From Christensenella sp. (lineage in GTDB: Bacteria > Bacillota > Clostridia > Christensenellales > CAG-138): DNA of 64,000 nt. The position numbers were made by a program, and so were the translations under genes. Below are positions 1 through 64,000 of this stretch, in pieces; within the stretch, counting starts at the first letter, position 1; the number at the start of each line of letters is the position of its first letter. The DNA lies in NCBI GenBank assembly GCA_034926785.1, contig JAYFQU010000017.1:50794-114793 (forward strand), written 5' to 3'. The notes below the pieces were generated by a model that worked only from the letters and a program-made list of their open reading frames with translations, did no database searches and was not told where the DNA came from.

Positions 1-51
1 TCATCTCTACAAGATCGACCGCGTAAGAATGTACAAACTGAGTGTAGAGAA

Positions 52-88
52 AATTGGGCAGGATGACAAGCCGCATCCTGCCCAATTC
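52..88 (-). terminator. Rho-independent terminator downstream of the GH13 gene
   Basis: Inverted repeat AATTGGGCAGGATG / CATCCTGCCCAATT with an 8-nt loop. On the minus strand it is followed by TTTTCTCT, about 25 nt after the stop at 113. Confidence 0.7.
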
Positions 89-112
89 ACGAAAACGTTA
101 CATTGACGCTTT

Positions 113-1996
113 TTATGGGTTCACTCGGTATAGATTGGCTTCGTACGGCTGCAGCCCGTCGCCCTGCGCCATATAGTTGGAGAACAGCAGCTCCATCGCG
201 TCGGTTGCCTTGGGCTGTTTGACCGGTTTTGCGCTCAGATTGATTTCGACGTAGAATCGGTCCTTCTCAATCGCGCGATAATAGCAGAATACATCCTCCT
301 TTGCGCTCTCCAGCAGTTCAAAGGAACCATAAACCAGGGCGGGATGCGATGCCCTCAGCGTGATCAGTTGCTGATAGGCTCGCCAGACAGAGGTTTCGTC
401 GTTCATCTGCGCCGCAGCGTTACAGATGTCTTTGTCGCCAACGCGAATCCAGGGTTCCCGTTCAGAGAATCCGCCATAGGTGCCGTTCGTCCACTGCATC
501 GGCGTGCGGCTGTGATCCCGTGTGCCGCAGAGCACCGTCTGCCAGGCCTCTTCCTGCGTTTTTCCCGCGGCGATGAGCTCGCGATATTTATTCAGGCTTT
601 CGATGTCACGCAGTTCGCTCATGCTGGAAAAGCCGACATTGACCGCACCCAGTTCCTGCCCCTGATAGAGAAACACAGTTCCCCGCGCGCTGAGCAATAC
701 AAGCGCGATCAATTTTGCAATCGCGTCCCGATGTTCCTCCCCGGGATCAATTTTGGACACCATGCGCGGGTTGTCGTGATTTTCAACAAATATACTCGGC
801 CAGGCGTAATCCGCATACTCGCCCTCCAGCCTAATAAAGCTCTTCTTGAGGTGATTGAGATTATAGCGATAATCGTCAAAACGGTTTTTGCCAAGGTTTT
901 CCAGGTGATCAAAGCTGAACACGGTGTTCAGTTCCCCTCGCTCTTCCGCGGTGAGCAGTTTGTTCATCTCCAACCCCGTGCCCGGCGTCTCGCCGACGGT
1001 GAACGCCTCGTGAAACGCGCGCGCTTTCAACTCGTGCAGATATTCATGCAAGCGATTACCGTAGAAATAGTGTTCGATTCCGTTGAACTTTAAGAGCGCG
1101 CCGAGCGTCTCCGTTCCGTCCTCCAGCGAAGTTTTACTGATATAGTTGATCACGTCGAGGCGGAAACCGTCAACGCCTTTCTTCCTCCAGAAATCGATGA
1201 TCGCGCAGACCTCGTCCCGCACCTTCGGATTCTCCCAGTTCAGATCAGGCTGCTTTTTGGAGAAGAGATGCAGATATTCCTCTTCTCTCGAATCCACCTT
1301 TTCCCAGGCGGGGCCGGAGAAAAAACTGGTCCAGTTATTCGGGTGCTGGCTCCCCTTCGGCTTGCGCCAGATGTAGTAGTCGCCGCGCTCGCCTTTGGGA
1401 TTTTGTGCCGAGTCGATGAACCACTCGTGCTCATCGGACGTATGATTCACCACCAGGTCGAGAATCAACCGCATCCCGCGCTTGTGCAGTTCGCTAATCA
1501 GCTCCTCCGCATCCGCCATGGTTCCAAACTCCGCCATGATGGCGCGATAATCGCGCACATCATAACCGTTGTCGTCGTTTGGCGAATCGAAAATAGGCGA
1601 AAGCCAAACCGCCGTGACGCCCAGTTCCTGCAGATAATCCAGTTTTTGGATGATGCCTTTCAGATCGCCAATCCCATCGTTATTTCCATCCATGAAAGAA
1701 CGTGGATAGATTTGATAAACCACCGCTTCTTTCCACCAGACATGCGTATTGGATTTTGTCAGCGGCTTGGTGTTCGCCTCCTGATTGAACAGGTTAAGCA
1801 TGGTATCGATCACTCGCTCGGCGTTTGGCAACGCCTTGCCCGCAAATTTTGGAATTGCCGATATCTTCAGCCCCTTCACAATGGGGTTTAAAATCACTTT
1901 TTCATTGATACCCGCATATTGCACCAGTTGGGACAGCACATCCCGCGCAATGGGATTTTGCAGTAATTCGCCAATCTTGGTCTCTCTTGTTATCAT
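113..1996 (-). CDS. GH13 alpha-glucosidase / oligo-1,6-glucosidase family
   Basis: 627-aa ORF with GH13 blocks WWKEAVVYQIYPRSF, GVDGFRLDV (nucleophile Asp), VGETPG (acid/base Glu) and FVENHDNPR. An alternative start at M66 (1801) would remove a ~65-aa N-terminal extension. Confidence 0.9.
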   Translation of the reverse strand: MITRETKIGELLQNPIARDVLSQLVQYAGINEKVILNPIVKGLKISAIPKFAGKALPNAERVIDTMLNLFNQEANTKPLTKSNTHVWWKEAVVYQIYPRSFMDGNNDGIGDLKGIIQKLDYLQELGVTAVWLSPIFDSPNDDNGYDVRDYRAIMAEFGTMADAEELISELHKRGMRLILDLVVNHTSDEHEWFIDSAQNPKGERGDYYIWRKPKGSQHPNNWTSFFSGPAWEKVDSREEEYLHLFSKKQPDLNWENPKVRDEVCAIIDFWRKKGVDGFRLDVINYISKTSLEDGTETLGALLKFNGIEHYFYGNRLHEYLHELKARAFHEAFTVGETPGTGLEMNKLLTAEERGELNTVFSFDHLENLGKNRFDDYRYNLNHLKKSFIRLEGEYADYAWPSIFVENHDNPRMVSKIDPGEEHRDAIAKLIALVLLSARGTVFLYQGQELGAVNVGFSSMSELRDIESLNKYRELIAAGKTQEEAWQTVLCGTRDHSRTPMQWTNGTYGGFSEREPWIRVGDKDICNAAAQMNDETSVWRAYQQLITLRASHPALVYGSFELLESAKEDVFCYYRAIEKDRFYVEINLSAKPVKQPKATDAMELLFSNYMAQGDGLQPYEANLYRVNP

Positions 1997-2030
1997 TCCG
2001 GTTCAAGCCTCCGTTGGAATGCGCTTGCGT

Positions 2031-3083
2031 TCAAATCGTCGCCTGCATTCCCGTCCATTGTACCGCTACTTTACCAAAGTTGTCCACGGCTTTGCGTTCG
2101 ATTTTCTTTCGATCTTTTGAGCCGATCGTTTGAAACGGCCTGATCTCCAGCCTGTTCCCCGTCCGTTTCCAAACCGCGCATGCCAGACCATGGAGCAGTA
2201 CGGTCGGGAAGATAATTCCGGTGTTGTTATAGACGGATTTTATGCGTTCCTGTGGCAGAATCGGGTTTTCGTTCTTGCGGTATCCAAGCAGCATTTGATC
2301 AAACCCCGCCAGGAAGAGAACGTCGGGCATGGCGGCATCCGCCGGCAGACGCTGCCCCATCGTGAAATATGTCTGTCCCTGAAAGGAGAGGTCCTGCGTC
2401 GCGGTCAGTTCCAACAAGCATTTCAGCTTTCTTTGCGGCAAACCAAAGAACGTCTGCGCGTCCCGCAGGGACACGGGCGCATAGTGCGTGACGTATCGCA
2501 GCATCATCTCCCTGAGCGCCGCTTCCTCCTCCATCGGCGCCAGCGGATCCAGCCGCGTGAAAACGCGATTGCCGCCGGCGGTGTAGGCAATCTCCCCTTT
2601 CTCCGCCATGGCGCGAAATAATCCGCCCCAGGGATGAAGGATGATTTCCATCTCACGCGCATTCATTCCGCAGCGGATGCAGGCGGCCTTCAGCTCCTCC
2701 CTCGTTTTGTCTCCCGTAGACAACGCGCCGGCGACAATCTCGCGGAAAAAAGCGCCCCTGCCGGGCGCGATGCCCTCGTCAAGAAACGACATCTGCCCAA
2801 AGGACGATTCACTGCCCGCATACAGCACGAGCGGCAAATCCCGCTTGCGATGCAGGTGAAGCGTGCCGCGAAAGGACCAGGTCTTGACATATTGCGTTAG
2901 ATCGGGCGCATCGCTCGCGCGAATCTTGAGGGCATGCAGCGCCGCCGCGCCATATTGCGCCTGCAGGCCGATCAATCCGCCGACCACCCTCTCGGCAGAC
3001 TGCGGTTTCAACAGCATTTGATGATTCAAGCGATGCAGTATCAACTGTTCCTGATCCATGATTTCCATTCTATTCCCATTCAC
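2031..3083 (-). CDS. Winged-helix YcaQ/AlkZ-family protein (putative interstrand-crosslink DNA glycosylase)
   Basis: 350-aa ORF. N-terminal LIGLQAQ (Q-phi-Q) sits at the position of the AlkZ catalytic motif, and the overall layout matches the HTH_42 family as I recall it. Confidence 0.65.
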   Translation of the reverse strand: MNGNRMEIMDQEQLILHRLNHQMLLKPQSAERVVGGLIGLQAQYGAAALHALKIRASDAPDLTQYVKTWSFRGTLHLHRKRDLPLVLYAGSESSFGQMSFLDEGIAPGRGAFFREIVAGALSTGDKTREELKAACIRCGMNAREMEIILHPWGGLFRAMAEKGEIAYTAGGNRVFTRLDPLAPMEEEAALREMMLRYVTHYAPVSLRDAQTFFGLPQRKLKCLLELTATQDLSFQGQTYFTMGQRLPADAAMPDVLFLAGFDQMLLGYRKNENPILPQERIKSVYNNTGIIFPTVLLHGLACAVWKRTGNRLEIRPFQTIGSKDRKKIERKAVDNFGKVAVQWTGMQATI

Positions 3084-3157
3084 TCACCCATAAAAAATGA
3101 GCCGGAATATGAAAAGAGCGGACGAAATGCATCGTCCGCTTCTTCATAAGAACTCGG

Positions 3158-3448
3158 TTATTCGCCCACGGCGGCCTCGTATACGCTGACAGTCTTCTTG
3201 CCAAGGTGCTTGGTTTCGAAGCGGACAACGCCATCGACCTTCGCAAAGAGCGTATCGTCCTTGCCAATGCCGACGTTGACGCCGGGATGCATGTGTGTGC
3301 CGCGCTGACGCACGAGAATGTTGCCCGCGAGCACGAACTGACCGTCCGCGCGCTTCGGTCCGAGTCGCTTGGCTTCGCTGTCGCGGCCGTTGCGGGACGA
3401 ACCAACGCCTTTTTTATGCGCAAACAGTTGCAGATTCATCTTGAACAT
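3158..3448 (-). CDS. rpmA: 50S ribosomal protein L27
   Basis: 96 aa. [24 protein letters not shown] is canonical L27 with the Firmicute N-terminal propeptide. Confidence 0.97.
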
Positions 3449-3452
3449 ATCG

Positions 3453-3797
3453 TTACACCTCCCTGTGTCGTAATTTTAGGGATTTGCGATACGACTCTTG
3501 AATGGAACGCAGCCCCGCTTCCATCGTTAAAAACAGAAGTTCCGCCTGTTCCAGCTGCTTCCCGCGCGTATCGCCCGCAAGAACGCAGTGCATTCCTTCG
3601 GCCTCGTCAATCGAGACGGCGACTTCTTCGCCCTCCTTCAATCCGAGCACCTGAACCAGACCGAGATAACAGGTCTGCGTGAGCGCGGAAATCGCGCTGC
3701 AGACGATGTCCTCCCCCGCTTCGCCATAGCCGGCATGTCCGGTTGAGGTAAACCCGACCGTATTGCCGCCTCTGCGAAGCATTGTCACCGTTACCAT
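3453..3797 (-). CDS. prp: Ribosomal-processing cysteine protease Prp
   Basis: 114 aa. Contains GHAGYG...DIVCSAIS and sits between rplU and rpmA as in other Firmicutes. Confidence 0.9.
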
Positions 3798-3803
3798 ATC
3801 GCC

Positions 3804-4109
3804 TTACCCGATCGAGAGAATCTCGACCTTTGTAAACGGCTGACGATGGCCGCGCTTTGTGCGGGAGTCCTTCTTCGGCTTATACTTGAAAACGACGACC
3901 TTCTTGCCTTTGCCGTGATCCAGCACTTTGCCGCGAACGACGACACCGCTCAACACGGGTTTCCCCACCTTGACACCGCTGTCATCCGCAACGAGCAACG
4001 TTTCAAATTCGACTTCAGTGTTCACAACGGCTTCGAGCTTTTCCACCAGAATCTGGTCGCCAACCTCTACCTTGTACTGCTTACCACCGGTTTGAATGAT
4101 TGCATACAC
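3804..4109 (-). CDS. rplU: 50S ribosomal protein L21
   Basis: 101 aa starting [17 protein letters not shown] start preceded by GAGGAGG. Confidence 0.97.
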
Positions 4110-4192
4110 GATAACTGCACCTCCTCATACCAGACTCGCCCAATCGTGGTGGCACGGATCAACCGCGCGCTTAAACCACCCCGGAGCGGCTC
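4110..4192 (-). promoter_or_regulatory. Structured 5' leader of rplU (candidate L21-leader autoregulatory RNA)
   Basis: About 80-nt untranslated leader between the promoter and the GTG start. Contains a GGUGG...CCACC helix. Firmicute rplU operons are known to carry an L21 leader. Not verified with a covariance model. Confidence 0.35.
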
Positions 4193-4200
4193 ACCGAAAG

Positions 4201-4230
4201 ATCATAACACAACGACATCCCGCATGTCAA
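4201..4230 (-). promoter_or_regulatory. Sigma-A-type promoter of rplU-prp-rpmA
   Basis: Minus strand reads TTGACA, then an 18-nt spacer, then TATGAT. It lies about 90 nt upstream of the rplU start. Confidence 0.55.
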
Positions 4231-4287
4231 CGAAAAACGCCTGATTTTATCGGGAAAATCGGCTTGATTTCCATGCGTTTCCCAGCG

Positions 4288-5799
4288 TCAGCGAATGATT
4301 TTGCAGTCCTTCTTTGCCTCCGGCACCTTCTTTTCGGAAAGCGGACGCACGGCGAATTTTTCAATATGCAGCGTAGCGTTTGGGCGGACATAATAGGTTC
4401 CACCCTCCTCAATCGGGAAGAGGCAGCCGTGCTTCTGCTCCGCCGCTTCCATCGCCGTCACCACGTCCGGGTGTGCCTCAATGAGCATGCGCTTGTTGTT
4501 GCTTCCCTTAATCACCTGGAGCGTCTGCTTGCGGATGCGATTGATAACGGTTTCGGGCGCGAGCACCTTCGCGTCCCCGTTACAATAGGGACAGACCTGC
4601 TGTAGGGTGTCGGAGATGCTTCTGCCGGTCTTCTTACGCGTCATCTCCACCAGGCCAAGATGCGTAAAGCCGAACACGTGTGAGCGGGTATGGTCGTCGC
4701 GCAGCGCGGTCTTGAGCGTGCTCAGCACCAGCGCGCGGTTAGCTTCCTTCTCCATATCGATAAAGTCAATGATGATGATGCCGCCAATGTCCCGCAGCCG
4801 GAGTTGTTTCGCTATTTCCTTTGCCGCTTCGCAGTTCACAGCCGTGATGGTCTTCTCTAAATTATCCTTGCCGACAAACTTACCGGAGTTGACGTCGATG
4901 GAGGTCAGCGCCTCCGTCCGGTCAATAATGACATAGCCGCCGCTCTTGAGCCAAACCTTGCGGGCCAGCGCTTTCTCAATCTTGCTCTCGGTGTCGTAGC
5001 GGTCAAAGAGCGCCTCGCTCTCCTTGAGCAGAATGCGAGCCTTGAGCTTAGGCGCCATATAATCCGCAATTTCCCGCAGTTTATCATAGGCATCCACATC
5101 GTTCACGAAGACACGGTCGATGTCCTTCATCAAAAAATCGCGTGCGGTGCGGAAGAGCAGCGATTGCTCGGCGTGTAGCAGCGCAGGCGCTTTTCTGCTT
5201 GCGGCACGCTTCTCAATCTCTGCATAGAGGTTGACAATGCTCTCCAGGTCCTCCGCGAAGTCCTGCTTGGTCTTGCCGGCGGAGGCCGTGCGGACGATGA
5301 CGCCCATGCACTTTGGCTTGATTTCGATGAGGATTTTACGCAGGCGCTGCCGCTCCTCATCCTTGTCAATGCGGCGCGAAACGCCAACATAATCCATCGT
5401 AGGCATCAGCACAAGCGAACGCCCGGCGAGCGTGATATGCGTGGTCACGCGCGCGCCCTTGGTGCCGACGGGATCCTTCGCCACCTGAACCATGATGGTC
5501 TGACCCGGCTTTAAGAGATCGCGGATGTTCTTCGATTCCGGTATCTGCTCAATCTCGTCGTCGGGATCGTCCGAAAGCACGATATCCCCCGCATACAGGA
5601 ATGCGTTTCGTTCCAGACCGATGTCGATAAACGCCGCCTGCATGCCAGGCAGAACGTTTTGCACCTTGCCGTTGTAAATGTTGCCGACGAGGCGTTCGGA
5701 CCCTTCCTGTTCCACATACAGCTCAACAGGAGAGCCATCCTCGACGACCGCGACGCGGGTTGCCACGCCGCTAGCGTCCACCAGGATTTCCTTATTCAT
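4288..5799 (-). CDS. rng: Rne/Rng-family ribonuclease (RNase G/E)
   Basis: Start set at MNKEILVD (ATG 5799, purine-rich RBS), just after the stop of the upstream gene at 5816. S1 domain plus RNase E/G catalytic core, with a CPYCNG Zn-link near the C-terminus. Confidence 0.9.
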   Translation of the reverse strand: MNKEILVDASGVATRVAVVEDGSPVELYVEQEGSERLVGNIYNGKVQNVLPGMQAAFIDIGLERNAFLYAGDIVLSDDPDDEIEQIPESKNIRDLLKPGQTIMVQVAKDPVGTKGARVTTHITLAGRSLVLMPTMDYVGVSRRIDKDEERQRLRKILIEIKPKCMGVIVRTASAGKTKQDFAEDLESIVNLYAEIEKRAASRKAPALLHAEQSLLFRTARDFLMKDIDRVFVNDVDAYDKLREIADYMAPKLKARILLKESEALFDRYDTESKIEKALARKVWLKSGGYVIIDRTEALTSIDVNSGKFVGKDNLEKTITAVNCEAAKEIAKQLRLRDIGGIIIIDFIDMEKEANRALVLSTLKTALRDDHTRSHVFGFTHLGLVEMTRKKTGRSISDTLQQVCPYCNGDAKVLAPETVINRIRKQTLQVIKGSNNKRMLIEAHPDVVTAMEAAEQKHGCLFPIEEGGTYYVRPNATLHIEKFAVRPLSEKKVPEAKKDCKIIR

Positions 5800-5815
5800 T
5801 TTTCCCTTCTCTTTC

Positions 5816-6499
5816 CTATTCCGCAGGCAGATGCGGCAACAGGCCATCTTCGGCAAAATACATGTGCGTACGATGGATTTCATACGCGGCATGCGCATCC
5901 AAACGCTCGAGCAGCGCGTCGATGAACGCATCGACCCGCAACCCGCCATCGGCTTGCAGCTTGCCTAGAACGTGGAGGGCTGCTTGATCGCCCTCGACCT
6001 GCCCCACGGAGACCCGCAGGATATACGGACGCATATCTACGGGTTTGATCCCGCCCTTCGTCCGCTTGTTGATGATGATCTCGCCCGAAAGCATCTCTTC
6101 GAGCGTGGATTGCAGTTTTTCTTTGGAGACCGCCTCCGTAAATGCCAAATCGATTAGATATCCGGCCGCGCGGAGCTTTGCGGAAAGCGAACCAAAATTT
6201 TCCGGCGCAGCGAACGCCCCGGAGACCGACATTCCCCGCGGCATCGCCATGTTTGCGCGGCGAAGAAACTCCTCGGGGCTCATCTCTTCGGAGAGCTGTA
6301 CCTCGAACCATTCCGCCTCGCTGCTCATGCCCGTCGCCGCGGCGGTCGCAAACGAAAATTGCGGATGCGGGTTAAAACCGTTGGAATACAACAGCGGAAT
6401 TCCGGCTCGGCGGAACGCGCGCTGCAGCGTCCTTTGAATATCCAGATGCGAGATCATCGCAATCTCGCTTCCCTTATGATAGGCGGCAATCAGTTTCAT
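5816..6499 (-). CDS. TIGR03936-family radical-SAM-associated protein (DUF2344)
   Basis: 227 aa. Overlaps the upstream radical-SAM gene by 4 nt. This is the partner arrangement I know for TIGR03960/TIGR03936. Confidence 0.75.
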   Translation of the reverse strand: MKLIAAYHKGSEIAMISHLDIQRTLQRAFRRAGIPLLYSNGFNPHPQFSFATAAATGMSSEAEWFEVQLSEEMSPEEFLRRANMAMPRGMSVSGAFAAPENFGSLSAKLRAAGYLIDLAFTEAVSKEKLQSTLEEMLSGEIIINKRTKGGIKPVDMRPYILRVSVGQVEGDQAALHVLGKLQADGGLRVDAFIDALLERLDAHAAYEIHRTHMYFAEDGLLPHLPAE

Positions 6500-8331
6500 C
6501 GCGCTGCACCGTACCCTTCCGGCTGGAGATCGCGGCAGTCAGTCTCATACCGCGCGCCAAAGCAGCCGTTACAGGTTTCGCGGCAATCCGGCGTCGTTTC
6601 GCCGTGAAGCGCACGCTTATATTCCCGCCGCAAATATGCTTTTGTCACCAGCATATCGACAAAATCCCAGGCGAGCGGCTCTTCGAGCGAAAACTCCCGC
6701 TGGGCATATTCCTGCTCGCTCAGGCCGCAGTCCGAAAACGCCTGCGCCCATGCCTTGGGCTGAAAATGCTCTGTCCATGCGTCAAACCGGCAGCCGAGCG
6801 CATAGGCGCGCAGCAGCACAGATGCAAGCTTCTCGTCCCCGCGCGAGAACGCAGCTTCCAGCACGGAGAGCAGTGAATAGTGGCAGTTAAGCTCCGCGCC
6901 GCGGATTCCCTTGAGCGCCCCGCGCAGCAGTTCCTGCTTTCTCTTGATCTCATCCGGCGGCACTTGACCGCACCATTGAAACGCCGTAAACGGTTTTGGC
7001 ACAAAGGTGGATACGCTGACATTGAGGCGCAGGCCCTTGCCGCGCTGTTCCTTCGGCAGGCCATAAAATTGCCAGCTGATCTTTCGCGCCAGCTGGGCGA
7101 TGCCGAGGATATCCTCGTCCGTCTCGGTCGGTAGGCCAATCATGAAATAGAGTTTGACGCTGCTCCAGCCGTTGGAAAACGCATCCTGCGTTGCGCGCAG
7201 AATATCCTCCTCCGTCACATTTTTGTTGATGACATCCCTGAGCCGCTGCGTGCCCGCCTCAGGCGCAAAGGTCAGCCCCGCTTTGCGAACGGTCTGCATC
7301 ACGCTCAGATCGTTTGCCAGTTCGCTATCCACGCGGAGCGAAGGAAGCGCAACGGAGACCTTCTGCGATTCCATCTCATGGATAATCTCCGGCACGAGCG
7401 TATGCACCTCGGAATAATCCCCGGTGCTGAGGCTGAGCAGAGATACTTCGTCATAGCCCGTGCAGCCAATCTGCTGCCGCGCGAGTTGCAGGAGCGTTGC
7501 GCTCTTGCGTTCGCGAATCGGACGATAGATATAGCCCGCCTGGCAAAAGCGGCAGCCGCGCGTGCAGCCGCGCATAACCTCCAGCGCGACGCGGTCGTGC
7601 ACAATACCGAGATACGGCACGATGGGCTCGCCGGTAAAAGGCGCTTTGTCAAGATCCCGCACGATGCTGCGGACAACCGTCGTTTCCGCTGTCCGCAGGG
7701 ACGGGATATAGACCCCGCGGATGCCGGAGAGCTGCTTAAGCAATTCGGACTTCGGCTTCCCTTCCCGCTTTGCGCGGCGAACCGTCTCCACAAACTCCAG
7801 CGTCATCTCCTCGCCGTCGCCGATGAGCACCGCGTCCATAAACGGCGCAACCGGCGCAGGATTGCAGACGCAGGGACCGCCGCATATGATGAGCGGGTCG
7901 GTTTCTTTGCGATCCTTTGCCAGAAACGCGACATTGCTCAAATCCAGCATCTGCAGAACATTGGTATAGCACATTTCGTAGAGCAGGGAAAACCCAAGGA
8001 TGTCAAACTCGCCGAGCGGCCGCTTGCTCTCCAGCGAAAACAGAGGCAGATGCTCTTCTCGCAGCACCTGCTCCATATCCGGCCAGGGCGCGAAAGCGCG
8101 TTCGCAGGCGACGCCTTCCACGCTGTTGAGCGCGTGGTAGAGAATGCGGGAGCCGAGGTGCGACATGCCAATCTCATACACATCGGGAAACAATAACGCA
8201 AAGCGGAGCTCCGCCTGTTCTTTTACAATGCTGTTCCACTCCCCGCCGATATAGCGCGCGGGCTTTTCCACGCGGGAGAGAATATGATTAAATGCCGTCT
8301 GATCCAAAGTTTTATTCCATTCCATCTTCAT
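6496..8331 (-). CDS. TIGR03960-family B12-binding-domain radical SAM protein
   Basis: Contains CTRGCRFCQAG (CxxxCxxC). The N-terminal B12-binding-like region starts at ...VEKPARYIGGEWNS. Start at ATG 8331 or 8325; the 8412 start in the ORF track is unlikely. Confidence 0.85.
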   Translation of the reverse strand: MKMEWNKTLDQTAFNHILSRVEKPARYIGGEWNSIVKEQAELRFALLFPDVYEIGMSHLGSRILYHALNSVEGVACERAFAPWPDMEQVLREEHLPLFSLESKRPLGEFDILGFSLLYEMCYTNVLQMLDLSNVAFLAKDRKETDPLIICGGPCVCNPAPVAPFMDAVLIGDGEEMTLEFVETVRRAKREGKPKSELLKQLSGIRGVYIPSLRTAETTVVRSIVRDLDKAPFTGEPIVPYLGIVHDRVALEVMRGCTRGCRFCQAGYIYRPIRERKSATLLQLARQQIGCTGYDEVSLLSLSTGDYSEVHTLVPEIIHEMESQKVSVALPSLRVDSELANDLSVMQTVRKAGLTFAPEAGTQRLRDVINKNVTEEDILRATQDAFSNGWSSVKLYFMIGLPTETDEDILGIAQLARKISWQFYGLPKEQRGKGLRLNVSVSTFVPKPFTAFQWCGQVPPDEIKRKQELLRGALKGIRGAELNCHYSLLSVLEAAFSRGDEKLASVLLRAYALGCRFDAWTEHFQPKAWAQAFSDCGLSEQEYAQREFSLEEPLAWDFVDMLVTKAYLRREYKRALHGETTPDCRETCNGCFGARYETDCRDLQPEGYGAAR

Positions 8332-8444
8332 CTTAGGGGTAAAATTCACCCAATACAGTAGTTTATCACACGCATATGCTTCGGTCAAACGCAACCATCG
8401 GATTCTCAGCACATTTTAAAGATCGGCTCTTTGGCTTCGCTTGC

Positions 8445-8492
8445 AAAAATCGAGCCATCGATCATATCGCTCAACATGATCGATGGCTCGAT
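8445..8492 (-). terminator. Rho-independent terminator of gdhA
   Basis: Perfect 17-bp inverted repeat ATCGAGCCATCGATCAT / ATGATCGATGGCTCGAT, followed on the minus strand by TTTTT. Confidence 0.8.
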
Positions 8493-8550
8493 GCAATCTT
8501 TTCTGGCGGTGGTTTCTAATTGCGAGGTGCAACGGATGTGAACCGTCTGA

Positions 8551-10029
<1,479 letters not shown>

Positions 10030-10096
10030 TCAAAATTCCACCGTTGTGGTAGAATAAATAAAATATCATCATTTGTTCAACTGACTGGAGAATGAT

Positions 10097-11263
10097 ATGC
10101 TTCTACTCAAAAACGGCTTGATCCATACCATGACCAAGGATGCTTTTACGGGCGATATTTTAGTTGACAACGGCAAAATTATCGCCGTCGGCCCTTTGCT
10201 TTCCGCTGAAAACGCTGAGGTCATTGACCTTGACGGGCGGTTTGTGCTCCCCGGACTCATCGACGCGCATTGCCACATCGGCATGTGGGAAGACGGCATG
10301 GGCGAGGAAGGTTCGGACGGAAACGAGATGACAGACCCCATCACGCCGGAACTCCGCGCGGTGGACGGTCTGAACCCCTTTGACCCTTGCTTTCGCGAGG
10401 CGCGGGAAGGCGGCGTCACCACCGTCGTCACCGGTCCGGGCAGCGCAAATGTCATCGGCGGGCAGTTCGCCGCGCTAAAGACCTATGGCCGCAGTATTGA
10501 GGAGATGACACTGCGCGATCCCATCGCGATGAAGGCCGCAACGGGCGAGAATCCGAAGGCGGTCTATTCGGAAAAGAAGGTGGCGCCAACCACGCGCATG
10601 GCGATTGCCTCCCTGTTTCGCTCTACCATGACCGATGCGATTGAGTATCAAAAAGGTATGGCGAAGGAAGACGACAAGCCGGATAAGGATATCGCGATGG
10701 AAGCGCTGCTCCCGGTCGTCAACCGTGAGCTTACGCTGAAAATCCACGCCCATCGCGCGGATGATATCTTAACCGGTCTGCGCCTCGCCAAGGAATTTAA
10801 CCTCAGGGTGACCATCGACCATTGCACCGAAGGATATCTGATTACGGACGTGCTCAAAGATCGTCTCGCCGAACAGGGCGCGGGCATCATCATTGGCCCC
10901 CTGCTCTCGGAGCGCAGCAAAATCGAATTAAAGAATCTCAGCTTTGCCGCGCCGCGTATTCTGGAAGAAGCGGGCATCCCGTTTGCCATGATGACCGATC
11001 ACCCCGTCATTCCAATTCAGTTTCTACCCATACAGGCGGGGCTCGCCGTGCGCGAGGGGCTCAGTGAAGAAACCGCTCTTCGCTCCATCACGCGGTATGC
11101 TGCCGAAATTGTCGGCATCGCCGACCGCGTCGGTACGCTGGAGGCTGGAAAAGACGCGGATATCGCGGTCTTTGACGGGCATCCGTTCGGCTATCAAACC
11201 CACTGCGTGCTCACGCTCATCAACGGCAAAGTTGTGCACGATTCTCGCAAACGGGAGGCGTAA
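10097..11263 (+). CDS. Metal-dependent amidohydrolase-family protein
   Basis: 388 aa. N-terminal LPGLIDAHCHIG (HxH) and a C-terminal GKDADI motif typical of the amidohydrolase superfamily. Substrate unknown. Confidence 0.8.
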   Translation: MLLLKNGLIHTMTKDAFTGDILVDNGKIIAVGPLLSAENAEVIDLDGRFVLPGLIDAHCHIGMWEDGMGEEGSDGNEMTDPITPELRAVDGLNPFDPCFREAREGGVTTVVTGPGSANVIGGQFAALKTYGRSIEEMTLRDPIAMKAATGENPKAVYSEKKVAPTTRMAIASLFRSTMTDAIEYQKGMAKEDDKPDKDIAMEALLPVVNRELTLKIHAHRADDILTGLRLAKEFNLRVTIDHCTEGYLITDVLKDRLAEQGAGIIIGPLLSERSKIELKNLSFAAPRILEEAGIPFAMMTDHPVIPIQFLPIQAGLAVREGLSEETALRSITRYAAEIVGIADRVGTLEAGKDADIAVFDGHPFGYQTHCVLTLINGKVVHDSRKREA

Positions 11264-11268
11264 TCCAT

Positions 11269-12384
11269 ATGCGTTCGACCTATGCTTCGATTTCTCTCGC
11301 CAGCATCCGGCACAATATCGAGCTGATCCGCTCGCGCCTCAAACCGGAGACGAAATATCTCGCCGTGGTCAAGGCCAACGCCTATGGTCACGGAATGGAG
11401 GCGGTTGCCAACTGCGCGCTGGAGAGCGGCGCGGCTTACCTCGGCGTCGCATTTGCGGAGGAGGGCGTCCGCCTTCGTCTCGCGGGCATCACCGCACCAA
11501 TTCTTCTGCTCGGCGCGACGGAAGAAGACCATATGGACGACGTCATCCGCCACGATCTGATGCCGACGGTATTCACCGTTGAGGCGCTGCAGTTGCTGCA
11601 GACGCACGCGGCAAAGCTCGCCATGACCTGCCGCATACACATCAAGGCCGACACCGGCATGAACCGCATCGGCTTCACGAGCGAGGCGGCCTTTACCGAA
11701 GCAATCCTGCTGCTCAAACGCAGCCCGAACCTGATGCTCGACGGCTTGTTTACGCATTTTGCCGTATCCGAATTGGAGGACACATCGTTCACGCTTCAGC
11801 AGGCGGAGCATTTCCGCCGTTATGTTGAGATTGCGCGGCAGAACGGGCTGCATCCCCTCCTTCACGCGAGCAACAGCGCGGCAGCGCTGCATATCCCCGA
11901 AGCGCAGTTCGACATGGTGCGCGGCGGCATCGCGATGTATGGCTGCCATCCGGCCGGGCATGCTGTCGCGGGCATCGACCTGCACCCCGTGCTGAGCTGG
12001 CACACCTATCTTACGCATATCAAAACCATCCCGGCTGGCGAGGGCGTCAGTTACGGTCTGAAATTTATCACCCCTTGCGATATGCTGGTCGGCACCGTCG
12101 CAGTCGGCTATGGAGATGGCTACAAGCGCTGTCTCTCCGGCAGGGCGGCTGTGCTTGTGCGCGGTCATCGCGCCCATCAGATCGGCACGATCTGCATGGA
12201 TCAGATGATGGTAGATTTGACCAATATTCCCGACGCAGCGGTCGGGGATGATGTGGTTCTGCTTGGTTCGCAGGGCAAAGAATCGATCACGGCGGACGAG
12301 CTGGCGGAGAAAGCCGACACCATCAGCTACGAAATCCTGCTGAGCATCTCGGAGCGCGTCCCGCGCGTATACACAAAGGATTAA
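11269..12384 (+). CDS. alr: Alanine racemase
   Basis: 371 aa. VVKANAYGHG carries the PLP lysine. Colinear with Alr. Confidence 0.93.
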   Translation: MRSTYASISLASIRHNIELIRSRLKPETKYLAVVKANAYGHGMEAVANCALESGAAYLGVAFAEEGVRLRLAGITAPILLLGATEEDHMDDVIRHDLMPTVFTVEALQLLQTHAAKLAMTCRIHIKADTGMNRIGFTSEAAFTEAILLLKRSPNLMLDGLFTHFAVSELEDTSFTLQQAEHFRRYVEIARQNGLHPLLHASNSAAALHIPEAQFDMVRGGIAMYGCHPAGHAVAGIDLHPVLSWHTYLTHIKTIPAGEGVSYGLKFITPCDMLVGTVAVGYGDGYKRCLSGRAAVLVRGHRAHQIGTICMDQMMVDLTNIPDAAVGDDVVLLGSQGKESITADELAEKADTISYEILLSISERVPRVYTKD

Positions 12385-12407
12385 GCGCCAGGCCATACTT
12401 GAAACGT

Positions 12408-12442
12408 AAAACAGCACCTGCAAAACGCAAGTGCTGTTTTTT
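12408..12442 (+). terminator. Rho-independent terminator of alr
   Basis: ACAGCAC...GTGCTGT stem followed by TTTTTT. Confidence 0.75.
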
Positions 12443-12456
12443 AACGCGAAAGCGCG

Positions 12457-13947
12457 TTACCATTCTGCAATTGTTTGCTCCACTGCCGTGATGACATCCC
12501 GTGCAAGCAGCATGCGCTCGCGAAGCAGTTCCAGCGCCATATCGGCCGAGACGCCGAGCAGAAATGCGCCGCAAGAGGCTGCGTCAAATGCGGAGAGCCC
12601 CTGCGCAAGCAGTCCCGTGATCAGCCCTGCCAGCACATCCCCGCTCCCTCCCTTGGCAAGCCCTGCATTTCCGCTGGTGTTCAGCCGGACGACATCCCCA
12701 CTCGCGATGCAGGTCGTCGCGCCCTTGAGCAGCACCACGCAGTTCCATCGCCTCGCATAACTCCCTGCTATCCCGATCGGATCCCGTAGAATGGTTTCTA
12801 TCGTTTCGCCGCAAATCCGAGCCATCTCGGCCGGGTGCGGCGTGAGAATCGCGTTCGGGTGCAGCAGGCGTAGCATCTCCGGCGCTTTGGCGATCTGGTT
12901 CAGCGCGTCCGCATCCAGCACAATCGAACATCCGCTCTGCAGCGCCGCTGTGATCAGCGGAAGGATGTTCCCCGCCCCCGCACCGCAGCCAACGCAGAGC
13001 GCGTTCTTATTCTCCATCTGCGCAATTGCGCGCTCGCAGCCTTCGCTGTCCCAGTCCGCGCCGTCGTTGACAGGCAGGCACATCGCCTCCGGCAGGTTGG
13101 CAAACGCGTTCTTCACCCGTCCGGGCACCGCGGCTGTGGTCAATCCCGCTCCTACGCGGAGCGCCGCGCCGACTGAGAGCAGCGCAGCTCCCGCATATGA
13201 CTCGCTTCCTACGCAGAGCAGCGCGCGCCCATTTCTCCCCTTGTGGGAATCCGGCGGGCGCCTTGGCAAGAGCCGCGCCGCATCCTCCCGCTCGAAGAGG
13301 GCAACAGCGCACTTCCCGTTTTGTTTTTCGTCCGAGAGTGGGTGCAGGATCACCTCACCGCAAAGTTCGCGCCCGGGAAAGAGTAACTGCCCGCGCTTAT
13401 AAAACTCGAATGTAACCGTCTCGCGCGCCTGGACGGCGCAGCCAAGCACCTCGCCGGTTGTCGCGTCCACGCCGGAGGGAAGATCAATTGCAACGATGGG
13501 TTTCCCGCTTGCGTTCATATCCGATACTGCGCCGGCATATATGCCCGTGAGCGGGCGCGAAAGGCCCGTGCCAAACAGCGCGTCCACCAGCACATCATAC
13601 GTTTGCACGAGCGCATCGCTCAGCGTGTCATAAACCACCAGGCCGCACCCGACTGCGCTAAGATAGTTCGTCCTCGCGTCGCCGGAAAGCTTCCCACTCC
13701 CCCCAAGCAAAACGCCCGCACAGGGAATCCCGCGCTGTGTCAATAGCCGGAGCAACGCGAACCCATCCCCGCCGTTATTGCCCGTGCCGCAGACGCAGAG
13801 AACGCTCTTATCCGGATAGCGCCCCATGAGCAGGGCATCCACACCTTCCGCCGCGCGTTCCATCCAATGCAGGCTGTTTGCCTGCCCGTTCGCAAACCGC
13901 GACCGCTCATACGCCCGCATCTCCTCCGCCGACACAACGCGCTTCAT
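12457..13947 (-). CDS. nnr: Bifunctional NAD(P)H-hydrate repair enzyme (epimerase/dehydratase)
   Basis: 496 aa. N-terminal YjeF_N domain (GTGNNGGDG) plus a C-terminal carbohydrate-kinase-like domain (KGGSGDVLAG). Confidence 0.92.
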   Translation of the reverse strand: MKRVVSAEEMRAYERSRFANGQANSLHWMERAAEGVDALLMGRYPDKSVLCVCGTGNNGGDGFALLRLLTQRGIPCAGVLLGGSGKLSGDARTNYLSAVGCGLVVYDTLSDALVQTYDVLVDALFGTGLSRPLTGIYAGAVSDMNASGKPIVAIDLPSGVDATTGEVLGCAVQARETVTFEFYKRGQLLFPGRELCGEVILHPLSDEKQNGKCAVALFEREDAARLLPRRPPDSHKGRNGRALLCVGSESYAGAALLSVGAALRVGAGLTTAAVPGRVKNAFANLPEAMCLPVNDGADWDSEGCERAIAQMENKNALCVGCGAGAGNILPLITAALQSGCSIVLDADALNQIAKAPEMLRLLHPNAILTPHPAEMARICGETIETILRDPIGIAGSYARRWNCVVLLKGATTCIASGDVVRLNTSGNAGLAKGGSGDVLAGLITGLLAQGLSAFDAASCGAFLLGVSADMALELLRERMLLARDVITAVEQTIAEW

Positions 13948-14453
13948 ATGTCCCTCTCCTCCGTCACGCCGGCAAATGCCGCCCGCGCGTCGTCATAGCT
14001 ATACCCGCGAGAAATCAGGCGGCGCATCACCATCTCGCGCCTCTCATCCTCCGGCAGGCGAGCATATTGCCGGGCGTATTTCTCCGCAATCTGTACGGCG
14101 TTGTTTGCCTCCGCGTCGCCCTCCAGAGACGAAAGCGCCTGCTCAATCGCTTCCGCATCGGTTTCGTGGGCAAGCATCTGCTGCCTTAAATGCGCGCGGC
14201 TGACCGGTTTGGTCGCGAGCCGGGTTCGAACAAATTCCTCGGCAAACGCCACGTCGTTGAGTAGCCCCAGTTCCTTGAGCCGCTCCACGGTTTCGTAGAC
14301 CTCGACCTCGCCGTATTCACCGGCGTCCAGATGCCGTTCCACCTCGCGTACCGTGCGTGCTCGCGAGCCGAGATAGCGCAGCGCGGCGTCCATCGGCGTT
14401 CTGCCGGTTTCGGCGCTCTTTTTCGGTTTTGACATACTCTTTTTCATGCGCAT
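13944..14453 (-). CDS. recX: Recombination regulator RecX
   Basis: 169 aa of helical repeats resembling the RecX family. Overlaps nnr by 4 nt. Confidence 0.75.
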   Translation of the reverse strand: MRMKKSMSKPKKSAETGRTPMDAALRYLGSRARTVREVERHLDAGEYGEVEVYETVERLKELGLLNDVAFAEEFVRTRLATKPVSRAHLRQQMLAHETDAEAIEQALSSLEGDAEANNAVQIAEKYARQYARLPEDERREMVMRRLISRGYSYDDARAAFAGVTEERDI

Positions 14454-14762
14454 ATTTTAACACAGATTCCGTCGATTCAACAGCCGCGTGTATTAAAGGG
14501 CGTGGCTCAACCATACTTTAGGGTCCATACGAAATGAGAAAAACAAGCGCAATCGCACGGTTGCGAAAATAAAGAAGCATTCATGCAACTTTCTCATGAA
14601 CATTCTGTAACAATTCCTTTTGTCCCGGATTCCGGCGGTGCAAAAAACAGGAGAATCCGCTACAATAGGAACTAACGCAATAAAAACGCAGTGCAAAATT
14701 CCGCGGGGGCATAGTGTCGCTTACTGCCGCGTGAATACATCGCATTCCAGGAGGATTGTTCA

Positions 14763-16526
14763 ATGGAGCAAAACTGGCAGCAACCGAGCCAGCAGCCGCA
14801 GGGCGATATGGAGTATCCGGAGACGATTCTGGAGCCAATTCAGGATCTCGGATTGCCAAACAAACCCAGAAAAAAGAATTCGTTATCAAAAAAGCGTAAA
14901 AAGCGCAGGCAGCAACAGCGTGTTATTGTTGTGCTTGGCGCTGTTTTCGTCGTGCTGCTTACCGTGTTTATCGTTATGTTTGTCAACAATCAGCGGCAAG
15001 CCGCGGCGGAAGCCGCCGCGCAGATCGCAGCGGAGGAGGCAGCCCGCGCGCAGCAAGAGAAGGAACGGCAAGAGTTTGAAGCGATGGCAAACTCCACAAC
15101 TTTTCTCGAAGGCATAACCATCAACGCGGTTTCTATCGGCGGTATGACGATGGACGAGGCGAAGGCGGCGCTCGCCGCCGCAAACACCAACCTCACCGCA
15201 CAGCGCGAACTTCAGCTTGTTTATGATAACAAGCTGCACCCCCTCGATCTGACAAACATTCCCTTTACCACCAATCTCGACAGCGTTCTAAACGAGGCAT
15301 ATCGCCTCGGCAAGACGGGAGATTATGCCGCGATGAAGGCGGAGACCGAGGACGTAAAGACGAACGGCCGCACATTTTCCCTTACGCTCAGCTACGATCA
15401 AAACGCGCTGGCGGCGGGCGTTGCGCAGATTGCCGCGCAGATTGACGTCCCCGCAAAGGATGCGACGGTCACTGGAATTGACGAAACGACCCACGCGTTG
15501 ATCATAGAGAGCGAAGTCGTTGGTCAGGCCGTCGATCAGGCCGCGCTGATCCAGTCGATTACATCCTCCATTCTCAACGGCGCAAAAACGCCGATCAACA
15601 TTCCGGTCGTTGCAACCCAGCCGACGCTGACCAAAGCGACCCTTCAGGGAAAATATGTCATGCGCGCAAGTGCGACAACCGATTTCTCCACCAGCACAAG
15701 CGAGAGAAAATACAACGTGCGCAAGGGAGCAAAGCTCATCAACGGGACGGTACTCAAACCCGGTGAGACCTTCTCCACAAACGATACGCTTGGCGTGCGC
15801 AGCAAGGGTAACGGCTGGAAGGAAGCCAACGCTTATGAGAGCGGCGCGGTCGTTCCGCAATATGGCGGCGGGGTCTGCCAGCTCTCCACCACGCTCTACA
15901 ACGCAATTGTCAAGGCGGATCTGGAGGTTGTGTTCCGCCGCAATCATTCTATGCCGGTTGCGTACATCAAAGAAGGTCTGGATGCGACGATTAACTCTGT
16001 CGGCAACATCATTGACTTCAAGTTTGCGAACAATACCTCCAGCGATATCGTCGTGATCGGCTATACCACGAGCGCAAACAAGCTGACCTTCGAGATCTGG
16101 GGTGTGCCATTTGAGACCACCGAGTATGACGAGATTAAGCTCACGAGCGAGCTGGTGTCCACAACCAATCCCAGCGGCGACCCCGTCGTGATCGAAGTCC
16201 CCGTAGGAACCGAAAAAGCGAATGGCAAGCTCATGGAAGCAGGCGAAACCTATATCGCCGTCACCCCGCGCAAGGGCTATGTTTACCAGAGTTACAAAAA
16301 ATATTACAAAGCAGGAACCCTGGTCAAAACAGAAAAACTCGCGGTTTCAACCTATAAGGCATATCAGGGCGAAACCTGGACCTGTCTTGTGGACGCAACG
16401 CCCACGTCCGGCGTTACCGACGCCCCATCCTCCGCAACCAATACGCCGGTGCCGGCGCCGACGGCAACCCCTGTGCCTACAGCCGTGCCGGATACCCCTG
16501 TTCCAGAGATAGCGCCCGCGCCTTAA
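14763..16526 (+). CDS. VanW-family cell-wall protein
   Basis: 587 aa. Basic N-terminus plus TM helix, YoaR-like peptidoglycan-binding region, VanW core (YGGGVCQLSTTLYNA) and a Pro/Thr-rich tail. Confidence 0.88.
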   Translation: MEQNWQQPSQQPQGDMEYPETILEPIQDLGLPNKPRKKNSLSKKRKKRRQQQRVIVVLGAVFVVLLTVFIVMFVNNQRQAAAEAAAQIAAEEAARAQQEKERQEFEAMANSTTFLEGITINAVSIGGMTMDEAKAALAAANTNLTAQRELQLVYDNKLHPLDLTNIPFTTNLDSVLNEAYRLGKTGDYAAMKAETEDVKTNGRTFSLTLSYDQNALAAGVAQIAAQIDVPAKDATVTGIDETTHALIIESEVVGQAVDQAALIQSITSSILNGAKTPINIPVVATQPTLTKATLQGKYVMRASATTDFSTSTSERKYNVRKGAKLINGTVLKPGETFSTNDTLGVRSKGNGWKEANAYESGAVVPQYGGGVCQLSTTLYNAIVKADLEVVFRRNHSMPVAYIKEGLDATINSVGNIIDFKFANNTSSDIVVIGYTTSANKLTFEIWGVPFETTEYDEIKLTSELVSTTNPSGDPVVIEVPVGTEKANGKLMEAGETYIAVTPRKGYVYQSYKKYYKAGTLVKTEKLAVSTYKAYQGETWTCLVDATPTSGVTDAPSSATNTPVPAPTATPVPTAVPDTPVPEIAPAP

Positions 16527-16593
16527 CGGTAATCTATGTAAAATAAAAGAGAAGGTGTTGAGCCTTCTCTCAGAGTATCAACAAACCCAGCAG

Positions 16594-16660
16594 GGGGGTT
16601 TGGGGGATTTCGAAAATCCCCCATGTTCCTTCAAATTTGGCGATTCATTCGCCGAATTTG
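16594..16660 (+). repeat. Two-hairpin intergenic element, copy A
   Basis: GGGGGATTT-CGA-AAATCCCCC, then 16 nt, then GGCGA-TTCAT-TCGCC. Same architecture and spacing as 56400..56466. Confidence 0.7.
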
Positions 16661-16797
16661 TGAAAAAATGGCGCGATTCGCGTCATTTTAACCCAAAGTA
16701 AAACCCATCGGCAGAGTCCGCAGGACTTTGTCGATGGGTTGAGGACGGGAAAACCCGTCCTGTCGCATGTTCCGCCGGAGTCTGTTTAGGCGGAATA

Positions 16798-17742
16798 TTA
16801 TTGGATATTGCTCTCTTTTTGAATATAGATCGGCCTCTGCTTCACCTGCATATACGTGCGTGCGACATATTCGCCGATAATGCCGAGCGCGAGCAGAATA
16901 AACCCGCCAAGCGTGAGCATGATCGCCAGCAGCGAAGGATATCCCGCGACCGGGTTACCCCAGATCATTGCGATGACCACGCGAACCAGCATGTAGATCA
17001 ACGCCAGCGCGGAGATGATGCTGCCCACGGCGGTTGCGATTTGCAGCGGCGCGGTGGAGAAGGAGACAATCCCCTCAACCGCATAGCGCATCAGCTTCCA
17101 AAACGACCACTTGGTTTCGCCGGCCGCGCGCTCGATATTTTCATATTCGAGCCATACGGTGTCGAACCCGACCCACATGAAGATGCCCTTGGAGAAGCGA
17201 TGATATTCCCCAAGCTCCAGCACCGCATCCGTCACGCAGCGGCGCATCATACGAAAATCCCGCGCGCCGTCTACAAATTCGGTGTCCGAAATGCGGTTGA
17301 TGATGCGATAAAACGCGCGCGCAAACGCGCTGCGAATCCTCGGCTCTCCCTTTCGCGTGACGCGGCGGGTTGCGACGCAGTCGCAATCCTCCTCGCTGAG
17401 ACGCCGGAGCATCTGCCCAATCATCTCCGGCGGATCCTGCAAATCACAGTCCATCACGCAGACAAAATCGCCTTTGGCATTCCTGAGCCCCGCATACATC
17501 GCGGCTTCTTTGCCAAAGTTACGTGAAAAGGAGAGATACTTCACCCGTTCATCCCTGGTTGCCAGCTCCCGCAGGATGGAAAGGGTTTTGTCCTTTGAAC
17601 CATCGTTGATTAAAATCAACTCCATGTCATAGTCCGTCAACTGCGAAAATACGACCCGCTGCATCGTTTCGTAATACAGCGGCAGCATGGCTTCTTCGTT
17701 ATAGCACGGGCAAATGATGGATACCAGCGGTTTGTTTTGCAT
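16798..17742 (-). CDS. GT2 polyprenyl-phosphate glycosyltransferase (GtrB/CsbB type)
   Basis: 314 aa. Contains VSIICPCYNEE, DGSKD and DCDLQDPPE GT-A motifs plus two C-terminal TM helices. Confidence 0.88.
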   Translation of the reverse strand: MQNKPLVSIICPCYNEEAMLPLYYETMQRVVFSQLTDYDMELILINDGSKDKTLSILRELATRDERVKYLSFSRNFGKEAAMYAGLRNAKGDFVCVMDCDLQDPPEMIGQMLRRLSEEDCDCVATRRVTRKGEPRIRSAFARAFYRIINRISDTEFVDGARDFRMMRRCVTDAVLELGEYHRFSKGIFMWVGFDTVWLEYENIERAAGETKWSFWKLMRYAVEGIVSFSTAPLQIATAVGSIISALALIYMLVRVVIAMIWGNPVAGYPSLLAIMLTLGGFILLALGIIGEYVARTYMQVKQRPIYIQKESNIQ

Positions 17743-17817
17743 GGGCGCTCCTTTGTTGCGATCTTGCGTGATCCGTCGGCGGCTGCGCGCGGCGAACCAG
17801 CTGTTCCCGTCCTACGA

Positions 17818-18222
17818 TCAGGAGGGGGTTGCCAGAATTGGCGTGCCGCTGAGCAGCATGATGAGCGCGTATGCAACGAGCCACACGCCAAGTGAAATCA
17901 TCAGCATAAACCTGCCCTTTTGTACGGTGCGCTTGACGCGTTTTTCAATGAAATTCGGGCCAAAGAGAGCGATGATCACCGCGCCGATGGTGCCAAACAT
18001 CCCCGTTGACTCGAATGAACCGAAATACGTGAGCAAAAATCCGCAAAGCAGGCCAAGTACGGTTCCGCCGATCCGCTGATAAAGCGCCCATTGCTTGTCC
18101 GGAAAAGCGCGCACCTTCTTTTGCAGGTCATCCAGCTCTTCGGGCGGTTGCTGGGTTTGCGGATGATCCTGCGCGAGAGTCGTTAGTTCCTCTTCCGTTT
18201 TTGTTGGTCTGTTCTTTTCCAA
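17818..18222 (-). CDS. Hypothetical small membrane protein
   Basis: TTG start 9 nt after GGAGG, directly after the mscL stop. About 134 aa with an acidic N-terminus and predicted TM helices. The longer 243-aa ORF in the track overlaps mscL. Confidence 0.5.
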   Translation of the reverse strand: MEKNRPTKTEEELTTLAQDHPQTQQPPEELDDLQKKVRAFPDKQWALYQRIGGTVLGLLCGFLLTYFGSFESTGMFGTIGAVIIALFGPNFIEKRVKRTVQKGRFMLMISLGVWLVAYALIMLLSGTPILATPS

Positions 18223-18223
18223 T

Positions 18224-18646
18224 TTATTGAACCTCCGATGTGCAGTGCGGGCAGCGGGTCGCATCGATGGCGATGGCCATCTTGCAATAGGGACAGGTTT
18301 TCTCGGTCGGCGCCGCGGGGACTTCCGCTTCGCCGCGCTTAAATTTTCCACCGAGGGACCGCGTCGCGCTGATGGCCTTGATGATGAGGAACAGCACCAC
18401 GGCCATGAGCAGGAAGTTGATGATTGCGGTAAGAAAGGCTCCATATTGGATGGACACGCCGCCAATCTGCCAGACAAGATCTGTGAAGTTGGTGTCCGCC
18501 ACCAGGCCAATAATCGGCGAGATGATATCTCCGACCAGCGAGTCCACAATTGCCTTAAACGCCGCGCCGATCATAACGCCGACAGCAAGATCGAGCACGC
18601 TGCCTTTGGCGATGAACGCCTTGAATTCTGCAAACAGCTTTTTCAT
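18224..18646 (-). CDS. mscL: Large-conductance mechanosensitive channel MscL with C-terminal zinc-ribbon tail
   Basis: Start at MKKLFAEF (ATG 18646, RBS AAGGAG). Contains LDLAVGVMIGAAF. The tail reads CPYC-x10-CPHC. Confidence 0.92.
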   Translation of the reverse strand: MKKLFAEFKAFIAKGSVLDLAVGVMIGAAFKAIVDSLVGDIISPIIGLVADTNFTDLVWQIGGVSIQYGAFLTAIINFLLMAVVLFLIIKAISATRSLGGKFKRGEAEVPAAPTEKTCPYCKMAIAIDATRCPHCTSEVQ

Positions 18647-18822
18647 GCGAAAGCTCCTTATATGATGTTGGAATGATGTTCCGGAGGGGTTATGCGCTTG
18701 AATTCGTGTAGAGTATATCATTTCCACGGGGCAGATTCAATTGCCGCTTCCAGGGAAAAACGCATTCGCCGCGCGGAGGAAATCCCGAATCGATAGATCC
18801 GTAAAAATCAATGCGCCCCCGC

Positions 18823-18851
18823 TTGCAATGGCGTATTGCGTATGCTAAAAT
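18823..18851 (+). promoter_or_regulatory. Sigma-A-type promoter of tRNA-Leu
   Basis: TTGCAA, then a 17-nt spacer, then TAAAAT. It ends 10 nt before the tRNA 5' end. Confidence 0.6.
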
Positions 18852-18861
18852 ATCTTTCTGA

Positions 18862-18948
18862 GCCGGTGTGATGGAATTGGCAGACGTGACGGACTCAAAA
18901 TCCGTTGGTAGCGATACCGTGTCGGTTCGAGTCCGACCACCGGCACCA
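18862..18948 (+). tRNA. tRNA-Leu (anticodon CAA)
   Basis: Acceptor stem GCCGGTG/CACCGGC. Anticodon stem ACGGA/TCCGT with loop CTCAAAA. Long variable arm, GGTTCGAGTCC T-arm, and an encoded CCA. Confidence 0.95.
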
Positions 18949-18989
18949 AAAGGGTGGGTACCATATGGTACCCACCCTTTTGGTTTTTT
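18949..18989. terminator. Bidirectional rho-independent terminator
   Basis: Perfect palindrome AAAGGGTGGGTACC-ATAT-GGTACCCACCCTTT flanked by A-runs and T-runs. It serves the tRNA (+) and the convergent gene ending at 19032 (-). Confidence 0.85.
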
Positions 18990-19031
18990 ATAAATGGAAT
19001 GCCGGCCAGCAGCGATTTGCGGATTTGTCCG

Positions 19032-19541
19032 CTATACGCTCTCTTTGACCAACCGCTCCCAGAGCCCGACCGCCGCTTCGCAGACGCGACGCTCCTCCGG
19101 CCTAAGCTGCCAATGCGGAATCGAACGCGGCTTCCGCTTTCCATATAAAAAGCGGTCGTCCTTAGCAAGCAGGTCCGCAAACGACGTGATATAGGGCAGC
19201 AGCTTTGCCTCCGCCATCTCCGCGCCTCCGTCCAGGAGCCGCAGTATCCATCCGCTCGACCCCTTTTCGCCGAAGCCGAACACGCCGCCAAATCCCTCCG
19301 CTTTTTGTTCAAACGGTTCCAGCACCAACGCCGGGCGATTCAGCCGCGCCGTTGTGTAGGAAGCCCCGTTCCATTGAGTCATCACAACGCCGCCCCGCTC
19401 CGGCAGGAGGCCGATGGCAAGCGTTCCGCCGTCATCGCGGCGGATATAGAGCGCGCGAACGGGCAATTGTTTTTCCTGTTTGAGCTCGTTCAGGAGCCTG
19501 TCCCTCGCGTCCCATGCGGCTGCATGTTCTTCCGGCTGCAT
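19032..19541 (-). CDS. Hypothetical protein
   Basis: 169-aa ORF with RBS AAGGAGAGG before the ATG. No family recognised. Confidence 0.6.
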   Translation of the reverse strand: MQPEEHAAAWDARDRLLNELKQEKQLPVRALYIRRDDGGTLAIGLLPERGGVVMTQWNGASYTTARLNRPALVLEPFEQKAEGFGGVFGFGEKGSSGWILRLLDGGAEMAEAKLLPYITSFADLLAKDDRFLYGKRKPRSIPHWQLRPEERRVCEAAVGLWERLVKESV

Positions 19542-19792
19542 AGCAATCCTCTCCTTCGGTTCGTTCTCCTGAAAGTATACACGATTTCATTTGGGAATCA
19601 AAGACGGATTCAGGCAATCAAGGTTACAAAAACGAATCCGTTTCGGAGTATTCTGTATTTTCCCCGCATAACATGCTATCATGATCTTGAACCGCAGCGA
19701 TCTCCCAAAAGGATCCAATCGGGTGTTACGCCAGTCGCAGTTACCTGAACGAGAGCGCCGTTCACCGGAAGTGAAATTGGAGGTCTCTTCTT

Positions 19793-20251
19793 ATGAATCA
19801 AAAGCAAAAGTCCGTTCTCTCAAAAATCTTTGCCATTTCCGGAGCAGTCTTTCTCTGGGGACCGATTCTGTTTCTATTTGTCAGCGCCATTTGGAGCAGC
19901 ATACGGGCAAAGAGCTTTTTGTTTGACTATTTTACGCTTGCGGAGCTTTTCCCAATCGTTGCGCTCGGGCTGGTTCTGCTCGTGTTGGCGAGTCTGGTCG
20001 CCCGCATCTATGCCAAATGGTTCGGCTGGGGCAGTGTCGCCGCCCTCGTCGCCCTCGCAAGCGGACAAATCTACGCAACCGTATCCGGCCTTGCCTCCGG
20101 CGCGATCGTCTCAGGCGGCTCCGCAATCGCTATCGTCATCGCCTCCATCATCGTCTTTAACCTGATGATCCTTGGCCTCGCAATCCTCGGCGCGGTTCTC
20201 GTCCGCCGTCTGTATTCAAAAAAACATTCAGCGCCTGCCCCAACCGAATAA
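19793..20251 (+). CDS. Hypothetical integral membrane protein
   Basis: 152 aa, about four hydrophobic helices, RBS GGAGG, followed by a strong terminator. Confidence 0.65.
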   Translation: MNQKQKSVLSKIFAISGAVFLWGPILFLFVSAIWSSIRAKSFLFDYFTLAELFPIVALGLVLLVLASLVARIYAKWFGWGSVAALVALASGQIYATVSGLASGAIVSGGSAIAIVIASIIVFNLMILGLAILGAVLVRRLYSKKHSAPAPTE

Positions 20252-20285
20252 ACACCCACACACGAAACGAACTCCATATATTTTT

Positions 20286-20307
20286 GCCCGCTCCGGCGGG
20301 CTTTTTC
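20286..20307 (+). terminator. Rho-independent terminator
   Basis: GCCCGC-TCCG-GCGGGC followed by TTTTT. Confidence 0.8.
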
Positions 20308-20407
20308 GTTCGTTTTGTGATCTCCTCTCTCGACAATCTCCTGTGCCGGGTGGTAGGATAATCACGCGGTAAAACGACTATGCTTCCACCAAAGGAGTGG
20401 CATCTAT

Positions 20408-21373
20408 ATGAAACAAAAAACAAACATCGTCTATCTTGCCGGCGGGTGCTTCTGGGGTATGGAGAAGCTCATGCAGTCCATCCCCGGCGTGCTCGACGCG
20501 GTAAGCGGGTACGCCAATGGAACCGGCGAGCAGGATGCGGACTACAAGACCGTCTGTACGGGCAAAACAGGCTTTCGCGAGACCGTCGCCGTCACCTACG
20601 ACCCCGAACGCGTGACGCTTGATCAGCTGCTGTTCGCGTACTTTGAGGTGATTGATCCCACGGCGGTTAACCGGCAGGGGCACGACGTTGGCACCCAATA
20701 TCAGGCCGGCATCTACTATGCCGACGAGGAGACGCGGAAAACCGTTGAACGCGTAACCGCCATCGAGCGCGCGCGTACCCCCGGCTTTGCAGTGGAGATC
20801 GGCCCGCTCGTCAATTTCTTCCCTGCGGAAGAGTATCACCAGGACTATCTGGACAAAAACCCCACCGGCTATTGCCATATTCCGTTTGCGGAGATTGCGC
20901 GGCTCTCAAAAGCAACGATCGACGCGGGCAACTATTCGCGCCCGGCGGATGCGGAGCTTCGCGCCGCGCTCACGCCGGAGCAGTTTGCCGTCACGCAGCA
21001 GGGCGCGACGGAGCGCCCCTTTACGAGCGAGTTCTACGGCAGCACGAAAAAGGGGCTGTATGTGGACATCGCCACGGGCGAGCCGCTCTTCACATCGGAG
21101 GATCAGTATCGCTCTTCCTGCGGCTGGCCCTCGTTTACCAAGCCCGTAGAGCCGTCGGTGGTCATCAAGCGCGCGGATAACACGCATGGCATGCGCCGCG
21201 CGGAGGTTCGCTCGCGCGCGGGGGACTCGCATCTTGGCCATGTGTTTGACGGCGATCCCGAGTCCCCGAACGGCGTGCGCTATTGCATCAACGGCGCTTC
21301 CCTGCGCTTCGTCCCCTACGAGGCGCTGGAACAGGAGGGATACGGATATTTGAAGGATCGTTTCCAGCGGTAA
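20408..21373 (+). CDS. msrAB: Bifunctional methionine sulfoxide reductase MsrA/MsrB
   Basis: 321 aa. Contains the MsrA motif GGCFWG and the MsrB motif RYCINGASL. Confidence 0.95.
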   Translation: MKQKTNIVYLAGGCFWGMEKLMQSIPGVLDAVSGYANGTGEQDADYKTVCTGKTGFRETVAVTYDPERVTLDQLLFAYFEVIDPTAVNRQGHDVGTQYQAGIYYADEETRKTVERVTAIERARTPGFAVEIGPLVNFFPAEEYHQDYLDKNPTGYCHIPFAEIARLSKATIDAGNYSRPADAELRAALTPEQFAVTQQGATERPFTSEFYGSTKKGLYVDIATGEPLFTSEDQYRSSCGWPSFTKPVEPSVVIKRADNTHGMRRAEVRSRAGDSHLGHVFDGDPESPNGVRYCINGASLRFVPYEALEQEGYGYLKDRFQR

Positions 21374-21484
21374 ACGATTCGGACAAAAGGCGAAAAACCA
21401 AGCAAAGCGCGCGAAATTGTGCTATACTGCCAATGCGCGCTTTTTGCATGCGCAAAATCTTTGTAGCATCGGAGCGGTTCCGGC

Positions 21485-22630
21485 ATGATCTATCTCGACA
21501 ACAGCGCGACTACACGCGTTCTGCCCGAGGCGGCGGACGCTGTTGTTCGCGCAATGACCGAGCAGTTTTATAATCCCGCGAGCGCTTATCGGCCCGCCGT
21601 CGCCACCGAAAAAGCGGTGGAAGCGGCACGCGGCAGACTCGCCGCCGCGCTTGGCTGCGCGCCCGGCGAGGTGCTGTATACCTCCGGCGGTACGGAGAGC
21701 AACAATATGGCGATCCTCGGTTCGCTCAAGCCGTTGCGCGGGAAGCGCCGCATCATCACAACCCTTGGCGAGCACCCTTCCGTCTACGAGGTCTTCCGCT
21801 CGCTGGAGGGCGCGCAGGAGGTCGAGGTTGTCTTTGTCGGTCTGAACGCGGACGGCACGGTTCGTCTGGATCAGCTTGAATCCGCGCTGACGCCGGAGAC
21901 CGCGCTCGTCTCCGTGATGCATGTCAACAACGAGGTCGGTGCGGTCAACGATCTTTCGGCCGTTTCTGCGCTGGTGAAAACACGCGCGCCCAACGCCGTT
22001 GTGCACTCCGACGGCGTGCAAGCCTTTTGCAAACTGCCCTTTTCGCGTACGGCCGCCGATCTGTATAGCATCAGCGCGCATAAGTTCCACGCGCCCAAGG
22101 GCGTTGGCGCGCTTATGGTCCGCAGCGGCGTCAAGTTTGCGGGCGGTCAGATCGGGGGCGGCCAGGAGAAAAACCTGCGTTCCGGCACGATGAACGTCCC
22201 CGGCATTCTCGGTCTGGATGCGGCGCTCGCTGCCTACCGTCAGGAGCAGGGGGCATGGATCAGCCGCATGCGCGCCTGCAAAACGCGTTTGGCGGAAAAC
22301 CTCTTGTCGATTCCCGATGCGCAGGTCAACGGGCCTTCGCCCGAGTGCGGATCGCCGCATATCCTCAACGTCTCCTTTCCCGGTGTGCGCGGCGAGGTAT
22401 TGGTCAACGCGCTCTCCGAGCGTGAGATCTATGTCTCCACCGGCAGCGCATGCTCTGCCCATCAAAAAGGGCAAAACCGCATCCTCACCGCGATGGGCAT
22501 CACCAGCGCGCGCGCGGAGGGCGTGTTGCGTTTTAGTTTCTGCCCCTTTCACACGCCGGACGAGATGGATCGGACAGCGCAGGCGCTGTTAGAACAGGTC
22601 GCGTTCCTGCGCCGTTTTCAACGCAGATAG
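21485..22630 (+). CDS. Cysteine desulfurase (NifS/IscS class)
   Basis: 381 aa. PLP lysine in SAHKFHAPKG and catalytic Cys in STGSACS. Immediately upstream of thiI. Confidence 0.92.
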   Translation: MIYLDNSATTRVLPEAADAVVRAMTEQFYNPASAYRPAVATEKAVEAARGRLAAALGCAPGEVLYTSGGTESNNMAILGSLKPLRGKRRIITTLGEHPSVYEVFRSLEGAQEVEVVFVGLNADGTVRLDQLESALTPETALVSVMHVNNEVGAVNDLSAVSALVKTRAPNAVVHSDGVQAFCKLPFSRTAADLYSISAHKFHAPKGVGALMVRSGVKFAGGQIGGGQEKNLRSGTMNVPGILGLDAALAAYRQEQGAWISRMRACKTRLAENLLSIPDAQVNGPSPECGSPHILNVSFPGVRGEVLVNALSEREIYVSTGSACSAHQKGQNRILTAMGITSARAEGVLRFSFCPFHTPDEMDRTAQALLEQVAFLRRFQRR

Positions 22631-22663
22631 ATCGTTTGAAATTTGAATTCTTGGGAGTATAAC

Positions 22664-23836
22664 ATGGAACCGGTATTGCTCGTCCGCTATGCGGAAATTC
22701 ACCTAAAAGGGCTCAATCGCCCCTATTTTGAGCGCAGCCTGATGAAGCGCATCTCGCTCGCACTGCGTCCGGCCCCCGTTAAGGTGGTTCGCGAACAGGG
22801 GCGCGTGTTCGTCTTCGGCATCCCTGCGGAAGAACTGGACGGGGCCGCGGATAAGCTCACGCGCGTATTCGGCATTCATTCCGTCAGCCCCTCGCTCGCG
22901 GTTGAGAAGGACTGGGACGCGATGATAGAGGCTGCCAAAGCGCTGGTTGCAAAGCGGATTGCCGGGCTTTCCGGCGCGAGCTTCAAGGTGATCGCCCGCC
23001 GTGCGGACAAGCGTTTTTCCATGCGCTCTCTCGAGATTTGTCGCGTGATGGGCGGCGTGCTGTTGGACGCGTTCCCGACCCTTCGGGTCGATGTGCATCA
23101 GCCGGATTTCTATGTCGGCGTGGAGGTTCGGCAGGAACAGGCGTTTCTTTTCGCGGAGGAGCGCATGGGCGCGGGCGGCATGCCCGTCGGCACCAGCGGA
23201 CACGCAATGCTGCTCATCTCCGGCGGCATCGACAGCCCTGTCGCCGGGCATATGATCGCCAAGCGCGGCGTCCGTCTCTCCGCGGTGCATTTTTACAGCT
23301 ATCCCTATACCAGCGAGCGCGCGCGGGAAAAGGTGGTTGAACTCACCCGCATCTTAACCAACTATACGGGTGAAATCTCGCTCTATCTTGTGCCCTTTAC
23401 GGAGATTCAGCTCGCAATCTACGAAAAATGCCCCAAGAGCGAAACAACGGTGCTGATGCGCCGCTTGATGATGCAGATTTCCGAGCGGATCGCGCTCTCC
23501 TGCGGCGCGCAGGCACTCGTCACCGGGGAATCTCTGGGGCAGGTCGCGAGTCAAACCATCGAAAGCCTCACGGTGACCAACGATGCGGTGAGCCTGCCCG
23601 TATTTCGTCCGCTGATCGGCTTTGACAAGGAGGAGATCATCGACCGCGCGAAGGCGATCGGTTCGTTCGACACCTCCATCCTTCCCTATGAGGACTGCTG
23701 CACGGTGTTTGTACCCCAGCACCCTGTCACCAAGCCGAAGCTAGAAACCATCCGCCGCAGCGAAGCGCTGGTCGATTTTGCCCCGATGATTGACAGAGCG
23801 ATTGCGCAGACCGAGCAGCTGACCATTGAACCATAG
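22664..23836 (+). CDS. thiI: tRNA 4-thiouridine synthase ThiI
   Basis: ATG 22664 follows GGGAG. THUMP region plus the PP-loop SGGIDSPVA. Confidence 0.93.
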   Translation: MEPVLLVRYAEIHLKGLNRPYFERSLMKRISLALRPAPVKVVREQGRVFVFGIPAEELDGAADKLTRVFGIHSVSPSLAVEKDWDAMIEAAKALVAKRIAGLSGASFKVIARRADKRFSMRSLEICRVMGGVLLDAFPTLRVDVHQPDFYVGVEVRQEQAFLFAEERMGAGGMPVGTSGHAMLLISGGIDSPVAGHMIAKRGVRLSAVHFYSYPYTSERAREKVVELTRILTNYTGEISLYLVPFTEIQLAIYEKCPKSETTVLMRRLMMQISERIALSCGAQALVTGESLGQVASQTIESLTVTNDAVSLPVFRPLIGFDKEEIIDRAKAIGSFDTSILPYEDCCTVFVPQHPVTKPKLETIRRSEALVDFAPMIDRAIAQTEQLTIEP

Positions 23837-23857
23837 CTCAAGCTCTATCACAAGCGT

Positions 23858-23893
23858 ACGGGGCGGTTTGATAGATCAGGCCGCCCCGTTTTC
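23858..23893 (+). terminator. Rho-independent terminator of thiI
   Basis: ACGGGGCGG...CCGCCCCGT followed by TTTT. Confidence 0.75.
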
Positions 23894-23999
23894 TGCACAT
23901 ATTTTACACAACATTCACAGCAGCCAGTTTTGTTACGTAGTATAATCTATTCGGTGAGTGATGCCCGCTCGCCTCGGATCTCTTTGGAGGATGGTAATT

Positions 24000-24317
24000 A
24001 TGAAGTTTATCTTTCGCCTGATCGGCATATTGGTGGTATTAATCATTCTGCTGATGGCCGTTTTGACCTATCTGGACAGCAAGGATCTGCTCAGCGGAAA
24101 GCTGGAGCGGCTCATCAGTTCCCTTCGCGTGCTCGGAAAGCAGGCCTGGTCGGAGATTCTGCTGTTCATGCAGGACTCCGGTATTGCAGAGGATGCAGCC
24201 GGCCTCTTAGATCAAGGCGCGAATTATCTAAGGGATAGCGTAGACCCCAACGCAACCAGCAAGCCCGGCTCGGAGGCCTTTTTTACCCCGATTCCGGAAG
24301 CTACCCCGGCAGGATAA
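24000..24317 (+). CDS. Hypothetical small membrane-anchored protein
   Basis: ATG 24000 follows GGAGG. 105 aa with one N-terminal TM helix (FRLIGILVVLIILLMAVL). Confidence 0.55.
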   Translation: MKFIFRLIGILVVLIILLMAVLTYLDSKDLLSGKLERLISSLRVLGKQAWSEILLFMQDSGIAEDAAGLLDQGANYLRDSVDPNATSKPGSEAFFTPIPEATPAG

Positions 24318-24342
24318 CCCCCTAACCCAAGCAGGTAAATGC

Positions 24343-24380
24343 AAAAAGGCCTTCCGCACGAAAAAGCGGAAGGCCTTTGT
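24343..24380. terminator. Bidirectional terminator (end of the HEPN operon and of the + strand small gene)
   Basis: AAAGGCCTTCCGC-ACGAAAAA-GCGGAAGGCCTTT, a 13-bp stem with T-runs on both strands. Confidence 0.78.
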
Positions 24381-24398
24381 AGTAGTCAATATGATGTT

Positions 24399-24857
24399 TT
24401 AGGAGGGAATCTTTGGAATTTCGATTTCAGGCAGGAACGAACGCAGCCACGCTACCGTCTCCACCGTTTTTCGATGGAGTTCCAGCGCAAGCGAGCGATC
24501 AACAAACCGGCTGGTAATGTTTTTGTAGGAAAACGGATAGTCGGACATGTAGTAGAACATGACATCCATTAAAAAGTCCTCGCACTCATTCTTCCGCTCT
24601 TCCAGCCGTATCTGGTCTGTTTGCGTACGGAATGCTTCGCTCGACGTAATCTTGGAGAAAAGAAAATTAACGTTGTGTGTCTTGGGCGGTTCCGCCTCCA
24701 TAAAGTAGACATACATGCCTTTGAGCTGCCGTTCGACCGCCTGCTGACTCAGATACGCAACATAGACCCACCGTTCGCCCTTGATCAGCGCGTCAATGGT
24801 ACCAAGATCATAGTCCGACAACATCAGCCAATATCCGCATTTTTCCTGTTTGTTCAT
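24399..24857 (-). CDS. HEPN domain protein
   Basis: 152 aa. YLSQQAVERQLKG...PKTHN matches the HEPN (PF05168-type) helix pattern. Its ATG overlaps the HD-GYP stop (ATGA). Confidence 0.8.
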   Translation of the reverse strand: MNKQEKCGYWLMLSDYDLGTIDALIKGERWVYVAYLSQQAVERQLKGMYVYFMEAEPPKTHNVNFLFSKITSSEAFRTQTDQIRLEERKNECEDFLMDVMFYYMSDYPFSYKNITSRFVDRSLALELHRKTVETVAWLRSFLPEIEIPKIPS

Positions 24858-25783
24858 ACGCTTTCCGCCCCTCCTTCATCCAGAGCGCCACTCTCCACGA
24901 GCCGGTTGAGTACGTTGGTGATTCTGCTGTCAAATTCTTCCGGCAGAGCAATCAGCTCCGCCGCCGCCTGGGAAAACGTTTTTACAATGTTATAGCCGCG
25001 GTTGGTCGTCATTGCGTCAAACACATCCGCAACGGCGACAATTTGCGAGGAGAGGCTGATGTCCTCCGCCCGAAGCCCGCGCGGATAGCCCGATCCGTTG
25101 AGCCGCTCATGATGGTTTCTCGCGATTTCAGCAATCTGCTCGCCAAACTTTGGAAGCAGCATCCGCCCGCTGTCCACCGGATGACGCAGAATATAACGCA
25201 GTTCCGCATGCTCCAGACGGTCCGGCTTTTGCAGGATCTCAACCGGGACAAAGCACTTGCCAACGTCGTGAAACAGCGCCGCAACGGCGAGATCGTCCCG
25301 CGGGATCGGCGGGCAATCCTCCTGCATCGCGTCGTAGAGCGCAAGAGAATAATACAGCACTGCCTTGCTGTGACGATATGTATAGTGGTCTTTTTCGTTC
25401 ACGCGCTTCAGCAGCTCATTCAGGCTCTCTTCAAACCGGGAAACAGCCTCAAATGCCGGGCAGTTTGTCACATAGACAATCTGCGTGTCGCCCTGCATCC
25501 GGATGGGGACTTCGCGCTTGAGATTGGAAACCGAAAACGAATCCCCGGGGCCGAGGGTGACGAGGCCGTCGTCCAGCGCCAGCTCCACAACGCCCTCATG
25601 AACAAAAAAAATCTCCGTTGCGTCCGGATCGCTCGCCGGATATAGCCAAACAAGAGACTCGCCATTGATGCGATGGAGCATGACCTCCAGATCGCCCTGC
25701 TTGGCCAGCAGTTCCGTACCAGATTCATTTTCCGCGGCGGATCCAGCCGCTTCGGATCTTTTGTTAAATTGTATGCCGTCCAT
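24854..25783 (-). CDS. Cupin-domain / HD-GYP-domain phosphohydrolase
   Basis: 309 aa. N-terminal cupin-like barrel (EIFFVHEGVVELALDDGLVTLGPGDSF), then HD-GYP motifs HSKAV, LFHDVGK, HHERLNGSGYP and DVFDAMT. Confidence 0.88.
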   Translation of the reverse strand: MDGIQFNKRSEAAGSAAENESGTELLAKQGDLEVMLHRINGESLVWLYPASDPDATEIFFVHEGVVELALDDGLVTLGPGDSFSVSNLKREVPIRMQGDTQIVYVTNCPAFEAVSRFEESLNELLKRVNEKDHYTYRHSKAVLYYSLALYDAMQEDCPPIPRDDLAVAALFHDVGKCFVPVEILQKPDRLEHAELRYILRHPVDSGRMLLPKFGEQIAEIARNHHERLNGSGYPRGLRAEDISLSSQIVAVADVFDAMTTNRGYNIVKTFSQAAAELIALPEEFDSRITNVLNRLVESGALDEGGAESV

Positions 25784-25822
25784 TCTCCCACCCGGAACTT
25801 CAGCCGACGCGCCTAAGATATG

Positions 25823-26164
25823 CTAAATAGGACGAAGCTCCAATCCGTACGCTTCTATTTCCTCTATAATACCACACGGCGTAGCTAATTCATAGGTGTG
25901 AAATGGCTGAACTTGTATGTCCAGTTCCGGATTGACGCAAATGCGCGCCAGCTCGCGGTATTGCCGCAGCAGGCGCGCATCCAAACAATCAAAGAAAACC
26001 GCGAGATCGATATCGCTGTCACAATCGGCGCAGTGCTTGGCATAAGAACCGAAAAGAACGACCTTGCTGACCTGTTCAAGGGCATAAATTCCGCGGCAGA
26101 CGCCGCGCATCAGCGCGGCATGCTCGCCGAATAATCCCTCAAAATCGCTGCAGACCTCGATCAT
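25823..26164 (-). CDS. Minimal nucleotidyltransferase (MNT, Pol-beta superfamily)
   Basis: 113 aa. Contains VVLFGSYAK (GS motif) and DSDIDLAV (DxD). RBS AAGGAG lies 5 nt before the ATG. Confidence 0.85.
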   Translation of the reverse strand: MIEVCSDFEGLFGEHAALMRGVCRGIYALEQVSKVVLFGSYAKHCADCDSDIDLAVFFDCLDARLLRQYRELARICVNPELDIQVQPFHTYELATPCGIIEEIEAYGLELRPI

Positions 26165-26202
26165 TACCGCTCCTTACCACCGAGCACACTCGAACGAATG
26201 GA

Positions 26203-26583
26203 TTAGAGCCGAATGATGCGCAGCGGATCAATCAATACCGTTTGACCATCAATATAATACGTAGTATACTCGCAAACAACAATCGCGCCAATAGAATTCG
26301 CATAGGCCATCACGCCCGAGACGATGGTATCCACCGTAGCCATCAGCCGGGGTACATCATTCCAGGGCGTCAGCTGCGCAACCTTGACCGCGCGCTCAAT
26401 CTGGCGGTTGGCCTGCTTGACCATGCGCTCCAACACCTGAAACTGTGCGTCGGTATAGCGCTCGCTATGGCCGGAAACCGTCGCGTAAGAAGCGCCGTAG
26501 TTCCCCTCCGCGTTTGCCACGCCAGGAATAATCGTCACAAGCAGCAGTACGCAAATCAGGACGCTCATCCATCTCTTTTTCAT
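26203..26583 (-). CDS. Hypothetical secreted protein
   Basis: Start at MKKRWMSVLICVLLLVTIIPGVANA (ATG 26583, RBS GGAGGGG). Signal peptide plus ~100 aa with no recognised domain. Confidence 0.65.
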   Translation of the reverse strand: MKKRWMSVLICVLLLVTIIPGVANAEGNYGASYATVSGHSERYTDAQFQVLERMVKQANRQIERAVKVAQLTPWNDVPRLMATVDTIVSGVMAYANSIGAIVVCEYTTYYIDGQTVLIDPLRIIRL

Positions 26584-26640
26584 TGTTTTCCCCTCCGAAA
26601 CGAATTTTGTTTCGGTTTGGAGTCCCCAGCGACGAAGCAA

Positions 26641-26676
26641 TAAAAAGACAGCTTGCCCTTTATTGCCAAGCTGCCA
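26641..26676 (-). terminator. Intrinsic terminator in the riboswitch expression platform
   Basis: Minus strand reads GGCAGCUUGGC-AAUAAAG-GGCAAGCUGUC followed by UUUUUAUU. It lies about 60 nt upstream of the RBS of the 26583 gene. Confidence 0.6.
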
Positions 26677-26724
26677 AAGATTCGTACGCTGCGCGAAAAC
26701 AACTTCTGTTCGGCAGGACACTCA

Positions 26725-26825
26725 ATTGGCAACTGGCTGCCATCGGCGCATCTCTTTGCGCCATTAGGCCCTTTAGCTTTGCGTCACCCGCTTTCACGGG
26801 TTTTGCCTTTTTCGTGGGAGTTGCT
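26725..26825 (-). promoter_or_regulatory. c-di-GMP-I (GEMM-I) riboswitch aptamer, candidate
   Basis: Minus strand reads ACGAAAAAGGCAAAACCCGUGAAAGCGGGUGACGCAAAGCUAAAGGGCCUAAUGGCGCAAAGAGAUGCGCCGAUGGCAGCC. It shows GGCAAA-CC, a GAAA-capped hairpin, the GACGCAAAGC junction and a CCUAAU//GAUGG receptor-like loop, in the order seen in Vc2. Confidence 0.75.
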
Positions 26826-26840
26826 CCTAAACCTGGGCTT

Positions 26841-26869
26841 AAAATATCACATTACTATTACATTGTCAA
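26841..26869 (-). promoter_or_regulatory. Promoter of the riboswitch-controlled operon
   Basis: Minus strand reads TTGACA, then a 17-nt spacer ending in TGA, then TATTTT (extended -10 TGnTATTTT). It lies in an AT-rich tract just upstream of the aptamer. Confidence 0.5.
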
Positions 26870-27183
26870 TATACTAATTATATCTTTCTTGTGATTTTAT
26901 GTGACTTTTATCACTTTTTCGCGTCGTTGCTTCCTATTTTTCTCAAAAATACGCACCATTTCTAAATCGTATCCGACGATCCCGCAGTCCATAATGTTAC
27001 ATCGCACTTCATAATCGATCGCGGATCGTGTAGACAACAGTTCAAAATACCAGTCATATGCGTTTCGAGCACCCCATGATCGCCCCTGTTTCGGATGCTC
27101 CTGCCTTTGAAAATGGATCGGCGGTTCTTTCTGAAAACGCGGGCGCGTGGTATAATTTCTTCTATATGATCGGGAGGTGCGGT

Positions 27184-29586
27184 ATGGACGAAATGAATCA
27201 GGCAAAGCAGCTGGTCGCCTCAATGTCACTTGCGGAAAAGGCCAGTTTGCTCAGCGGAGCCGATCGATGGCACACAAAAGCGATTGCGCGGCTCGGCCTT
27301 GATTCCATCATGGTCGCGGACGGCCCGCACGGTCTTCGTAAAGAGGTGCGGGATGCGGGGCAAAACGTCAGCACGGTGAAAGCAACCTGTTTTCCAGCCG
27401 CTTGCGCAACGGCCTGCTCGTTTGACCGGGAGTTGCTTTTTCGCATCGGCACCGCGCTTGCCGAGGAATGCCGCGCGGAGGATGTGGCGGTCCTGTTAGG
27501 ACCCGGACTCAATTGTAAGAGAAGTCCGCTCTGCGGGCGCAACTTTGAATATTTCAGCGAGGATCCCGTAGTCTCCGGCGAGCTTGCCGCCGCTTATATC
27601 AAGGGGGTGCAGAGTCTTGGCGTAGGCACCTCCATGAAGCACTTCGCGCTCAACAATCAGGAGTATCGCCGCCTCACCATCGACGCGGTTGTGGATGAGC
27701 GCGCAATGTTTGAACTGTATCTTGCCGGGTTTGAACGCGTGCTGCAGCAGGTCCAGCCCTGGACCGTGATGTGCTCCTACAATCGCGTCAAGGGGGTTAA
27801 CGCGAGCGATAATCGCTGGCTGCTTACCGACGTGCTCCGCAATCAATTCGGATTCAACGGACTTGTCGTTTCAGACTGGGGCGCGGTGAACGACCGCGTC
27901 GCCGGCGTCTCCGCCGGGCTGGATCTGGAGATGCCGTTTGTCGGGTCATATCACGACCGTCAGATTGAGAAAGCCGTGTTATCCGGCGAATTGAAAGAGA
28001 GCGAAGTGGACCTCTGCGCCGCTCGCGTGGTTGCGCTGCTGGAAAAGGCGAAGAAACGCAAGCATCTCCCCTTTGACGAGGCGGCGCATCATGCGCTGGC
28101 GCGGGAAGCGGCGGCCTCCTCCTGCGTTTTGCTGAAAAATGAGGAAAGACTGCTTCCTTTAAAGGCCGACGCGAACATCGCCGTTATTGGGGCGTTTGCA
28201 AAGCAACCGCGCTATCAGGGCGCAGGCAGCAGTAAAGTTCAACCCCTGCGTTTAGAGAACGCCTATGAAGAACTGTGCCATCTAGGCTTCCACACGGAGT
28301 ATGCCGCTGGATATGACCGGACGCTCGACGCGCCGGACGAGGCTCTCCTATCGGAAGCCTGCGCCCTCGCCGCCGGGAAGGATGCCGTGCTGCTGTTCGT
28401 CGGCTTGCCGGATCGATACGAATCCGAAGGATTTGACCGCAAGTCCCTCCACATGCCGGAAAATCACATCGAACTCATCCGCAGGGTGGGCGCGGTCAAT
28501 CCAAACGTAGCGGTCGTGCTTTCCTGCGGATCGGTGGTCGATCTGAGCTGGGCGGATAGCGCAAAAGCCATCCTGCTTGGTTACCTGGGCGGTCAGGCTT
28601 CGGGCGGGGCGGTTGCGGACATTATTTCCGGCAAGGTCTGCCCGGGCGGAAAGCTCGCAGAAAGCTGGCCGCTTCGGTTGGATGATACCCCCTGCCTCAC
28701 CTATTTCCCCGGATACACGAGAACGGTGGAATACCGCGAAAGCATCTTCGTTGGCTACCGTTATTATGATTCTGGGAACGTGCCTGTCCGTTATCCCTTC
28801 GGTCACGGACTCTCCTATGCATCGTTTGCCTATTCCAATCTTAAGCTCGATGCCCCCTCTCTTGACGGGGATGCGCCGCTGCGTCTCTCTCTGGACGTTA
28901 CGAACACCGGAGATTGCGCGGGAGCGGAGGTGGTGCAGCTCTATATCAGCCACAAATCCGGCGTCATGTTCACACCGGCGCAGGAACTCAAGGGTTTTGA
29001 GAAGGTGTTCCTTGCGCCCGGCGAAACAAAATCCGTATCATTTGTACTCACGCGGCGCGATCTGTGTTACTATGATGGAGCCGTCGGCGGCTGGCGCGTA
29101 GAAGGCGGCGCATATGAGATTCGCCTGAGCGCTTCGAGCCGCGATGTTCGACTCTCCGCGATGATTCAAGCCGTGCCGGATGCGGACGCTACGGCGCCCG
29201 ACTTTCATTCGTCCGCCCCATGCTATTATGATCTTTCCCATGGCGTCAACGTGCCGGATCGTGCGTTTACCTCCGTGCTCGGCCGCCCGATTCCCCCGCG
29301 TGAACGGCAAAAGGGCGAGCCGCATACGTTGAACGTCACCCTCAGCGAGGTCAGGCACACGCTTCTTGGCAGGCTGTTGACCTCCATCGGCCGAAAGGTC
29401 GCGCTAGCCGCGACCGAAACCGGCGAGGTAGACGACGGCATTATCGACCAGGTTCTCTATACGTCTCCGCTCCGGCTGATGAGTTCGGAATCCGACATTA
29501 CGCCGCGGCAGATCGAGGGCATTGTCCTATTGCTGAACCATAAAATCTTAAGGGGTCTCCGCGCTCTGACCGAAAAAAAGTCCTGA
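27184..29586 (+). CDS. GH3 beta-glucosidase-type glycoside hydrolase
   Basis: ATG 27184 follows GGGAGG. 800 aa with KHFALNNQE, VVSDWGAV (nucleophile Asp) and a C-terminal Fn3-like domain. Confidence 0.9.
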   Translation: MDEMNQAKQLVASMSLAEKASLLSGADRWHTKAIARLGLDSIMVADGPHGLRKEVRDAGQNVSTVKATCFPAACATACSFDRELLFRIGTALAEECRAEDVAVLLGPGLNCKRSPLCGRNFEYFSEDPVVSGELAAAYIKGVQSLGVGTSMKHFALNNQEYRRLTIDAVVDERAMFELYLAGFERVLQQVQPWTVMCSYNRVKGVNASDNRWLLTDVLRNQFGFNGLVVSDWGAVNDRVAGVSAGLDLEMPFVGSYHDRQIEKAVLSGELKESEVDLCAARVVALLEKAKKRKHLPFDEAAHHALAREAAASSCVLLKNEERLLPLKADANIAVIGAFAKQPRYQGAGSSKVQPLRLENAYEELCHLGFHTEYAAGYDRTLDAPDEALLSEACALAAGKDAVLLFVGLPDRYESEGFDRKSLHMPENHIELIRRVGAVNPNVAVVLSCGSVVDLSWADSAKAILLGYLGGQASGGAVADIISGKVCPGGKLAESWPLRLDDTPCLTYFPGYTRTVEYRESIFVGYRYYDSGNVPVRYPFGHGLSYASFAYSNLKLDAPSLDGDAPLRLSLDVTNTGDCAGAEVVQLYISHKSGVMFTPAQELKGFEKVFLAPGETKSVSFVLTRRDLCYYDGAVGGWRVEGGAYEIRLSASSRDVRLSAMIQAVPDADATAPDFHSSAPCYYDLSHGVNVPDRAFTSVLGRPIPPRERQKGEPHTLNVTLSEVRHTLLGRLLTSIGRKVALAATETGEVDDGIIDQVLYTSPLRLMSSESDITPRQIEGIVLLLNHKILRGLRALTEKKS

Positions 29587-29634
29587 TCGAGTTCATCTAT
29601 TCCCATACTACGACTACCGGAGGGATCTTTCGTC

Positions 29635-30699
29635 ATGCAGTCCGTTCTTTCTCTTTTTGCGCTCTCAAGCGAGCCACTCAGCAGTGAACCCTATGGCAGC
29701 GGGCATATCAACGGCACGTATCTGGTGCGCTGCGCAAACGGGACACAATATATCCTCCAATATATCAACACCGCCGTGTTTCGCCAGCCCGAGGCGCTGA
29801 TGCGCAATATCGAGCTGGTTACAGAACACTTGAGCAAAAAAACCACGGATCCTCGTGGCGTTCTGCATCTGATTCCGGCCCGGAATGGCGCCAGTTTTGT
29901 CGTTGAAAACGGCGCCTATTGGCGCGTCTATGAGCTGGTTGCAAACAGCGTGTGTTATCAGTCCGCCAATCGTGTGCTTTTCCGCGAGTGTGCGGTCGCA
30001 TTCGGGCGGTTTCAAAATCAGCTGTCGGACTTTCCGGCGGAGCAGCTCGTCGAGACCATCCCGCATTTTCACGATACACCGGCGCGTTTCTCCGCCTTTC
30101 ATGAAGCCATCGCGGCGAACGCTTCCGGTCGGCTGCAAGCCGTTCTGCCGGAGGTGGATTTCATTCTGGAACGCGAACCATTCTCAAAAACGCTGGTTTC
30201 ACTGCAGGCGAGCGGAGACCTCCCGCTTCGCGTGACGCATAACGATACAAAGATCAACAACGTTCTCTTCGACGCAGCCACAAACAAGGCGCTCTGCGTT
30301 ATTGATCTGGACACAGTGATGCCCGGCCTCTCGGTTAACGACTTTGGCGACGCTATTCGCTTTGGCGCCTCTACCGCCGCCGAGGACGAACGGGATCTCT
30401 CACGCGTACATTTTGATTTGGATCTATACGAAACCTATGTGCAGGGCTATCTTTCCACCTGTGGCGAAAGCCTGACGAAAACAGAGATCGAGATGCTGCC
30501 TGTCGGCGCGAAGATGATGACGCTGGAATGCGGCATGCGTTTTCTTGCCGACCATATCGCAGGGGATGTGTACTTTCATATCTCGCGTGAAAATCAAAAT
30601 CTCGACCGCGCACGCACGCAGATTCAGCTTGCGCGCGAGATGGAGCAACATTGGGATGAGATGCGACAAATCGTCGCAAATGCGGTTAACAAGTCTTAA
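29635..30699 (+). CDS. NahK-like N-acetylhexosamine 1-kinase (APH-fold phosphotransferase)
   Basis: 354 aa. Colinear with Bifidobacterium NahK/LnpB as I recall it: GHINGTY, RVTHNDTKINN, DLDTVMPG, ECGMRFLAD. Confidence 0.75.
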   Translation: MQSVLSLFALSSEPLSSEPYGSGHINGTYLVRCANGTQYILQYINTAVFRQPEALMRNIELVTEHLSKKTTDPRGVLHLIPARNGASFVVENGAYWRVYELVANSVCYQSANRVLFRECAVAFGRFQNQLSDFPAEQLVETIPHFHDTPARFSAFHEAIAANASGRLQAVLPEVDFILEREPFSKTLVSLQASGDLPLRVTHNDTKINNVLFDAATNKALCVIDLDTVMPGLSVNDFGDAIRFGASTAAEDERDLSRVHFDLDLYETYVQGYLSTCGESLTKTEIEMLPVGAKMMTLECGMRFLADHIAGDVYFHISRENQNLDRARTQIQLAREMEQHWDEMRQIVANAVNKS

Positions 30700-30914
30700 A
30701 CATGCAGACAGCAGCGCCCGCAAAAGCGCTGCTATCTGTCAAAAGAGCCCCGGATTGGTAAGGGCTGCGGCTCAAAGCCCATAGATTCCGCCACGGCTCT
30801 TAACCGTTCGAACCCCGAAGGAAGGAAAAAAAAGAGCGGCTATTCCGTTAACGAACCCATTTTTATGAAGGTTTCCAGCGCCCGGACGGGCGCTGTTTTG
30901 TCGCGAAATAGCGC

Positions 30915-31175
30915 TTAGCGCCTGCCGAGAATCAGGCGGCTGAGGATGATCAACACGCATGCACCGCCAATTGCAATCAGAAAGCCGGTGAACGACCATA
31001 CGTTGCCGGTGCCGATACCCGCATAATCCGCGAGCCACCCGCCAAGCACGCTGCCCGCTATGCCGAGGATGATGTTGCGAAGCAACCCGCCTCTGCCGTG
31101 CATAATCTTACTAGCCAGCCAGCCGATGATTGCGCCAATGAAGAGCCAGCTCAAAAACTGCCACATATGCCACAT
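30915..31175 (-). CDS. GlsB/YeaQ/YmgE-family stress membrane protein
   Basis: About 83-86 aa. Contains GAIIGWLASKIM...GIAGSVLGGWLA. By RBS spacing the second ATG (31166) is the more likely start. Confidence 0.8.
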   Translation of the reverse strand: MWHMWQFLSWLFIGAIIGWLASKIMHGRGGLLRNIILGIAGSVLGGWLADYAGIGTGNVWSFTGFLIAIGGACVLIILSRLILGRR

Positions 31176-31226
31176 TTCCTCCTGTCACTTTTCTATCATC
31201 CGCCTCGCGGAAAAAAACCCCACGCG

Positions 31227-31772
31227 CTATTCCGTTTTCTCCCGCGTCTCCGGGGCGGCGCTTGCCTGCCGAACCGAAGCCTTCTTTTTGAAGAAGACCC
31301 GGAAGATCACATTGGCCACCGCCGCGATGACCGGGCCGAGGATCATGCCGGCTCCGCCAAAGAGCAGCAATCCGCCAACCGAAGCAAACAGCGTAATCCA
31401 GGGCGACAGGCCAACGCTTTTGCCTGTGATAATGGGGTCAAGCACCATGCGCAGAACCACCATCGCGATATAGGTTGCCCCGACTGCAATCGCCATATGC
31501 GGGTTTTTCGCGATCAGTGCGATGATCGCCCATGGCACAAATACGATTCCCGAACCGATGACCGGCAGCAAATCCAGCAGGCTAACGCCGACGGCGATCA
31601 ACGGAGACCACCAGCCGAGCCCGACGATAATCATACCGACGGTGACCACAATAAAGTTTACGCCAAAAAGGATTGCCTGCGCCTTGCCAAAGCCGAGCGC
31701 GGCTGCGCCAAGCTCCTTCAAGGTCGCGGCTATCTGTTCTCTTCTGAGTTTCTCGCCCGGTTTTGTTTCCAT
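31227..31772 (-). CDS. AI-2E/YtvI-family transporter, C-terminal half only (probably 5'-truncated)
   Basis: 181 aa from METKPGE. Contains LLDLLPVIGSGIVFVPW and GLSPWITLFA...GPVIAAV, typical of the last ~4 TM helices of ~350-aa AI-2E proteins. No N-terminal half is found upstream, and no clear RBS is present. Confidence 0.55.
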   Translation of the reverse strand: METKPGEKLRREQIAATLKELGAAALGFGKAQAILFGVNFIVVTVGMIIVGLGWWSPLIAVGVSLLDLLPVIGSGIVFVPWAIIALIAKNPHMAIAVGATYIAMVVLRMVLDPIITGKSVGLSPWITLFASVGGLLLFGGAGMILGPVIAAVANVIFRVFFKKKASVRQASAAPETREKTE

Positions 31773-31894
31773 GCTACGATTATAATGGATCTTTTCGGTG
31801 GATACAATCCGAAATCGCACCGCCGCTGTGGCGTGTATCACCAGCCAACAGGCGAGAGCCGCCGTAAGCCCCCCCACCAACTTCGTTTGGCTCG

Positions 31895-33619
31895 CTACCG
31901 TCTCACAATCCGGTAATACGTTTTTGCCGTAATGCGATAAACCGCAAAATAGAACAGAGTAAATGCAAGCAGTGTACCGCAGATGCAGGTCAGCACCAAG
32001 CCCCAATTATAGAGCATAAAGGTCTTGAGCATCAGCGCCATGATCTTGGAAGCGAAGAGCATATGCAGCGCGGTTGCCCCCAGAGGAAGGAAGAACACCC
32101 ACAGCACTTGTGAATTGATGGTATGTTTAACCTGATGATCGTCCATGCCCACCTTCTGCAAAATCTCGAACCGTTCCTTATCCTCATATCCCTCGGTCAC
32201 TTGCTTAAAGTAGAGAATCAGCACCGCAACCGCGAGGAAAAGCACCGCAAAGAACGCGCCGAGGAACAAGAGCCCGCCGTAGAACCCATACCCTTCCACC
32301 CGGGAGGTATAGATATCGGAAGCAATCATATTAGGTGTTTCGGCAAATGATTCGCTGTAGTGATCCCGAATCGCCTGGATGAACGAAAGGCAGTCATCCT
32401 CCGTTCCCGAGAGGTCAAAGCGATAGCTGTTGTCATAAAAGATCAGCGTCGGCACTTCGGCAAACACGCTGTCTTCCCAGACAAAATTATTGCGCCGGAA
32501 TTCTTCGCCCTCCGGAAGCTTTGTAATCAGCTTGCTCTTATCCGCCGACAACGAAACGTGATGTTCCGCGGCAAGGCGGTTGAGTGTGCCATCATAGGCG
32601 ATAATCTGTTCCCGCGTCGCAGACGCCGGCACATAAACCTGCGCATCGTAGGGATACATGCCGCGCGTCATCTCCTCCCGTCCCAGATACAGCGAGAGCG
32701 TGCCGGACACAGTAACCACCAGCATCGTTGAGAGAATACAAATGGTGGCAAGCCCGCGCGCGTTTTGGCGCATGCGGTGGAACATGCCTGAAATGGTCAC
32801 AAAATGCTCCGGCCGATAGTAGAGGCTTTTCTTCATGCGCAGCAGCCGCAGCACGGCAATGCTGCCGCAGAGAAAAAGCAAATAGGTCGCAACGATGACC
32901 ACAATGGCCAGCGGAAAGAATATTCCAAGCGCGAGCCCCGGCACCTCGGATGTCCAGGCAAAATAGTATGCACCGCCAAGGAGCAAAAAGCCGAGAATCG
33001 CAAGCGGCACCAGCCCCTTTTTATCCTTCTCGCCCTGTTTTTCACTCGAAAGCAGGGAGATCGGATTCGCCGTATGCACGCGAATGATGTTCGCCACGGA
33101 TGTCACGAGGAATATCAGGAAAAACAGGCCGAACATCAGGCCGAAAGCAATCGGCGCAATAGCGAAGGAACTGCCCGGCACCGCGTGGATTAGCTTCATG
33201 AGCACAAGAAACAGCAGTCGCCCGAACACCAGCGCAATCACGGCGCCGCAGACAATTCCCCCGCCGATAACGAACAGATTTTCCCAGACAAGCACACGCC
33301 CAACCTGCCGTTTATCGAGGCCGAGGATACCGTATAACCCGAACTCCCTTTTCCTGCGCTTGATTAAAAAGTTGTTGATGTATAGCATAAAGAGGAATGT
33401 AAAGAGCGCATAGACGGCGAGGCCGAAGGCAAAGAGCATCCGCGCCGTGTCGCCCGCGGGAGTATTGGTCATCCCACTGCTAAAGAGCAGACCGGAGATG
33501 AGTAAGAAAACCCCGCTCATCACCGCCGTCGCCACCAGATAAGGCACATAGGTGAGCTTATTTCGCCGCACATTGCTCAGCGCAAGGCGAATATAAAAAA
33601 AATTACGCAATGTCGCCAC
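31895..33619 (-). CDS. BceB-type ABC permease (FtsX domains, 10 TM)
   Basis: About 574 aa. N-terminal ...LALSNVRRNKLTYVPYL, a large extracellular loop between late TM helices, and FtsX-like repeats. GTG/TTG start overlaps the ATPase stop (33619 or 33610). Confidence 0.85.
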   Translation of the reverse strand: MATLRNFFYIRLALSNVRRNKLTYVPYLVATAVMSGVFLLISGLLFSSGMTNTPAGDTARMLFAFGLAVYALFTFLFMLYINNFLIKRRKREFGLYGILGLDKRQVGRVLVWENLFVIGGGIVCGAVIALVFGRLLFLVLMKLIHAVPGSSFAIAPIAFGLMFGLFFLIFLVTSVANIIRVHTANPISLLSSEKQGEKDKKGLVPLAILGFLLLGGAYYFAWTSEVPGLALGIFFPLAIVVIVATYLLFLCGSIAVLRLLRMKKSLYYRPEHFVTISGMFHRMRQNARGLATICILSTMLVVTVSGTLSLYLGREEMTRGMYPYDAQVYVPASATREQIIAYDGTLNRLAAEHHVSLSADKSKLITKLPEGEEFRRNNFVWEDSVFAEVPTLIFYDNSYRFDLSGTEDDCLSFIQAIRDHYSESFAETPNMIASDIYTSRVEGYGFYGGLLFLGAFFAVLFLAVAVLILYFKQVTEGYEDKERFEILQKVGMDDHQVKHTINSQVLWVFFLPLGATALHMLFASKIMALMLKTFMLYNWGLVLTCICGTLLAFTLFYFAVYRITAKTYYRIVRR

Positions 33620-34364
33620 CGCCCAATATCGACAGATTGGCCACGATGCGGTCAAAGAACGCGCGGTTGGTTTCCTCCCCGCGGTAAAGCTGTGAGAACA
33701 GCGCTCCATCCGAAATAAACAGCACGCGGGAGGCGTAGCTCGCCGCCATCGCGCTGTGGGTGACCATCAAAATAGTCTTGCCGATATCATGCAAGTCCGA
33801 AAACTGCGCGAGCAGGCCCGACGAAGCCTTGCTGTCCAGCGCGCCGGTGGGCTCGTCGGCAAGCAATATGCGCGGGTCGGTGATCACCGCGCGGGCAATC
33901 GCCGCGCGCTGCTTTTCGCCGCCGGATACCTCATAGGGATACTTGCTTAATAGCTGCGTGATGCCAAGTTGCCGCACGACCGGCAACAGCCGCTCCTCCA
34001 TCTCACGCACGGGCGTCTGCATCAGCACCAGCGGCAGCAGGATATTGTCCTTGAGCGAAAAGGTGTCCAGCAGATTAAAATCCTGAAAGACGAAGCCAAG
34101 GTGCTTTCTGCGAAACTCGGAGAGTTCGCGATCAGGAATGGATAAAAAGCTCTTGCCGTCGAGCAGGACATCCCCCGTCGTGGGTTTGTCCAGCGAGGCG
34201 AGGATATTGAGCAGCGTCGTCTTGCCGCTTCCGCTTGCACCCATGATGGCGACAAACTCACCCTCGATCACCTCAAAGCTGATATTTTTCAGCGCCACAC
34301 ACTGCCGCATGCCAAGTTTGGTATTATAGACCTTACCGAGTCCTTTTACCTGAAGTAATGACAT
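33603..34364 (-). CDS. BceA-type ABC ATP-binding protein
   Basis: 253 aa. Walker A GASGSGKTT, signature VSGGEKQR, Walker B ILLADEPT. Confidence 0.92.
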   Translation of the reverse strand: MSLLQVKGLGKVYNTKLGMRQCVALKNISFEVIEGEFVAIMGASGSGKTTLLNILASLDKPTTGDVLLDGKSFLSIPDRELSEFRRKHLGFVFQDFNLLDTFSLKDNILLPLVLMQTPVREMEERLLPVVRQLGITQLLSKYPYEVSGGEKQRAAIARAVITDPRILLADEPTGALDSKASSGLLAQFSDLHDIGKTILMVTHSAMAASYASRVLFISDGALFSQLYRGEETNRAFFDRIVANLSILGGGDIA

Positions 34365-34467
34365 GAGAATTCCTCCGTTTGACTCTTGATGCGGCCATTG
34401 TATGAAAAAAGCCTCGCGCTAGCCATCGATTTGCCTTACACGTGCCAGAGCATTTCTTACGCTTTTG

Positions 34468-35457
34468 TCACATGGCGGCAAATTCGTCATATTGGGGAAA
34501 CCGCATGGTCACGCGCGTTCCCTTGCCCAATTCGGAATCGACCAAAACCAGAATGCCGAGCGCTGTCGCCGCCCGCTTAACCAGATACAGCCCGATGCCG
34601 CTCGCGCGGGTGTCCATACGCCCGTTGTAGCCCGTATATCCCTTTTCAAAGATGCGCGGCAAGTCCTCCTTTCGGATGCCGATCCCGCTGTCCTCTACCA
34701 CGAGCGCAGTCCCTTTCATATCAATCTTTACCCCGCCGGAGCGCGTATATTTAATACTGTTGGAGAGTAGCTGTTCCAGTATAAACCCCATCCACATCCG
34801 GTCACAGGGAACATCTTTTGCCAACTGGCCAATCTCTATGGAGAGCTTGCTGTAGATAAATAGCAAAGAATACTTTTTTACCGCCGCGCGAGCAATCTCA
34901 TTCAGATCGCATCGCTCAATGACAAGATCATTTGCGATGTCGCCAAGCTTGATAAACTTGAGCGCAAGATCGGCATACTGGTCCACCTTGAACAGTTCCT
35001 GCCGCAGTAAGCCCACGCCCGCCCCTTCCTGCGCATCCAGAATCAGGCGCATCGCCGAGATTGGCGTCTTGATCTGATGAATCCAGAGCGTATAGTATTC
35101 CCTTTGCTCCTCCTGTTGGGCAAGCGTCTGCGCGCACAGGCGCGCATGCTCGCGCGAGAGCACGCGAACCAGCGCGTCATAGTCTCCGGTCAAACCATCA
35201 AGCGGCTCCGGCAGTTCGCGCGGCAGGAGTTCCACCCGCTCCCGAATCAGCGCCAGTTGCCGGCGCTTCCGGCGGTAGCGCGCGCCGTCCACAAGCAGCA
35301 CGCAGACGAGCGAAAAGCTTATCAGGATCATCTCGTAGCGTACGTAAACCCCGTCCTGCCGCGCAAGAAAGCCGAGCGTCCCGATCAGGCCCAGCGTGAG
35401 CGCATAGAACACGAGCAGCATGCTCCTTGCACGAAGATAGTCCAATACTCTATGCAT
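34468..35457 (-). CDS. Intramembrane-sensing histidine kinase (BceS type)
   Basis: 329 aa. Two N-terminal TM helices with almost no external loop, H-box WIHQIKTPIS, and an ATPase domain with DSGIGI. Confidence 0.88.
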   Translation of the reverse strand: MHRVLDYLRARSMLLVFYALTLGLIGTLGFLARQDGVYVRYEMILISFSLVCVLLVDGARYRRKRRQLALIRERVELLPRELPEPLDGLTGDYDALVRVLSREHARLCAQTLAQQEEQREYYTLWIHQIKTPISAMRLILDAQEGAGVGLLRQELFKVDQYADLALKFIKLGDIANDLVIERCDLNEIARAAVKKYSLLFIYSKLSIEIGQLAKDVPCDRMWMGFILEQLLSNSIKYTRSGGVKIDMKGTALVVEDSGIGIRKEDLPRIFEKGYTGYNGRMDTRASGIGLYLVKRAATALGILVLVDSELGKGTRVTMRFPQYDEFAAM

Positions 35458-36121
35458 CGATTGAATACCCCTGTCCTTTATGCGTCCTGACGCAGTCGCC
35501 CATCCCCGCTTCCGACAGCGTCTTTCGCAGGCGGTTGACGTTCACCGTCAGCGTGTTATCGTCGATGAATTCGTCGCTATCCCAGAGCTTTAGCATCAGC
35601 GCCTCGCGGCTGACGATTGAACCGCGCTTTTCAAGCAGCGCCAGCAGGATGCGGCCCTCGTTTTTCGTCAGTTCCCGCCTGCCGCCTTCGGTGACAAGGC
35701 AGGATGCGGCGGCGTCAAATTCCGCCCCCCGAAGGCAGAGTCTGGCCGCCGGTTCATAGTCGTAGGCGCGCCGGAGCACCGCCTGCACCTTTGCAATCAG
35801 CAGTTCCGGGTCGACGGGCTTTGCGATATAGTCGTCCCCGCCCATATTGACCGCCATGACCACATCCGCCGTGTCCGAACGGGAGGAAAGAAACACGATC
35901 GGCACACGCGAGGAGCGGCGAATCCGTTCACACCAGTAATACCCGTTGTAATAGGGCAGGGAGATATCCATGACGACCAACTGCGCGCCGGACGCGGCAA
36001 ACTCCTCGTCTATGCGATCAAACGAGCGCGCAATGTCCGCCTCAAATCCCCAGCTGGTCAGACTCTTTGCAATTTCGATTGCGATGACCGCGTCGTCCTC
36101 AACGATGAATATCCGATGCAT
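35450..36121 (-). CDS. OmpR-family response regulator (BceR type)
   Basis: 223 aa. Receiver domain (LVVMDISLP) plus winged-helix output. Overlaps the kinase gene by 8 nt. Confidence 0.92.
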   Translation of the reverse strand: MHRIFIVEDDAVIAIEIAKSLTSWGFEADIARSFDRIDEEFAASGAQLVVMDISLPYYNGYYWCERIRRSSRVPIVFLSSRSDTADVVMAVNMGGDDYIAKPVDPELLIAKVQAVLRRAYDYEPAARLCLRGAEFDAAASCLVTEGGRRELTKNEGRILLALLEKRGSIVSREALMLKLWDSDEFIDDNTLTVNVNRLRKTLSEAGMGDCVRTHKGQGYSIDA

Positions 36122-36432
36122 TTTTCATTGCCTCATTTCGATAGCGCTATTCGTGTATTAGTTATATAATACACTGATTCACTTTTTCTGGCAAGCCGCG
36201 GGTTGACGGACATTTCTTTATGCATGCTGACTGGAATTTTGTATATGATATTAGAAGAAAACGCCCATTCCACTGACGTTTTTCATGAATAGATATACTA
36301 TATATTCCACCAATTCGATTGACACGGATATGCCGCAGCCGCTAGGATAGCATCAGCGACCGGTGTCGAAAACCGGCGTTTTCGGACGGATTTTACCCGC
36401 ATATGCACCCCATTCTGAACGGAGGAAGCACC

Positions 36433-37503
36433 ATGCGTCTTTTGATCATCAACCCCGGCGCGACCTCAACCAAAATCGCGGTTTACGAAGACGAATCCGA
36501 GGTCTATCAGGAGTCCGTTTTGCATGCGCCGGATGTGATCTCCGGCTATGCGCATATCATCGACCAGCTTCCCTTTCGCGAGGAGCTGGTGCGCGCGGCA
36601 CTCGCCCGCGCGGGTTATGCCGTCGCATCCTTTCAGGCGGTTTGCAGCCGCGGAGGGCTGCTCCGACACATCCCCTCCGGCACATACGCCATCGACGAGG
36701 CGGTGATTCATGACATCCAGCATCCGCCTTTTGGCGAGCATGCTTCCTCCCTCGGTCCCGTCATCGCCTGGTCGATCGCCCGCGAGGCCGGCATCCCTGC
36801 CTATCTGGTCGATCCCGTCTCCGTGGATGAAATGCAGCCGCTTGCACGCGTCTCAGGCCTCAAGGGCGTCGAGCGGGAGAGCTTTTTTCACGCGCTGAAT
36901 CAGAAGGCGGTTGCCCGTAAGGCCTCGGCCGACCTTGGCAAGCCCTATGAATCACTTAATATGATCGTTGTCCATATGGGCGGCGGCGTCTCCGTTGCCG
37001 CGCATGAGAAGGGCCGTGTGGTGGATGTTTATAACGTTCGCGACGAGGGCAGTTTCTCGCTCGACCGCGCGGGGTCGCTCCCCGTCAACGCGGTGGTCAA
37101 TCTTTGCTTCTCCGGTACGGGCAAGGAGGATATCAAGCGCAGGCTCTCCTTCGAGAGCGGTGTGTTTTCCTATCTCGGTACGCGTGATTTTCGCGAGGTG
37201 GAGCGGCGCATGCTGGAAGGCGACGCTGAGGCGGCGCTGATCTTCCGCGCAATGGCCTACCAACACGCCAAGGACATCGGCGCGATGGCCGCCGTGCTTC
37301 GTTTCTCGGTGGATGCCATCCTGCTCACGGGAGGCATCGCATACTCCGATCGATTTTGCGCCGAGATCTCCGGCTATGTGGAAAAAATCGCCCCGATCCT
37401 TCGCTATCCAGGCGAAGAGGAGATGAAATCGCTCGCGCTTGGCGCGCTTCGCGTGTTGCGCGGCGAAGCGCCGCAGACGTATCCTGCCTCCATTTTGCAA
37501 TGA
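36433..37503 (+). CDS. buk: Butyrate kinase-family acyl kinase
   Basis: ATG 36433 follows GGAGG. Starts MRLLIINPGATSTKIAVYEDE. 356 aa. Confidence 0.9.
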   Translation: MRLLIINPGATSTKIAVYEDESEVYQESVLHAPDVISGYAHIIDQLPFREELVRAALARAGYAVASFQAVCSRGGLLRHIPSGTYAIDEAVIHDIQHPPFGEHASSLGPVIAWSIAREAGIPAYLVDPVSVDEMQPLARVSGLKGVERESFFHALNQKAVARKASADLGKPYESLNMIVVHMGGGVSVAAHEKGRVVDVYNVRDEGSFSLDRAGSLPVNAVVNLCFSGTGKEDIKRRLSFESGVFSYLGTRDFREVERRMLEGDAEAALIFRAMAYQHAKDIGAMAAVLRFSVDAILLTGGIAYSDRFCAEISGYVEKIAPILRYPGEEEMKSLALGALRVLRGEAPQTYPASILQ

Positions 37504-37566
37504 CGCAGCCCTTCTTTGGGCTGTTTTTCATTGCGCATCCTATTCTGTCAAAAAGGAGACCATTGT

Positions 37567-38472
37567 ATGAAGCATACCCTGAATGAATTTGTCGAGCAGG
37601 CGGCGGGGTTGTCGCTTTGCGTCGCGGTCGCCGCCGCACACGACGAAGAGGTGCTCGAATCGCTGATTGCGGCACGGGACAAGGGCATCTGCACCGCGCG
37701 GCTCTATGGCAAAGCGGCCGAGATACGCAGGCTGCTCGCAAAGCTCCAAGCGGACGAGGCGGGCTTTACGATCCTCGAGCCGGAGGATGGCAGCGACGAA
37801 GCCTGCGCGCGCGCGGCGGTCTCCGCCGTAGAGCGCGGCGAAGCGGATTATCTCATGAAGGGGATTCTGAATACCACCATCTTCCTCCGCGCGGTGGTGC
37901 ACTCCGCCTTGTTGACGGGTGGGATGCTGTCGCATGTAATGATCTTCGAACTGCCTACCTATCCCAAGCTGCTCTATATCAGCGACGGGGCAATGAATCC
38001 CGCGCCGGATTATGAGCGAAAACGCGTCATTTTGGAAAACGCCGCTCGACTTTTGCAGTTGATCGGGTATAATACCATAAACGCGGCCTGCATCAGTGGC
38101 AGCGAGGTGGTCAGCGAGAAAATTCTATCCACGCTGGACGCCAAAGCGCTGAGCGAACTTGACTGGAGCCGCTACCACATGAACGTATTCGGCCCTGCCG
38201 CGCTGGACCTCGCCATCAGCCGCGAAGCCTGCGTGCATAAGAAATATACCGCCGTTGGCGCTGGCGATGCGGATCTCCTGCTCATGCCAAACTATGAGAC
38301 TGGCAACTGCTTCGGCAAGTCGCTGACCTATTTTGCGCATGCGCGCACCGCGGGTCTCGTCCTCGGCGCGAAATGCCCGATCGTGCTCGTCTCCCGCGCG
38401 GATACGGCGGACGCGAAGCTCACCTCCCTTGCGCTCGGCGCACTCGCGTCACACGGAGGGATGCAAGCATGA
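37567..38472 (+). CDS. ptb: Phosphate butyryltransferase-family phosphotransacylase
   Basis: ATG 37567 follows AAAGGAG. 301 aa, PTA_PTB family layout. Its stop overlaps the iorA start (ATGA). Confidence 0.85.
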   Translation: MKHTLNEFVEQAAGLSLCVAVAAAHDEEVLESLIAARDKGICTARLYGKAAEIRRLLAKLQADEAGFTILEPEDGSDEACARAAVSAVERGEADYLMKGILNTTIFLRAVVHSALLTGGMLSHVMIFELPTYPKLLYISDGAMNPAPDYERKRVILENAARLLQLIGYNTINAACISGSEVVSEKILSTLDAKALSELDWSRYHMNVFGPAALDLAISREACVHKKYTAVGAGDADLLLMPNYETGNCFGKSLTYFAHARTAGLVLGAKCPIVLVSRADTADAKLTSLALGALASHGGMQA

Positions 38473-40244
38473 GCACGAGCAAGCAACTGTTGACCGGAAA
38501 CGAAGCGATCGCGCGCGGCGCATTTGAAGCGGGCGTCACCGTCTGCTCCGCCTACCCCGGCACGCCGAGCACCGAAATCTTTGAAAACCTCGCGCAATAT
38601 CAGGATGTCCTGTACGCGGAATGGGCGCCGAATGAGAAGGTCGCCACCGAGGTCGCCTATGGCGCCTGCATCGCGAATTCGCGTTCCCTTACGGCGATGA
38701 AGCACGTCGGCCTGAACGTTGCCGCCGACCTGGTCTTCACCGCCGCCTACAACGGCGTAGGCGCGGGGTTTGTCATCGTCACGGCGGACGACCCGGATAT
38801 GCACTCCTCGCAAAACGAGCAGGACAACCGGCGCTATGCCCCGTTTGCCAAAATTCCGCTCATTGAACCCTCCGACTCGCAGGAATGCAAGGACTTTATA
38901 AAGGAGGCCTATTCCATCTCCGAGCGGTTCAATACCCCCGTGCTGTTTCGCACCACAACGCGTGTCAGTCACAGCAAGAGCCTGGTTTCTCTCGGCGAGC
39001 GCGAGGAGCCGGCCCCCGCGCAATATATGCGCAATATCCCGAAATATATCTGCACGCCCGCCTTCGCGCGGCAGCACCGGCCGGAGCTTGAGGAAAAGAT
39101 CAAGGCTCTGGAAGCATACGCCAATACAAGCCCGCTCAATGTGATGGAGCTCAACGGCGGCAAAATCGGTGTGCTTTCCTCTTCCATTGCGTATCAATAC
39201 GCCAAGGAGGTCTTCCCGGCGGATACATCGTTCCTGAAACTTGGTTTTACCTGGCCACTGCCGATGGATCTGATCCGCGATTTCGTCTCCCAGGTGGAGA
39301 CGCTCTATGTTGTGGAAGAGCTTGAACCATTTCTGGAGGAGCAGCTCCGCATGGCAGGCATCCCGTGCATCGGCAAGCGCGTCATACCGCCGATGTTTGA
39401 GTTGAATCCGGAGATTGTGCGCCGCGGCGTATTCGGAACCGAACCCGAAACCGCGGAGCTCAACGTCAAGATGGTCTCCCGTCCCCCGGCGCTGTGCCCC
39501 GGTTGCCCGCACCGCGGATTTTTCTATGTCATGAGTAAGCGCAAGGATTTTGTGATCTCCGGCGACATTGGCTGCTACACACTCGGATATGCCGCGCCGC
39601 TCTCGGCGATGGACACCTGCGCGTGTATGGGCGGCGGTTTCTCACTCGGCATGGGGATGTCCAAAGCGTTTGCCATGCAGGGGATCACCGATAAAAAGGT
39701 TTTCGGCGTGGTTGGCGATTCCACATTTTTTCATAGCGGGCTCACCGGCGCGGTGGAAATTCTCTACAACAAGGGTCGCATGATTCCATGCGTGCTGGAT
39801 AACTCCATCACCGGAATGACGGGGCATCAGGACAACCCCGGAACAGGGTTCACGCTCGGTGGGGAGATCGCGAATAAAATTCCGATTGAAGATGTACTGA
39901 AAAGCTTCGGCTATGGAACGCTCATCGTCGTAGATCCGCAGGATATCAAGGCCATGCAACAAGCGGTTGACGATGCCCTCGCAAGTGAGGTCCCCGCCGC
40001 CATCATCGTGCGCAGGCCATGCCTGCTGATCAAGCGAATCAAACACGACATTGGCAAATGCGTGGTCGATCGGGATCAGTGCCGCGGCTGCAAGATGTGC
40101 CTCAAGGTTGCCTGCCCCGCAATCCATATGCGGGATGGCAAGACCGAAATTGACCAGACCCTTTGCGCGGGCTGCAAGGTCTGCGCGCAGGTCTGCCCCT
40201 TTGGCGCAATCTCCCGCGTCGGCGAAGAGCGGAAAGGAGAATGA
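38469..40244 (+). CDS. iorA: Indolepyruvate:ferredoxin oxidoreductase subunit alpha
   Basis: 591 aa from MSTSKQLLTGNEAIARGAFEAGV. TPP-binding region and two C-terminal CxxCxxCxxxCP clusters. Confidence 0.9.
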   Translation: MSTSKQLLTGNEAIARGAFEAGVTVCSAYPGTPSTEIFENLAQYQDVLYAEWAPNEKVATEVAYGACIANSRSLTAMKHVGLNVAADLVFTAAYNGVGAGFVIVTADDPDMHSSQNEQDNRRYAPFAKIPLIEPSDSQECKDFIKEAYSISERFNTPVLFRTTTRVSHSKSLVSLGEREEPAPAQYMRNIPKYICTPAFARQHRPELEEKIKALEAYANTSPLNVMELNGGKIGVLSSSIAYQYAKEVFPADTSFLKLGFTWPLPMDLIRDFVSQVETLYVVEELEPFLEEQLRMAGIPCIGKRVIPPMFELNPEIVRRGVFGTEPETAELNVKMVSRPPALCPGCPHRGFFYVMSKRKDFVISGDIGCYTLGYAAPLSAMDTCACMGGGFSLGMGMSKAFAMQGITDKKVFGVVGDSTFFHSGLTGAVEILYNKGRMIPCVLDNSITGMTGHQDNPGTGFTLGGEIANKIPIEDVLKSFGYGTLIVVDPQDIKAMQQAVDDALASEVPAAIIVRRPCLLIKRIKHDIGKCVVDRDQCRGCKMCLKVACPAIHMRDGKTEIDQTLCAGCKVCAQVCPFGAISRVGEERKGE

Positions 40245-40249
40245 GGGCT

Positions 40250-40834
40250 ATGACGGCATTTACAGGAAACAGCATTCTCATCTGCGGAGTCGGCGGCCAG
40301 GGCACGCTGCTCATGAGTAAAACCCTGACCGCGGGTCTTGTGCAGGCGGGGTACGACGTCAAGATGAGCGAGGTGCACGGCATGGCGCAGCGAGGCGGCT
40401 CCGTCTCCACGCAGGTGCGCTATGGGGAGAAGATCTATTCCCCCATCATCGGAAGAGGCGAGGCGGATGTCCTCGTCGCCTTTGAAAAACTAGAAGCCGT
40501 GCGCTATTCCGGTCTGTTGAGACCCGGAGGCCTCGCGCTGATCAACGACTATGAGGTAATGCCTCTGCCTGTCGCCAGCGGCGCGGCGGAATATCCGCAG
40601 AACATCGCCGAGGAGATGCGCCGTGCGTTTGACACGCGCATCATCCCCGCGAGTGCCATTGCGTCGGGGCTTGGCAATATTCGCTGCACCAATATCGTTC
40701 TGCTCGGCGCGCTCGTCCGCGCGTTTCATCTGGAGTCCATCGATTGGAACGCCGCGTTGACCGAGTCCGTACCGCCCAAGGTGCTCCCCCTCAACCTCGC
40801 CGCGTTCGATGCGGGCTACCGGTTTGAGGCCTGA
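40250..40834 (+). CDS. iorB: Indolepyruvate:ferredoxin oxidoreductase subunit beta
   Basis: 194 aa starting MTAFTGNSILICGVGGQGTLL. Begins 5 nt after the iorA stop. Confidence 0.88.
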   Translation: MTAFTGNSILICGVGGQGTLLMSKTLTAGLVQAGYDVKMSEVHGMAQRGGSVSTQVRYGEKIYSPIIGRGEADVLVAFEKLEAVRYSGLLRPGGLALINDYEVMPLPVASGAAEYPQNIAEEMRRAFDTRIIPASAIASGLGNIRCTNIVLLGALVRAFHLESIDWNAALTESVPPKVLPLNLAAFDAGYRFEA

Positions 40835-40911
40835 ACCTGCCGCTCCTGGCAGGAAAAAGCACGGGCAATAGAATATATCTCAACCCGTCACCGGGTTCTG
40901 TCAGGGAGGCT

Positions 40912-42117
40912 ATGCAACCAATGGTATCAAAAGACATGCTCCAGTTGGGGCGCGTGCGCTCCGCCATCCGTGAGCTCTTTGAGTTCGGGCGCAAGCGTGC
41001 CGCCGTGGTCGGCGAGGAGAATATCTATGATTTTTCCCTCGGGAATCCCTCTGTCCCGCCGCCTCAGGCGCTCACGGAGGAGATGGTTCGCCTGCTCAAC
41101 ACCTCGGACCCTTCCGCTCTGCACGGCTACACCAGCGCGCCGGGTGCAAACGACGTTCGGGACGCCATTGCAAACAACCTCAACCTGCGCTTCGGCACCT
41201 CGTTTACCCGCCGTAATCTCTATATTTCCTGCGGCGCGGCGGCTGCGCTAACCTCCATCCTCCGCGCGCTGACGGCGGAGCAAGGGACAGAATTCATCGC
41301 AATCGCGCCCTATTTCCCGGAATATGGTTGTTTTGCGGCGACCGCAGGCGGAAAACTCGTGGTGGTAGAGCCGGATATGGAGCGGTTTCAGATCAACTTC
41401 TCCGCGCTGGAGCGGGCGATCAACGCGCATACGCAGGCTGTGATCATCAACTCGCCGAACAATCCTTCCGGCGTGATTTACTCCGAGGAAACGATTCAGC
41501 AACTTTCGGCCTTGCTGCGTCAGAAAAGCGGCGCTCTCGGGCACACCGTCTATCTCATCTCGGACGAGCCCTACCGCGAGCTGAACTATACCGATTTGCC
41601 CGTTCCGTTCGTCACAGATTTTTACGATGCGGCGATCATCTCCTATTCCTATTCCAAGAGTTTATCCCTACCGGGAGACCGCATCGGTTATGTGCTTCTC
41701 GGCAACGATATGCCGGAGTTTGATGATGTCTACGACGCAATCGCGGGCAGCGCGCGCGTTCAGGGCTATGTTTGCGCCCCGTCGCTGCTGCAAAAAACGA
41801 TTGGCCGTGCGGCGGAGCTCAACCTCATGCCGGACCTTTCGAGCTATCGAAAAAACCGCGACGCGCTCTATGAAGGGTTATGCGCATTCGGCTATCGCTG
41901 CATGCCGCCGGATGGCGCGTTCTATCTTTTTCTGGAAGCGCCGGGCGGAGACGGAGACGCGTTTGCCGAGGCAGCGAAATGCGAGGATATCCTGATCGTA
42001 TCGGGGCGCAGTTTCGGCTGTCCGTCCTATGTGCGCATCGCTTACTGCGTCTCCTATGAAACCATCGTCCGCTCCCTTCCGGGGTTCGGCCGGCTGTATC
42101 ATCAGTTCTGCAAATAG
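40912..42117 (+). CDS. Class I/II PLP-dependent aminotransferase
   Basis: 401 aa. RBS GGGAGG, PLP lysine in SYSKSLSLPG, and the NPSGV motif. Confidence 0.9.
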   Translation: MQPMVSKDMLQLGRVRSAIRELFEFGRKRAAVVGEENIYDFSLGNPSVPPPQALTEEMVRLLNTSDPSALHGYTSAPGANDVRDAIANNLNLRFGTSFTRRNLYISCGAAAALTSILRALTAEQGTEFIAIAPYFPEYGCFAATAGGKLVVVEPDMERFQINFSALERAINAHTQAVIINSPNNPSGVIYSEETIQQLSALLRQKSGALGHTVYLISDEPYRELNYTDLPVPFVTDFYDAAIISYSYSKSLSLPGDRIGYVLLGNDMPEFDDVYDAIAGSARVQGYVCAPSLLQKTIGRAAELNLMPDLSSYRKNRDALYEGLCAFGYRCMPPDGAFYLFLEAPGGDGDAFAEAAKCEDILIVSGRSFGCPSYVRIAYCVSYETIVRSLPGFGRLYHQFCK

Positions 42118-42135
42118 CAATCAATAGCGCAGGTA

Positions 42136-42163
42136 AAACGCCGCGGGATTTCTCCTGCGGCGT
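42136..42163. terminator. Bidirectional terminator between convergent operons
   Basis: AACGCCGC...GCGGCGTT stem. TTTT follows on the minus strand and GTGTTTTT on the plus strand. Confidence 0.6.
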
Positions 42164-42181
42164 TAGTGTTTTTACCTCTTT

Positions 42182-42859
42182 TTAGATTCTCCAGTGCCGG
42201 AGAAACAGCTGTGTGGCCTCGCCCTTGGGCTCCCGCAGCACCTGCATGGTCTCCCCGTCCTCCACGATTCTACCGTCCGTCAGGACAATCGTGCGGGTCG
42301 AGAGCCGAAGCGCCTGTGTCGGCGCATGAGAGGAGAACAGCAGCGTGCAGTTCGTCGCCTCGCAGTAGTCCTGTAAAACCCGCTCCAAGCGGTCTACGGC
42401 CTGAATATCCGCGCTCGCGGTCGGTTCATCCAGCAGCAGCAGCCGGTGCGGCCGCGCGATGATGCGCGCGAGAGCCATGCGCTGCACCTCGCCGCCGGAG
42501 AGGCGCTTTCCGCGCGCGGCTCTGAGGTGAATCAGCCCTACGCTCTCCAACGCTTCGCGCATCCGCTGCCGCTGATTTGGCAGCCCCTCCAGCGCCAATA
42601 GAACGTTCTGTTCAACGCTAAGATCAAAAGCATAGGGCTTTTGCGGCAGATAGGCAATCTCCCTTCTGCTCAGTCCCAAGAGAGAAACGGTCCCTTCGTC
42701 CGCTAGGAGCGTTCCCGCGAGCAGGCGAATCAGCGTGCTCTTGCCGGAACCGTTTGGGCCGATCAACGCAACCCGCTCGCCCTGCGCAATCTGCAGCGAG
42801 GGGATATCCAGCACGCAGCGCGCATCATAACGCTTTTTCAAGCCTTTGATCTCCATCAT
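42182..42859 (-). CDS. tupC: ABC transporter ATP-binding protein (TupC-like)
   Basis: 225 aa. Walker A GPNGSGKST, signature LSGGEVQR, Walker B LLLDEPT. Overlaps the permease gene by 4 nt. Confidence 0.75.
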   Translation of the reverse strand: MMEIKGLKKRYDARCVLDIPSLQIAQGERVALIGPNGSGKSTLIRLLAGTLLADEGTVSLLGLSRREIAYLPQKPYAFDLSVEQNVLLALEGLPNQRQRMREALESVGLIHLRAARGKRLSGGEVQRMALARIIARPHRLLLLDEPTASADIQAVDRLERVLQDYCEATNCTLLFSSHAPTQALRLSTRTIVLTDGRIVEDGETMQVLREPKGEATQLFLRHWRI

Positions 42860-43542
42860 AACACCGCGCTCCTCTGCAACAGATGCGCCAAAACATTGAC
42901 GGCCAGCGAGATGATCAGCAGCAGAATCCCCAATGCGAGCGCATATTGAAAGTCGCCGATGTTGGTATACATCATGATCGCGGTTGTCATCACGTTTGTC
43001 TTGTACGCAATCGCCCCGCCGACCATAGAAACCGCGCCAACCTCCGCCATTGCGCGGCCGAATCCGAGCAGGTAGGTGGAAACCAGCGCATACTTGCTCT
43101 CGTTGAGCGTGAGCAGAAAGGTCTTCCCGCGCGAAAGCCCAATCCCGCGTGCGGTTTCACGGATCTCCCCGATCAGGGGTGCAATCGCGGTTTCCATGCT
43201 CCCCGCAATAACAGGCGTAATGAGGATTACCTGCGCGACAATCATCCCCGTAATGGTGAACAGCAGCTTCAAGCCACGCAGAGGGCCAACGCCCGAAAAG
43301 AGCAGATAGCACAGCAACCCGCAGACCACGGGCGGCAGCCCCATGAGCGTGCGGTTGAGAATGATCAGTCCCCGTCTTCCGGGAAAGCGCGCGCTGGCGA
43401 GCAGCACGCCATACGGCGCCCCCAGAAGGAGCGCCGTACAAGAGCTGAAGAGTGTCATCCTCAGCGTAACCGATACTATGCTGTTGAGCAGCGGATCGCC
43501 CGAAAAAAGCAGGCTGATCGCGCGCTCCAAAGCGTCGCCCAC
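42856..43542 (-). CDS. tupB: ABC transporter permease (TupB-like)
   Basis: 228 aa, BPD-type permease with 5-6 TM helices. The operon context with a TTTS-motif binding protein suggests tungstate/oxyanion transport. Confidence 0.7.
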   Translation of the reverse strand: MGDALERAISLLFSGDPLLNSIVSVTLRMTLFSSCTALLLGAPYGVLLASARFPGRRGLIILNRTLMGLPPVVCGLLCYLLFSGVGPLRGLKLLFTITGMIVAQVILITPVIAGSMETAIAPLIGEIRETARGIGLSRGKTFLLTLNESKYALVSTYLLGFGRAMAEVGAVSMVGGAIAYKTNVMTTAIMMYTNIGDFQYALALGILLLIISLAVNVLAHLLQRSAVL

Positions 43543-43548
43543 GGAGGA

Positions 43549-44595
43549 TCAGCCCTCCGCGCCGCCGTTCGCTTCAAAGGCAAGGAATGTCGCTTTATCC
43601 GAGAGAATATAGGCCTCCAGCTCGTTTGCCATGGTCAGGCAGACGCCCATGCCCGCGTTGCTGGAAAGATACCAGTCGCTATACGCCGCAACGCTCGCCA
43701 CATCCGTGGTGATCCCCAGCGACTCCGGCCACAAGGAGACTTCCTTCGTGTGCGTGCCGCTCTGATCCCCGCGCGAAACGAAGGGGAACTTACCCTCGGC
43801 GATGCGCGCAAACGCGTCCTTCACATTCGCCGCCTCAGCGCACTTTGCCGGATCGTCATTCGGACCGACCAGCACAAAATAGTTATACATAAACGTAAGG
43901 CGCTCGGCGCTGTAGCCGTCGAGCAGCTTGGCGTATCCGTCCGCAACGAACTTTTCTTCCTGAGACTTGCTGTGTACGAGAATGAGATCCGCGTTGCCCA
44001 TCGTTGCCGCCGCGATGGCCTTGCCGGTTCCGGCGGAGGATACCTCCACCGTATAGCCATACTTCGCCTCAAACATCGGCAGCAGATAGGTCAGCAGTCC
44101 GCTGTCGTTGACCGATGTGGTCGTGGAGAGGCGAATCGTCCTTGTCGCGTCCGTCGCATCCGGGATCGCCACCGAGGAGACCGGTTTATCAGGGGTCAAG
44201 GTGAAGAGTGCCTCGCCGTATTGGGACACACCGTATCCGGAGATCAGCTGTGCGGCCTCATCGCTCATGAGCCAGTCGATGAGTGCCTTTGCCCCGATGG
44301 TATTGATCGCAACCCCGCTCACCGCTTTGCCGTCCGCGTCCTTGAAGGGCGCCGCGTCATTCACGGCGATGACGGTATAGTTGTTCTTCATGTCGTCGTC
44401 CTGCTCGAGCAGAATCTTGATGCCAAGGCCGTTCTCGCTCACCGCTAGGGTGGGCGCGGCGTCCTGTGCCGCGGCTATGACAATCTCCGGCGTAACATCG
44501 GCAGAGGGCGTCCCGCTCGCGGCCGGTTTTGCGCATCCAAAGACGGATAACACAACCAGCAACGCAATTGCTACCGCAAAAAAGCGTTTTCTCAT
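43549..44595 (-). CDS. tupA: TupA-like oxyanion (tungstate) binding lipoprotein, apparently permuted
   Basis: Start at MRKRFFAVAIALLVVLSVFGC (lipobox) at ATG 44595 with RBS AAAGGAG. Contains RLSTTTSVNDSGLL (TTTS motif) and FVSRGDQSGTH. The family's usual C-terminal segment is found at the N-terminus. Confidence 0.75.
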   Translation of the reverse strand: MRKRFFAVAIALLVVLSVFGCAKPAASGTPSADVTPEIVIAAAQDAAPTLAVSENGLGIKILLEQDDDMKNNYTVIAVNDAAPFKDADGKAVSGVAINTIGAKALIDWLMSDEAAQLISGYGVSQYGEALFTLTPDKPVSSVAIPDATDATRTIRLSTTTSVNDSGLLTYLLPMFEAKYGYTVEVSSAGTGKAIAAATMGNADLILVHSKSQEEKFVADGYAKLLDGYSAERLTFMYNYFVLVGPNDDPAKCAEAANVKDAFARIAEGKFPFVSRGDQSGTHTKEVSLWPESLGITTDVASVAAYSDWYLSSNAGMGVCLTMANELEAYILSDKATFLAFEANGGAEG

Positions 44596-44669
44596 GATCT
44601 GATTCTCCTTTTTGATACAAGGAAAAGGCTCCGACTCGTGCCAGACCGCGCCAAATTCAAAATCGATAT

Positions 44670-44768
44670 GCGATCTCCTTTGCAAATTCGGCAGGCACGC
44701 CCGTTTCCAGCCGTACCCATTGACCAACGCGGCCTCGCGGTATTCGGTCGCGATGATTCGGAGATTTT
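44670..44768 (-). promoter_or_regulatory. Moco/Tuco riboswitch-like leader, candidate
   Basis: Minus strand reads AUCUCCGAAUC...GGCUGGAAACGGGCGUGCCUGCCGAAUUUGCAAAGGAGAU. An AUCUCC/GGAGAU closing helix is present, together with CUCCGA, GCCUGCC and AAAGGAG blocks that I associate with the Moco RNA motif. It lies about 75 nt upstream of tupA. Confidence 0.45.
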
Positions 44769-44892
44769 CCTTTTTCTTTGTTGTCTTCCGGAGTATGAAA
44801 AAAGCCGGCGTCTGCCCAGGATATGACGTTTTGTTCGCCCACGAGCACCGGATTCTCATCGCCGCCGGGAGATAGTCAACAGCTGTATTATT

Positions 44893-45552
44893 TCACACCA
44901 CATGTGTGTTGTCAAATCGATTGGCCTGATTGCGCAATTCGGGCGTACTTTGGATACGGCTGAGCGCCGCTTCCGTTATGGACTGAAGGAACACGGCCGT
45001 CGGGCGGGAAACCCCCGTCTCCCCGCTGAAGCGTTCCGCGGTAAAACCCTCGGCACAGTATCTTGCGTGGAGCGGAACCAGCTTGATCTGGCGATTGGTT
45101 CGCAAAGCGTCCTCCAGGCACATCAACTCGCTATATCTGGTCTCGTTCTCCTCGTCGCTTGCGGCGCTGGCACGCTTTGCCTCGCGCCGCTGCGCCAGCC
45201 GGCTGCCAAGCGGCAGCAAGATTGCCAGCAGAATCAAACCGAACCCAATCACCTGCCAGGCGGTGATCGTTGCAAGCGCTGCCAGAAGCCCGCCGACGGG
45301 CAGAACAGCCGCGAGCCATACCCAACCATCCGCGCGCACATGCCTATCCGCCTTGATTCGCTCGATATAATCCGCAAGGCATTTCTCGCAAACACCGCGA
45401 TAGATCACACCTAAAAACGCCTCGCTGTCACTCAGGCGCGCATAGGCATATGCATAGTTCGCCGTACCGCCGCAAAGAAAGCACTTAACCGCAATCGGCT
45501 GCTCCAAGCAATCACCACCCCTTCCGTGAGAAGGCACTGTTTGTCTACGCAA
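44893..45552 (-). CDS. Hypothetical membrane protein with N-terminal Cys-rich (zinc-ribbon-like) region
   Basis: 219-aa ORF (TTG). Contains CFLCGG...CEKC, then two TM helices and a soluble tail. An internal TTG at 45507 after GGGGTGG is an alternative start. Confidence 0.55.
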   Translation of the reverse strand: MRRQTVPSHGRGGDCLEQPIAVKCFLCGGTANYAYAYARLSDSEAFLGVIYRGVCEKCLADYIERIKADRHVRADGWVWLAAVLPVGGLLAALATITAWQVIGFGLILLAILLPLGSRLAQRREAKRASAASDEENETRYSELMCLEDALRTNRQIKLVPLHARYCAEGFTAERFSGETGVSRPTAVFLQSITEAALSRIQSTPELRNQANRFDNTHVV

Positions 45553-45806
45553 TCGTTTGTTTCGTTAGATCTAAAAAATAGTGTTTAACCTGCGGTTTGC
45601 GTGTTTATATAATAGTAATATAACATATGACGGCCAAAATACAGCAAAAAATTGCGATCCTTGCTAAAATTCACATTTTGAAGGCTCGCATCTACGCGTG
45701 AAAGATGTTTTCCTAAATTGTTACACGATAGAAGCGATGAATAGCTGCAGTCAATGCAGGAACCGATATTCCCTACAAAGCCATCCGTTCCCACCGCGCC
45801 GCCTTC

Positions 45807-46214
45807 TCACCGTTTGCTGATCAGGTGCGTGATGATTGCCATCGTCAGCGCCATTACCGCCCCGCGATGTGCCCAAAGCATGCCAGGCGTCCGCTTTTTG
45901 CTCTTAAACAGGATCGCTCCCAGCGTAATCGTCACCAGCGCAAGCCCGGCGGCAATTAGGCCGGTGACCGACACCCACTGGAAGGTAATCTGCAAGATCA
46001 CATGCGTCACCATCACTGCCGCCGCACCAATGCCAAAGAAGCGATGGTTTTTGACGAGAAACTTCATAATCGACTGATAGAAACCGCGAAAATCGTTTTC
46101 TTTCGGCAGCTTCATCACCCAGTTACGATTGCCCCATTTGATAAAAAAATTCAAAATTGCCGTGCCATACAACACGGCGGTCACAATCCCCAGCGCCTTT
46201 CCGAGCAGGCCCAT
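45807..46214 (-). CDS. Hypothetical integral membrane protein
   Basis: 135 aa, four hydrophobic helices, RBS GGGGGAAAA. Confidence 0.6.
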   Translation of the reverse strand: MGLLGKALGIVTAVLYGTAILNFFIKWGNRNWVMKLPKENDFRGFYQSIMKFLVKNHRFFGIGAAAVMVTHVILQITFQWVSVTGLIAAGLALVTITLGAILFKSKKRTPGMLWAHRGAVMALTMAIITHLISKR

Positions 46215-46353
46215 ATGATTTTCCCCCGTTCCTTATTTAGTATCAACTTAGCACGGTTTCAGCAGAAACACAAGCATGCAACCCCCTGCCAAATCGGTGT
46301 AAAAAAACAGGATGCCGCCTGCCTTGCGACACCCCGTTCGGGTTATCTCTGAT

Positions 46354-47967
46354 TTAACTCCAAAGCTCCCGCATGCGCTTGACATCTTCGTTGACGATGT
46401 ATTCGTCATAGTTCTCGCGTTTGTCAATCACACCGCCGGGGAGAATCTCCATGATGCGGTTGGCGACCGTGGTCGTCACCTGGTGGTCATGCGAAGTAAA
46501 CAGCATCACGCCGGTAAACTCCGTCATGCCCTCGTTGAGCGCGGTGATGGCCTCAAGATCGAGATGGTTGGTCGGCTCGTCGAGGATGAGCACATTTGCG
46601 CCGGAGAGCATCATCTTTGCCAGCATGCAGCGGTTCTTTTCACCGCCGGAGAGCACGCGCGCTTCCTTGAGCGCTTCCTCACCGGAGAAGAGCAACCGGC
46701 CAAGCCAGCCGCGGATGGTCGTTTCATACTGATCCTTGGAGAATTGCCGGAGCCAATCCACCAGCGAATAGGTAACGCCATCAAAATAAGAAGAGTTGTC
46801 GCTTGGCAGATAGGACTGCGTGGTGGTTACGCCCCATTTGAAGCTGCCGGAATCGGGCTCCATCTCCTCCATCAAAATCTGAAACAGCGTGGTGCGCGCG
46901 AGCTCATCTTCGCCCACAAACGCGACCTTATCCCCGCCGCAGATGACGAAGCTGACGTTGTTGAGCACCTTGCGCCCGCCGATGGTCTTGGTCAATCCGT
47001 TGACGGCGAGCACGTCGTTCCCTACCTCGCGATCGGGCTTAAAGTGGATGAACGGATAGCGGCGCGAAGACGGGGCGAAGTTGCCCATGTCGAGGTTATC
47101 AAGCATCTTTTTACGGGAGGTCGCCTGCCGGCTCTTGGAGGCATTCGCGCTGAAGCGCATGATAAACTCCTGCAGTTCCTTTGCCTTCTGTTCGTTTTGC
47201 TTGCGTTTATCCTTCTCCTGGCGCGCGGCGAGCTGGGTATATTCATACCAGAAATCGTAGTTGCCGACATACATCTGAATTTTGCCATAGTCAATATCCA
47301 CTATGTGCGTACAGACCTTATTTAAAAAGTGCCGGTCATGCGAGACGACGATGACGGTATTCGGGAAATCGAGCAGGAACTCCTCCAGCCAGCGGATGGC
47401 GTAGATATCCAGGTTGTTCGTCGGCTCATCCAGTAGCAGGATATCCGGTTTTGCAAACAGTGCCTGCGCAAGCAGAACCTTTACCTTATTCGGGCCGTCC
47501 AGTTCCGCCATGGACGACGTTTGCAGCGCGGCGGGCACGCCGAGGCCGTTGAGTAAAATCTCAACGTCCGACTCCGCGCTCCAACCATCCCGCTCGGCAA
47601 ACTCGCCCTCGAGTTCGGCCAGCGCAATCCCGTCCGCATCGTCAAAATCCGACTTGGCGTAAAGCACTTCCTTCTGCTGCATGATCTCATACAACCGCTC
47701 GTAACCCATGATGACCGTATCCATCACACTATAAGCGTCAAAGGCATAGTGATCCTGCCGCAGCACCGCGATGCGTTCGCCGGGCGTGACCACGATTTCG
47801 CCTTTGTTCGGTTCGATTTCGCCGGAGAGTATCTTGAGAAACGTCGATTTTCCCGTTCCGTTCGCACCGATCAGGCCATAGCAGTTGCCATTGGTAAACT
47901 GAACATCGACATGCTCAAACAGCGGTCTGCCGCCATATTGAAGGGATACATTGTGTGCGCTGATCAT
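46354..47967 (-). CDS. ABC-F family ATPase (YbiT-like)
   Basis: 537 aa with two ABC cassettes and no TM. NBD1 Walker A is GANGTGKST. NBD2 signature is LSGGEKNR. NBD2 Walker A is degenerate (GEDELARTT). Confidence 0.9.
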   Translation of the reverse strand: MISAHNVSLQYGGRPLFEHVDVQFTNGNCYGLIGANGTGKSTFLKILSGEIEPNKGEIVVTPGERIAVLRQDHYAFDAYSVMDTVIMGYERLYEIMQQKEVLYAKSDFDDADGIALAELEGEFAERDGWSAESDVEILLNGLGVPAALQTSSMAELDGPNKVKVLLAQALFAKPDILLLDEPTNNLDIYAIRWLEEFLLDFPNTVIVVSHDRHFLNKVCTHIVDIDYGKIQMYVGNYDFWYEYTQLAARQEKDKRKQNEQKAKELQEFIMRFSANASKSRQATSRKKMLDNLDMGNFAPSSRRYPFIHFKPDREVGNDVLAVNGLTKTIGGRKVLNNVSFVICGGDKVAFVGEDELARTTLFQILMEEMEPDSGSFKWGVTTTQSYLPSDNSSYFDGVTYSLVDWLRQFSKDQYETTIRGWLGRLLFSGEEALKEARVLSGGEKNRCMLAKMMLSGANVLILDEPTNHLDLEAITALNEGMTEFTGVMLFTSHDHQVTTTVANRIMEILPGGVIDKRENYDEYIVNEDVKRMRELWS

Positions 47968-48042
47968 GAATCTTTACCTGCTTTCCTGTAAAACAACCGC
48001 TATCATACCACATCGGGCCTAAAAGTCAAAGCTTTCTGCCTG

Positions 48043-48537
48043 TTATGCCGGAAGAAAATAGAGCGTGTCCAGCAATTCCAGCCCGGCTTTCGTGCGAAAG
48101 AGCTTTTCACGAACCGAACGGATCGCATCCTCACCCATACTCTCCTCATATGCATTGACGAGAAAGTCCGCCTCGACCAGAATTTGATAATCCAACTCTT
48201 GAATGTTCGCGTAGGTGTGGTGATGCGCAATCAGCCAGCAGACACGCTCCGTGAGTTTCCGTCCAGCGCCCAGCGAGAGCAGCATTTTCTCCGCCTCCGG
48301 AGGCCCCTCAATCTGTTGATGTTCACCGGAGCAGTTGCCATATTTCTGTTCGCTGTTTCGAATACCGATGTCGTGTGTCAGCGCGGCAATCTCAAGAACC
48401 ACCTGTGCGAAGGGCTCCAACCCTTCGCGCGCTCCTATGGCTTTCGCAAACCCGTATACCTTAAGCAGATGATTGATCCGCCGCGCATCCCCAGTGTTAT
48501 AAAGCATCATTGCATATAAAACATCTTCTGTCAGCAT
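48043..48537 (-). CDS. HD-domain phosphohydrolase
   Basis: ATG 48537 follows GAGGTGG. 164 aa. Contains H...LTHDIG...HHH metal-binding residues. Confidence 0.8.
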   Translation of the reverse strand: MLTEDVLYAMMLYNTGDARRINHLLKVYGFAKAIGAREGLEPFAQVVLEIAALTHDIGIRNSEQKYGNCSGEHQQIEGPPEAEKMLLSLGAGRKLTERVCWLIAHHHTYANIQELDYQILVEADFLVNAYEESMGEDAIRSVREKLFRTKAGLELLDTLYFLPA

Positions 48538-48700
48538 TCCGCCCACCTCGTTTTTGAATCACTTTTTTATTATTTTACTCGTTTTTCGCCTTAGCGTACA
48601 GCCGGCCCACAGCAGAAAGCATAAGCGGCATACATATAGGAATAGGAGGCGCAACCGATCCGGTACGCCTCCCATTTGAATTGATCTTGTTCTTTAATGG

Positions 48701-51700
48701 TTATGCTTTGGGTTTAACCTTAATGCCAAGCACGGTCAACACAGCCTGCACCGCACCAATTCCGCCCATCAGCAGCGACCATTTGTCAAACAACACCGCC
48801 TGATTCTGCATGTTCTGGGTGAGGATGAATGCGAGGATTGCGCCGATTGCCGGGGCCAGCGTGGAGAATCGAATCCCTGCACGTTTCTTGCTCCTGACGC
48901 CCTCCATATCCTTGTTCTTGTTGAGGAGGCCGACCAGCATGGTGCCGGAAGCAAGCGCGGTGGCAATCGTCATAATCAGGTTAAAGACCGACCAGGTCGG
49001 CGCGGGCGCGGCTAACGGCACCGGCGCATCCGTAATATTTTCCAGAACGTTGGATGTACGGACCATGGTACCGTAAATCGTAACACCGCCTACCGGCACA
49101 GTAGCGGGAATCACGCTCGTCCAGCCTTCAAACTGGTAGCCATCCTCTGCCGGATCGTCCGGAATCGGCATGGGTGCATTGTACGGCAGGTTTGCGTAGG
49201 TGGCATACGGCGTTGCGCCATCCAGCCCGGTCAGCGTACCTCCGGTAACAACATAGCTTACCGTGTAGAGCTGCTGCTCCCATTGCGCATAGAGCGTTAC
49301 GGCTGCGGCAGGCATTACAAACACGTCACCCGGCGTATAAACCACGCCGCTGTTGGCTCCCGTTCCCCAGCCGAGGAACGTATAGCCCGTTCTGGTGAAG
49401 GTGTTTCCGGCCACGGTAACATCGCCGAATGTCGGATAGAACCCTTCCGTATAGGTCGCGCCTGTTCCGCCGTTTGCCGAGTAAAGCACCGGCGAGATGA
49501 TGATCTGCCAGACGGCCGCAAACGTCACGTCGTTGGCCGGCATTGCGAAGGTTCCTCCCGCAGCCAGCGTCTGTGTAGTGCCGTTGATATCCGTGGTGCG
49601 CCAGCCCATGAAGTTATATCCCGGGCGTACCGGGTTCGCGGCCGCGAGCGTAACGGTAGACGTAAACGGCGTGTTCAGGATAGCCGCCGGCATGTTGGTC
49701 ACTTCACCGGCGGGAGCGTTTGCAACATACGTCGTATCGAATACGTCAAACGCCCAGACGGCGAGGAGATCATAGTTGCGATCGACCGGCGAAATCACCG
49801 CTCCAAGCGCAATGTTGTCGCCCGTGCTCTGGTCCTGCCAGCCGGTCAGCACATATCCCGTACGCGTAATTCCGGTCGCATCCGCAATCGTTGCACTGCC
49901 GTGATAGTCAACCCACGCCGCAGCCGGAATCCCGATGACCGGATCCGTCGTGTTCGCGCTGTAGGTAACGCGCGGGCGAACCTTCAGCGTGCCCTCGGTG
50001 GGTTGGAGATCATAGTTGCCCGGAAGCGTATTTTGCTTCAGCTCCAGACCCACGATGGTGTTCGTCACCGTGCCGGGGTCCGTAATCGTTCCGTTTGCAG
50101 CAGGCGCTGCGAGGAATCCTTCGTCTAATACGAATCCATCGCCTCCGAGGGTGACGCCGGTGTTCGTCAGCGGCAGACCGTCATAGTCCTTGCTGTCACT
50201 CTGCGAAGTGAGCGTGATGCTGCGCTGCGTAATCGTAACGTCCGCGGAGGAGAACGATGTCACATAGTTGGAGTTCACCGCCGCGACATAGATTGTCTTG
50301 CTGTCTTCAACGTTCTTCGCGGTCGGTTTCGTCGGCAAATATGTTGAGAGATCGGTTCCGCCCGTGATGTTATAGAGCAGGTCGGTTCCCTCCGTAATAT
50401 TCGCGCTGGCGCCAATCGTTTGCTCGACTCCGTTATATAGGCCGCTATACGGCGTTGCGATTACTTTAAGCGCATCGGATGGCGTGATCGTCAACGTTCC
50501 TTCGTTTTTGACGATGTTGTAGTTGTTCAGGTTCGTATGCGAGTTAACCGACGGAACATTAATCGTGTTCGGCGTAGATCCAACGTCCGTAATGGTCCCC
50601 GTCGCGGACGGATCCGACCGGAACCCCTGGGCGTAAATGAATCCGTCCCCGCTGACCGCCACGCCCGGCTTCGTGAGCGGCATGCGGTCATATGGCTTGC
50701 TTGCGCCGTCGGAGGTCAGGATAATGTCCCGTTTGAGAATCGTCAGCGACGCGGTCGTATAGGCCGTTTCATAATTCGAGTTTACCGCAGCAATAGTAAC
50801 CGTCTTGCTGTCGGCAACGTTTAGCGCATACGGTGCAATGATCGAATAATCGCCCGGATAAGCACCGCCCGTTAGGCTATAGTAGATCGTTGTCCCCGCC
50901 CACACGCTCGGTTGCGGCAGCAGGAAATGCGGCAGCCCGTCATACTTCGCGCTGTAGGAGTCTGCCGTGACGGTGAGCTTGTTGGACTTTGTCACCGTCA
51001 ACGTGCCGTTTGCGGGCGTAAAGGAGTAGTTCGCTGCGCTCAGTCCGCTCACATTCGGGCGAATGGTATAAGAGCCCACCGGAAGGAAGTTGCTCACCGT
51101 TACGGGCAGATATCCGTAGGAATAACCATAGCTCACGCTGCCGGAGATCGCCACGGTACCTGCGGTTTCTCCATTCACGAACCCGGCGTACGTCACGGCC
51201 TCCGCGGGTGCGAGCGTGTTCGTGTCGCCATAGGTCATGCTGCGGTCCCCCGCGGTAACCGTCAGAACCGCCTTTTTAACGGTCAGCGTGCCTTCATTGG
51301 TCTTAATGGTATAGTTTTCTGCAAGTGTTGTGTCCGCATTCAACGCGGGAACCACGATGGTATTCTTTGTGCTGCCGGCATTCGTGATGGAACCGCTTGC
51401 AACCGGTGTTTCCACAAAGCCTTCTCCGTTGACAAAGCCGTTTCCTGTCTGGTTCACCACGGTGCTGGTCAACGGCGTGCCATCATAGGTTTTGTTCGCG
51501 CTTTGCGAAGAAAGGTTGATGGTGCGCGGGGTGATGGTCACCCTTGCCGAACCAAACGCCGTCACGTAGTTTGCGTTCACTGCGGCAACGTAGATGATTT
51601 TACTCTCGCTGACGTTTTTCGCCGTAGGCTTCACGCTGGAGTATTGGCTCAGGTTGGTTCCGCCCGACGTGCTGTACAGGAAGCTCGTTCCCGCAGGCAC

Positions 51701-52456
51701 ATTTGTGGAGACGCCAACCGTCTGCGCCACTCCGTTATACATGCCGTTATAAGGAGTTACCGTCACCCGAAGTCCGCTGGCGAGGTTCACGGTCAGCGTG
51801 CCGTCCGCCGAAACAAAGGTGTAGTTCTCCGCCGTCAAGCCACTGACGACCGGCCGAATCGTATAGAAACCGGCGGGAAGCGTCGTGCTCACAGTCACAG
51901 GCGTCGTTCCCTGCAGGTAGGTGTAGCTTACGGAACCGCCGATCCCCGCCGTCGCCGCAGTTTCACCATTGACAAAGCCGGAATAGACGACCGACGCTGT
52001 CGCAGGGGTAAGTGATCCCAGGTTGCCATATGTCATGCTGCGGTTGCCGGCTGTTGCGGTCAAGACCGCTTTTTCGATCTTCAGCTTGCCGGTCACATAG
52101 ATGACATTGTAGTGATTGGTGACGTCATTGCCCAGGCCGTCCCTGATGACAAGGGCGCCCTGATTCGAGAAGTCCGCCGTATACTCGCCCGCCTTGGTTC
52201 CCTTGGCTCCCGCGGTCAGGTCTCCAAATGTTAGATTGCTGATCGAGCTGGTAAACCCGGAAACGCTCTGCTCTTTCCCGTTATATGTCACGGTCAGGCC
52301 TTTGGACGTCAGGGTTAGATCGATCTGCTTCTCCCAGTGCGCTGTAAAGCTTTTATCCCCCGTTGATCCGCTTGGGATACGATCCGTCTCCGTCCAGCCC
52401 GTGAAATAATAGCCGGGGCGCGAAGGATCCGCCAGTACGATCAACCCGCTGTTCAC
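48701..52456 (-). CDS. Surface protein, C-terminal part (MBG-domain and Listeria-Bacteroides repeats, C-terminal TM anchor); continues the reading frame of 52565..54490
   Basis: 1251-aa ORF with repeated MBG-like modules (...AENYTF..DGTLTV.., ...NYSFTPANGTLTVT) and GW-type repeats (GYVLTGW, GYNFMGW, GYTFLGW). No signal peptide of its own. The frame stays open upstream to the TGA at 52565. Confidence 0.8.
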   Translation of the reverse strand: MNSGLIVLADPSRPGYYFTGWTETDRIPSGSTGDKSFTAHWEKQIDLTLTSKGLTVTYNGKEQSVSGFTSSISNLTFGDLTAGAKGTKAGEYTADFSNQGALVIRDGLGNDVTNHYNVIYVTGKLKIEKAVLTATAGNRSMTYGNLGSLTPATASVVYSGFVNGETAATAGIGGSVSYTYLQGTTPVTVSTTLPAGFYTIRPVVSGLTAENYTFVSADGTLTVNLASGLRVTVTPYNGMYNGVAQTVGVSTNVPAGTSFLYSTSGGTNLSQYSSVKPTAKNVSESKIIYVAAVNANYVTAFGSARVTITPRTINLSSQSANKTYDGTPLTSTVVNQTGNGFVNGEGFVETPVASGSITNAGSTKNTIVVPALNADTTLAENYTIKTNEGTLTVKKAVLTVTAGDRSMTYGDTNTLAPAEAVTYAGFVNGETAGTVAISGSVSYGYSYGYLPVTVSNFLPVGSYTIRPNVSGLSAANYSFTPANGTLTVTKSNKLTVTADSYSAKYDGLPHFLLPQPSVWAGTTIYYSLTGGAYPGDYSIIAPYALNVADSKTVTIAAVNSNYETAYTTASLTILKRDIILTSDGASKPYDRMPLTKPGVAVSGDGFIYAQGFRSDPSATGTITDVGSTPNTINVPSVNSHTNLNNYNIVKNEGTLTITPSDALKVIATPYSGLYNGVEQTIGASANITEGTDLLYNITGGTDLSTYLPTKPTAKNVEDSKTIYVAAVNSNYVTSFSSADVTITQRSITLTSQSDSKDYDGLPLTNTGVTLGGDGFVLDEGFLAAPAANGTITDPGTVTNTIVGLELKQNTLPGNYDLQPTEGTLKVRPRVTYSANTTDPVIGIPAAAWVDYHGSATIADATGITRTGYVLTGWQDQSTGDNIALGAVISPVDRNYDLLAVWAFDVFDTTYVANAPAGEVTNMPAAILNTPFTSTVTLAAANPVRPGYNFMGWRTTDINGTTQTLAAGGTFAMPANDVTFAAVWQIIISPVLYSANGGTGATYTEGFYPTFGDVTVAGNTFTRTGYTFLGWGTGANSGVVYTPGDVFVMPAAAVTLYAQWEQQLYTVSYVVTGGTLTGLDGATPYATYANLPYNAPMPIPDDPAEDGYQFEGWTSVIPATVPVGGVTIYGTMVRTSNVLENITDAPVPLAAPAPTWSVFNLIMTIATALASGTMLVGLLNKNKDMEGVRSKKRAGIRFSTLAPAIGAILAFILTQNMQNQAVLFDKWSLLMGGIGAVQAVLTVLGIKVKPKA

Positions 52457-52534
52457 CGTATAGGTTTTCGGATTTGCATCGCTGTTGATGCCGTGATCCA
52501 GATTATACTCAATATTGTATATGATCGGATCAGA

Positions 52535-53221
52535 CCACTTCGCCGTAAATGTCTTGGGTCCGGTTCAACCGAGCGGGATGCTGTTCCCCTCAACCCAGCC
52601 GTCGAACGAATAGCCATCCCTTGTCGGGTTCTGCAGCGTGATTGCGTCCAATACGGTGTAGTATGCGGGGTTCGCTCCCGCGTTGCTTCCGCCGGCGCCC
52701 AGGACATAGGTAATCGGGTACTGCAGCGGAGCGGACCAGTTCGCGGTAAACGTCCTCGGCCCGGTCGAATTCGCCGGAATGGTATTCCCCTCCGTCCAGT
52801 TGATGAAGTTATATCCCAACTTGGTCGGATTCTTGATTGTGATGAGCCCGCTCTCAATGGTGTAGCTTTCCGGATTTTCCGTGTTGTTTACACCGTCTTT
52901 GAGTATATAGGTAATCACATAAGAAGCCGGGAGCCACTTCGCCGTGAACGTCTTGGGTCCGGTTGAACCGAGCGGGATACTGTTCCCCTCAACCCAGCCG
53001 TTAAACGAATAGCCGCTCCTTGTCGGGTTCTGCAGCGTGATTGCGTCCAGTACGGTGTAGTATGCGGGGTTCGCTCCCGCGTTGCTTCCGCCGGCGCCCA
53101 GAACATAGGTAATCGGGTACTGCAGCGGAGCGGACCAGTTCGCGGTAAACGTCTTGTCGCCGGTCGAATTCGCCGGAATGGTATTCCCCTCCGTCCAGTT
53201 GATGAAGTTATATCCCAACTT
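52535..53221 (-). repeat. Tandem intragenic repeat, 399-bp (133-codon) period, two ~288-bp near-identical cores
   Basis: 52535..52822 versus 52934..53221 differ at only about a dozen positions by eye. Both encode KLGYNFINW...NPAYYTVLDAITLQNPTR.GYSF.GWVEGNSIPLG[S/*]TGPKTFTAKW. Confidence 0.9.
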
Positions 53222-54490
53222 GGTCGGCGGAAGGATCGTAATCGCACTGTTCTGTTTAACATAGGTAGTGGGATTACCTGGGTTGTTCGCGCCTCCATTC
53301 AACACATATGTGATTGAGTAAACTGTGTAAACGGGGGCATTATTCTTGAAATGAATTTCTACATTATAGATATTTGATGAACCTTGTTGTTGAAGAGTAG
53401 GGTTAGCAAGAAGGTTCGCATTCGCGTTAGTAGGATCATATCCAAGCGCATAATCCGTCCCTAAAGCGTTTACTAGATTGGATTGATTGTCACTAAGATA
53501 ATTAGCAATCTGGTTATCGCTGACATTATTCAGGGTGATTTCCGAAATCAGCTCAGCCTGCTTGCCGTTCCCGAGATAAATCTTAACATTGATGATGTTG
53601 TAGTGTCTCCAAGCCGCCGTGAGCGTCACAGCGTTGCCAGGCATCGTGAATGTGCCGCCCGGCGCAAAGGCCTGGGCCGACCCGGTCACGTCGCTTGTCG
53701 TCCAGTTGACGAACGCATACTCGGCACGCACGGGCACGGCGCTCGGAATGGTGTATGTTGAGCCAACCGCAACCGCGGTCTCGTTGGTCGGAAGCCCGGT
53801 CACGCCGGTCGCGCCGGCATCGTAATTCACCGCAAAGGTTGTCACCGGAGCCGGTGCCATAAGCGCCCTCGCCATCAGAGGTTGCACTTCGCCGAACACC
53901 GCGTTGAGCGTCAGATTTCCGACGACCGGTAAAAAGAAGTCATATGGCGTCTGATCCGCAGCGCTCCAATAGAGGAAAGCCATGTTTTCAAATTGCGGAT
54001 CTTCCGGCGCTGCAGGATTGCTTGGCTCCGAGGCAAGATCGCCTTGCGTCACCAGCTGCGTCAGATCATCGTCCACTACTCCGTTGATCACGAACTGAAC
54101 GGTGAATTTCTGAGGTTCCGGCGACACGGAAGGATCCGGGCTAACGCTCACCTCCGGGGTAATGCTCACCTCCGGGGTAATGCTGGCATTCGGATCGGGC
54201 GTTACCTGCGGAACTTCGCCTACCACAGGTGGAATGCTATCCGTTGGAGCCGCGTTCGGATCCGGGGTCGGGGTCGCATTCGGCCCCTGCCCTGAGGCGG
54301 TAGCACTCACCATCGGCGTAGGAGTCGCCGAAGTATCGTCCCCTCCCGCACGCTTAGCGGCAGCGTTTTCCCCCGGCTGATTGGACGGAGGATTTTCTGC
54401 CGTCGCCAATGCGGACTGAGGCAGAAGCGCCAAAATCATCAAGGCGCATAGTATAAGGCTGAGAGCCTTTGAAAAACGCGATTTTTTCAT
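52565..54490 (-). CDS. Surface protein, N-terminal part (signal peptide, Pro/Thr linker, Listeria-Bacteroides repeats); ends at an in-frame TGA
   Basis: 641 aa. Starts MKKSRFSKALSLILCALMILALLPQSALA. Has a TPTP/PEVS-rich linker and repeats of the GYNFINWTEGN..STG.KTFTANW type. RBS is AGGAGG. Confidence 0.85.
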   Translation of the reverse strand: MKKSRFSKALSLILCALMILALLPQSALATAENPPSNQPGENAAAKRAGGDDTSATPTPMVSATASGQGPNATPTPDPNAAPTDSIPPVVGEVPQVTPDPNASITPEVSITPEVSVSPDPSVSPEPQKFTVQFVINGVVDDDLTQLVTQGDLASEPSNPAAPEDPQFENMAFLYWSAADQTPYDFFLPVVGNLTLNAVFGEVQPLMARALMAPAPVTTFAVNYDAGATGVTGLPTNETAVAVGSTYTIPSAVPVRAEYAFVNWTTSDVTGSAQAFAPGGTFTMPGNAVTLTAAWRHYNIINVKIYLGNGKQAELISEITLNNVSDNQIANYLSDNQSNLVNALGTDYALGYDPTNANANLLANPTLQQQGSSNIYNVEIHFKNNAPVYTVYSITYVLNGGANNPGNPTTYVKQNSAITILPPTKLGYNFINWTEGNTIPANSTGDKTFTANWSAPLQYPITYVLGAGGSNAGANPAYYTVLDAITLQNPTRSGYSFNGWVEGNSIPLGSTGPKTFTAKWLPASYVITYILKDGVNNTENPESYTIESGLITIKNPTKLGYNFINWTEGNTIPANSTGPRTFTANWSAPLQYPITYVLGAGGSNAGANPAYYTVLDAITLQNPTRDGYSFDGWVEGNSIPLG

Positions 54491-55134
54491 AATTGATTCC
54501 TCCTGAATCGGCCTTGGGGGTACTTGCCTATAAATCTAGGATAACCATATTATAGCGACGCAATATTACATTCGCGTTGTTTTTGTGCTTTTATGATTGG
54601 TTTTTTTACAGTTTATCTGTTTTTTCAAAGGAATTTTCTATTTATTTTTTTGATCGCCCGCTTTATGTTACATTACTGTTTCTTTCTGCTGTTTTACAGC
54701 CGGTTTCAGACTGTTGCTATGTGATGTTATCACCTTTGTTTTTTAGTGAACGGTTGTGGCAATCCCCATCGATTTCCTTATAAGTATTGGTGGTTTTAAC
54801 GTGCGGCAAACAACTGGCTTCAGCGCCCCGGCAGTTGAAGCATGGGGTTCCTATTACATCTATATGAAGAAAGTCCATTTTCGTTCGTGATTGCCCTCTT
54901 CTGAAACGGTCTTTCCATTTCGCCTTGTTTGGGTATCATCCGGCCGCGAAAAATATCACTCATACGCGTTTTATTGCGAATGCTGCAACCGTGGGATCCG
55001 CCCAACGCTGCCGCCCAAATCGCGCTTGCTTCCGGCTATGGCATACCATGCGTGGTGTATTTATTGATTACAGGATCCAGCCGCTTATTCTCATTTCCAG
55101 CATGAGCGGTAGATACAGATCGACGCCTTGCTGT

Positions 55135-55167
55135 AAAAAAAGAGTGGAACCGGTTTCCCGGCTCCAC
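55135..55167 (-). terminator. Rho-independent terminator of ada
   Basis: Minus strand reads GTGGAGCCGG-GAAA-CCGGTTCCAC followed by TCTTTTTTT, about 60 nt after the stop at 55227. Confidence 0.72.
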
Positions 55168-55226
55168 ACGGTGTCTCTTATATCCACAATTTGACTTTAG
55201 TGAAAGGCGATCCCTCGTTACTGTTA

Positions 55227-56261
55227 CTATTCCAGCTCATGTTTGATCAGCCAATCCTTTCGCCAGAGTCCGCCGCCGTATCCCGTCAGCGCCCCATCCG
55301 CGCCGATAACACGATGGCAGGGTATGATGATCGCAATCCGGTTCATTCCATTGGCCGCACCGACCGCCCGAACCGCCCTGGGTTCGCCAATTTGCGCGGC
55401 TATATCGCCGTATGAGCGCATTACCCCATATGGTATTTCTCGGAGCGCACCCCAAACCCGCTGCTGGAAGGGTGTCCCCGGAGCATGCAGCCGAACATCA
55501 AAGGACGTGCGTGTTCCCTCGAAATACTCTGTGATTTCACGGATCGCATCGTCCGTAAACTGGTTTTTGCCCGGCAGAATTACGGCATCGAGCCTTCGTT
55601 GAAGATCCTGAAACTCGGACTCCAGCATGCGCCTATCGCCGAATTCCAGCAGACATACGCCCTCTTCGCTTGCCACGACAACCATTGGCCCAAGCGGCGC
55701 GTCGAACCGCTGATAGACCAGTTTGTTCTTTCTCTCGTGCCTGGCGCGTCCGGGAGCCGCTCCAATTGTCTTGTCAAATGCGGCGGAGAATCCACTCGCG
55801 GATGTATATCCGCTCTCCAATGCAGTCTCCAACACGCTGTTTCCTTCCCGCATTGCGCCAAACGCCGTGTTGATGCGGTTCATCCGGCAGAACGCCTGAA
55901 AGGTCATTCCATACTGCTTTTGAAACCAGCGTCGCAGCGTATTTGGGTCAAATCCGCGCTTGCGCAGCTCCCATTCGGTGATGCGAAAATCCGGCTGGGA
56001 TTCAACCTCCTTTAGCAGGGCGGCGATATCTTCCGGAATCCGGTTTGCGCTTTCCATCGGTCTGCAGATCTTGCAGGGACGGTAGCCTGCGGCCATCGCC
56101 TCCTGTATGGTATCGTAAAAAGCGACGTTCTCCCGCCTTGGTTTCCGCGCTGTGCAGGTGGTTCGGCAAAAGATGCCCGTAGTCTTCACCGCGGCAAAAA
56201 ATGCGCCGTCATAAGCGGTGTTTTTCTCAACCAGCGCATCGTATTTTTCTTGATCGGTCAT
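55227..56261 (-). CDS. ada: Ada-like bifunctional transcriptional activator / methylated-DNA-protein-cysteine methyltransferase
   Basis: Start at MTDQEKY (ATG 56261). Ada Zn-binding region (FCRTTCTARKPRREN...CKICRP), AraC-type HTH, and a C-terminal transferase with IIPCHRVI. Confidence 0.9.
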   Translation of the reverse strand: MTDQEKYDALVEKNTAYDGAFFAAVKTTGIFCRTTCTARKPRRENVAFYDTIQEAMAAGYRPCKICRPMESANRIPEDIAALLKEVESQPDFRITEWELRKRGFDPNTLRRWFQKQYGMTFQAFCRMNRINTAFGAMREGNSVLETALESGYTSASGFSAAFDKTIGAAPGRARHERKNKLVYQRFDAPLGPMVVVASEEGVCLLEFGDRRMLESEFQDLQRRLDAVILPGKNQFTDDAIREITEYFEGTRTSFDVRLHAPGTPFQQRVWGALREIPYGVMRSYGDIAAQIGEPRAVRAVGAANGMNRIAIIIPCHRVIGADGALTGYGGGLWRKDWLIKHELE

Positions 56262-56399
56262 GTGTTTCTTCCCCTTTCCCAAGGAGTATATCACGGCAAA
56301 GGAATTCTTCTCCACCGAAAAAACATCAAGTATAATCGCCCGCCCTCGCATGCAAGAAAGGCCGCCTGAGGCGGCCACAGAGTATCGACAAATCAATTT

Positions 56400-56466
56400 T
56401 GGGGTATGGGGGATTCGCAAAATCTCCCATCTTCTATCCATTTTAGCGACTCATTCGCTGGAATGG
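56400..56466 (+). repeat. Two-hairpin intergenic element, copy B
   Basis: GGGGGATT-CGCAA-AATCTCCC, then 16 nt, then AGCGA-CTCAT-TCGCT. Same spacing as copy A, with a compensatory G:C to A:T change in the second stem. Confidence 0.7.
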
Positions 56467-56606
56467 ACCAAGACCGCCAGAGGTGGCCATGCGTATCAAT
56501 TCATCGCAACTGCACCCCGGGCGCAACCCGGACGCATCCGTTTTGAACGGAGGCTCCGGGCAGCCTGTCTGGAAGAATCGACGATATTGCGAGCGGCAGG
56601 CGTGAT

Positions 56607-57185
56607 CTACCCTACAGGGTAATCCGCAGATTGCCGCAGACGGGATCGCAGCTTACCGATCGCCTCACGAATGATTTGATGCGCTTCGCTCTCACTCGGC
56701 GGCTCCAGTTCTCCATTTCTGAGTTGTTCCACGTAATCGGGCGTTTCATTCTCGCTGCCGTCATCGTAGTCGCAATAGCCTGTTTCATATCCCACATCGA
56801 ATTTCAGCGCCGCAGCTAGTTCTCCGCAGGCTCTTGGGTAGATGATCGATGTGGTGATGTTGTATTTCCAGTCATCGTCCCTCGGCTCACTTCCCCCGCT
56901 CACAAAGTACTCCTCATAGTCCGAATCAGTGGACGGCGTGTATAGATCTTCTAAAAAATCGAGCGCTTCTTGACTGCCCGTTTCTCCAAGCAATCTAATC
57001 GCCGCAAGCGCGTCGCTGAGCGAATAACGCTCAGGGTCGGGTATAAATTCATAGGGTTGCAGCACAGTTTTCCTGCTCCACCAATGCGGCTTGACCTCGC
57101 GATATCGCGTCTCCGCCGGATGAGTTACTTCTATGCCACAACGGGCAATCTTAAATTGATCCTTCATTTCCTCGGCACGCATCAT
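56607..57185 (-). CDS. Hypothetical acidic protein
   Basis: ATG 57185 follows GGAAAGAGAGGAAACG. 192 aa, Asp/Glu-rich. One HEAT-like stretch (LSDALAAIRLLGETGSQEALDFL). No family recognised. Confidence 0.55.
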   Translation of the reverse strand: MMRAEEMKDQFKIARCGIEVTHPAETRYREVKPHWWSRKTVLQPYEFIPDPERYSLSDALAAIRLLGETGSQEALDFLEDLYTPSTDSDYEEYFVSGGSEPRDDDWKYNITTSIIYPRACGELAAALKFDVGYETGYCDYDDGSENETPDYVEQLRNGELEPPSESEAHQIIREAIGKLRSRLRQSADYPVG

Positions 57186-57325
57186 CGTTTCCTCTCTTTC
57201 CAACGCGAAATCAGGAATCTACGCAATTTAATTGTAATGCGCGTCGATCCATGCGTTAATGCAGCACGGTATTCAAGCGGAGTTGTGATATGAAAACCAG
57301 CCGTTCTCATCAGCGGGCGCATTTT

Positions 57326-57700
57326 TCAGTACAGGATTCTGACGCTGATTGCAACAAGCAGCGCGCCGAGCGCAAAGCAGCTGATCGATAGCCAGTGCCC
57401 CAGATATTGCTTCAGTATCGCGGCAACAAAGTTAAACAATCCGATGCCGAAGATAAATGCGCCCAGCCAACCCAGCATCAGCCAGCCGCTGTTGGGCGCC
57501 GGACGGAGCACACCGGTATAAATAATCCAAACCAGTACTGGCCCCAGCAGGGAAAGGATAGCAGCAAACACGAGGAAACCATATGCATAAGGATGGTTCC
57601 GCCGAAAAGCGCGATCCGATGACAGATCGAAGAAAGAAGCGGCATTTTGAGGCATCCTCCAAAAGAAGCGGGATTGATTGGCATTCTCTTTTTTCTTCAT
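57326..57700 (-). CDS. Hypothetical membrane protein
   Basis: ATG 57700 follows AAGGGGGA. 124 aa with 3-4 TM helices. Confidence 0.55.
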   Translation of the reverse strand: MKKKENANQSRFFWRMPQNAASFFDLSSDRAFRRNHPYAYGFLVFAAILSLLGPVLVWIIYTGVLRPAPNSGWLMLGWLGAFIFGIGLFNFVAAILKQYLGHWLSISCFALGALLVAISVRILY

Positions 57701-57757
57701 ATCGGGGTCCCCCTTGCGCGTTCCTAGTTCCGGATAGCAGAAGCGGCGCAACGCGCG

Positions 57758-58369
57758 TCAAACATCTTGCAGGACATTCCGGCACGCTGTAGTAATCGCA
57801 TCAAACAGCACATAGATATCCTTGTATTTTTCATCATTGAGCGGGATGGTCAGCATATGATCATCCGATTCCTCGTCGATGATGATGGAAACCCCGTCGT
57901 CGGAGAGTGTCAGTGCAATTTCGTGTCCTTTATTTGTATAAACGATATTGATCATCTGGTTGCCGTCGTCCAGGTGTTCCAGTTTCCAGCGCTCAAAAAA
58001 ACCTTTCCCAATCACGCCCTCAAACCCGTCATATTGGTATTCTTCATAGATCTCCCGATAGATCGGATTGGTGATCTTTGTTTCCTCCGCCCCGAATGCC
58101 TTCACTTTTAAATCTTGCTCCACACGCACCATATGTTTCAGAATGAAGAGCCAACTCACGCATAGCAGTACAAAAGCGAATATGGAACTCAGCGTCAGCC
58201 AGTGGCTAAGCCCCAAGAGCACGGCGCAGAAACCAATCGATGCTCCAATCAGCAAGAGCAGGAGGTTCCATATCTTTGTCCGGCTTGCGATGATTTTTGT
58301 CCACCGCCTGTATTCGGCAACGCTCTGATTCTCCATGCTTTTCACCATCCTTCTCTCGGCTAAGTTCAT
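57758..58369 (-). CDS. Hypothetical membrane-anchored protein
   Basis: 203-aa ORF; internal ATG 58336 is also possible. Two N-terminal TM helices and an acidic ~110-aa C-terminal domain. Confidence 0.5.
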   Translation of the reverse strand: MNLAERRMVKSMENQSVAEYRRWTKIIASRTKIWNLLLLLIGASIGFCAVLLGLSHWLTLSSIFAFVLLCVSWLFILKHMVRVEQDLKVKAFGAEETKITNPIYREIYEEYQYDGFEGVIGKGFFERWKLEHLDDGNQMINIVYTNKGHEIALTLSDDGVSIIIDEESDDHMLTIPLNDEKYKDIYVLFDAITTACRNVLQDV

Positions 58370-58558
58370 TATATCTTGAATTTAAAAAGCCGCAACGTAT
58401 CGGTTCCCCCGCCGCCGAATTCACGTACTCCCCAAACAATCCGACTCGTGGGTTATCTGTCCGGGAAGTGCCGAATTCCTGCGCTCTATGGCGCCTTAAT
58501 CCCGCTTTTTCTATAAGCCCCAAAGCATCGGCGGCGCCTTACGACACGCCAATCGGTG

Positions 58559-59170
58559 TTAACATCCGTAACGGCTTAGAAAAGTAGCGATGATTTCGTC
58601 CAGCAAACCATCCGCATTTCGCAAACTTGCACCATCCGTGAACAGAGCCGGGTACGTTAGGCAGCCTTCAACCAATCCGTAAAAAATCCGAGCGGCAAGC
58701 TCGGGGGACTGAAATCTTAACTTCTGATTTTCCTGTGCGGCATTAAGCCATGCGATAAAAGCTTTGTGGGGCTCAAACTGACTTCGTGTTTTCCTCCCAA
58801 AATCAAGATCCATCAGAAAAACGGAGGTGAATAGCTTTGATAACCCCCTGCGGACAGGGTCGTTAATCAAAAAAAGTTCCGCCTTTGCAAATTCCTTTAG
58901 TTGTTCCTCAAGGGATTGGGCCGACGTATATTGAATGGGTTTTCTTTCATCGCGCTGCTTCAGAAAATCCGCAACGATTGCCTGAAATAGATCTTCCTTG
59001 CTTGGAAAATGGTTGTAGATCGTGCGCTTTGATACGCCGGCAACCTCCGCAATGCGATCCATGCTGGACGCATCAAACCCATTTTGGGTAAAGACCTTGA
59101 CCGCGCCTTCCAGAATAGCCTTGCGCTTTTGGCTGGTATCTCGTTTTTTTCTGGTTTTTATCTCCGTCAT
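58559..59170 (-). CDS. TetR/AcrR-family transcriptional regulator
   Basis: 203 aa. N-terminal HTH reads AILEGAVKVFTQNGFDASSMDRIAEVAGVSKRTIYNHFPSKEDLF. Confidence 0.93.
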   Translation of the reverse strand: MTEIKTRKKRDTSQKRKAILEGAVKVFTQNGFDASSMDRIAEVAGVSKRTIYNHFPSKEDLFQAIVADFLKQRDERKPIQYTSAQSLEEQLKEFAKAELFLINDPVRRGLSKLFTSVFLMDLDFGRKTRSQFEPHKAFIAWLNAAQENQKLRFQSPELAARIFYGLVEGCLTYPALFTDGASLRNADGLLDEIIATFLSRYGC

Positions 59171-59217
59171 ATTCCGTCGTCCGCCTTAATTATTACACTG
59201 ATTAGTGCAATTTATTG

Positions 59218-59246
59218 TTGACAACAAATAAATTACACCGTATAGT
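59218..59246 (+). promoter_or_regulatory. Promoter of the DUF4386 gene (divergent from tetR)
   Basis: TTGACA, then a 17-nt spacer, then TATAGT (immediately followed by TATAAT). It overlaps an ATTACAC repeat that is a plausible TetR operator. Confidence 0.6.
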
Positions 59247-59288
59247 ATAATATATTAGAATTCCGAACGCAAGGAGTGGCGAAGTATT

Positions 59289-60020
59289 ATGGAAAAAACA
59301 CAGGGGGAAATCTTAATACCAGAACAAAAAGACGCAAGACGAGCTGGGGGCTTATATCTTGCGTTTGTTCTAACATGCATCTTTGCCGGCGTTGTCCGTT
59401 CCAAATTGATTGTCTATGGGGACGCCTCGATTACAGCCGATCTGATACGGAATTCGATGTGGTTGCTTCGTATCAGCTTTGTCGATGATCTCGTCTCCGC
59501 CGTTTTATTCCTCTTGGCAGGCTGGTCGCTCTACGTCCTTCTAAAGTCGGTTCATAAAAATCTTGCGCTGCTGTTCCTGCTGCTGAATACCGCAGGCGTT
59601 GCCGTGCAATGCGTTAGTCTGCTGTTTCTATTTGCTCCGATCATGATTCATAGCAGCGCGGATTTTCAAAAAACTTTTTCGTCCGACCAGCTCAACGTTC
59701 TGGTTTCGCTGTTTTTCAACCTCCATAAAAGCGGGTTTACCATCGCCCAGATTTTTTTCGGAACATGGCTCTTTCCGCTTGGGTATCTGGTCTATCAGTC
59801 AGGGTTTCTTCCGAAATGGCTTGGAATATTATTGATGGCCGACTGTGTCGGCTGCCTGATATGGTTCTTTCAGTTTTTTCTTTTCCCCGGTTATGAAATC
59901 ATTACCTATCCGGGGCTCGCAATCGGTTTTATCGCGGAATTCACGCTAAGCTTATGGTTGATATTTGTGGGTACGAAAGCGCAGAAAGCGGTTGCCGTCA
60001 AGGCGCGTCATACCGCATAA
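59289..60020 (+). CDS. DUF4386-family membrane protein
   Basis: 243 aa. RBS AAGGAG. Multi-TM pattern and an N-terminal region resembling DUF4386 as I recall it. Confidence 0.65.
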   Translation: MEKTQGEILIPEQKDARRAGGLYLAFVLTCIFAGVVRSKLIVYGDASITADLIRNSMWLLRISFVDDLVSAVLFLLAGWSLYVLLKSVHKNLALLFLLLNTAGVAVQCVSLLFLFAPIMIHSSADFQKTFSSDQLNVLVSLFFNLHKSGFTIAQIFFGTWLFPLGYLVYQSGFLPKWLGILLMADCVGCLIWFFQFFLFPGYEIITYPGLAIGFIAEFTLSLWLIFVGTKAQKAVAVKARHTA

Positions 60021-60034
60021 AGAAAGGGGGATCC

Positions 60035-60496
60035 ATGGAAACGCAAATCATTGGCCGGGGTAAGCGGCAAAAGCCATACGGGTTCTCCAGGGAGTTGTTC
60101 CGGCTGGCGATTTCGGGTGGAATTGTTTTTTGGATGATATCCATCCTAACCTCCCTGCTTCCTCTCGCGGCAAACTATCGAGCGGCTTTTTCAAATTGGA
60201 GGATTCAAGCAGTTTGGATTGCTTCTTTGCCAATGGGATTGATGATCGGGTTCTGCGTCAGCTATTGTTTTCTTCGGCTCTTGAAAAGGGCTCCGACTAA
60301 AAGCCCCGTTCGAAAAGCCGTGATGATCAGCTCGGCCGCCTTGATCGCCGCCACAGTCCTGATTGATCTCCCCATGATGTTACGTGAGTCAGGCGGCGCA
60401 TTGTATTACTTCATGATCGGCGTCGTTTTTAACGCGGTAAGATTTCTTTCTCTGGGAATTACCATTGGTTATCAATATAAAAAGCGGTACGGCTGA
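60035..60496 (+). CDS. Hypothetical membrane protein
   Basis: ATG 60035 follows AAAGGGGGA. 153 aa with four TM helices. Confidence 0.55.
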   Translation: METQIIGRGKRQKPYGFSRELFRLAISGGIVFWMISILTSLLPLAANYRAAFSNWRIQAVWIASLPMGLMIGFCVSYCFLRLLKRAPTKSPVRKAVMISSAALIAATVLIDLPMMLRESGGALYYFMIGVVFNAVRFLSLGITIGYQYKKRYG

Positions 60497-60863
60497 TCCC
60501 GAATCGGTCAAGCAATCCGATTCAATTCAATTGAACCGGATGGTTTCTAATCAACCTCGGTCGATCGGAAAAAGCCGGGGAATCGCCCTTGGTAATCAAA
60601 AAGACAACCCCTTTTTCGCTAAAAAGCCGGGTTGTCCAGGAGTTGCAAAATAGGTTCTGTTCCGCTCGCCGCTCCCGCGGGCGGTGCGTTGGTGTCGCAG
60701 GTCAACGGCTCAGTGGGCGCGACACTCCAGCCCAGGTTCTTTTCTTTCCGGGGGGCAGGTGCAAAATCGCAGCGAAGCGGTTGCACCTGCCCTCTTAGGT
60801 TAGCGTTTGTTCCCTGTTCCCTTTGGCGCCGCCGCTGCCAGCCGGTCAGCTGCGGGCAAATGA

Positions 60864-61928
60864 TCAACCGAACGCTTCCGTCGTCGTAGTGGTATAGAGG
60901 TCAAGCGCGGTCAGAAGGCCCGGCTTCGCCTTTACAACCTGCGGTATCGCATTCAGGGCCCGCATGCAGACCATCGAATAGCCCCATGCCTGATCGTTTG
61001 CGGAGAAGTCGCAGTTGAGGTTGGGGGCTCCCGTAACCGTTATTCTGTAAACCATGCCGGGTGCGAATTCCCATTCAGGCGCAACATCGGCACCCATCCG
61101 GTTGACTGCGCCCACCGTGATGGCATCTTTTCCGTTGATCACGCCGGTGATCGAGAGGCGTACTGCGCCGACCGTGCCGGCAGGAATGACACCATATCCA
61201 ACAGGCAGATCATGATCCGTCAAGGCTTTCTCGTAGCTGGTTTTATAAGACTCCACCGGATAGCCGAGCGACTCGGCAATCAAATCCACACAAGGTCCCC
61301 AGGTTGCCTGCATGAACGCAGGATTCTCGCAGGCCGCCACAAAATCTTTGGGCATGCCAAAGCCACGGCCGGTTTTCATCTCGAATTCATTCGGCGCCAT
61401 GGAATAATCGCAAATTTCAATTGCACGCACGCTGTCTACACGATCCGCTACTGAGAGCAGTGTAGACACAAGGTAATCGCAGGAGAAGCCCGGGTGAATG
61501 CCGGACATGAAGAAGCAGGCCCCGCCCTTTTCACAGGCGTCTTTCAGCTTTGCAATTGCCGCTTTGTTGTGGTGCGTCTCCGGATGAATCATTGTGGACA
61601 GCGAAGTGCCCACAACATGGATTCCCGCAAGCAGGAATTTCTCCGCGATCGGCACTGCAATATCCTCCAAATTCGGTCCGTTTACGCCAATAAATGCACA
61701 ATCGGGCTTCAGCGCAATCAGTGCATCCATATCGCCCGTTACCTTTACCCCCGTATGAACACCGCCAGCAAAGCGGATCTCGCCGGCATCCTTTCCAATG
61801 TCCGCCGCCGCGGTTTCAGGATGCGCCCATACACCAACGAGCTCAAAGCCTTTTCGCCGTGCAATCGCCTCGATTGCGTAGGAACTGACGTTACCGGTGC
61901 CCAACACAACCACTCTGATTTTTCCCAT
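60864..61928 (-). CDS. DapB-N-like NAD(P)-dependent amine dehydrogenase-family protein
   Basis: Start at MGKIRVVVLGTGNVSSY (Rossmann GxGxxS) at ATG 61928. 354 aa. The size and layout match 2,4-diaminopentanoate-dehydrogenase-like enzymes. Confidence 0.6.
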   Translation of the reverse strand: MGKIRVVVLGTGNVSSYAIEAIARRKGFELVGVWAHPETAAADIGKDAGEIRFAGGVHTGVKVTGDMDALIALKPDCAFIGVNGPNLEDIAVPIAEKFLLAGIHVVGTSLSTMIHPETHHNKAAIAKLKDACEKGGACFFMSGIHPGFSCDYLVSTLLSVADRVDSVRAIEICDYSMAPNEFEMKTGRGFGMPKDFVAACENPAFMQATWGPCVDLIAESLGYPVESYKTSYEKALTDHDLPVGYGVIPAGTVGAVRLSITGVINGKDAITVGAVNRMGADVAPEWEFAPGMVYRITVTGAPNLNCDFSANDQAWGYSMVCMRALNAIPQVVKAKPGLLTALDLYTTTTTEAFG

Positions 61929-62078
61929 AATTCTAATTACCTTTCTTATTCTTTTTATACCAAATACCGATTTGCGAAGTCGGCTTGGCTGCTGCGGTAA
62001 AATGAAACCCGCCACCCGACAGCTTCCGTTCAAAACAAAACCCGGAGCGGCGGAGCACAAATTTCCAACAACGCGGGC

Positions 62079-64000
62079 TTAAAGCTGAAGGGCGGTGTAA
62101 TAACCGTCCGAAACCGCCGCTGCGATCGAATCGGGCGTTTTGCTGTCGCCCACATTATATAGTTCGTCAACCTTGCCTTTTAGTTGCTCATATAAACCGC
62201 TATTGGGCTTGTAACCCACCGAAACGATAACGGTGTCGGCCTCCAGCGTTTGCTCCCGTCCATCGGGCAGCAGGACGTTGACGGAGTTGCCCGTAATGGA
62301 CAGACATTTGGTCCCCGTCAGCGACTGTACCCCCAGTAAGTTCAGGTGCCCCAGCAATATGGTGCGCGCAACGTTCACCATCTTCGCCGCAAGATCAGGC
62401 AGCATCTCCACAATCGTTACCGTCTTCCCCTGCCCGCCAAGCAACTCTGCAATTTCACAGCCCACTAGGCCGCCGCCAATAATAACCACCTTTGGGCCGA
62501 TCGGCTTGCCGTCCAAAGCCTCTCTCGCCTCCACCACGGTGGCGCCGTCAACGCCGGGAATCGGCGGAATCACCGGCAATACGCCCGTGGCGGTAATCAC
62601 GGCATCCGGCTTTTGTGCCAAAATATCCTCCGCCGTCACTTCCTGATTCAAAACAACCGTCACGCCGTGATAGGCAAGCTGTTTTTCGAGATAGGGGATC
62701 AACGGAGCCATGTTTTCCTTGTGCGGTGGGATCTCTGCTTCGCGCAGTTGGCCGCCGATTCGATCGGTCTTTTCATAAAGCACCACTTCATGCCCGCGCA
62801 TAGCGGCAATGCGTGCCGCTTCCACGCCCCCAACGCCGCCGCCAACCACGACCACTTTCTTTTTAACGGGAGCGCAGGGGATATCATAGTCGTTCTTACC
62901 GCGGCCAAGCACGGCATTGCCGGAACACATGGCACATGCGCCCGCTTGCAGCTGCGCATCGATACATTTGCCGCATCCGATGCAGGGGCGGATGAGGTCC
63001 TCTTTGCCTTCCTGCACAAGATTGACCCAGTCGGGTTGCGCAAGCAGCTGCTTTCCGATGAATACAAAATCCACCGTTTTCTTTTCAAGCGCTTTTTCGG
63101 CAATATCCGGATGGCCGGCACGCCCTCCGCCGATCAGCTTCACCCTGAGCGGCCGAAAATATTTCAGGCCGTATGTCAGTTTGAGCAATGTGCAAAGTGG
63201 AAGCGCGGTTCCTTTTCTCATGCCGCTGTCGGGAACGTCTTTCAGAGTCGGCGTATCGCTCCATACGCCTCCCAACACCTCTATCGCGTTTACGCCGGCT
63301 TGCTGAAAGCGTTTTGTAAAATAAGCGCCTTCTCCGAGCGTAATGCCTCCGTCTTTGCCCATTTCCCAGATCGAAAGTTTCACGGCAATCGGGAAATCGT
63401 CTCCGGTGAGCTGTTTGATTTTTTGGATGACGTTCATATGGAACCGGATACGGTTTTCCTTGCTGCCGCCGTATTCGTCCGTTCTAAGATTCGCTTTGGA
63501 AGAAAGGAATTGCTGACCTAAATAATATCCGGTACAATGAAACTCAATCCCGTCAAAACCGGCTTTTTGCGCCCGCAGGGCGGCCTCCGCGTACTTGTCC
63601 TCAATGGCTTTGATTTCATCGATCGCCAACGCACGCGGTGTTTCGTTACCGTATCCGATCATAAATGAATAGGTTAGGCCGACCGCGGAAGGTCCCACCG
63701 GTTGTTCGCCGATGTATTTGCGGCGCGCACCCCGCCCCGTATGGCTGATCTGCAAAAAGCATTTGGCGCCGTGCTTGTGAATTGCATCCGCCAGTTTCTT
63801 CATGCCGGGAATGTATTTATCATCGTCGATTACCAGCATATTGGCGGTATTTCGGCCCAGCGGGGTATCTACGCAGGTAACCTCCACCATGATCAGCCCC
63901 ACGCCCCCTTTGGCGCGCGCTTCATAGTGATTGATCACGGCATCGTTGACAAAGCCCGCGTCGCTTTGATTCATGCCCATCGCCGCCATGACAACGCGGT
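62079..64000 (-). CDS. OYE-type FMN / FAD-NAD(P) oxidoreductase (2-enoate reductase / 2,4-dienoyl-CoA reductase family), 5' end outside window
   Basis: The frame is open to the window edge (...RVVMAAMG). TIM-barrel FMN part, CIGCGKC...C cluster motif, and two Rossmann motifs (VVVVGGGVGGVEAA, VVIIGGGLVGCE). Confidence 0.88.
   Translation of the reverse strand, partial: RVVMAAMGMNQSDAGFVNDAVINHYEARAKGGVGLIMVEVTCVDTPLGRNTANMLVIDDDKYIPGMKKLADAIHKHGAKCFLQISHTGRGARRKYIGEQPVGPSAVGLTYSFMIGYGNETPRALAIDEIKAIEDKYAEAALRAQKAGFDGIEFHCTGYYLGQQFLSSKANLRTDEYGGSKENRIRFHMNVIQKIKQLTGDDFPIAVKLSIWEMGKDGGITLGEGAYFTKRFQQAGVNAIEVLGGVWSDTPTLKDVPDSGMRKGTALPLCTLLKLTYGLKYFRPLRVKLIGGGRAGHPDIAEKALEKKTVDFVFIGKQLLAQPDWVNLVQEGKEDLIRPCIGCGKCIDAQLQAGACAMCSGNAVLGRGKNDYDIPCAPVKKKVVVVGGGVGGVEAARIAAMRGHEVVLYEKTDRIGGQLREAEIPPHKENMAPLIPYLEKQLAYHGVTVVLNQEVTAEDILAQKPDAVITATGVLPVIPPIPGVDGATVVEAREALDGKPIGPKVVIIGGGLVGCEIAELLGGQGKTVTIVEMLPDLAAKMVNVARTILLGHLNLLGVQSLTGTKCLSITGNSVNVLLPDGREQTLEADTVIVSVGYKPNSGLYEQLKGKVDELYNVGDSKTPDSIAAAVSDGYYTALQL

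Follow-up and report, generated by a model that had tools for sequence, protein, structure and literature searches.

The window (the whole 64-kb stretch of DNA that was analysed) carries on its minus strand an operon of four genes, g1 to g4, which spans about 2.5 kb and has intergenic gaps of 38 nt and 39 nt followed by a 4-nt overlap. The 5' leader of this operon holds a c-di-GMP-I (GEMM-I) aptamer, with a conserved promoter upstream of it and a conserved terminator and a mutually exclusive antiterminator downstream. In the direction of transcription, the features are:

26864..26869, minus strand: -35 hexamer TTGACA, from a consensus scan
26841..26849, minus strand: extended -10 element TGaTATTTT after a 17-nt spacer, with TG ahead of the second hexamer, from a consensus scan
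26817..26827, minus strand: small hairpin GGAG-CAA-CUCC near the 5' end, past the expected transcription start and ahead of the aptamer, read from the sequence
26725..26817, minus strand: c-di-GMP-I (GEMM-I) aptamer, from the full RF01051 model, covariation and a GAC contact trio
26795-26792, minus strand: GAAA tetraloop on the first hairpin of the aptamer, from the sequence
26726..26737, minus strand: antiterminator 5' arm GCCAGUUGCCAA, from unconstrained MFE folds, overlapping the 3' strand of the aptamer base helix and the tail
26665..26677, minus strand: antiterminator 3' arm UUGGCAGCUUGGC, complementary to GCCAGUUGCCAA and containing the terminator 5' arm
26675-26667/26655-26647, minus strand: intrinsic terminator (attenuator) GGCAGCUUG/CAAGCUGUC with an 11-nt loop, from the sequence and relatives
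26646-26639, minus strand: U-tract UUUUUAUU of the attenuator, the whole terminator being 26639..26675
26581..26596, minus strand: g1 Shine-Dalgarno sequence GGAGGGG (26596-26590) and ATG (26583-26581), from the sequence and homologue starts
26203..26583, minus strand: g1, 126-aa protein with a signal peptide, of no known family
25823..26164, minus strand: g2, minimal Pol-beta/MNT-type nucleotidyltransferase (PF18765, 38.9 bits; PF01909, 32.9 bits)
24854..25783, minus strand: g3, cupin and HD-GYP phosphodiesterase, predicted (HD_5, 109 bits; HD, 64.9 bits; weak Cupin_2)
24399..24857, minus strand: g4, HEPN-domain protein (PF05168, 34 bits), its start overlapping the g3 stop by 4 nt
24345..24378, minus strand (read 24378-24345): strong intrinsic terminator at the operon end, 13-bp stem, about 20 nt past the g4 stop

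The promoter had been proposed in a first-pass annotation of this DNA as TTGACA-17-TATTTT; it was confirmed and extended by the TG ahead of the -10 hexamer. When 46 upstream regions of related loci were aligned, the -35 hexamer was unchanged in 45, the one exception (L032) being a downstream-type copy, and the pattern TGnTAnnnT was kept at fixed spacing in the relatives. Transcription would start near 26834 (minus strand), and we propose that the leader belongs to a sigma-A-type transcript. The same annotation had placed the aptamer about 15 nt downstream of the promoter: it does lie downstream, but the RNA string quoted there starts (26815) 25 nt past the -10 hexamer, which ends at 26841. From the expected start of transcription, the distance is about 17-19 nt to that string and about 17 nt to the aptamer. 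The small hairpin GGAG-CAA-CUCC may stabilise the 5' end; in distant relatives another hairpin, GGAUAAG...CUUAUCC, is located at its position.

Genes of the operon and their distribution

The g1 start codon lies 142 nt downstream of the aptamer, with the Shine-Dalgarno sequence 7 nt upstream of it. A longer GTG ORF (26203..26721, minus strand) was ruled out as gene 1 because all 41 aligned g1 homologues begin at MKK. The g1 product is predicted to be a small secreted protein. It had no match in Pfam, NCBIfam or PADLOC, its 110 homologues are all unnamed, and a protein of GCA_008761695.1 matches it with 100% identity. A C-terminal motif, CEYT.Y.DGQ.V..DPLR, is invariant in the 41 aligned homologues. 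The AF2 model (pLDDT 77 overall and 83-98 in the core, residues 41-126) consists of a helical hairpin and a four-strand meander, and its comparison with the PDB gave no fold match (best E 0.95).

The GS...SDxD motif of g2 is invariant in 49 homologues. An HD-GYP protein had been noted in this operon in the first pass, and the third downstream gene, g3, indeed encodes one (HD_5/HD-GYP, 109 bits): the motifs HDVGK, HHE, GYP and DVFDAM, the second and third within the stretch HHERLNGSGYP, are invariant in 69 homologues. Based on the HD_5/HD domain and the metal-binding motifs, g3 is predicted to act as an HD-GYP c-di-GMP phosphodiesterase, with c-di-GMP as its presumed substrate. A motif search of the window found no credible GGDEF or EAL protein, and g3 is its only HD-GYP gene. 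The HEPN-domain protein g4 is the best conserved protein of the cassette, with 84% identity where g1 has 66%, and its FYYMSDYPFSY motif and R117 are invariant. No match to g4 was found in PADLOC or NCBIfam, and inspection of the homologue alignment by eye revealed no conserved His 4-6 residues past R117, as the Rx4-6H motif would have it.

The MNT-type motif of g2 and the HEPN domain of g4 are also found in the HepT/MntA type VII toxin-antitoxin systems, but here g2 and g4 are split by the cupin-HD-GYP gene g3, and g2 scored 37 bits against the MntA equivalog, below the cut-off of 60. With a sub-threshold MntA match, non-adjacent genes and no conserved Rx4-6H motif, the assignment of g2 and g4 to this type of system was rejected. 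In the literature searched, no link of a c-di-GMP riboswitch with HEPN/MNT genes was found, a weak negative of limited scope.

The hairpin at 24345-24378 is located between the minus-strand operon and a convergent plus-strand ORF (23958-24317) and is flanked by A-rich and T-rich runs; it may terminate transcription both ways.

A scan of a genome collection with the HD-GYP protein g3 recovered 76 loci, at 84% down to about 36% identity, which were mainly from Christensenellales/Christensenellaceae and from MAGs of other Clostridia. The order aptamer-g1-g2-g3-g4 was kept in 48 of the loci (species-level genomes).

The aptamer and its ligand-contact positions

When the whole 64-kb window was scanned with cmscan against all 4227 Rfam families, RF01051 (c-di-GMP-I) matched at 26817-26725 on the minus strand over model positions 1-87 of 87, with 79.8 bits against a gathering score of 35 and an E value, scaled to the 64-kb window, of 4.6e-14. 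An above-threshold match to this family at about 26.73-26.82 kb on the minus strand was what the first-pass annotation had expected. Besides RF01051, a permissive search of 26500-27000 (E up to 10) gave nothing better than E of about 2, and the sub-threshold matches to TarA, snoRNAs and GlmZ near the aptamer (E 2-8) were discarded as chance. The c-di-GMP-II family, which has a different fold, was matched neither in the window at its gathering score nor in 26500-27000 at E up to 10 in the cmscan of the 4227 families. Elsewhere in the window, the scan placed a molybdenum/tungsten cofactor riboswitch (RF01055, 56 bits against 36) at 44659-44775 on the minus strand. It is located just ahead of genes for a periplasmic binding protein (PBP_like_2) and an ABC ATPase (43549-44640 and 42182-42859, minus strand), in keeping with an ABC transporter of the molybdate/tungstate type. 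The window has a single tRNA gene, a tRNA-Leu (anticodon CAA) with a long variable arm, at 18862-18948 on the plus strand.

The RNA string quoted in the first pass (26815-26735) is identical to the minus-strand sequence, and the hallmarks that had been listed for it were all found: GGCAAA at 26807-26802, the first stem ACCCGU/GCGGGU capped by a GAAA loop, the junction GACGCAAAGC, the second hairpin GGCGCA/UGCGCC atop a CUAAU//GAU internal loop, and the closing GGCAGCC. The RF01051 match exceeds this string at both ends, by 2 nt on the 5' side (to 26817) and by 10 nt on the 3' side (to 26725), and the base helix of the aptamer continues past GGCAGCC, with AGUU (26734-26731) pairing with AGCU (26778-26775). 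All five helix segments of the two-hairpin GEMM-I architecture are present. The GAAA tetraloop is shared by the window and 80 of 81 relatives; the receptor-type internal loop CUAAU//GAU aligns to the consensus CUAA//uAuG, and docking of the tetraloop into it is predicted.

The aptamer was also conserved at its position. RF01051 was matched at the same offset in all 13 close loci, and a covariance model (R1) built from the relatives' aptamers gave 81 matches on searching. Of the 65 related Firmicute loci whose upstream DNA is retained, about 63 had the aptamer ahead of the cassette according to RF01051 or R1, and none of the seven non-Firmicute HD-domain matches had it there. One R1 match (L002:10434-10515; 22 bits, E 0.008), from which the contact nucleotides are missing, was disregarded. 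Across the 81 related aptamers, 94.9% of the cells in the helices were paired and 17 of 23 pairs were changed on both sides; none of 500 shuffles reached the observed values, and slid partners paired in only 21-39% of cases. Fitting of the alignment to the model gives pairing some advantage, but the margin is large.

The ligand-contact positions are G26807, A26780 and C26736, the equivalents of G20, A47 and C92 in the Vc2 aptamer. The Vc2 numbering was mapped onto the aptamer through the Vc2 sequence, and the spacing of 27 nt between G20 and A47 in Vc2 equals that of their equivalents here. This mapping is backed by the placement by Rfam of two relatives with a GGC trio, L049 and L060, in RF03167 (c-di-GMP-I-GGC). 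Of the two guanines of c-di-GMP, one is recognised in Vc2 by G20 at its Hoogsteen edge and the second is Watson-Crick paired to C92 (PMC6140456); A47 contacts the ligand backbone (PMC5888326). The cGAMP-sensing GEMM-Ib RNAs have an A in place of G20 (PMC6140456). No adenine is present at this position in the window, and the aptamer is not of the GEMM-Ib type, because G rather than A occupies the specificity position 26807. It is not a GGC variant either: 26780 is an A, and RF01051 was retained over RF03167 in clan CL00126. Read from its sequence, the GAC trio is the canonical c-di-GMP set.

Two other explanations of the aptamer were weighed. That it resembles the family by coincidence, or is a degenerated remnant without regulatory function, has next to no chance of being correct, and nothing was found in favour of it: the RF01051 E value of 4.6e-14, the retention of the aptamer ahead of the same cassette in loci with protein identity as low as about 36%, the compensatory changes in 17 of 23 pairs, and the conserved promoter and terminator all contradict it, and this explanation was rejected on the conservation and covariation data. 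The aptamer might instead sense 3'3'-cGAMP or another dinucleotide, as a GEMM-Ib-like or variant RNA. At equivalent positions in the relatives, A was found at G20 in 10 of 81 and G at A47 in another count of 10 of 81, and HD-GYP enzymes that degrade cGAMP are known. The window itself, however, has G26807 together with A and C at the A47 and C92 equivalents, RF01051 beats RF03167 in the clan competition at the site, and wild-type Vc2 with its G20 binds c-di-GMP at picomolar affinity and cGAMP only at about 10 uM (PMC6140456). This second explanation is very unlikely. Family membership, the contact nucleotides, covariation, the conserved promoter and terminator and conserved synteny are all observed at this locus, and 26817-26725 (minus strand) is almost certainly a functional GEMM-I c-di-GMP aptamer, for which we infer ligand binding. 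This supports the GEMM-I interpretation of the first pass, through the RF01051 score, the upstream conservation in relatives and the helix covariation.

Expression platform and switch direction

The attenuator hairpin begins about 50 nt downstream of the aptamer, and in most relatives a hairpin with a U-tract is found about 165-185 nt from the aptamer start. A pattern-based terminator scan missed the attenuator because its loop limit was 8 nt and the loop here has 11 nt; the sole hit of that scan was a plus-strand artefact within the first hairpin of the aptamer and was rejected. In an alignment of 36 leaders, the terminator was 96% paired, and in three of its pairs both sides had changed. The antiterminator was 91.4% paired in these leaders, against 12-50% when slid. 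No covariation of the antiterminator was seen across the 36 leaders because both arms are nearly invariant, and its support is thus a matter of conservation and thermodynamics only.

We analysed folding at the decision point with the 171-nt transcript that is present as the polymerase gets to the U-tract. In the free RNA, the antiterminator had a probability of 0.98 and the terminator of 0.02; with the aptamer locked, the probability of the terminator was at least 0.999, and the gap between the states was 5-7 kcal/mol. The same two-state folding was found in 21 of 36 relatives. The remaining 15 did not show this pattern in the simple model, and 6 of those form the terminator even when free. 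Longer RNAs were less clean: an equilibrium fold of the 182-nt RNA with only positions 1-87 locked left a residual 5-bp antiterminator and a terminator probability of about 0.002, and another longer equilibrium fold with the aptamer enforced gave 0.19. The less clean result of the 182-nt and 260-nt equilibrium folds is due to post-decision RNA that pairs with the U-tract; these folds include such RNA and were therefore replaced by the 171-nt analysis. A clean switch was seen only at the co-transcriptional decision point.

From these features, we propose the following mechanism. Without ligand, GCCAGUUGCCAA (26737-26726) would pair with UUGGCAGCUUGGC (26677-26665) to form the antiterminator, which would sequester the terminator 5' arm and let RNA polymerase read through to g1-g4. 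When c-di-GMP is bound through G26807, A26780 and C26736, the base helix would be locked and the antiterminator precluded, so that the hairpin GGCAGCUUG/CAAGCUGUC and its U-tract (26675-26639) would stop transcription once about 195 nt have been made. Such a layout belongs to an OFF switch, because the 3' strand of the aptamer is complementary to the 5' arm of the terminator and not to its 3' arm. Termination logic in which high c-di-GMP shuts the operon is likely. If g3 degrades c-di-GMP, the OFF switch would create positive feedback, in which low c-di-GMP yields more phosphodiesterase. A phosphodiesterase that is switched OFF by c-di-GMP runs counter to the simple homeostatic expectation, which is a counterpoint to this model.

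A genuine aptamer could also act as an ON switch, or on translation or mRNA stability instead of premature termination. GEMM-I riboswitches of both the ON and the OFF kind are known, locking positions 1-87 alone gives no clean terminator in the 182-nt equilibrium folds, 15 of 36 relatives depart from the simple model, and a separate hairpin, CCGAAAC...GUUUCGG, adjoins the Shine-Dalgarno sequence. However, the Shine-Dalgarno sequence lies about 130 nt from the aptamer and has no complementarity to it, the complementarity of the aptamer 3' strand to the terminator 5' arm is that of an OFF switch, and locking the aptamer lifts the terminator probability from 0.02 to at least 0.999 at the decision point. 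We therefore consider an ON switch, or an action on translation or mRNA stability, unlikely. The model as a whole, a GEMM-I c-di-GMP aptamer in a sigma-A leader that would serve as a transcriptional OFF switch of g1-g4, appears probable, with binding and direction both being predictions.

Comparison with known riboswitches and variant aptamers in relatives

Compared with Vc2 and RF01051, the window aptamer has the same GAAA tetraloop on the first hairpin and the same receptor-type internal loop on the second, the same GGCAAA...GACGCAAAGC junction and the same G/A/C contact trio. Its second hairpin departs from that of Vc2 in distal sequence (GGCGCA/UGCGCC, 6-nt loop); the host, an uncultured Christensenellales-like Firmicute, and the terminator/antiterminator platform about 50 nt downstream are further differences. 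The GEMM-Ib aptamer Gs1761 of Geobacter shares the fold and the Rfam family/clan, and the second-copy aptamers of some relatives described below have its A20-type signature, whereas the window aptamer has G, not A, at 26807 (PMC6140456).

The class I riboswitches of C. difficile, such as Cd1 upstream of flgB, are likewise from a Firmicute and are intrinsic-termination OFF switches, as is predicted here (PMC11477304). Several of the C. difficile examples also resemble the present one in that the gene next to the riboswitch, the first under its control, codes for a small protein without known domains. Unlike these, the window operon encodes an HD-GYP enzyme of c-di-GMP turnover along with an MNT/HEPN pair. 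The usual targets of c-di-GMP riboswitches are processes under c-di-GMP control and not the genes of c-di-GMP metabolism (PMC11477304, a C. difficile review), which makes the HD-GYP operon a somewhat unusual target.

The window riboswitch is a well-supported addition to a well-known class and is detectable by a standard Rfam scan. The aptamer class is a textbook one with thousands of representatives already known; as a routine case detected in a routine way, the riboswitch offers little new insight by itself. What interest remains comes from the cassette, which is uncharacterised, from the feedback logic and from relatives whose aptamers at equivalent positions are specificity variants (GGC, AAC). 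The analysis places a firmly supported c-di-GMP riboswitch, with its promoter, expression platform and operon bounds, in a Christensenellales-like lineage of anaerobic bioreactors that is uncultured. Four conserved genes become predicted targets of c-di-GMP regulation, one of which has no recognisable fold and two of which form an unusual split MNT/HEPN pair around the HD-GYP gene. The predicted OFF switch on a phosphodiesterase constitutes a testable positive-feedback circuit.

Aptamers with a GGC trio, in which G occupies the A47 equivalent, were located at the orthologous position upstream of the cassette in nine relatives (L034:3903-3989, L041:1299-1387, L042:4384-4472, L049:4044-4145, L050:4050-4134, L055:4073-4154, L058:4023-4108, L060:3216-3299 and L069:2743-2824; locus number and positions). 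Only L049 and L060 among these pass the RF03167 gathering score or win over RF01051. With the GGC trio at the orthologous position, the leader may have changed its ligand-contact chemistry within the lineage.

In Sedimentibacter, three loci (L064:4299-4374, L066:891-966 and L067:4241-4317) carry AAC-type aptamers upstream of the HD-GYP gene; g1, g2 and g4 were not detected at these three loci.

A second GEMM-I aptamer is located directly after the HEPN gene in distant relatives (L026:6465-6554, L028:6466-6555, L031:6428-6517, L032:1402-1493, L036:6426-6510, L038:4905-4989 and L039:6430-6515); the window has no such copy. At the Vc2 G20 position these second copies have the A that characterises cGAMP-sensing or bispecific GEMM-Ib RNAs. 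In L031, the second aptamer precedes Tad/Flp-pilus genes (Peptidase_A24, TadE, Tad and RcpC/CpaB).

All these observations could be joined in one reading, which is speculative and rather unlikely to hold in full. The aptamer would be the conserved gate of an undescribed c-di-GMP module, composed of a secreted 100-residue protein without a recognised fold and an MNT and HEPN pair split by a cupin-HD-GYP protein, and OFF wiring of the phosphodiesterase would produce a bistable state locked at low c-di-GMP. Shifts of the leader trio from GAC to GGC or AAC would have wired the module to different dinucleotides across the Christensenellales, including cGAMP-type aptamers beside Tad pilus genes in Firmicutes.

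Aptamers also occur in pairs at two other loci: L062 carries two in tandem (2023-2281), and L046 carries two on opposite strands, about 160 nt apart (3453-3779).

Follow-up and report, generated by a model that had tools for sequence, protein, structure and literature searches.

A probable recent nonsense mutation splits an accessory giant surface-protein gene in a Christensenella-like gut bacterium

A 5.8-kb gene for a giant, repeat-rich, adhesin-like protein anchored in the wall or membrane, encoded on the minus strand of the window (the whole 64,000-nt stretch of DNA analysed here), is split by a single in-frame TGA at codon 642. This stop probably represents a recent, genuine nonsense mutation of a serine codon (TCA Ser642 to TGA) in an accessory gene. 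The frame bears one in-frame stop at a place where its orthologs are uninterrupted, the ancestral codon was a sense codon, and TGA is a real terminator in this organism. Three explanations had been put forward in the first-pass annotation, namely a recent nonsense mutation, a reversible ON/OFF state and a consensus error in a repeat. The first fits all of the evidence and is the most likely, whereas a repeat-caused error is disfavoured by the absence of any repeat copy with a G at the site. The core of that annotation, namely a single ancestral gene that is read with the standard genetic code and broken by one C-to-G change, is supported by the present analysis.

Frame and architecture of the interrupted gene

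Translation of positions 54490–48701 on the minus strand yields 1,930 codons with two stops only, the TGA at codon 642 and the terminal TAA. In this frame 641 codons precede the TGA and 1,287 follow it, and the coordinates, codon counts and shared frame reported earlier all proved correct on retranslation. The minus strand across the stop reads ...CCG CTC GGT TGA ACC GGA CCC AAG..., with the TGA at 52567–52565 and a C at plus-strand base 52566 (G on the coding strand). In the list of open reading frames, the gene appears as two pieces: an ORF of 641 aa with an ATG start (52565–54490) and one of 1,251 aa counted from its first GTG (48701–52456). The N-terminal ORF encodes a signal peptide, a Pro/Thr-rich linker, Flg_new_2 and five Flg_new repeats. 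The open frame past the stop (48701–52564, minus strand; 1,287 codons plus TAA) encodes one further Flg_new repeat, MBG_2 modules, C-terminal Flg_new repeats and a FILTED anchor. Together, translation and the intact syntenic orthologs described below point to an ancestral giant surface-protein gene at 48701–54490 (minus strand), with a frame of 1,929 codons and one interruption at codon 642.

Profile searches place most of this frame in known repeat and module families. Flg_new (PF09479) was matched at 112.6 bits in five stretches of the N-terminal part and at 95 bits in four stretches of the C-terminal part (Pfam; cut-off 27), and the InlB B-repeat family TIGR02543, to which multiple tandem repeats of the protein belong, at 65.9 and 79.6 bits (cut-off 20.95). 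Flg_new_2 was detected in the N-terminal ORF (Pfam; 39.6 bits), and its match in the second piece was weak and below threshold (19.3 bits versus a Pfam cut-off of 23.6). The MBG modules claimed previously are present as members of the MBG_2 (YGX-type) family (PF18676; 57.8 bits versus a cut-off of 25, in two stretches); all lie downstream of the TGA, in a block at 49979–52318 (minus strand) identified with Pfam and delimited by the ortholog alignment. The last ~95 residues belong to the FILTED family (NCBIfam NF052597; 73.2 bits versus a cut-off of 40, profile positions 1–105 of 110), and this match combined with hydropathy suggests a membrane anchor of three C-terminal hydrophobic helices (48713–48994, minus strand). 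Literature searches found no papers mentioning the FILTED domain and no experimental work on it or on the Flg_new/MBG_2/FILTED architecture; its anchoring mode appears to be uncharacterised.

Hydropathy analysis of the whole frame identified four hydrophobic segments only, one at residues 4–32 and three helices at residues 1835–1925. The export signal and the anchor therefore fall on either side of the stop, and the split between signal peptide and anchor proposed earlier holds. The first segment corresponds to a putative signal peptide read from the sequence (MKKSRFSKALSLILCALMILALLPQSALA; 54404–54490, minus strand), which ends in ...SALA. A strong Shine-Dalgarno motif, GGAGG (54499–54503, minus strand), is located 8 nt ahead of the ATG at 54490. 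Between this start and the ada terminator (55144–55167) lies an unusually long untranslated stretch of ~650 nt (54491–55143, minus strand), which is partly A-rich and contains the sequence TATAAT at 54549–54554. Within the coding sequence, an 18-nt tandem repeat (54135–54184, minus strand; 2.8 copies, 93% matches) encodes the Pro/Thr-rich linker ITPEVS/ITPEVS/VSPDPS, whose length might vary here without loss of frame.

The TGA itself lies in one member of a pair of long repeats. Copy A (52934–53227, minus strand) is a 294-nt tract of high identity that covers two Flg_new repeats; copy B (52535–52828, minus strand), which bears the TGA, is 95% identical to it, with the homology ending 30 nt past the stop. 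The two copies differ at 16 of 294 nt (5.4%), in 12 codons, and the sequence that flanks them is highly diverged. Around the mutated base, exact identity between the copies extends 13 nt upstream and 15 nt downstream. The sister repeat has TCA (Ser509; 52964–52966, minus strand) at a spacing of exactly 399 nt (133 codons) upstream of the TGA, in agreement with the earlier reading of GGT TCA ACC against GGT TGA ACC and a single C/G change at 52566. In the five repeats of this type, the codons at the serine position are TCG, TCA, TCG, TGA and TCA. The TGA occupies the centre of an 11-nt palindrome (CGGTTGAACCG); the palindrome is perfect, its general form CGGTT[C/G]AACCG is found at 52560–52570, with the mutated base at the centre, and at 52959–52969, and across these 11 nt copy B reads as copy A reverse-complemented. 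It may be speculated that the C-to-G change is the expected product of a strand-switch (quasi-palindrome) event, and that the palindrome could be a methylation or restriction motif. C-to-G changes are a rare class of spontaneous mutation, which counts against a genuine nonsense mutation.

Orthologs and the variable slot between ada and the HD-domain gene

The best relative of the merged protein is P0001 (2,432 aa, encoded on the ENA contig L001), which aligns to it by BLASTP in a single alignment running through the stop (query residues 390–1504 to subject residues 727–1839; 63% identity). Because this alignment is unbroken across the stop, the two ORFs are indicated to be one gene broken once rather than a chance juxtaposition. 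The P0001 residue that matches codon 642 by position is Ser980, encoded by TCA, and it sits just before a shared unique junction (...WSxPI(I/V)Y(N/D)IEY(N/D)LDHG). A second relative, in a metagenome-assembled genome labelled uncultured Christensenella sp. (L002), has an intact ORF of 2,373 aa. The part of the protein past the stop is 60–63% identical to its orthologs and the part before it 49%; the downstream part is no less conserved. Given the uninterrupted syntenic orthologs and the TCA in both the positional ortholog and the sister repeat, the ancestral state is therefore indicated to be a single ORF with TCA at codon 642, from which the TGA (52565–52567, minus strand) was derived by a C-to-G transversion.

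Both orthologs share the plan of the interrupted gene, comprising a signal peptide, InlB-B/Flg_new repeats, MBG_2 modules and a C-terminal three-helix FILTED anchor. The gene in the window differs from them in having fewer repeats (1,929 codons versus 2,373–2,432) and in being interrupted by a stop. In the ortholog of L002 (3389–10510), several MBG modules are nearly identical, with KAALTATAVDRSMTYGDTNTLSPAEAVTYTGFVNGE recurring, exactly or with one change, at least five times, and the order of the repeats is unlike that in either the window gene or L001. As judged from their sequences, the L002 repeats show that modules in this family are shuffled rapidly and evolve in concert.

The gene occupies a slot whose content varies among relatives. 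It is bounded upstream by ada (55227–56276, minus strand; identified by NCBIfam Ada and synteny) and downstream by an HD-domain gene (48043–48546, minus strand; identified by Pfam HD and synteny). In L001 and L002, gene order is the same as in the window: ada, the giant protein, the HD gene (164–167 aa) and a gene for an ABC-F protein, which is 537 aa long in L002 and is clipped by the contig end in L001. These two are the closest relatives found by ABC-F identity (about 93% for L001 over the part present on its contig, and about 93% for L002), and both have the giant gene intact. In three others with ABC-F identities of 89–91% (L012, L013 and L018), ada adjoins the HD gene at a distance of about 110–130 nt and the giant gene is absent, and in a fourth (L016) an acyltransferase takes its place in the slot. 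The absence of the gene from these four relatives therefore indicates that it is dispensable, and that it resides in a variable slot (48547–55226 of the window), which makes a loss-of-function allele unsurprising. No sequence from the same species was recovered by exact-protein look-ups of the 641-aa ORF and of the HD and ABC-F genes, by homolog search (best matches 63% for the merged protein and 92% for ABC-F), or by a JGI metagenome protein-pattern scan and a DNA-pattern scan across the stop.

Two riboswitches were also recognised in the window. A c-di-GMP-I riboswitch (26725–26817, minus strand; 79.8 bits) is located directly upstream of a 172-aa ORF (26203–26721), which has no Pfam match. 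A molybdenum/tungsten cofactor riboswitch (44659–44775, minus strand; 56 bits) precedes a gene for a tupA-like tungstate ABC transporter; the mechanically called ORF at 43549–44859 overruns this riboswitch, and the true start is therefore located further downstream.

Sequencing error, recoding and recombination as explanations of the stop

A base-call, polishing or consensus error, with the organism really carrying TCA and an intact gene, is an unlikely explanation but the second in rank. The 1,287 codons past the stop are fully open and at least as conserved as those before it, and, as a point against the nonsense mutation, an intact downstream frame would be seen too if the base were a sequencing error or if the gene still functioned through read-through. 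The stop also sits within a repeat pair of 95% identity and, more speculatively, the palindrome of which it is the centre may be a methylation motif subject to systematic long-read errors. However, mis-mapped reads from the repeats could not create a TGA, since no paralogous copy has a G at this position, and error through repeat mixing is disfavoured on this ground, although a de novo base-call error may still apply. Errors of the C/G transversion type are uncommon on all current sequencing platforms. In addition, the other conserved genes of the window that were compared (ada, HD, ABC-F, tupA/B, an aminotransferase, iorA/B, ptb and buk) each align to their relatives as one uninterrupted piece, with neither stops nor frameshifts, indicating a low error rate. 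A nonsense mutation genuinely present in the organism is thus the favoured reading of the base.

The meaning of the codon depends on the genetic code, which the gene ends and stop-codon usage of the window indicate to be standard. TGA ends 20 of the 49 long non-overlapping ORFs. In butyrate kinase (buk; 36403–37503) and IorB (40163–40834), it lies no more than a few residues from where the NCBIfam profile ends, and a histidine kinase ends at TGA near the end of Pfam HATPase_c. The earlier observation that TGA is used as an ordinary stop elsewhere is borne out for the histidine kinase, ptb and iorA, and applies also to iorB and buk. GC content is 47–61%, and the conserved genes contain no internal stops and end at TGA, which is not the pattern of a UGA-reassigned code (translation tables 4 and 25). 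Codon reassignment was rejected on these grounds.

Functional recoding of the TGA (as selenocysteine, by programmed read-through or as a reassigned codon), or the operation of the two halves as separate working proteins, is very improbable. In favour of some decoding of the stop, UGA terminates comparatively weakly when the next base is A. In-frame stops under purifying selection have been reported to be widespread in bacteria, with possible low-level read-through (Belinky et al. 2021, PMC7918605), and tRNA-Trp variants that read UGA are known in some bacteria (PMC13092985). However, the sole tRNA gene in the window is for tRNA-Leu(CAA), conserved genes end normally at TGA, and the stop is absent from both orthologs and hence not conserved. 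When folded, the 76 nt that begin at the stop are no more stable than shuffled sequence (z = 0.18), as is also the case for the TCA copy, and a permissive Rfam scan of 52200–52800 returned only a chance match to a hairpin ribozyme (E = 6.4). Serine occupies the matching position in most repeats of the family, and neither paralogs nor orthologs have cysteine or selenocysteine there. The sequence thus lacks both the SECIS hairpin after UGA and the Cys/Sec homologs by which selenoproteins are recognised, and selenocysteine insertion or a structured read-through signal was rejected given the unremarkable folds and the lack of Rfam support. With respect to the second half, no in-frame ATG occurs in the 120 codons scanned past the stop, and the three GTG/TTG codons found there have no Shine-Dalgarno motif; with no signal peptide either, internal restart yielding a second functional protein was likewise rejected.

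Reversal of the stop by recombination, in which part of the population would regain an open frame through gene conversion with copy A as donor or through an unequal crossover of the two copies, has been raised as an ON/OFF option but is hardly probable. A donor with the right codon does exist in frame at a distance of 399 nt, the sharply bounded 294-nt tract shows past conversion between the copies, and repeat number varies among orthologs. From its sequence, the tract looks like an old gene-conversion tract that has since diverged by 5.4%, and repair by conversion is possible in principle, yet there is no mark of a switch here. The 13 and 15 nt of exact identity around the base, together with the end of homology 30 nt past the stop, leave very little room in which a repairing crossover or conversion could end. 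To eliminate the TGA, an unequal crossover would have to resolve within this 30-nt stretch; crossovers in the longer identical blocks upstream would keep it. The 16 differences between the copies imply that homogenisation is rare relative to point mutation. No simple-sequence tract, homopolymer or invertible element is present at the site or in the promoter region: the only tandem repeat reported by Tandem Repeats Finder is the 18-mer at 54135–54184, with none at the stop, and no significant inverted repeats were found in the promoter region. The hypermutable element, or silent donor with long homology at the switch site, that characterises contingency loci is accordingly missing, and the short flanking identity, the end of the homology and the 5.4% divergence therefore leave the ON/OFF option unsupported.

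Even taken jointly, switching and functional recoding appear unlikely. A related notion, that the TGA is a maintained device in which leaky UGA-A termination or rare conversion would yield mostly a shed 641-aa fragment and a tunable small amount of the anchored ~200 kDa protein, is conceivable but quite improbable. Were it correct, a gut Christensenella-like bacterium would have in the TGA a means of dosage control or bet-hedging for a giant adhesin.

Predicted consequences and comparison with known premature-stop alleles

A recent nonsense mutation in the ancestral gene would end translation at codon 642. With the signal peptide and the anchor on either side of the stop, the predicted fragment would therefore be secreted and anchorless: a product of ~610 aa after signal-peptide cleavage would be exported but unable to stay attached. 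The remaining 1,287 codons would go unmade, save for a trace of full-length protein from near-cognate read-through of UGA, which ordinarily gives such traces. In functional terms, the anchored ~200 kDa protein would be replaced by a shed N-terminal fragment, and the allele would be one of loss or truncation.

The state of the tail also limits how old the mutation can be. By our own estimate, random sequence of this composition would remain open over 1,287 codons with a probability of about 1e-22, and the tail was therefore under selection until very recently. Of the possible substitutions in the 3,861-nt tail, 3.0% create a stop. Taking this fraction together with the intact tail, and assuming that frameshifting indels arise at a typical rate, we infer that the mutation is younger than roughly 1–2.6% neutral divergence, and would be too young for downstream decay to have begun.

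The practical bearing of these considerations is mostly on annotation. The two ORFs are best recorded as a single disrupted gene (pseudo or truncated) instead of a pair of surface proteins. Provided that the stop is real, the strain has only just ceased to display an accessory adhesin-like protein on its surface. Christensenella-like relatives have either the intact protein or none, in keeping with the rapid turnover of giant repeat proteins in the Firmicutes of the gut. The stop raises no new mechanistic question.

Several known systems offer points of comparison. Phase-variable adhesins and other contingency loci resemble the present case in having a large surface protein as their target and a homologous donor nearby. 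However, such loci use slippage in simple sequence repeats, invertible promoters or cassette conversion, whereas the gene in the window has no simple sequence repeat, invertible element or dedicated silent cassette, and the homology around the site is too short, and has diverged too far, to allow efficient switching. The stops discussed by Belinky et al. (2021, PMC7918605) share with this one the form of a single in-frame stop of the leaky type (UGA) in an otherwise intact gene, but the argument made for them is from stops conserved across species and from dN/dS, and the stop in the window is absent from both orthologs.

The closest parallel is with the premature-stop (PMSC) alleles of inlA in Listeria monocytogenes, which are found in nature and are frequent in some niches (PMC5131979, PMC10299213). 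As in those alleles, a single nonsense mutation affects a repeat-rich surface-protein gene of Gram-positive type, the stop cuts an N-terminal part with a signal peptide from a C-terminal anchor, and a truncated, non-anchored product is expected. InlA is a leucine-rich repeat protein that carries an LPXTG sortase anchor and whose receptor and phenotype are known; the protein of the window, unlike it, is about 1,930 aa long and is built of Flg_new and MBG_2 modules with a three-helix FILTED anchor. The TGA at codon 642 is most likely an event of the same kind as the premature stops of Listeria inlA, real yet ordinary.
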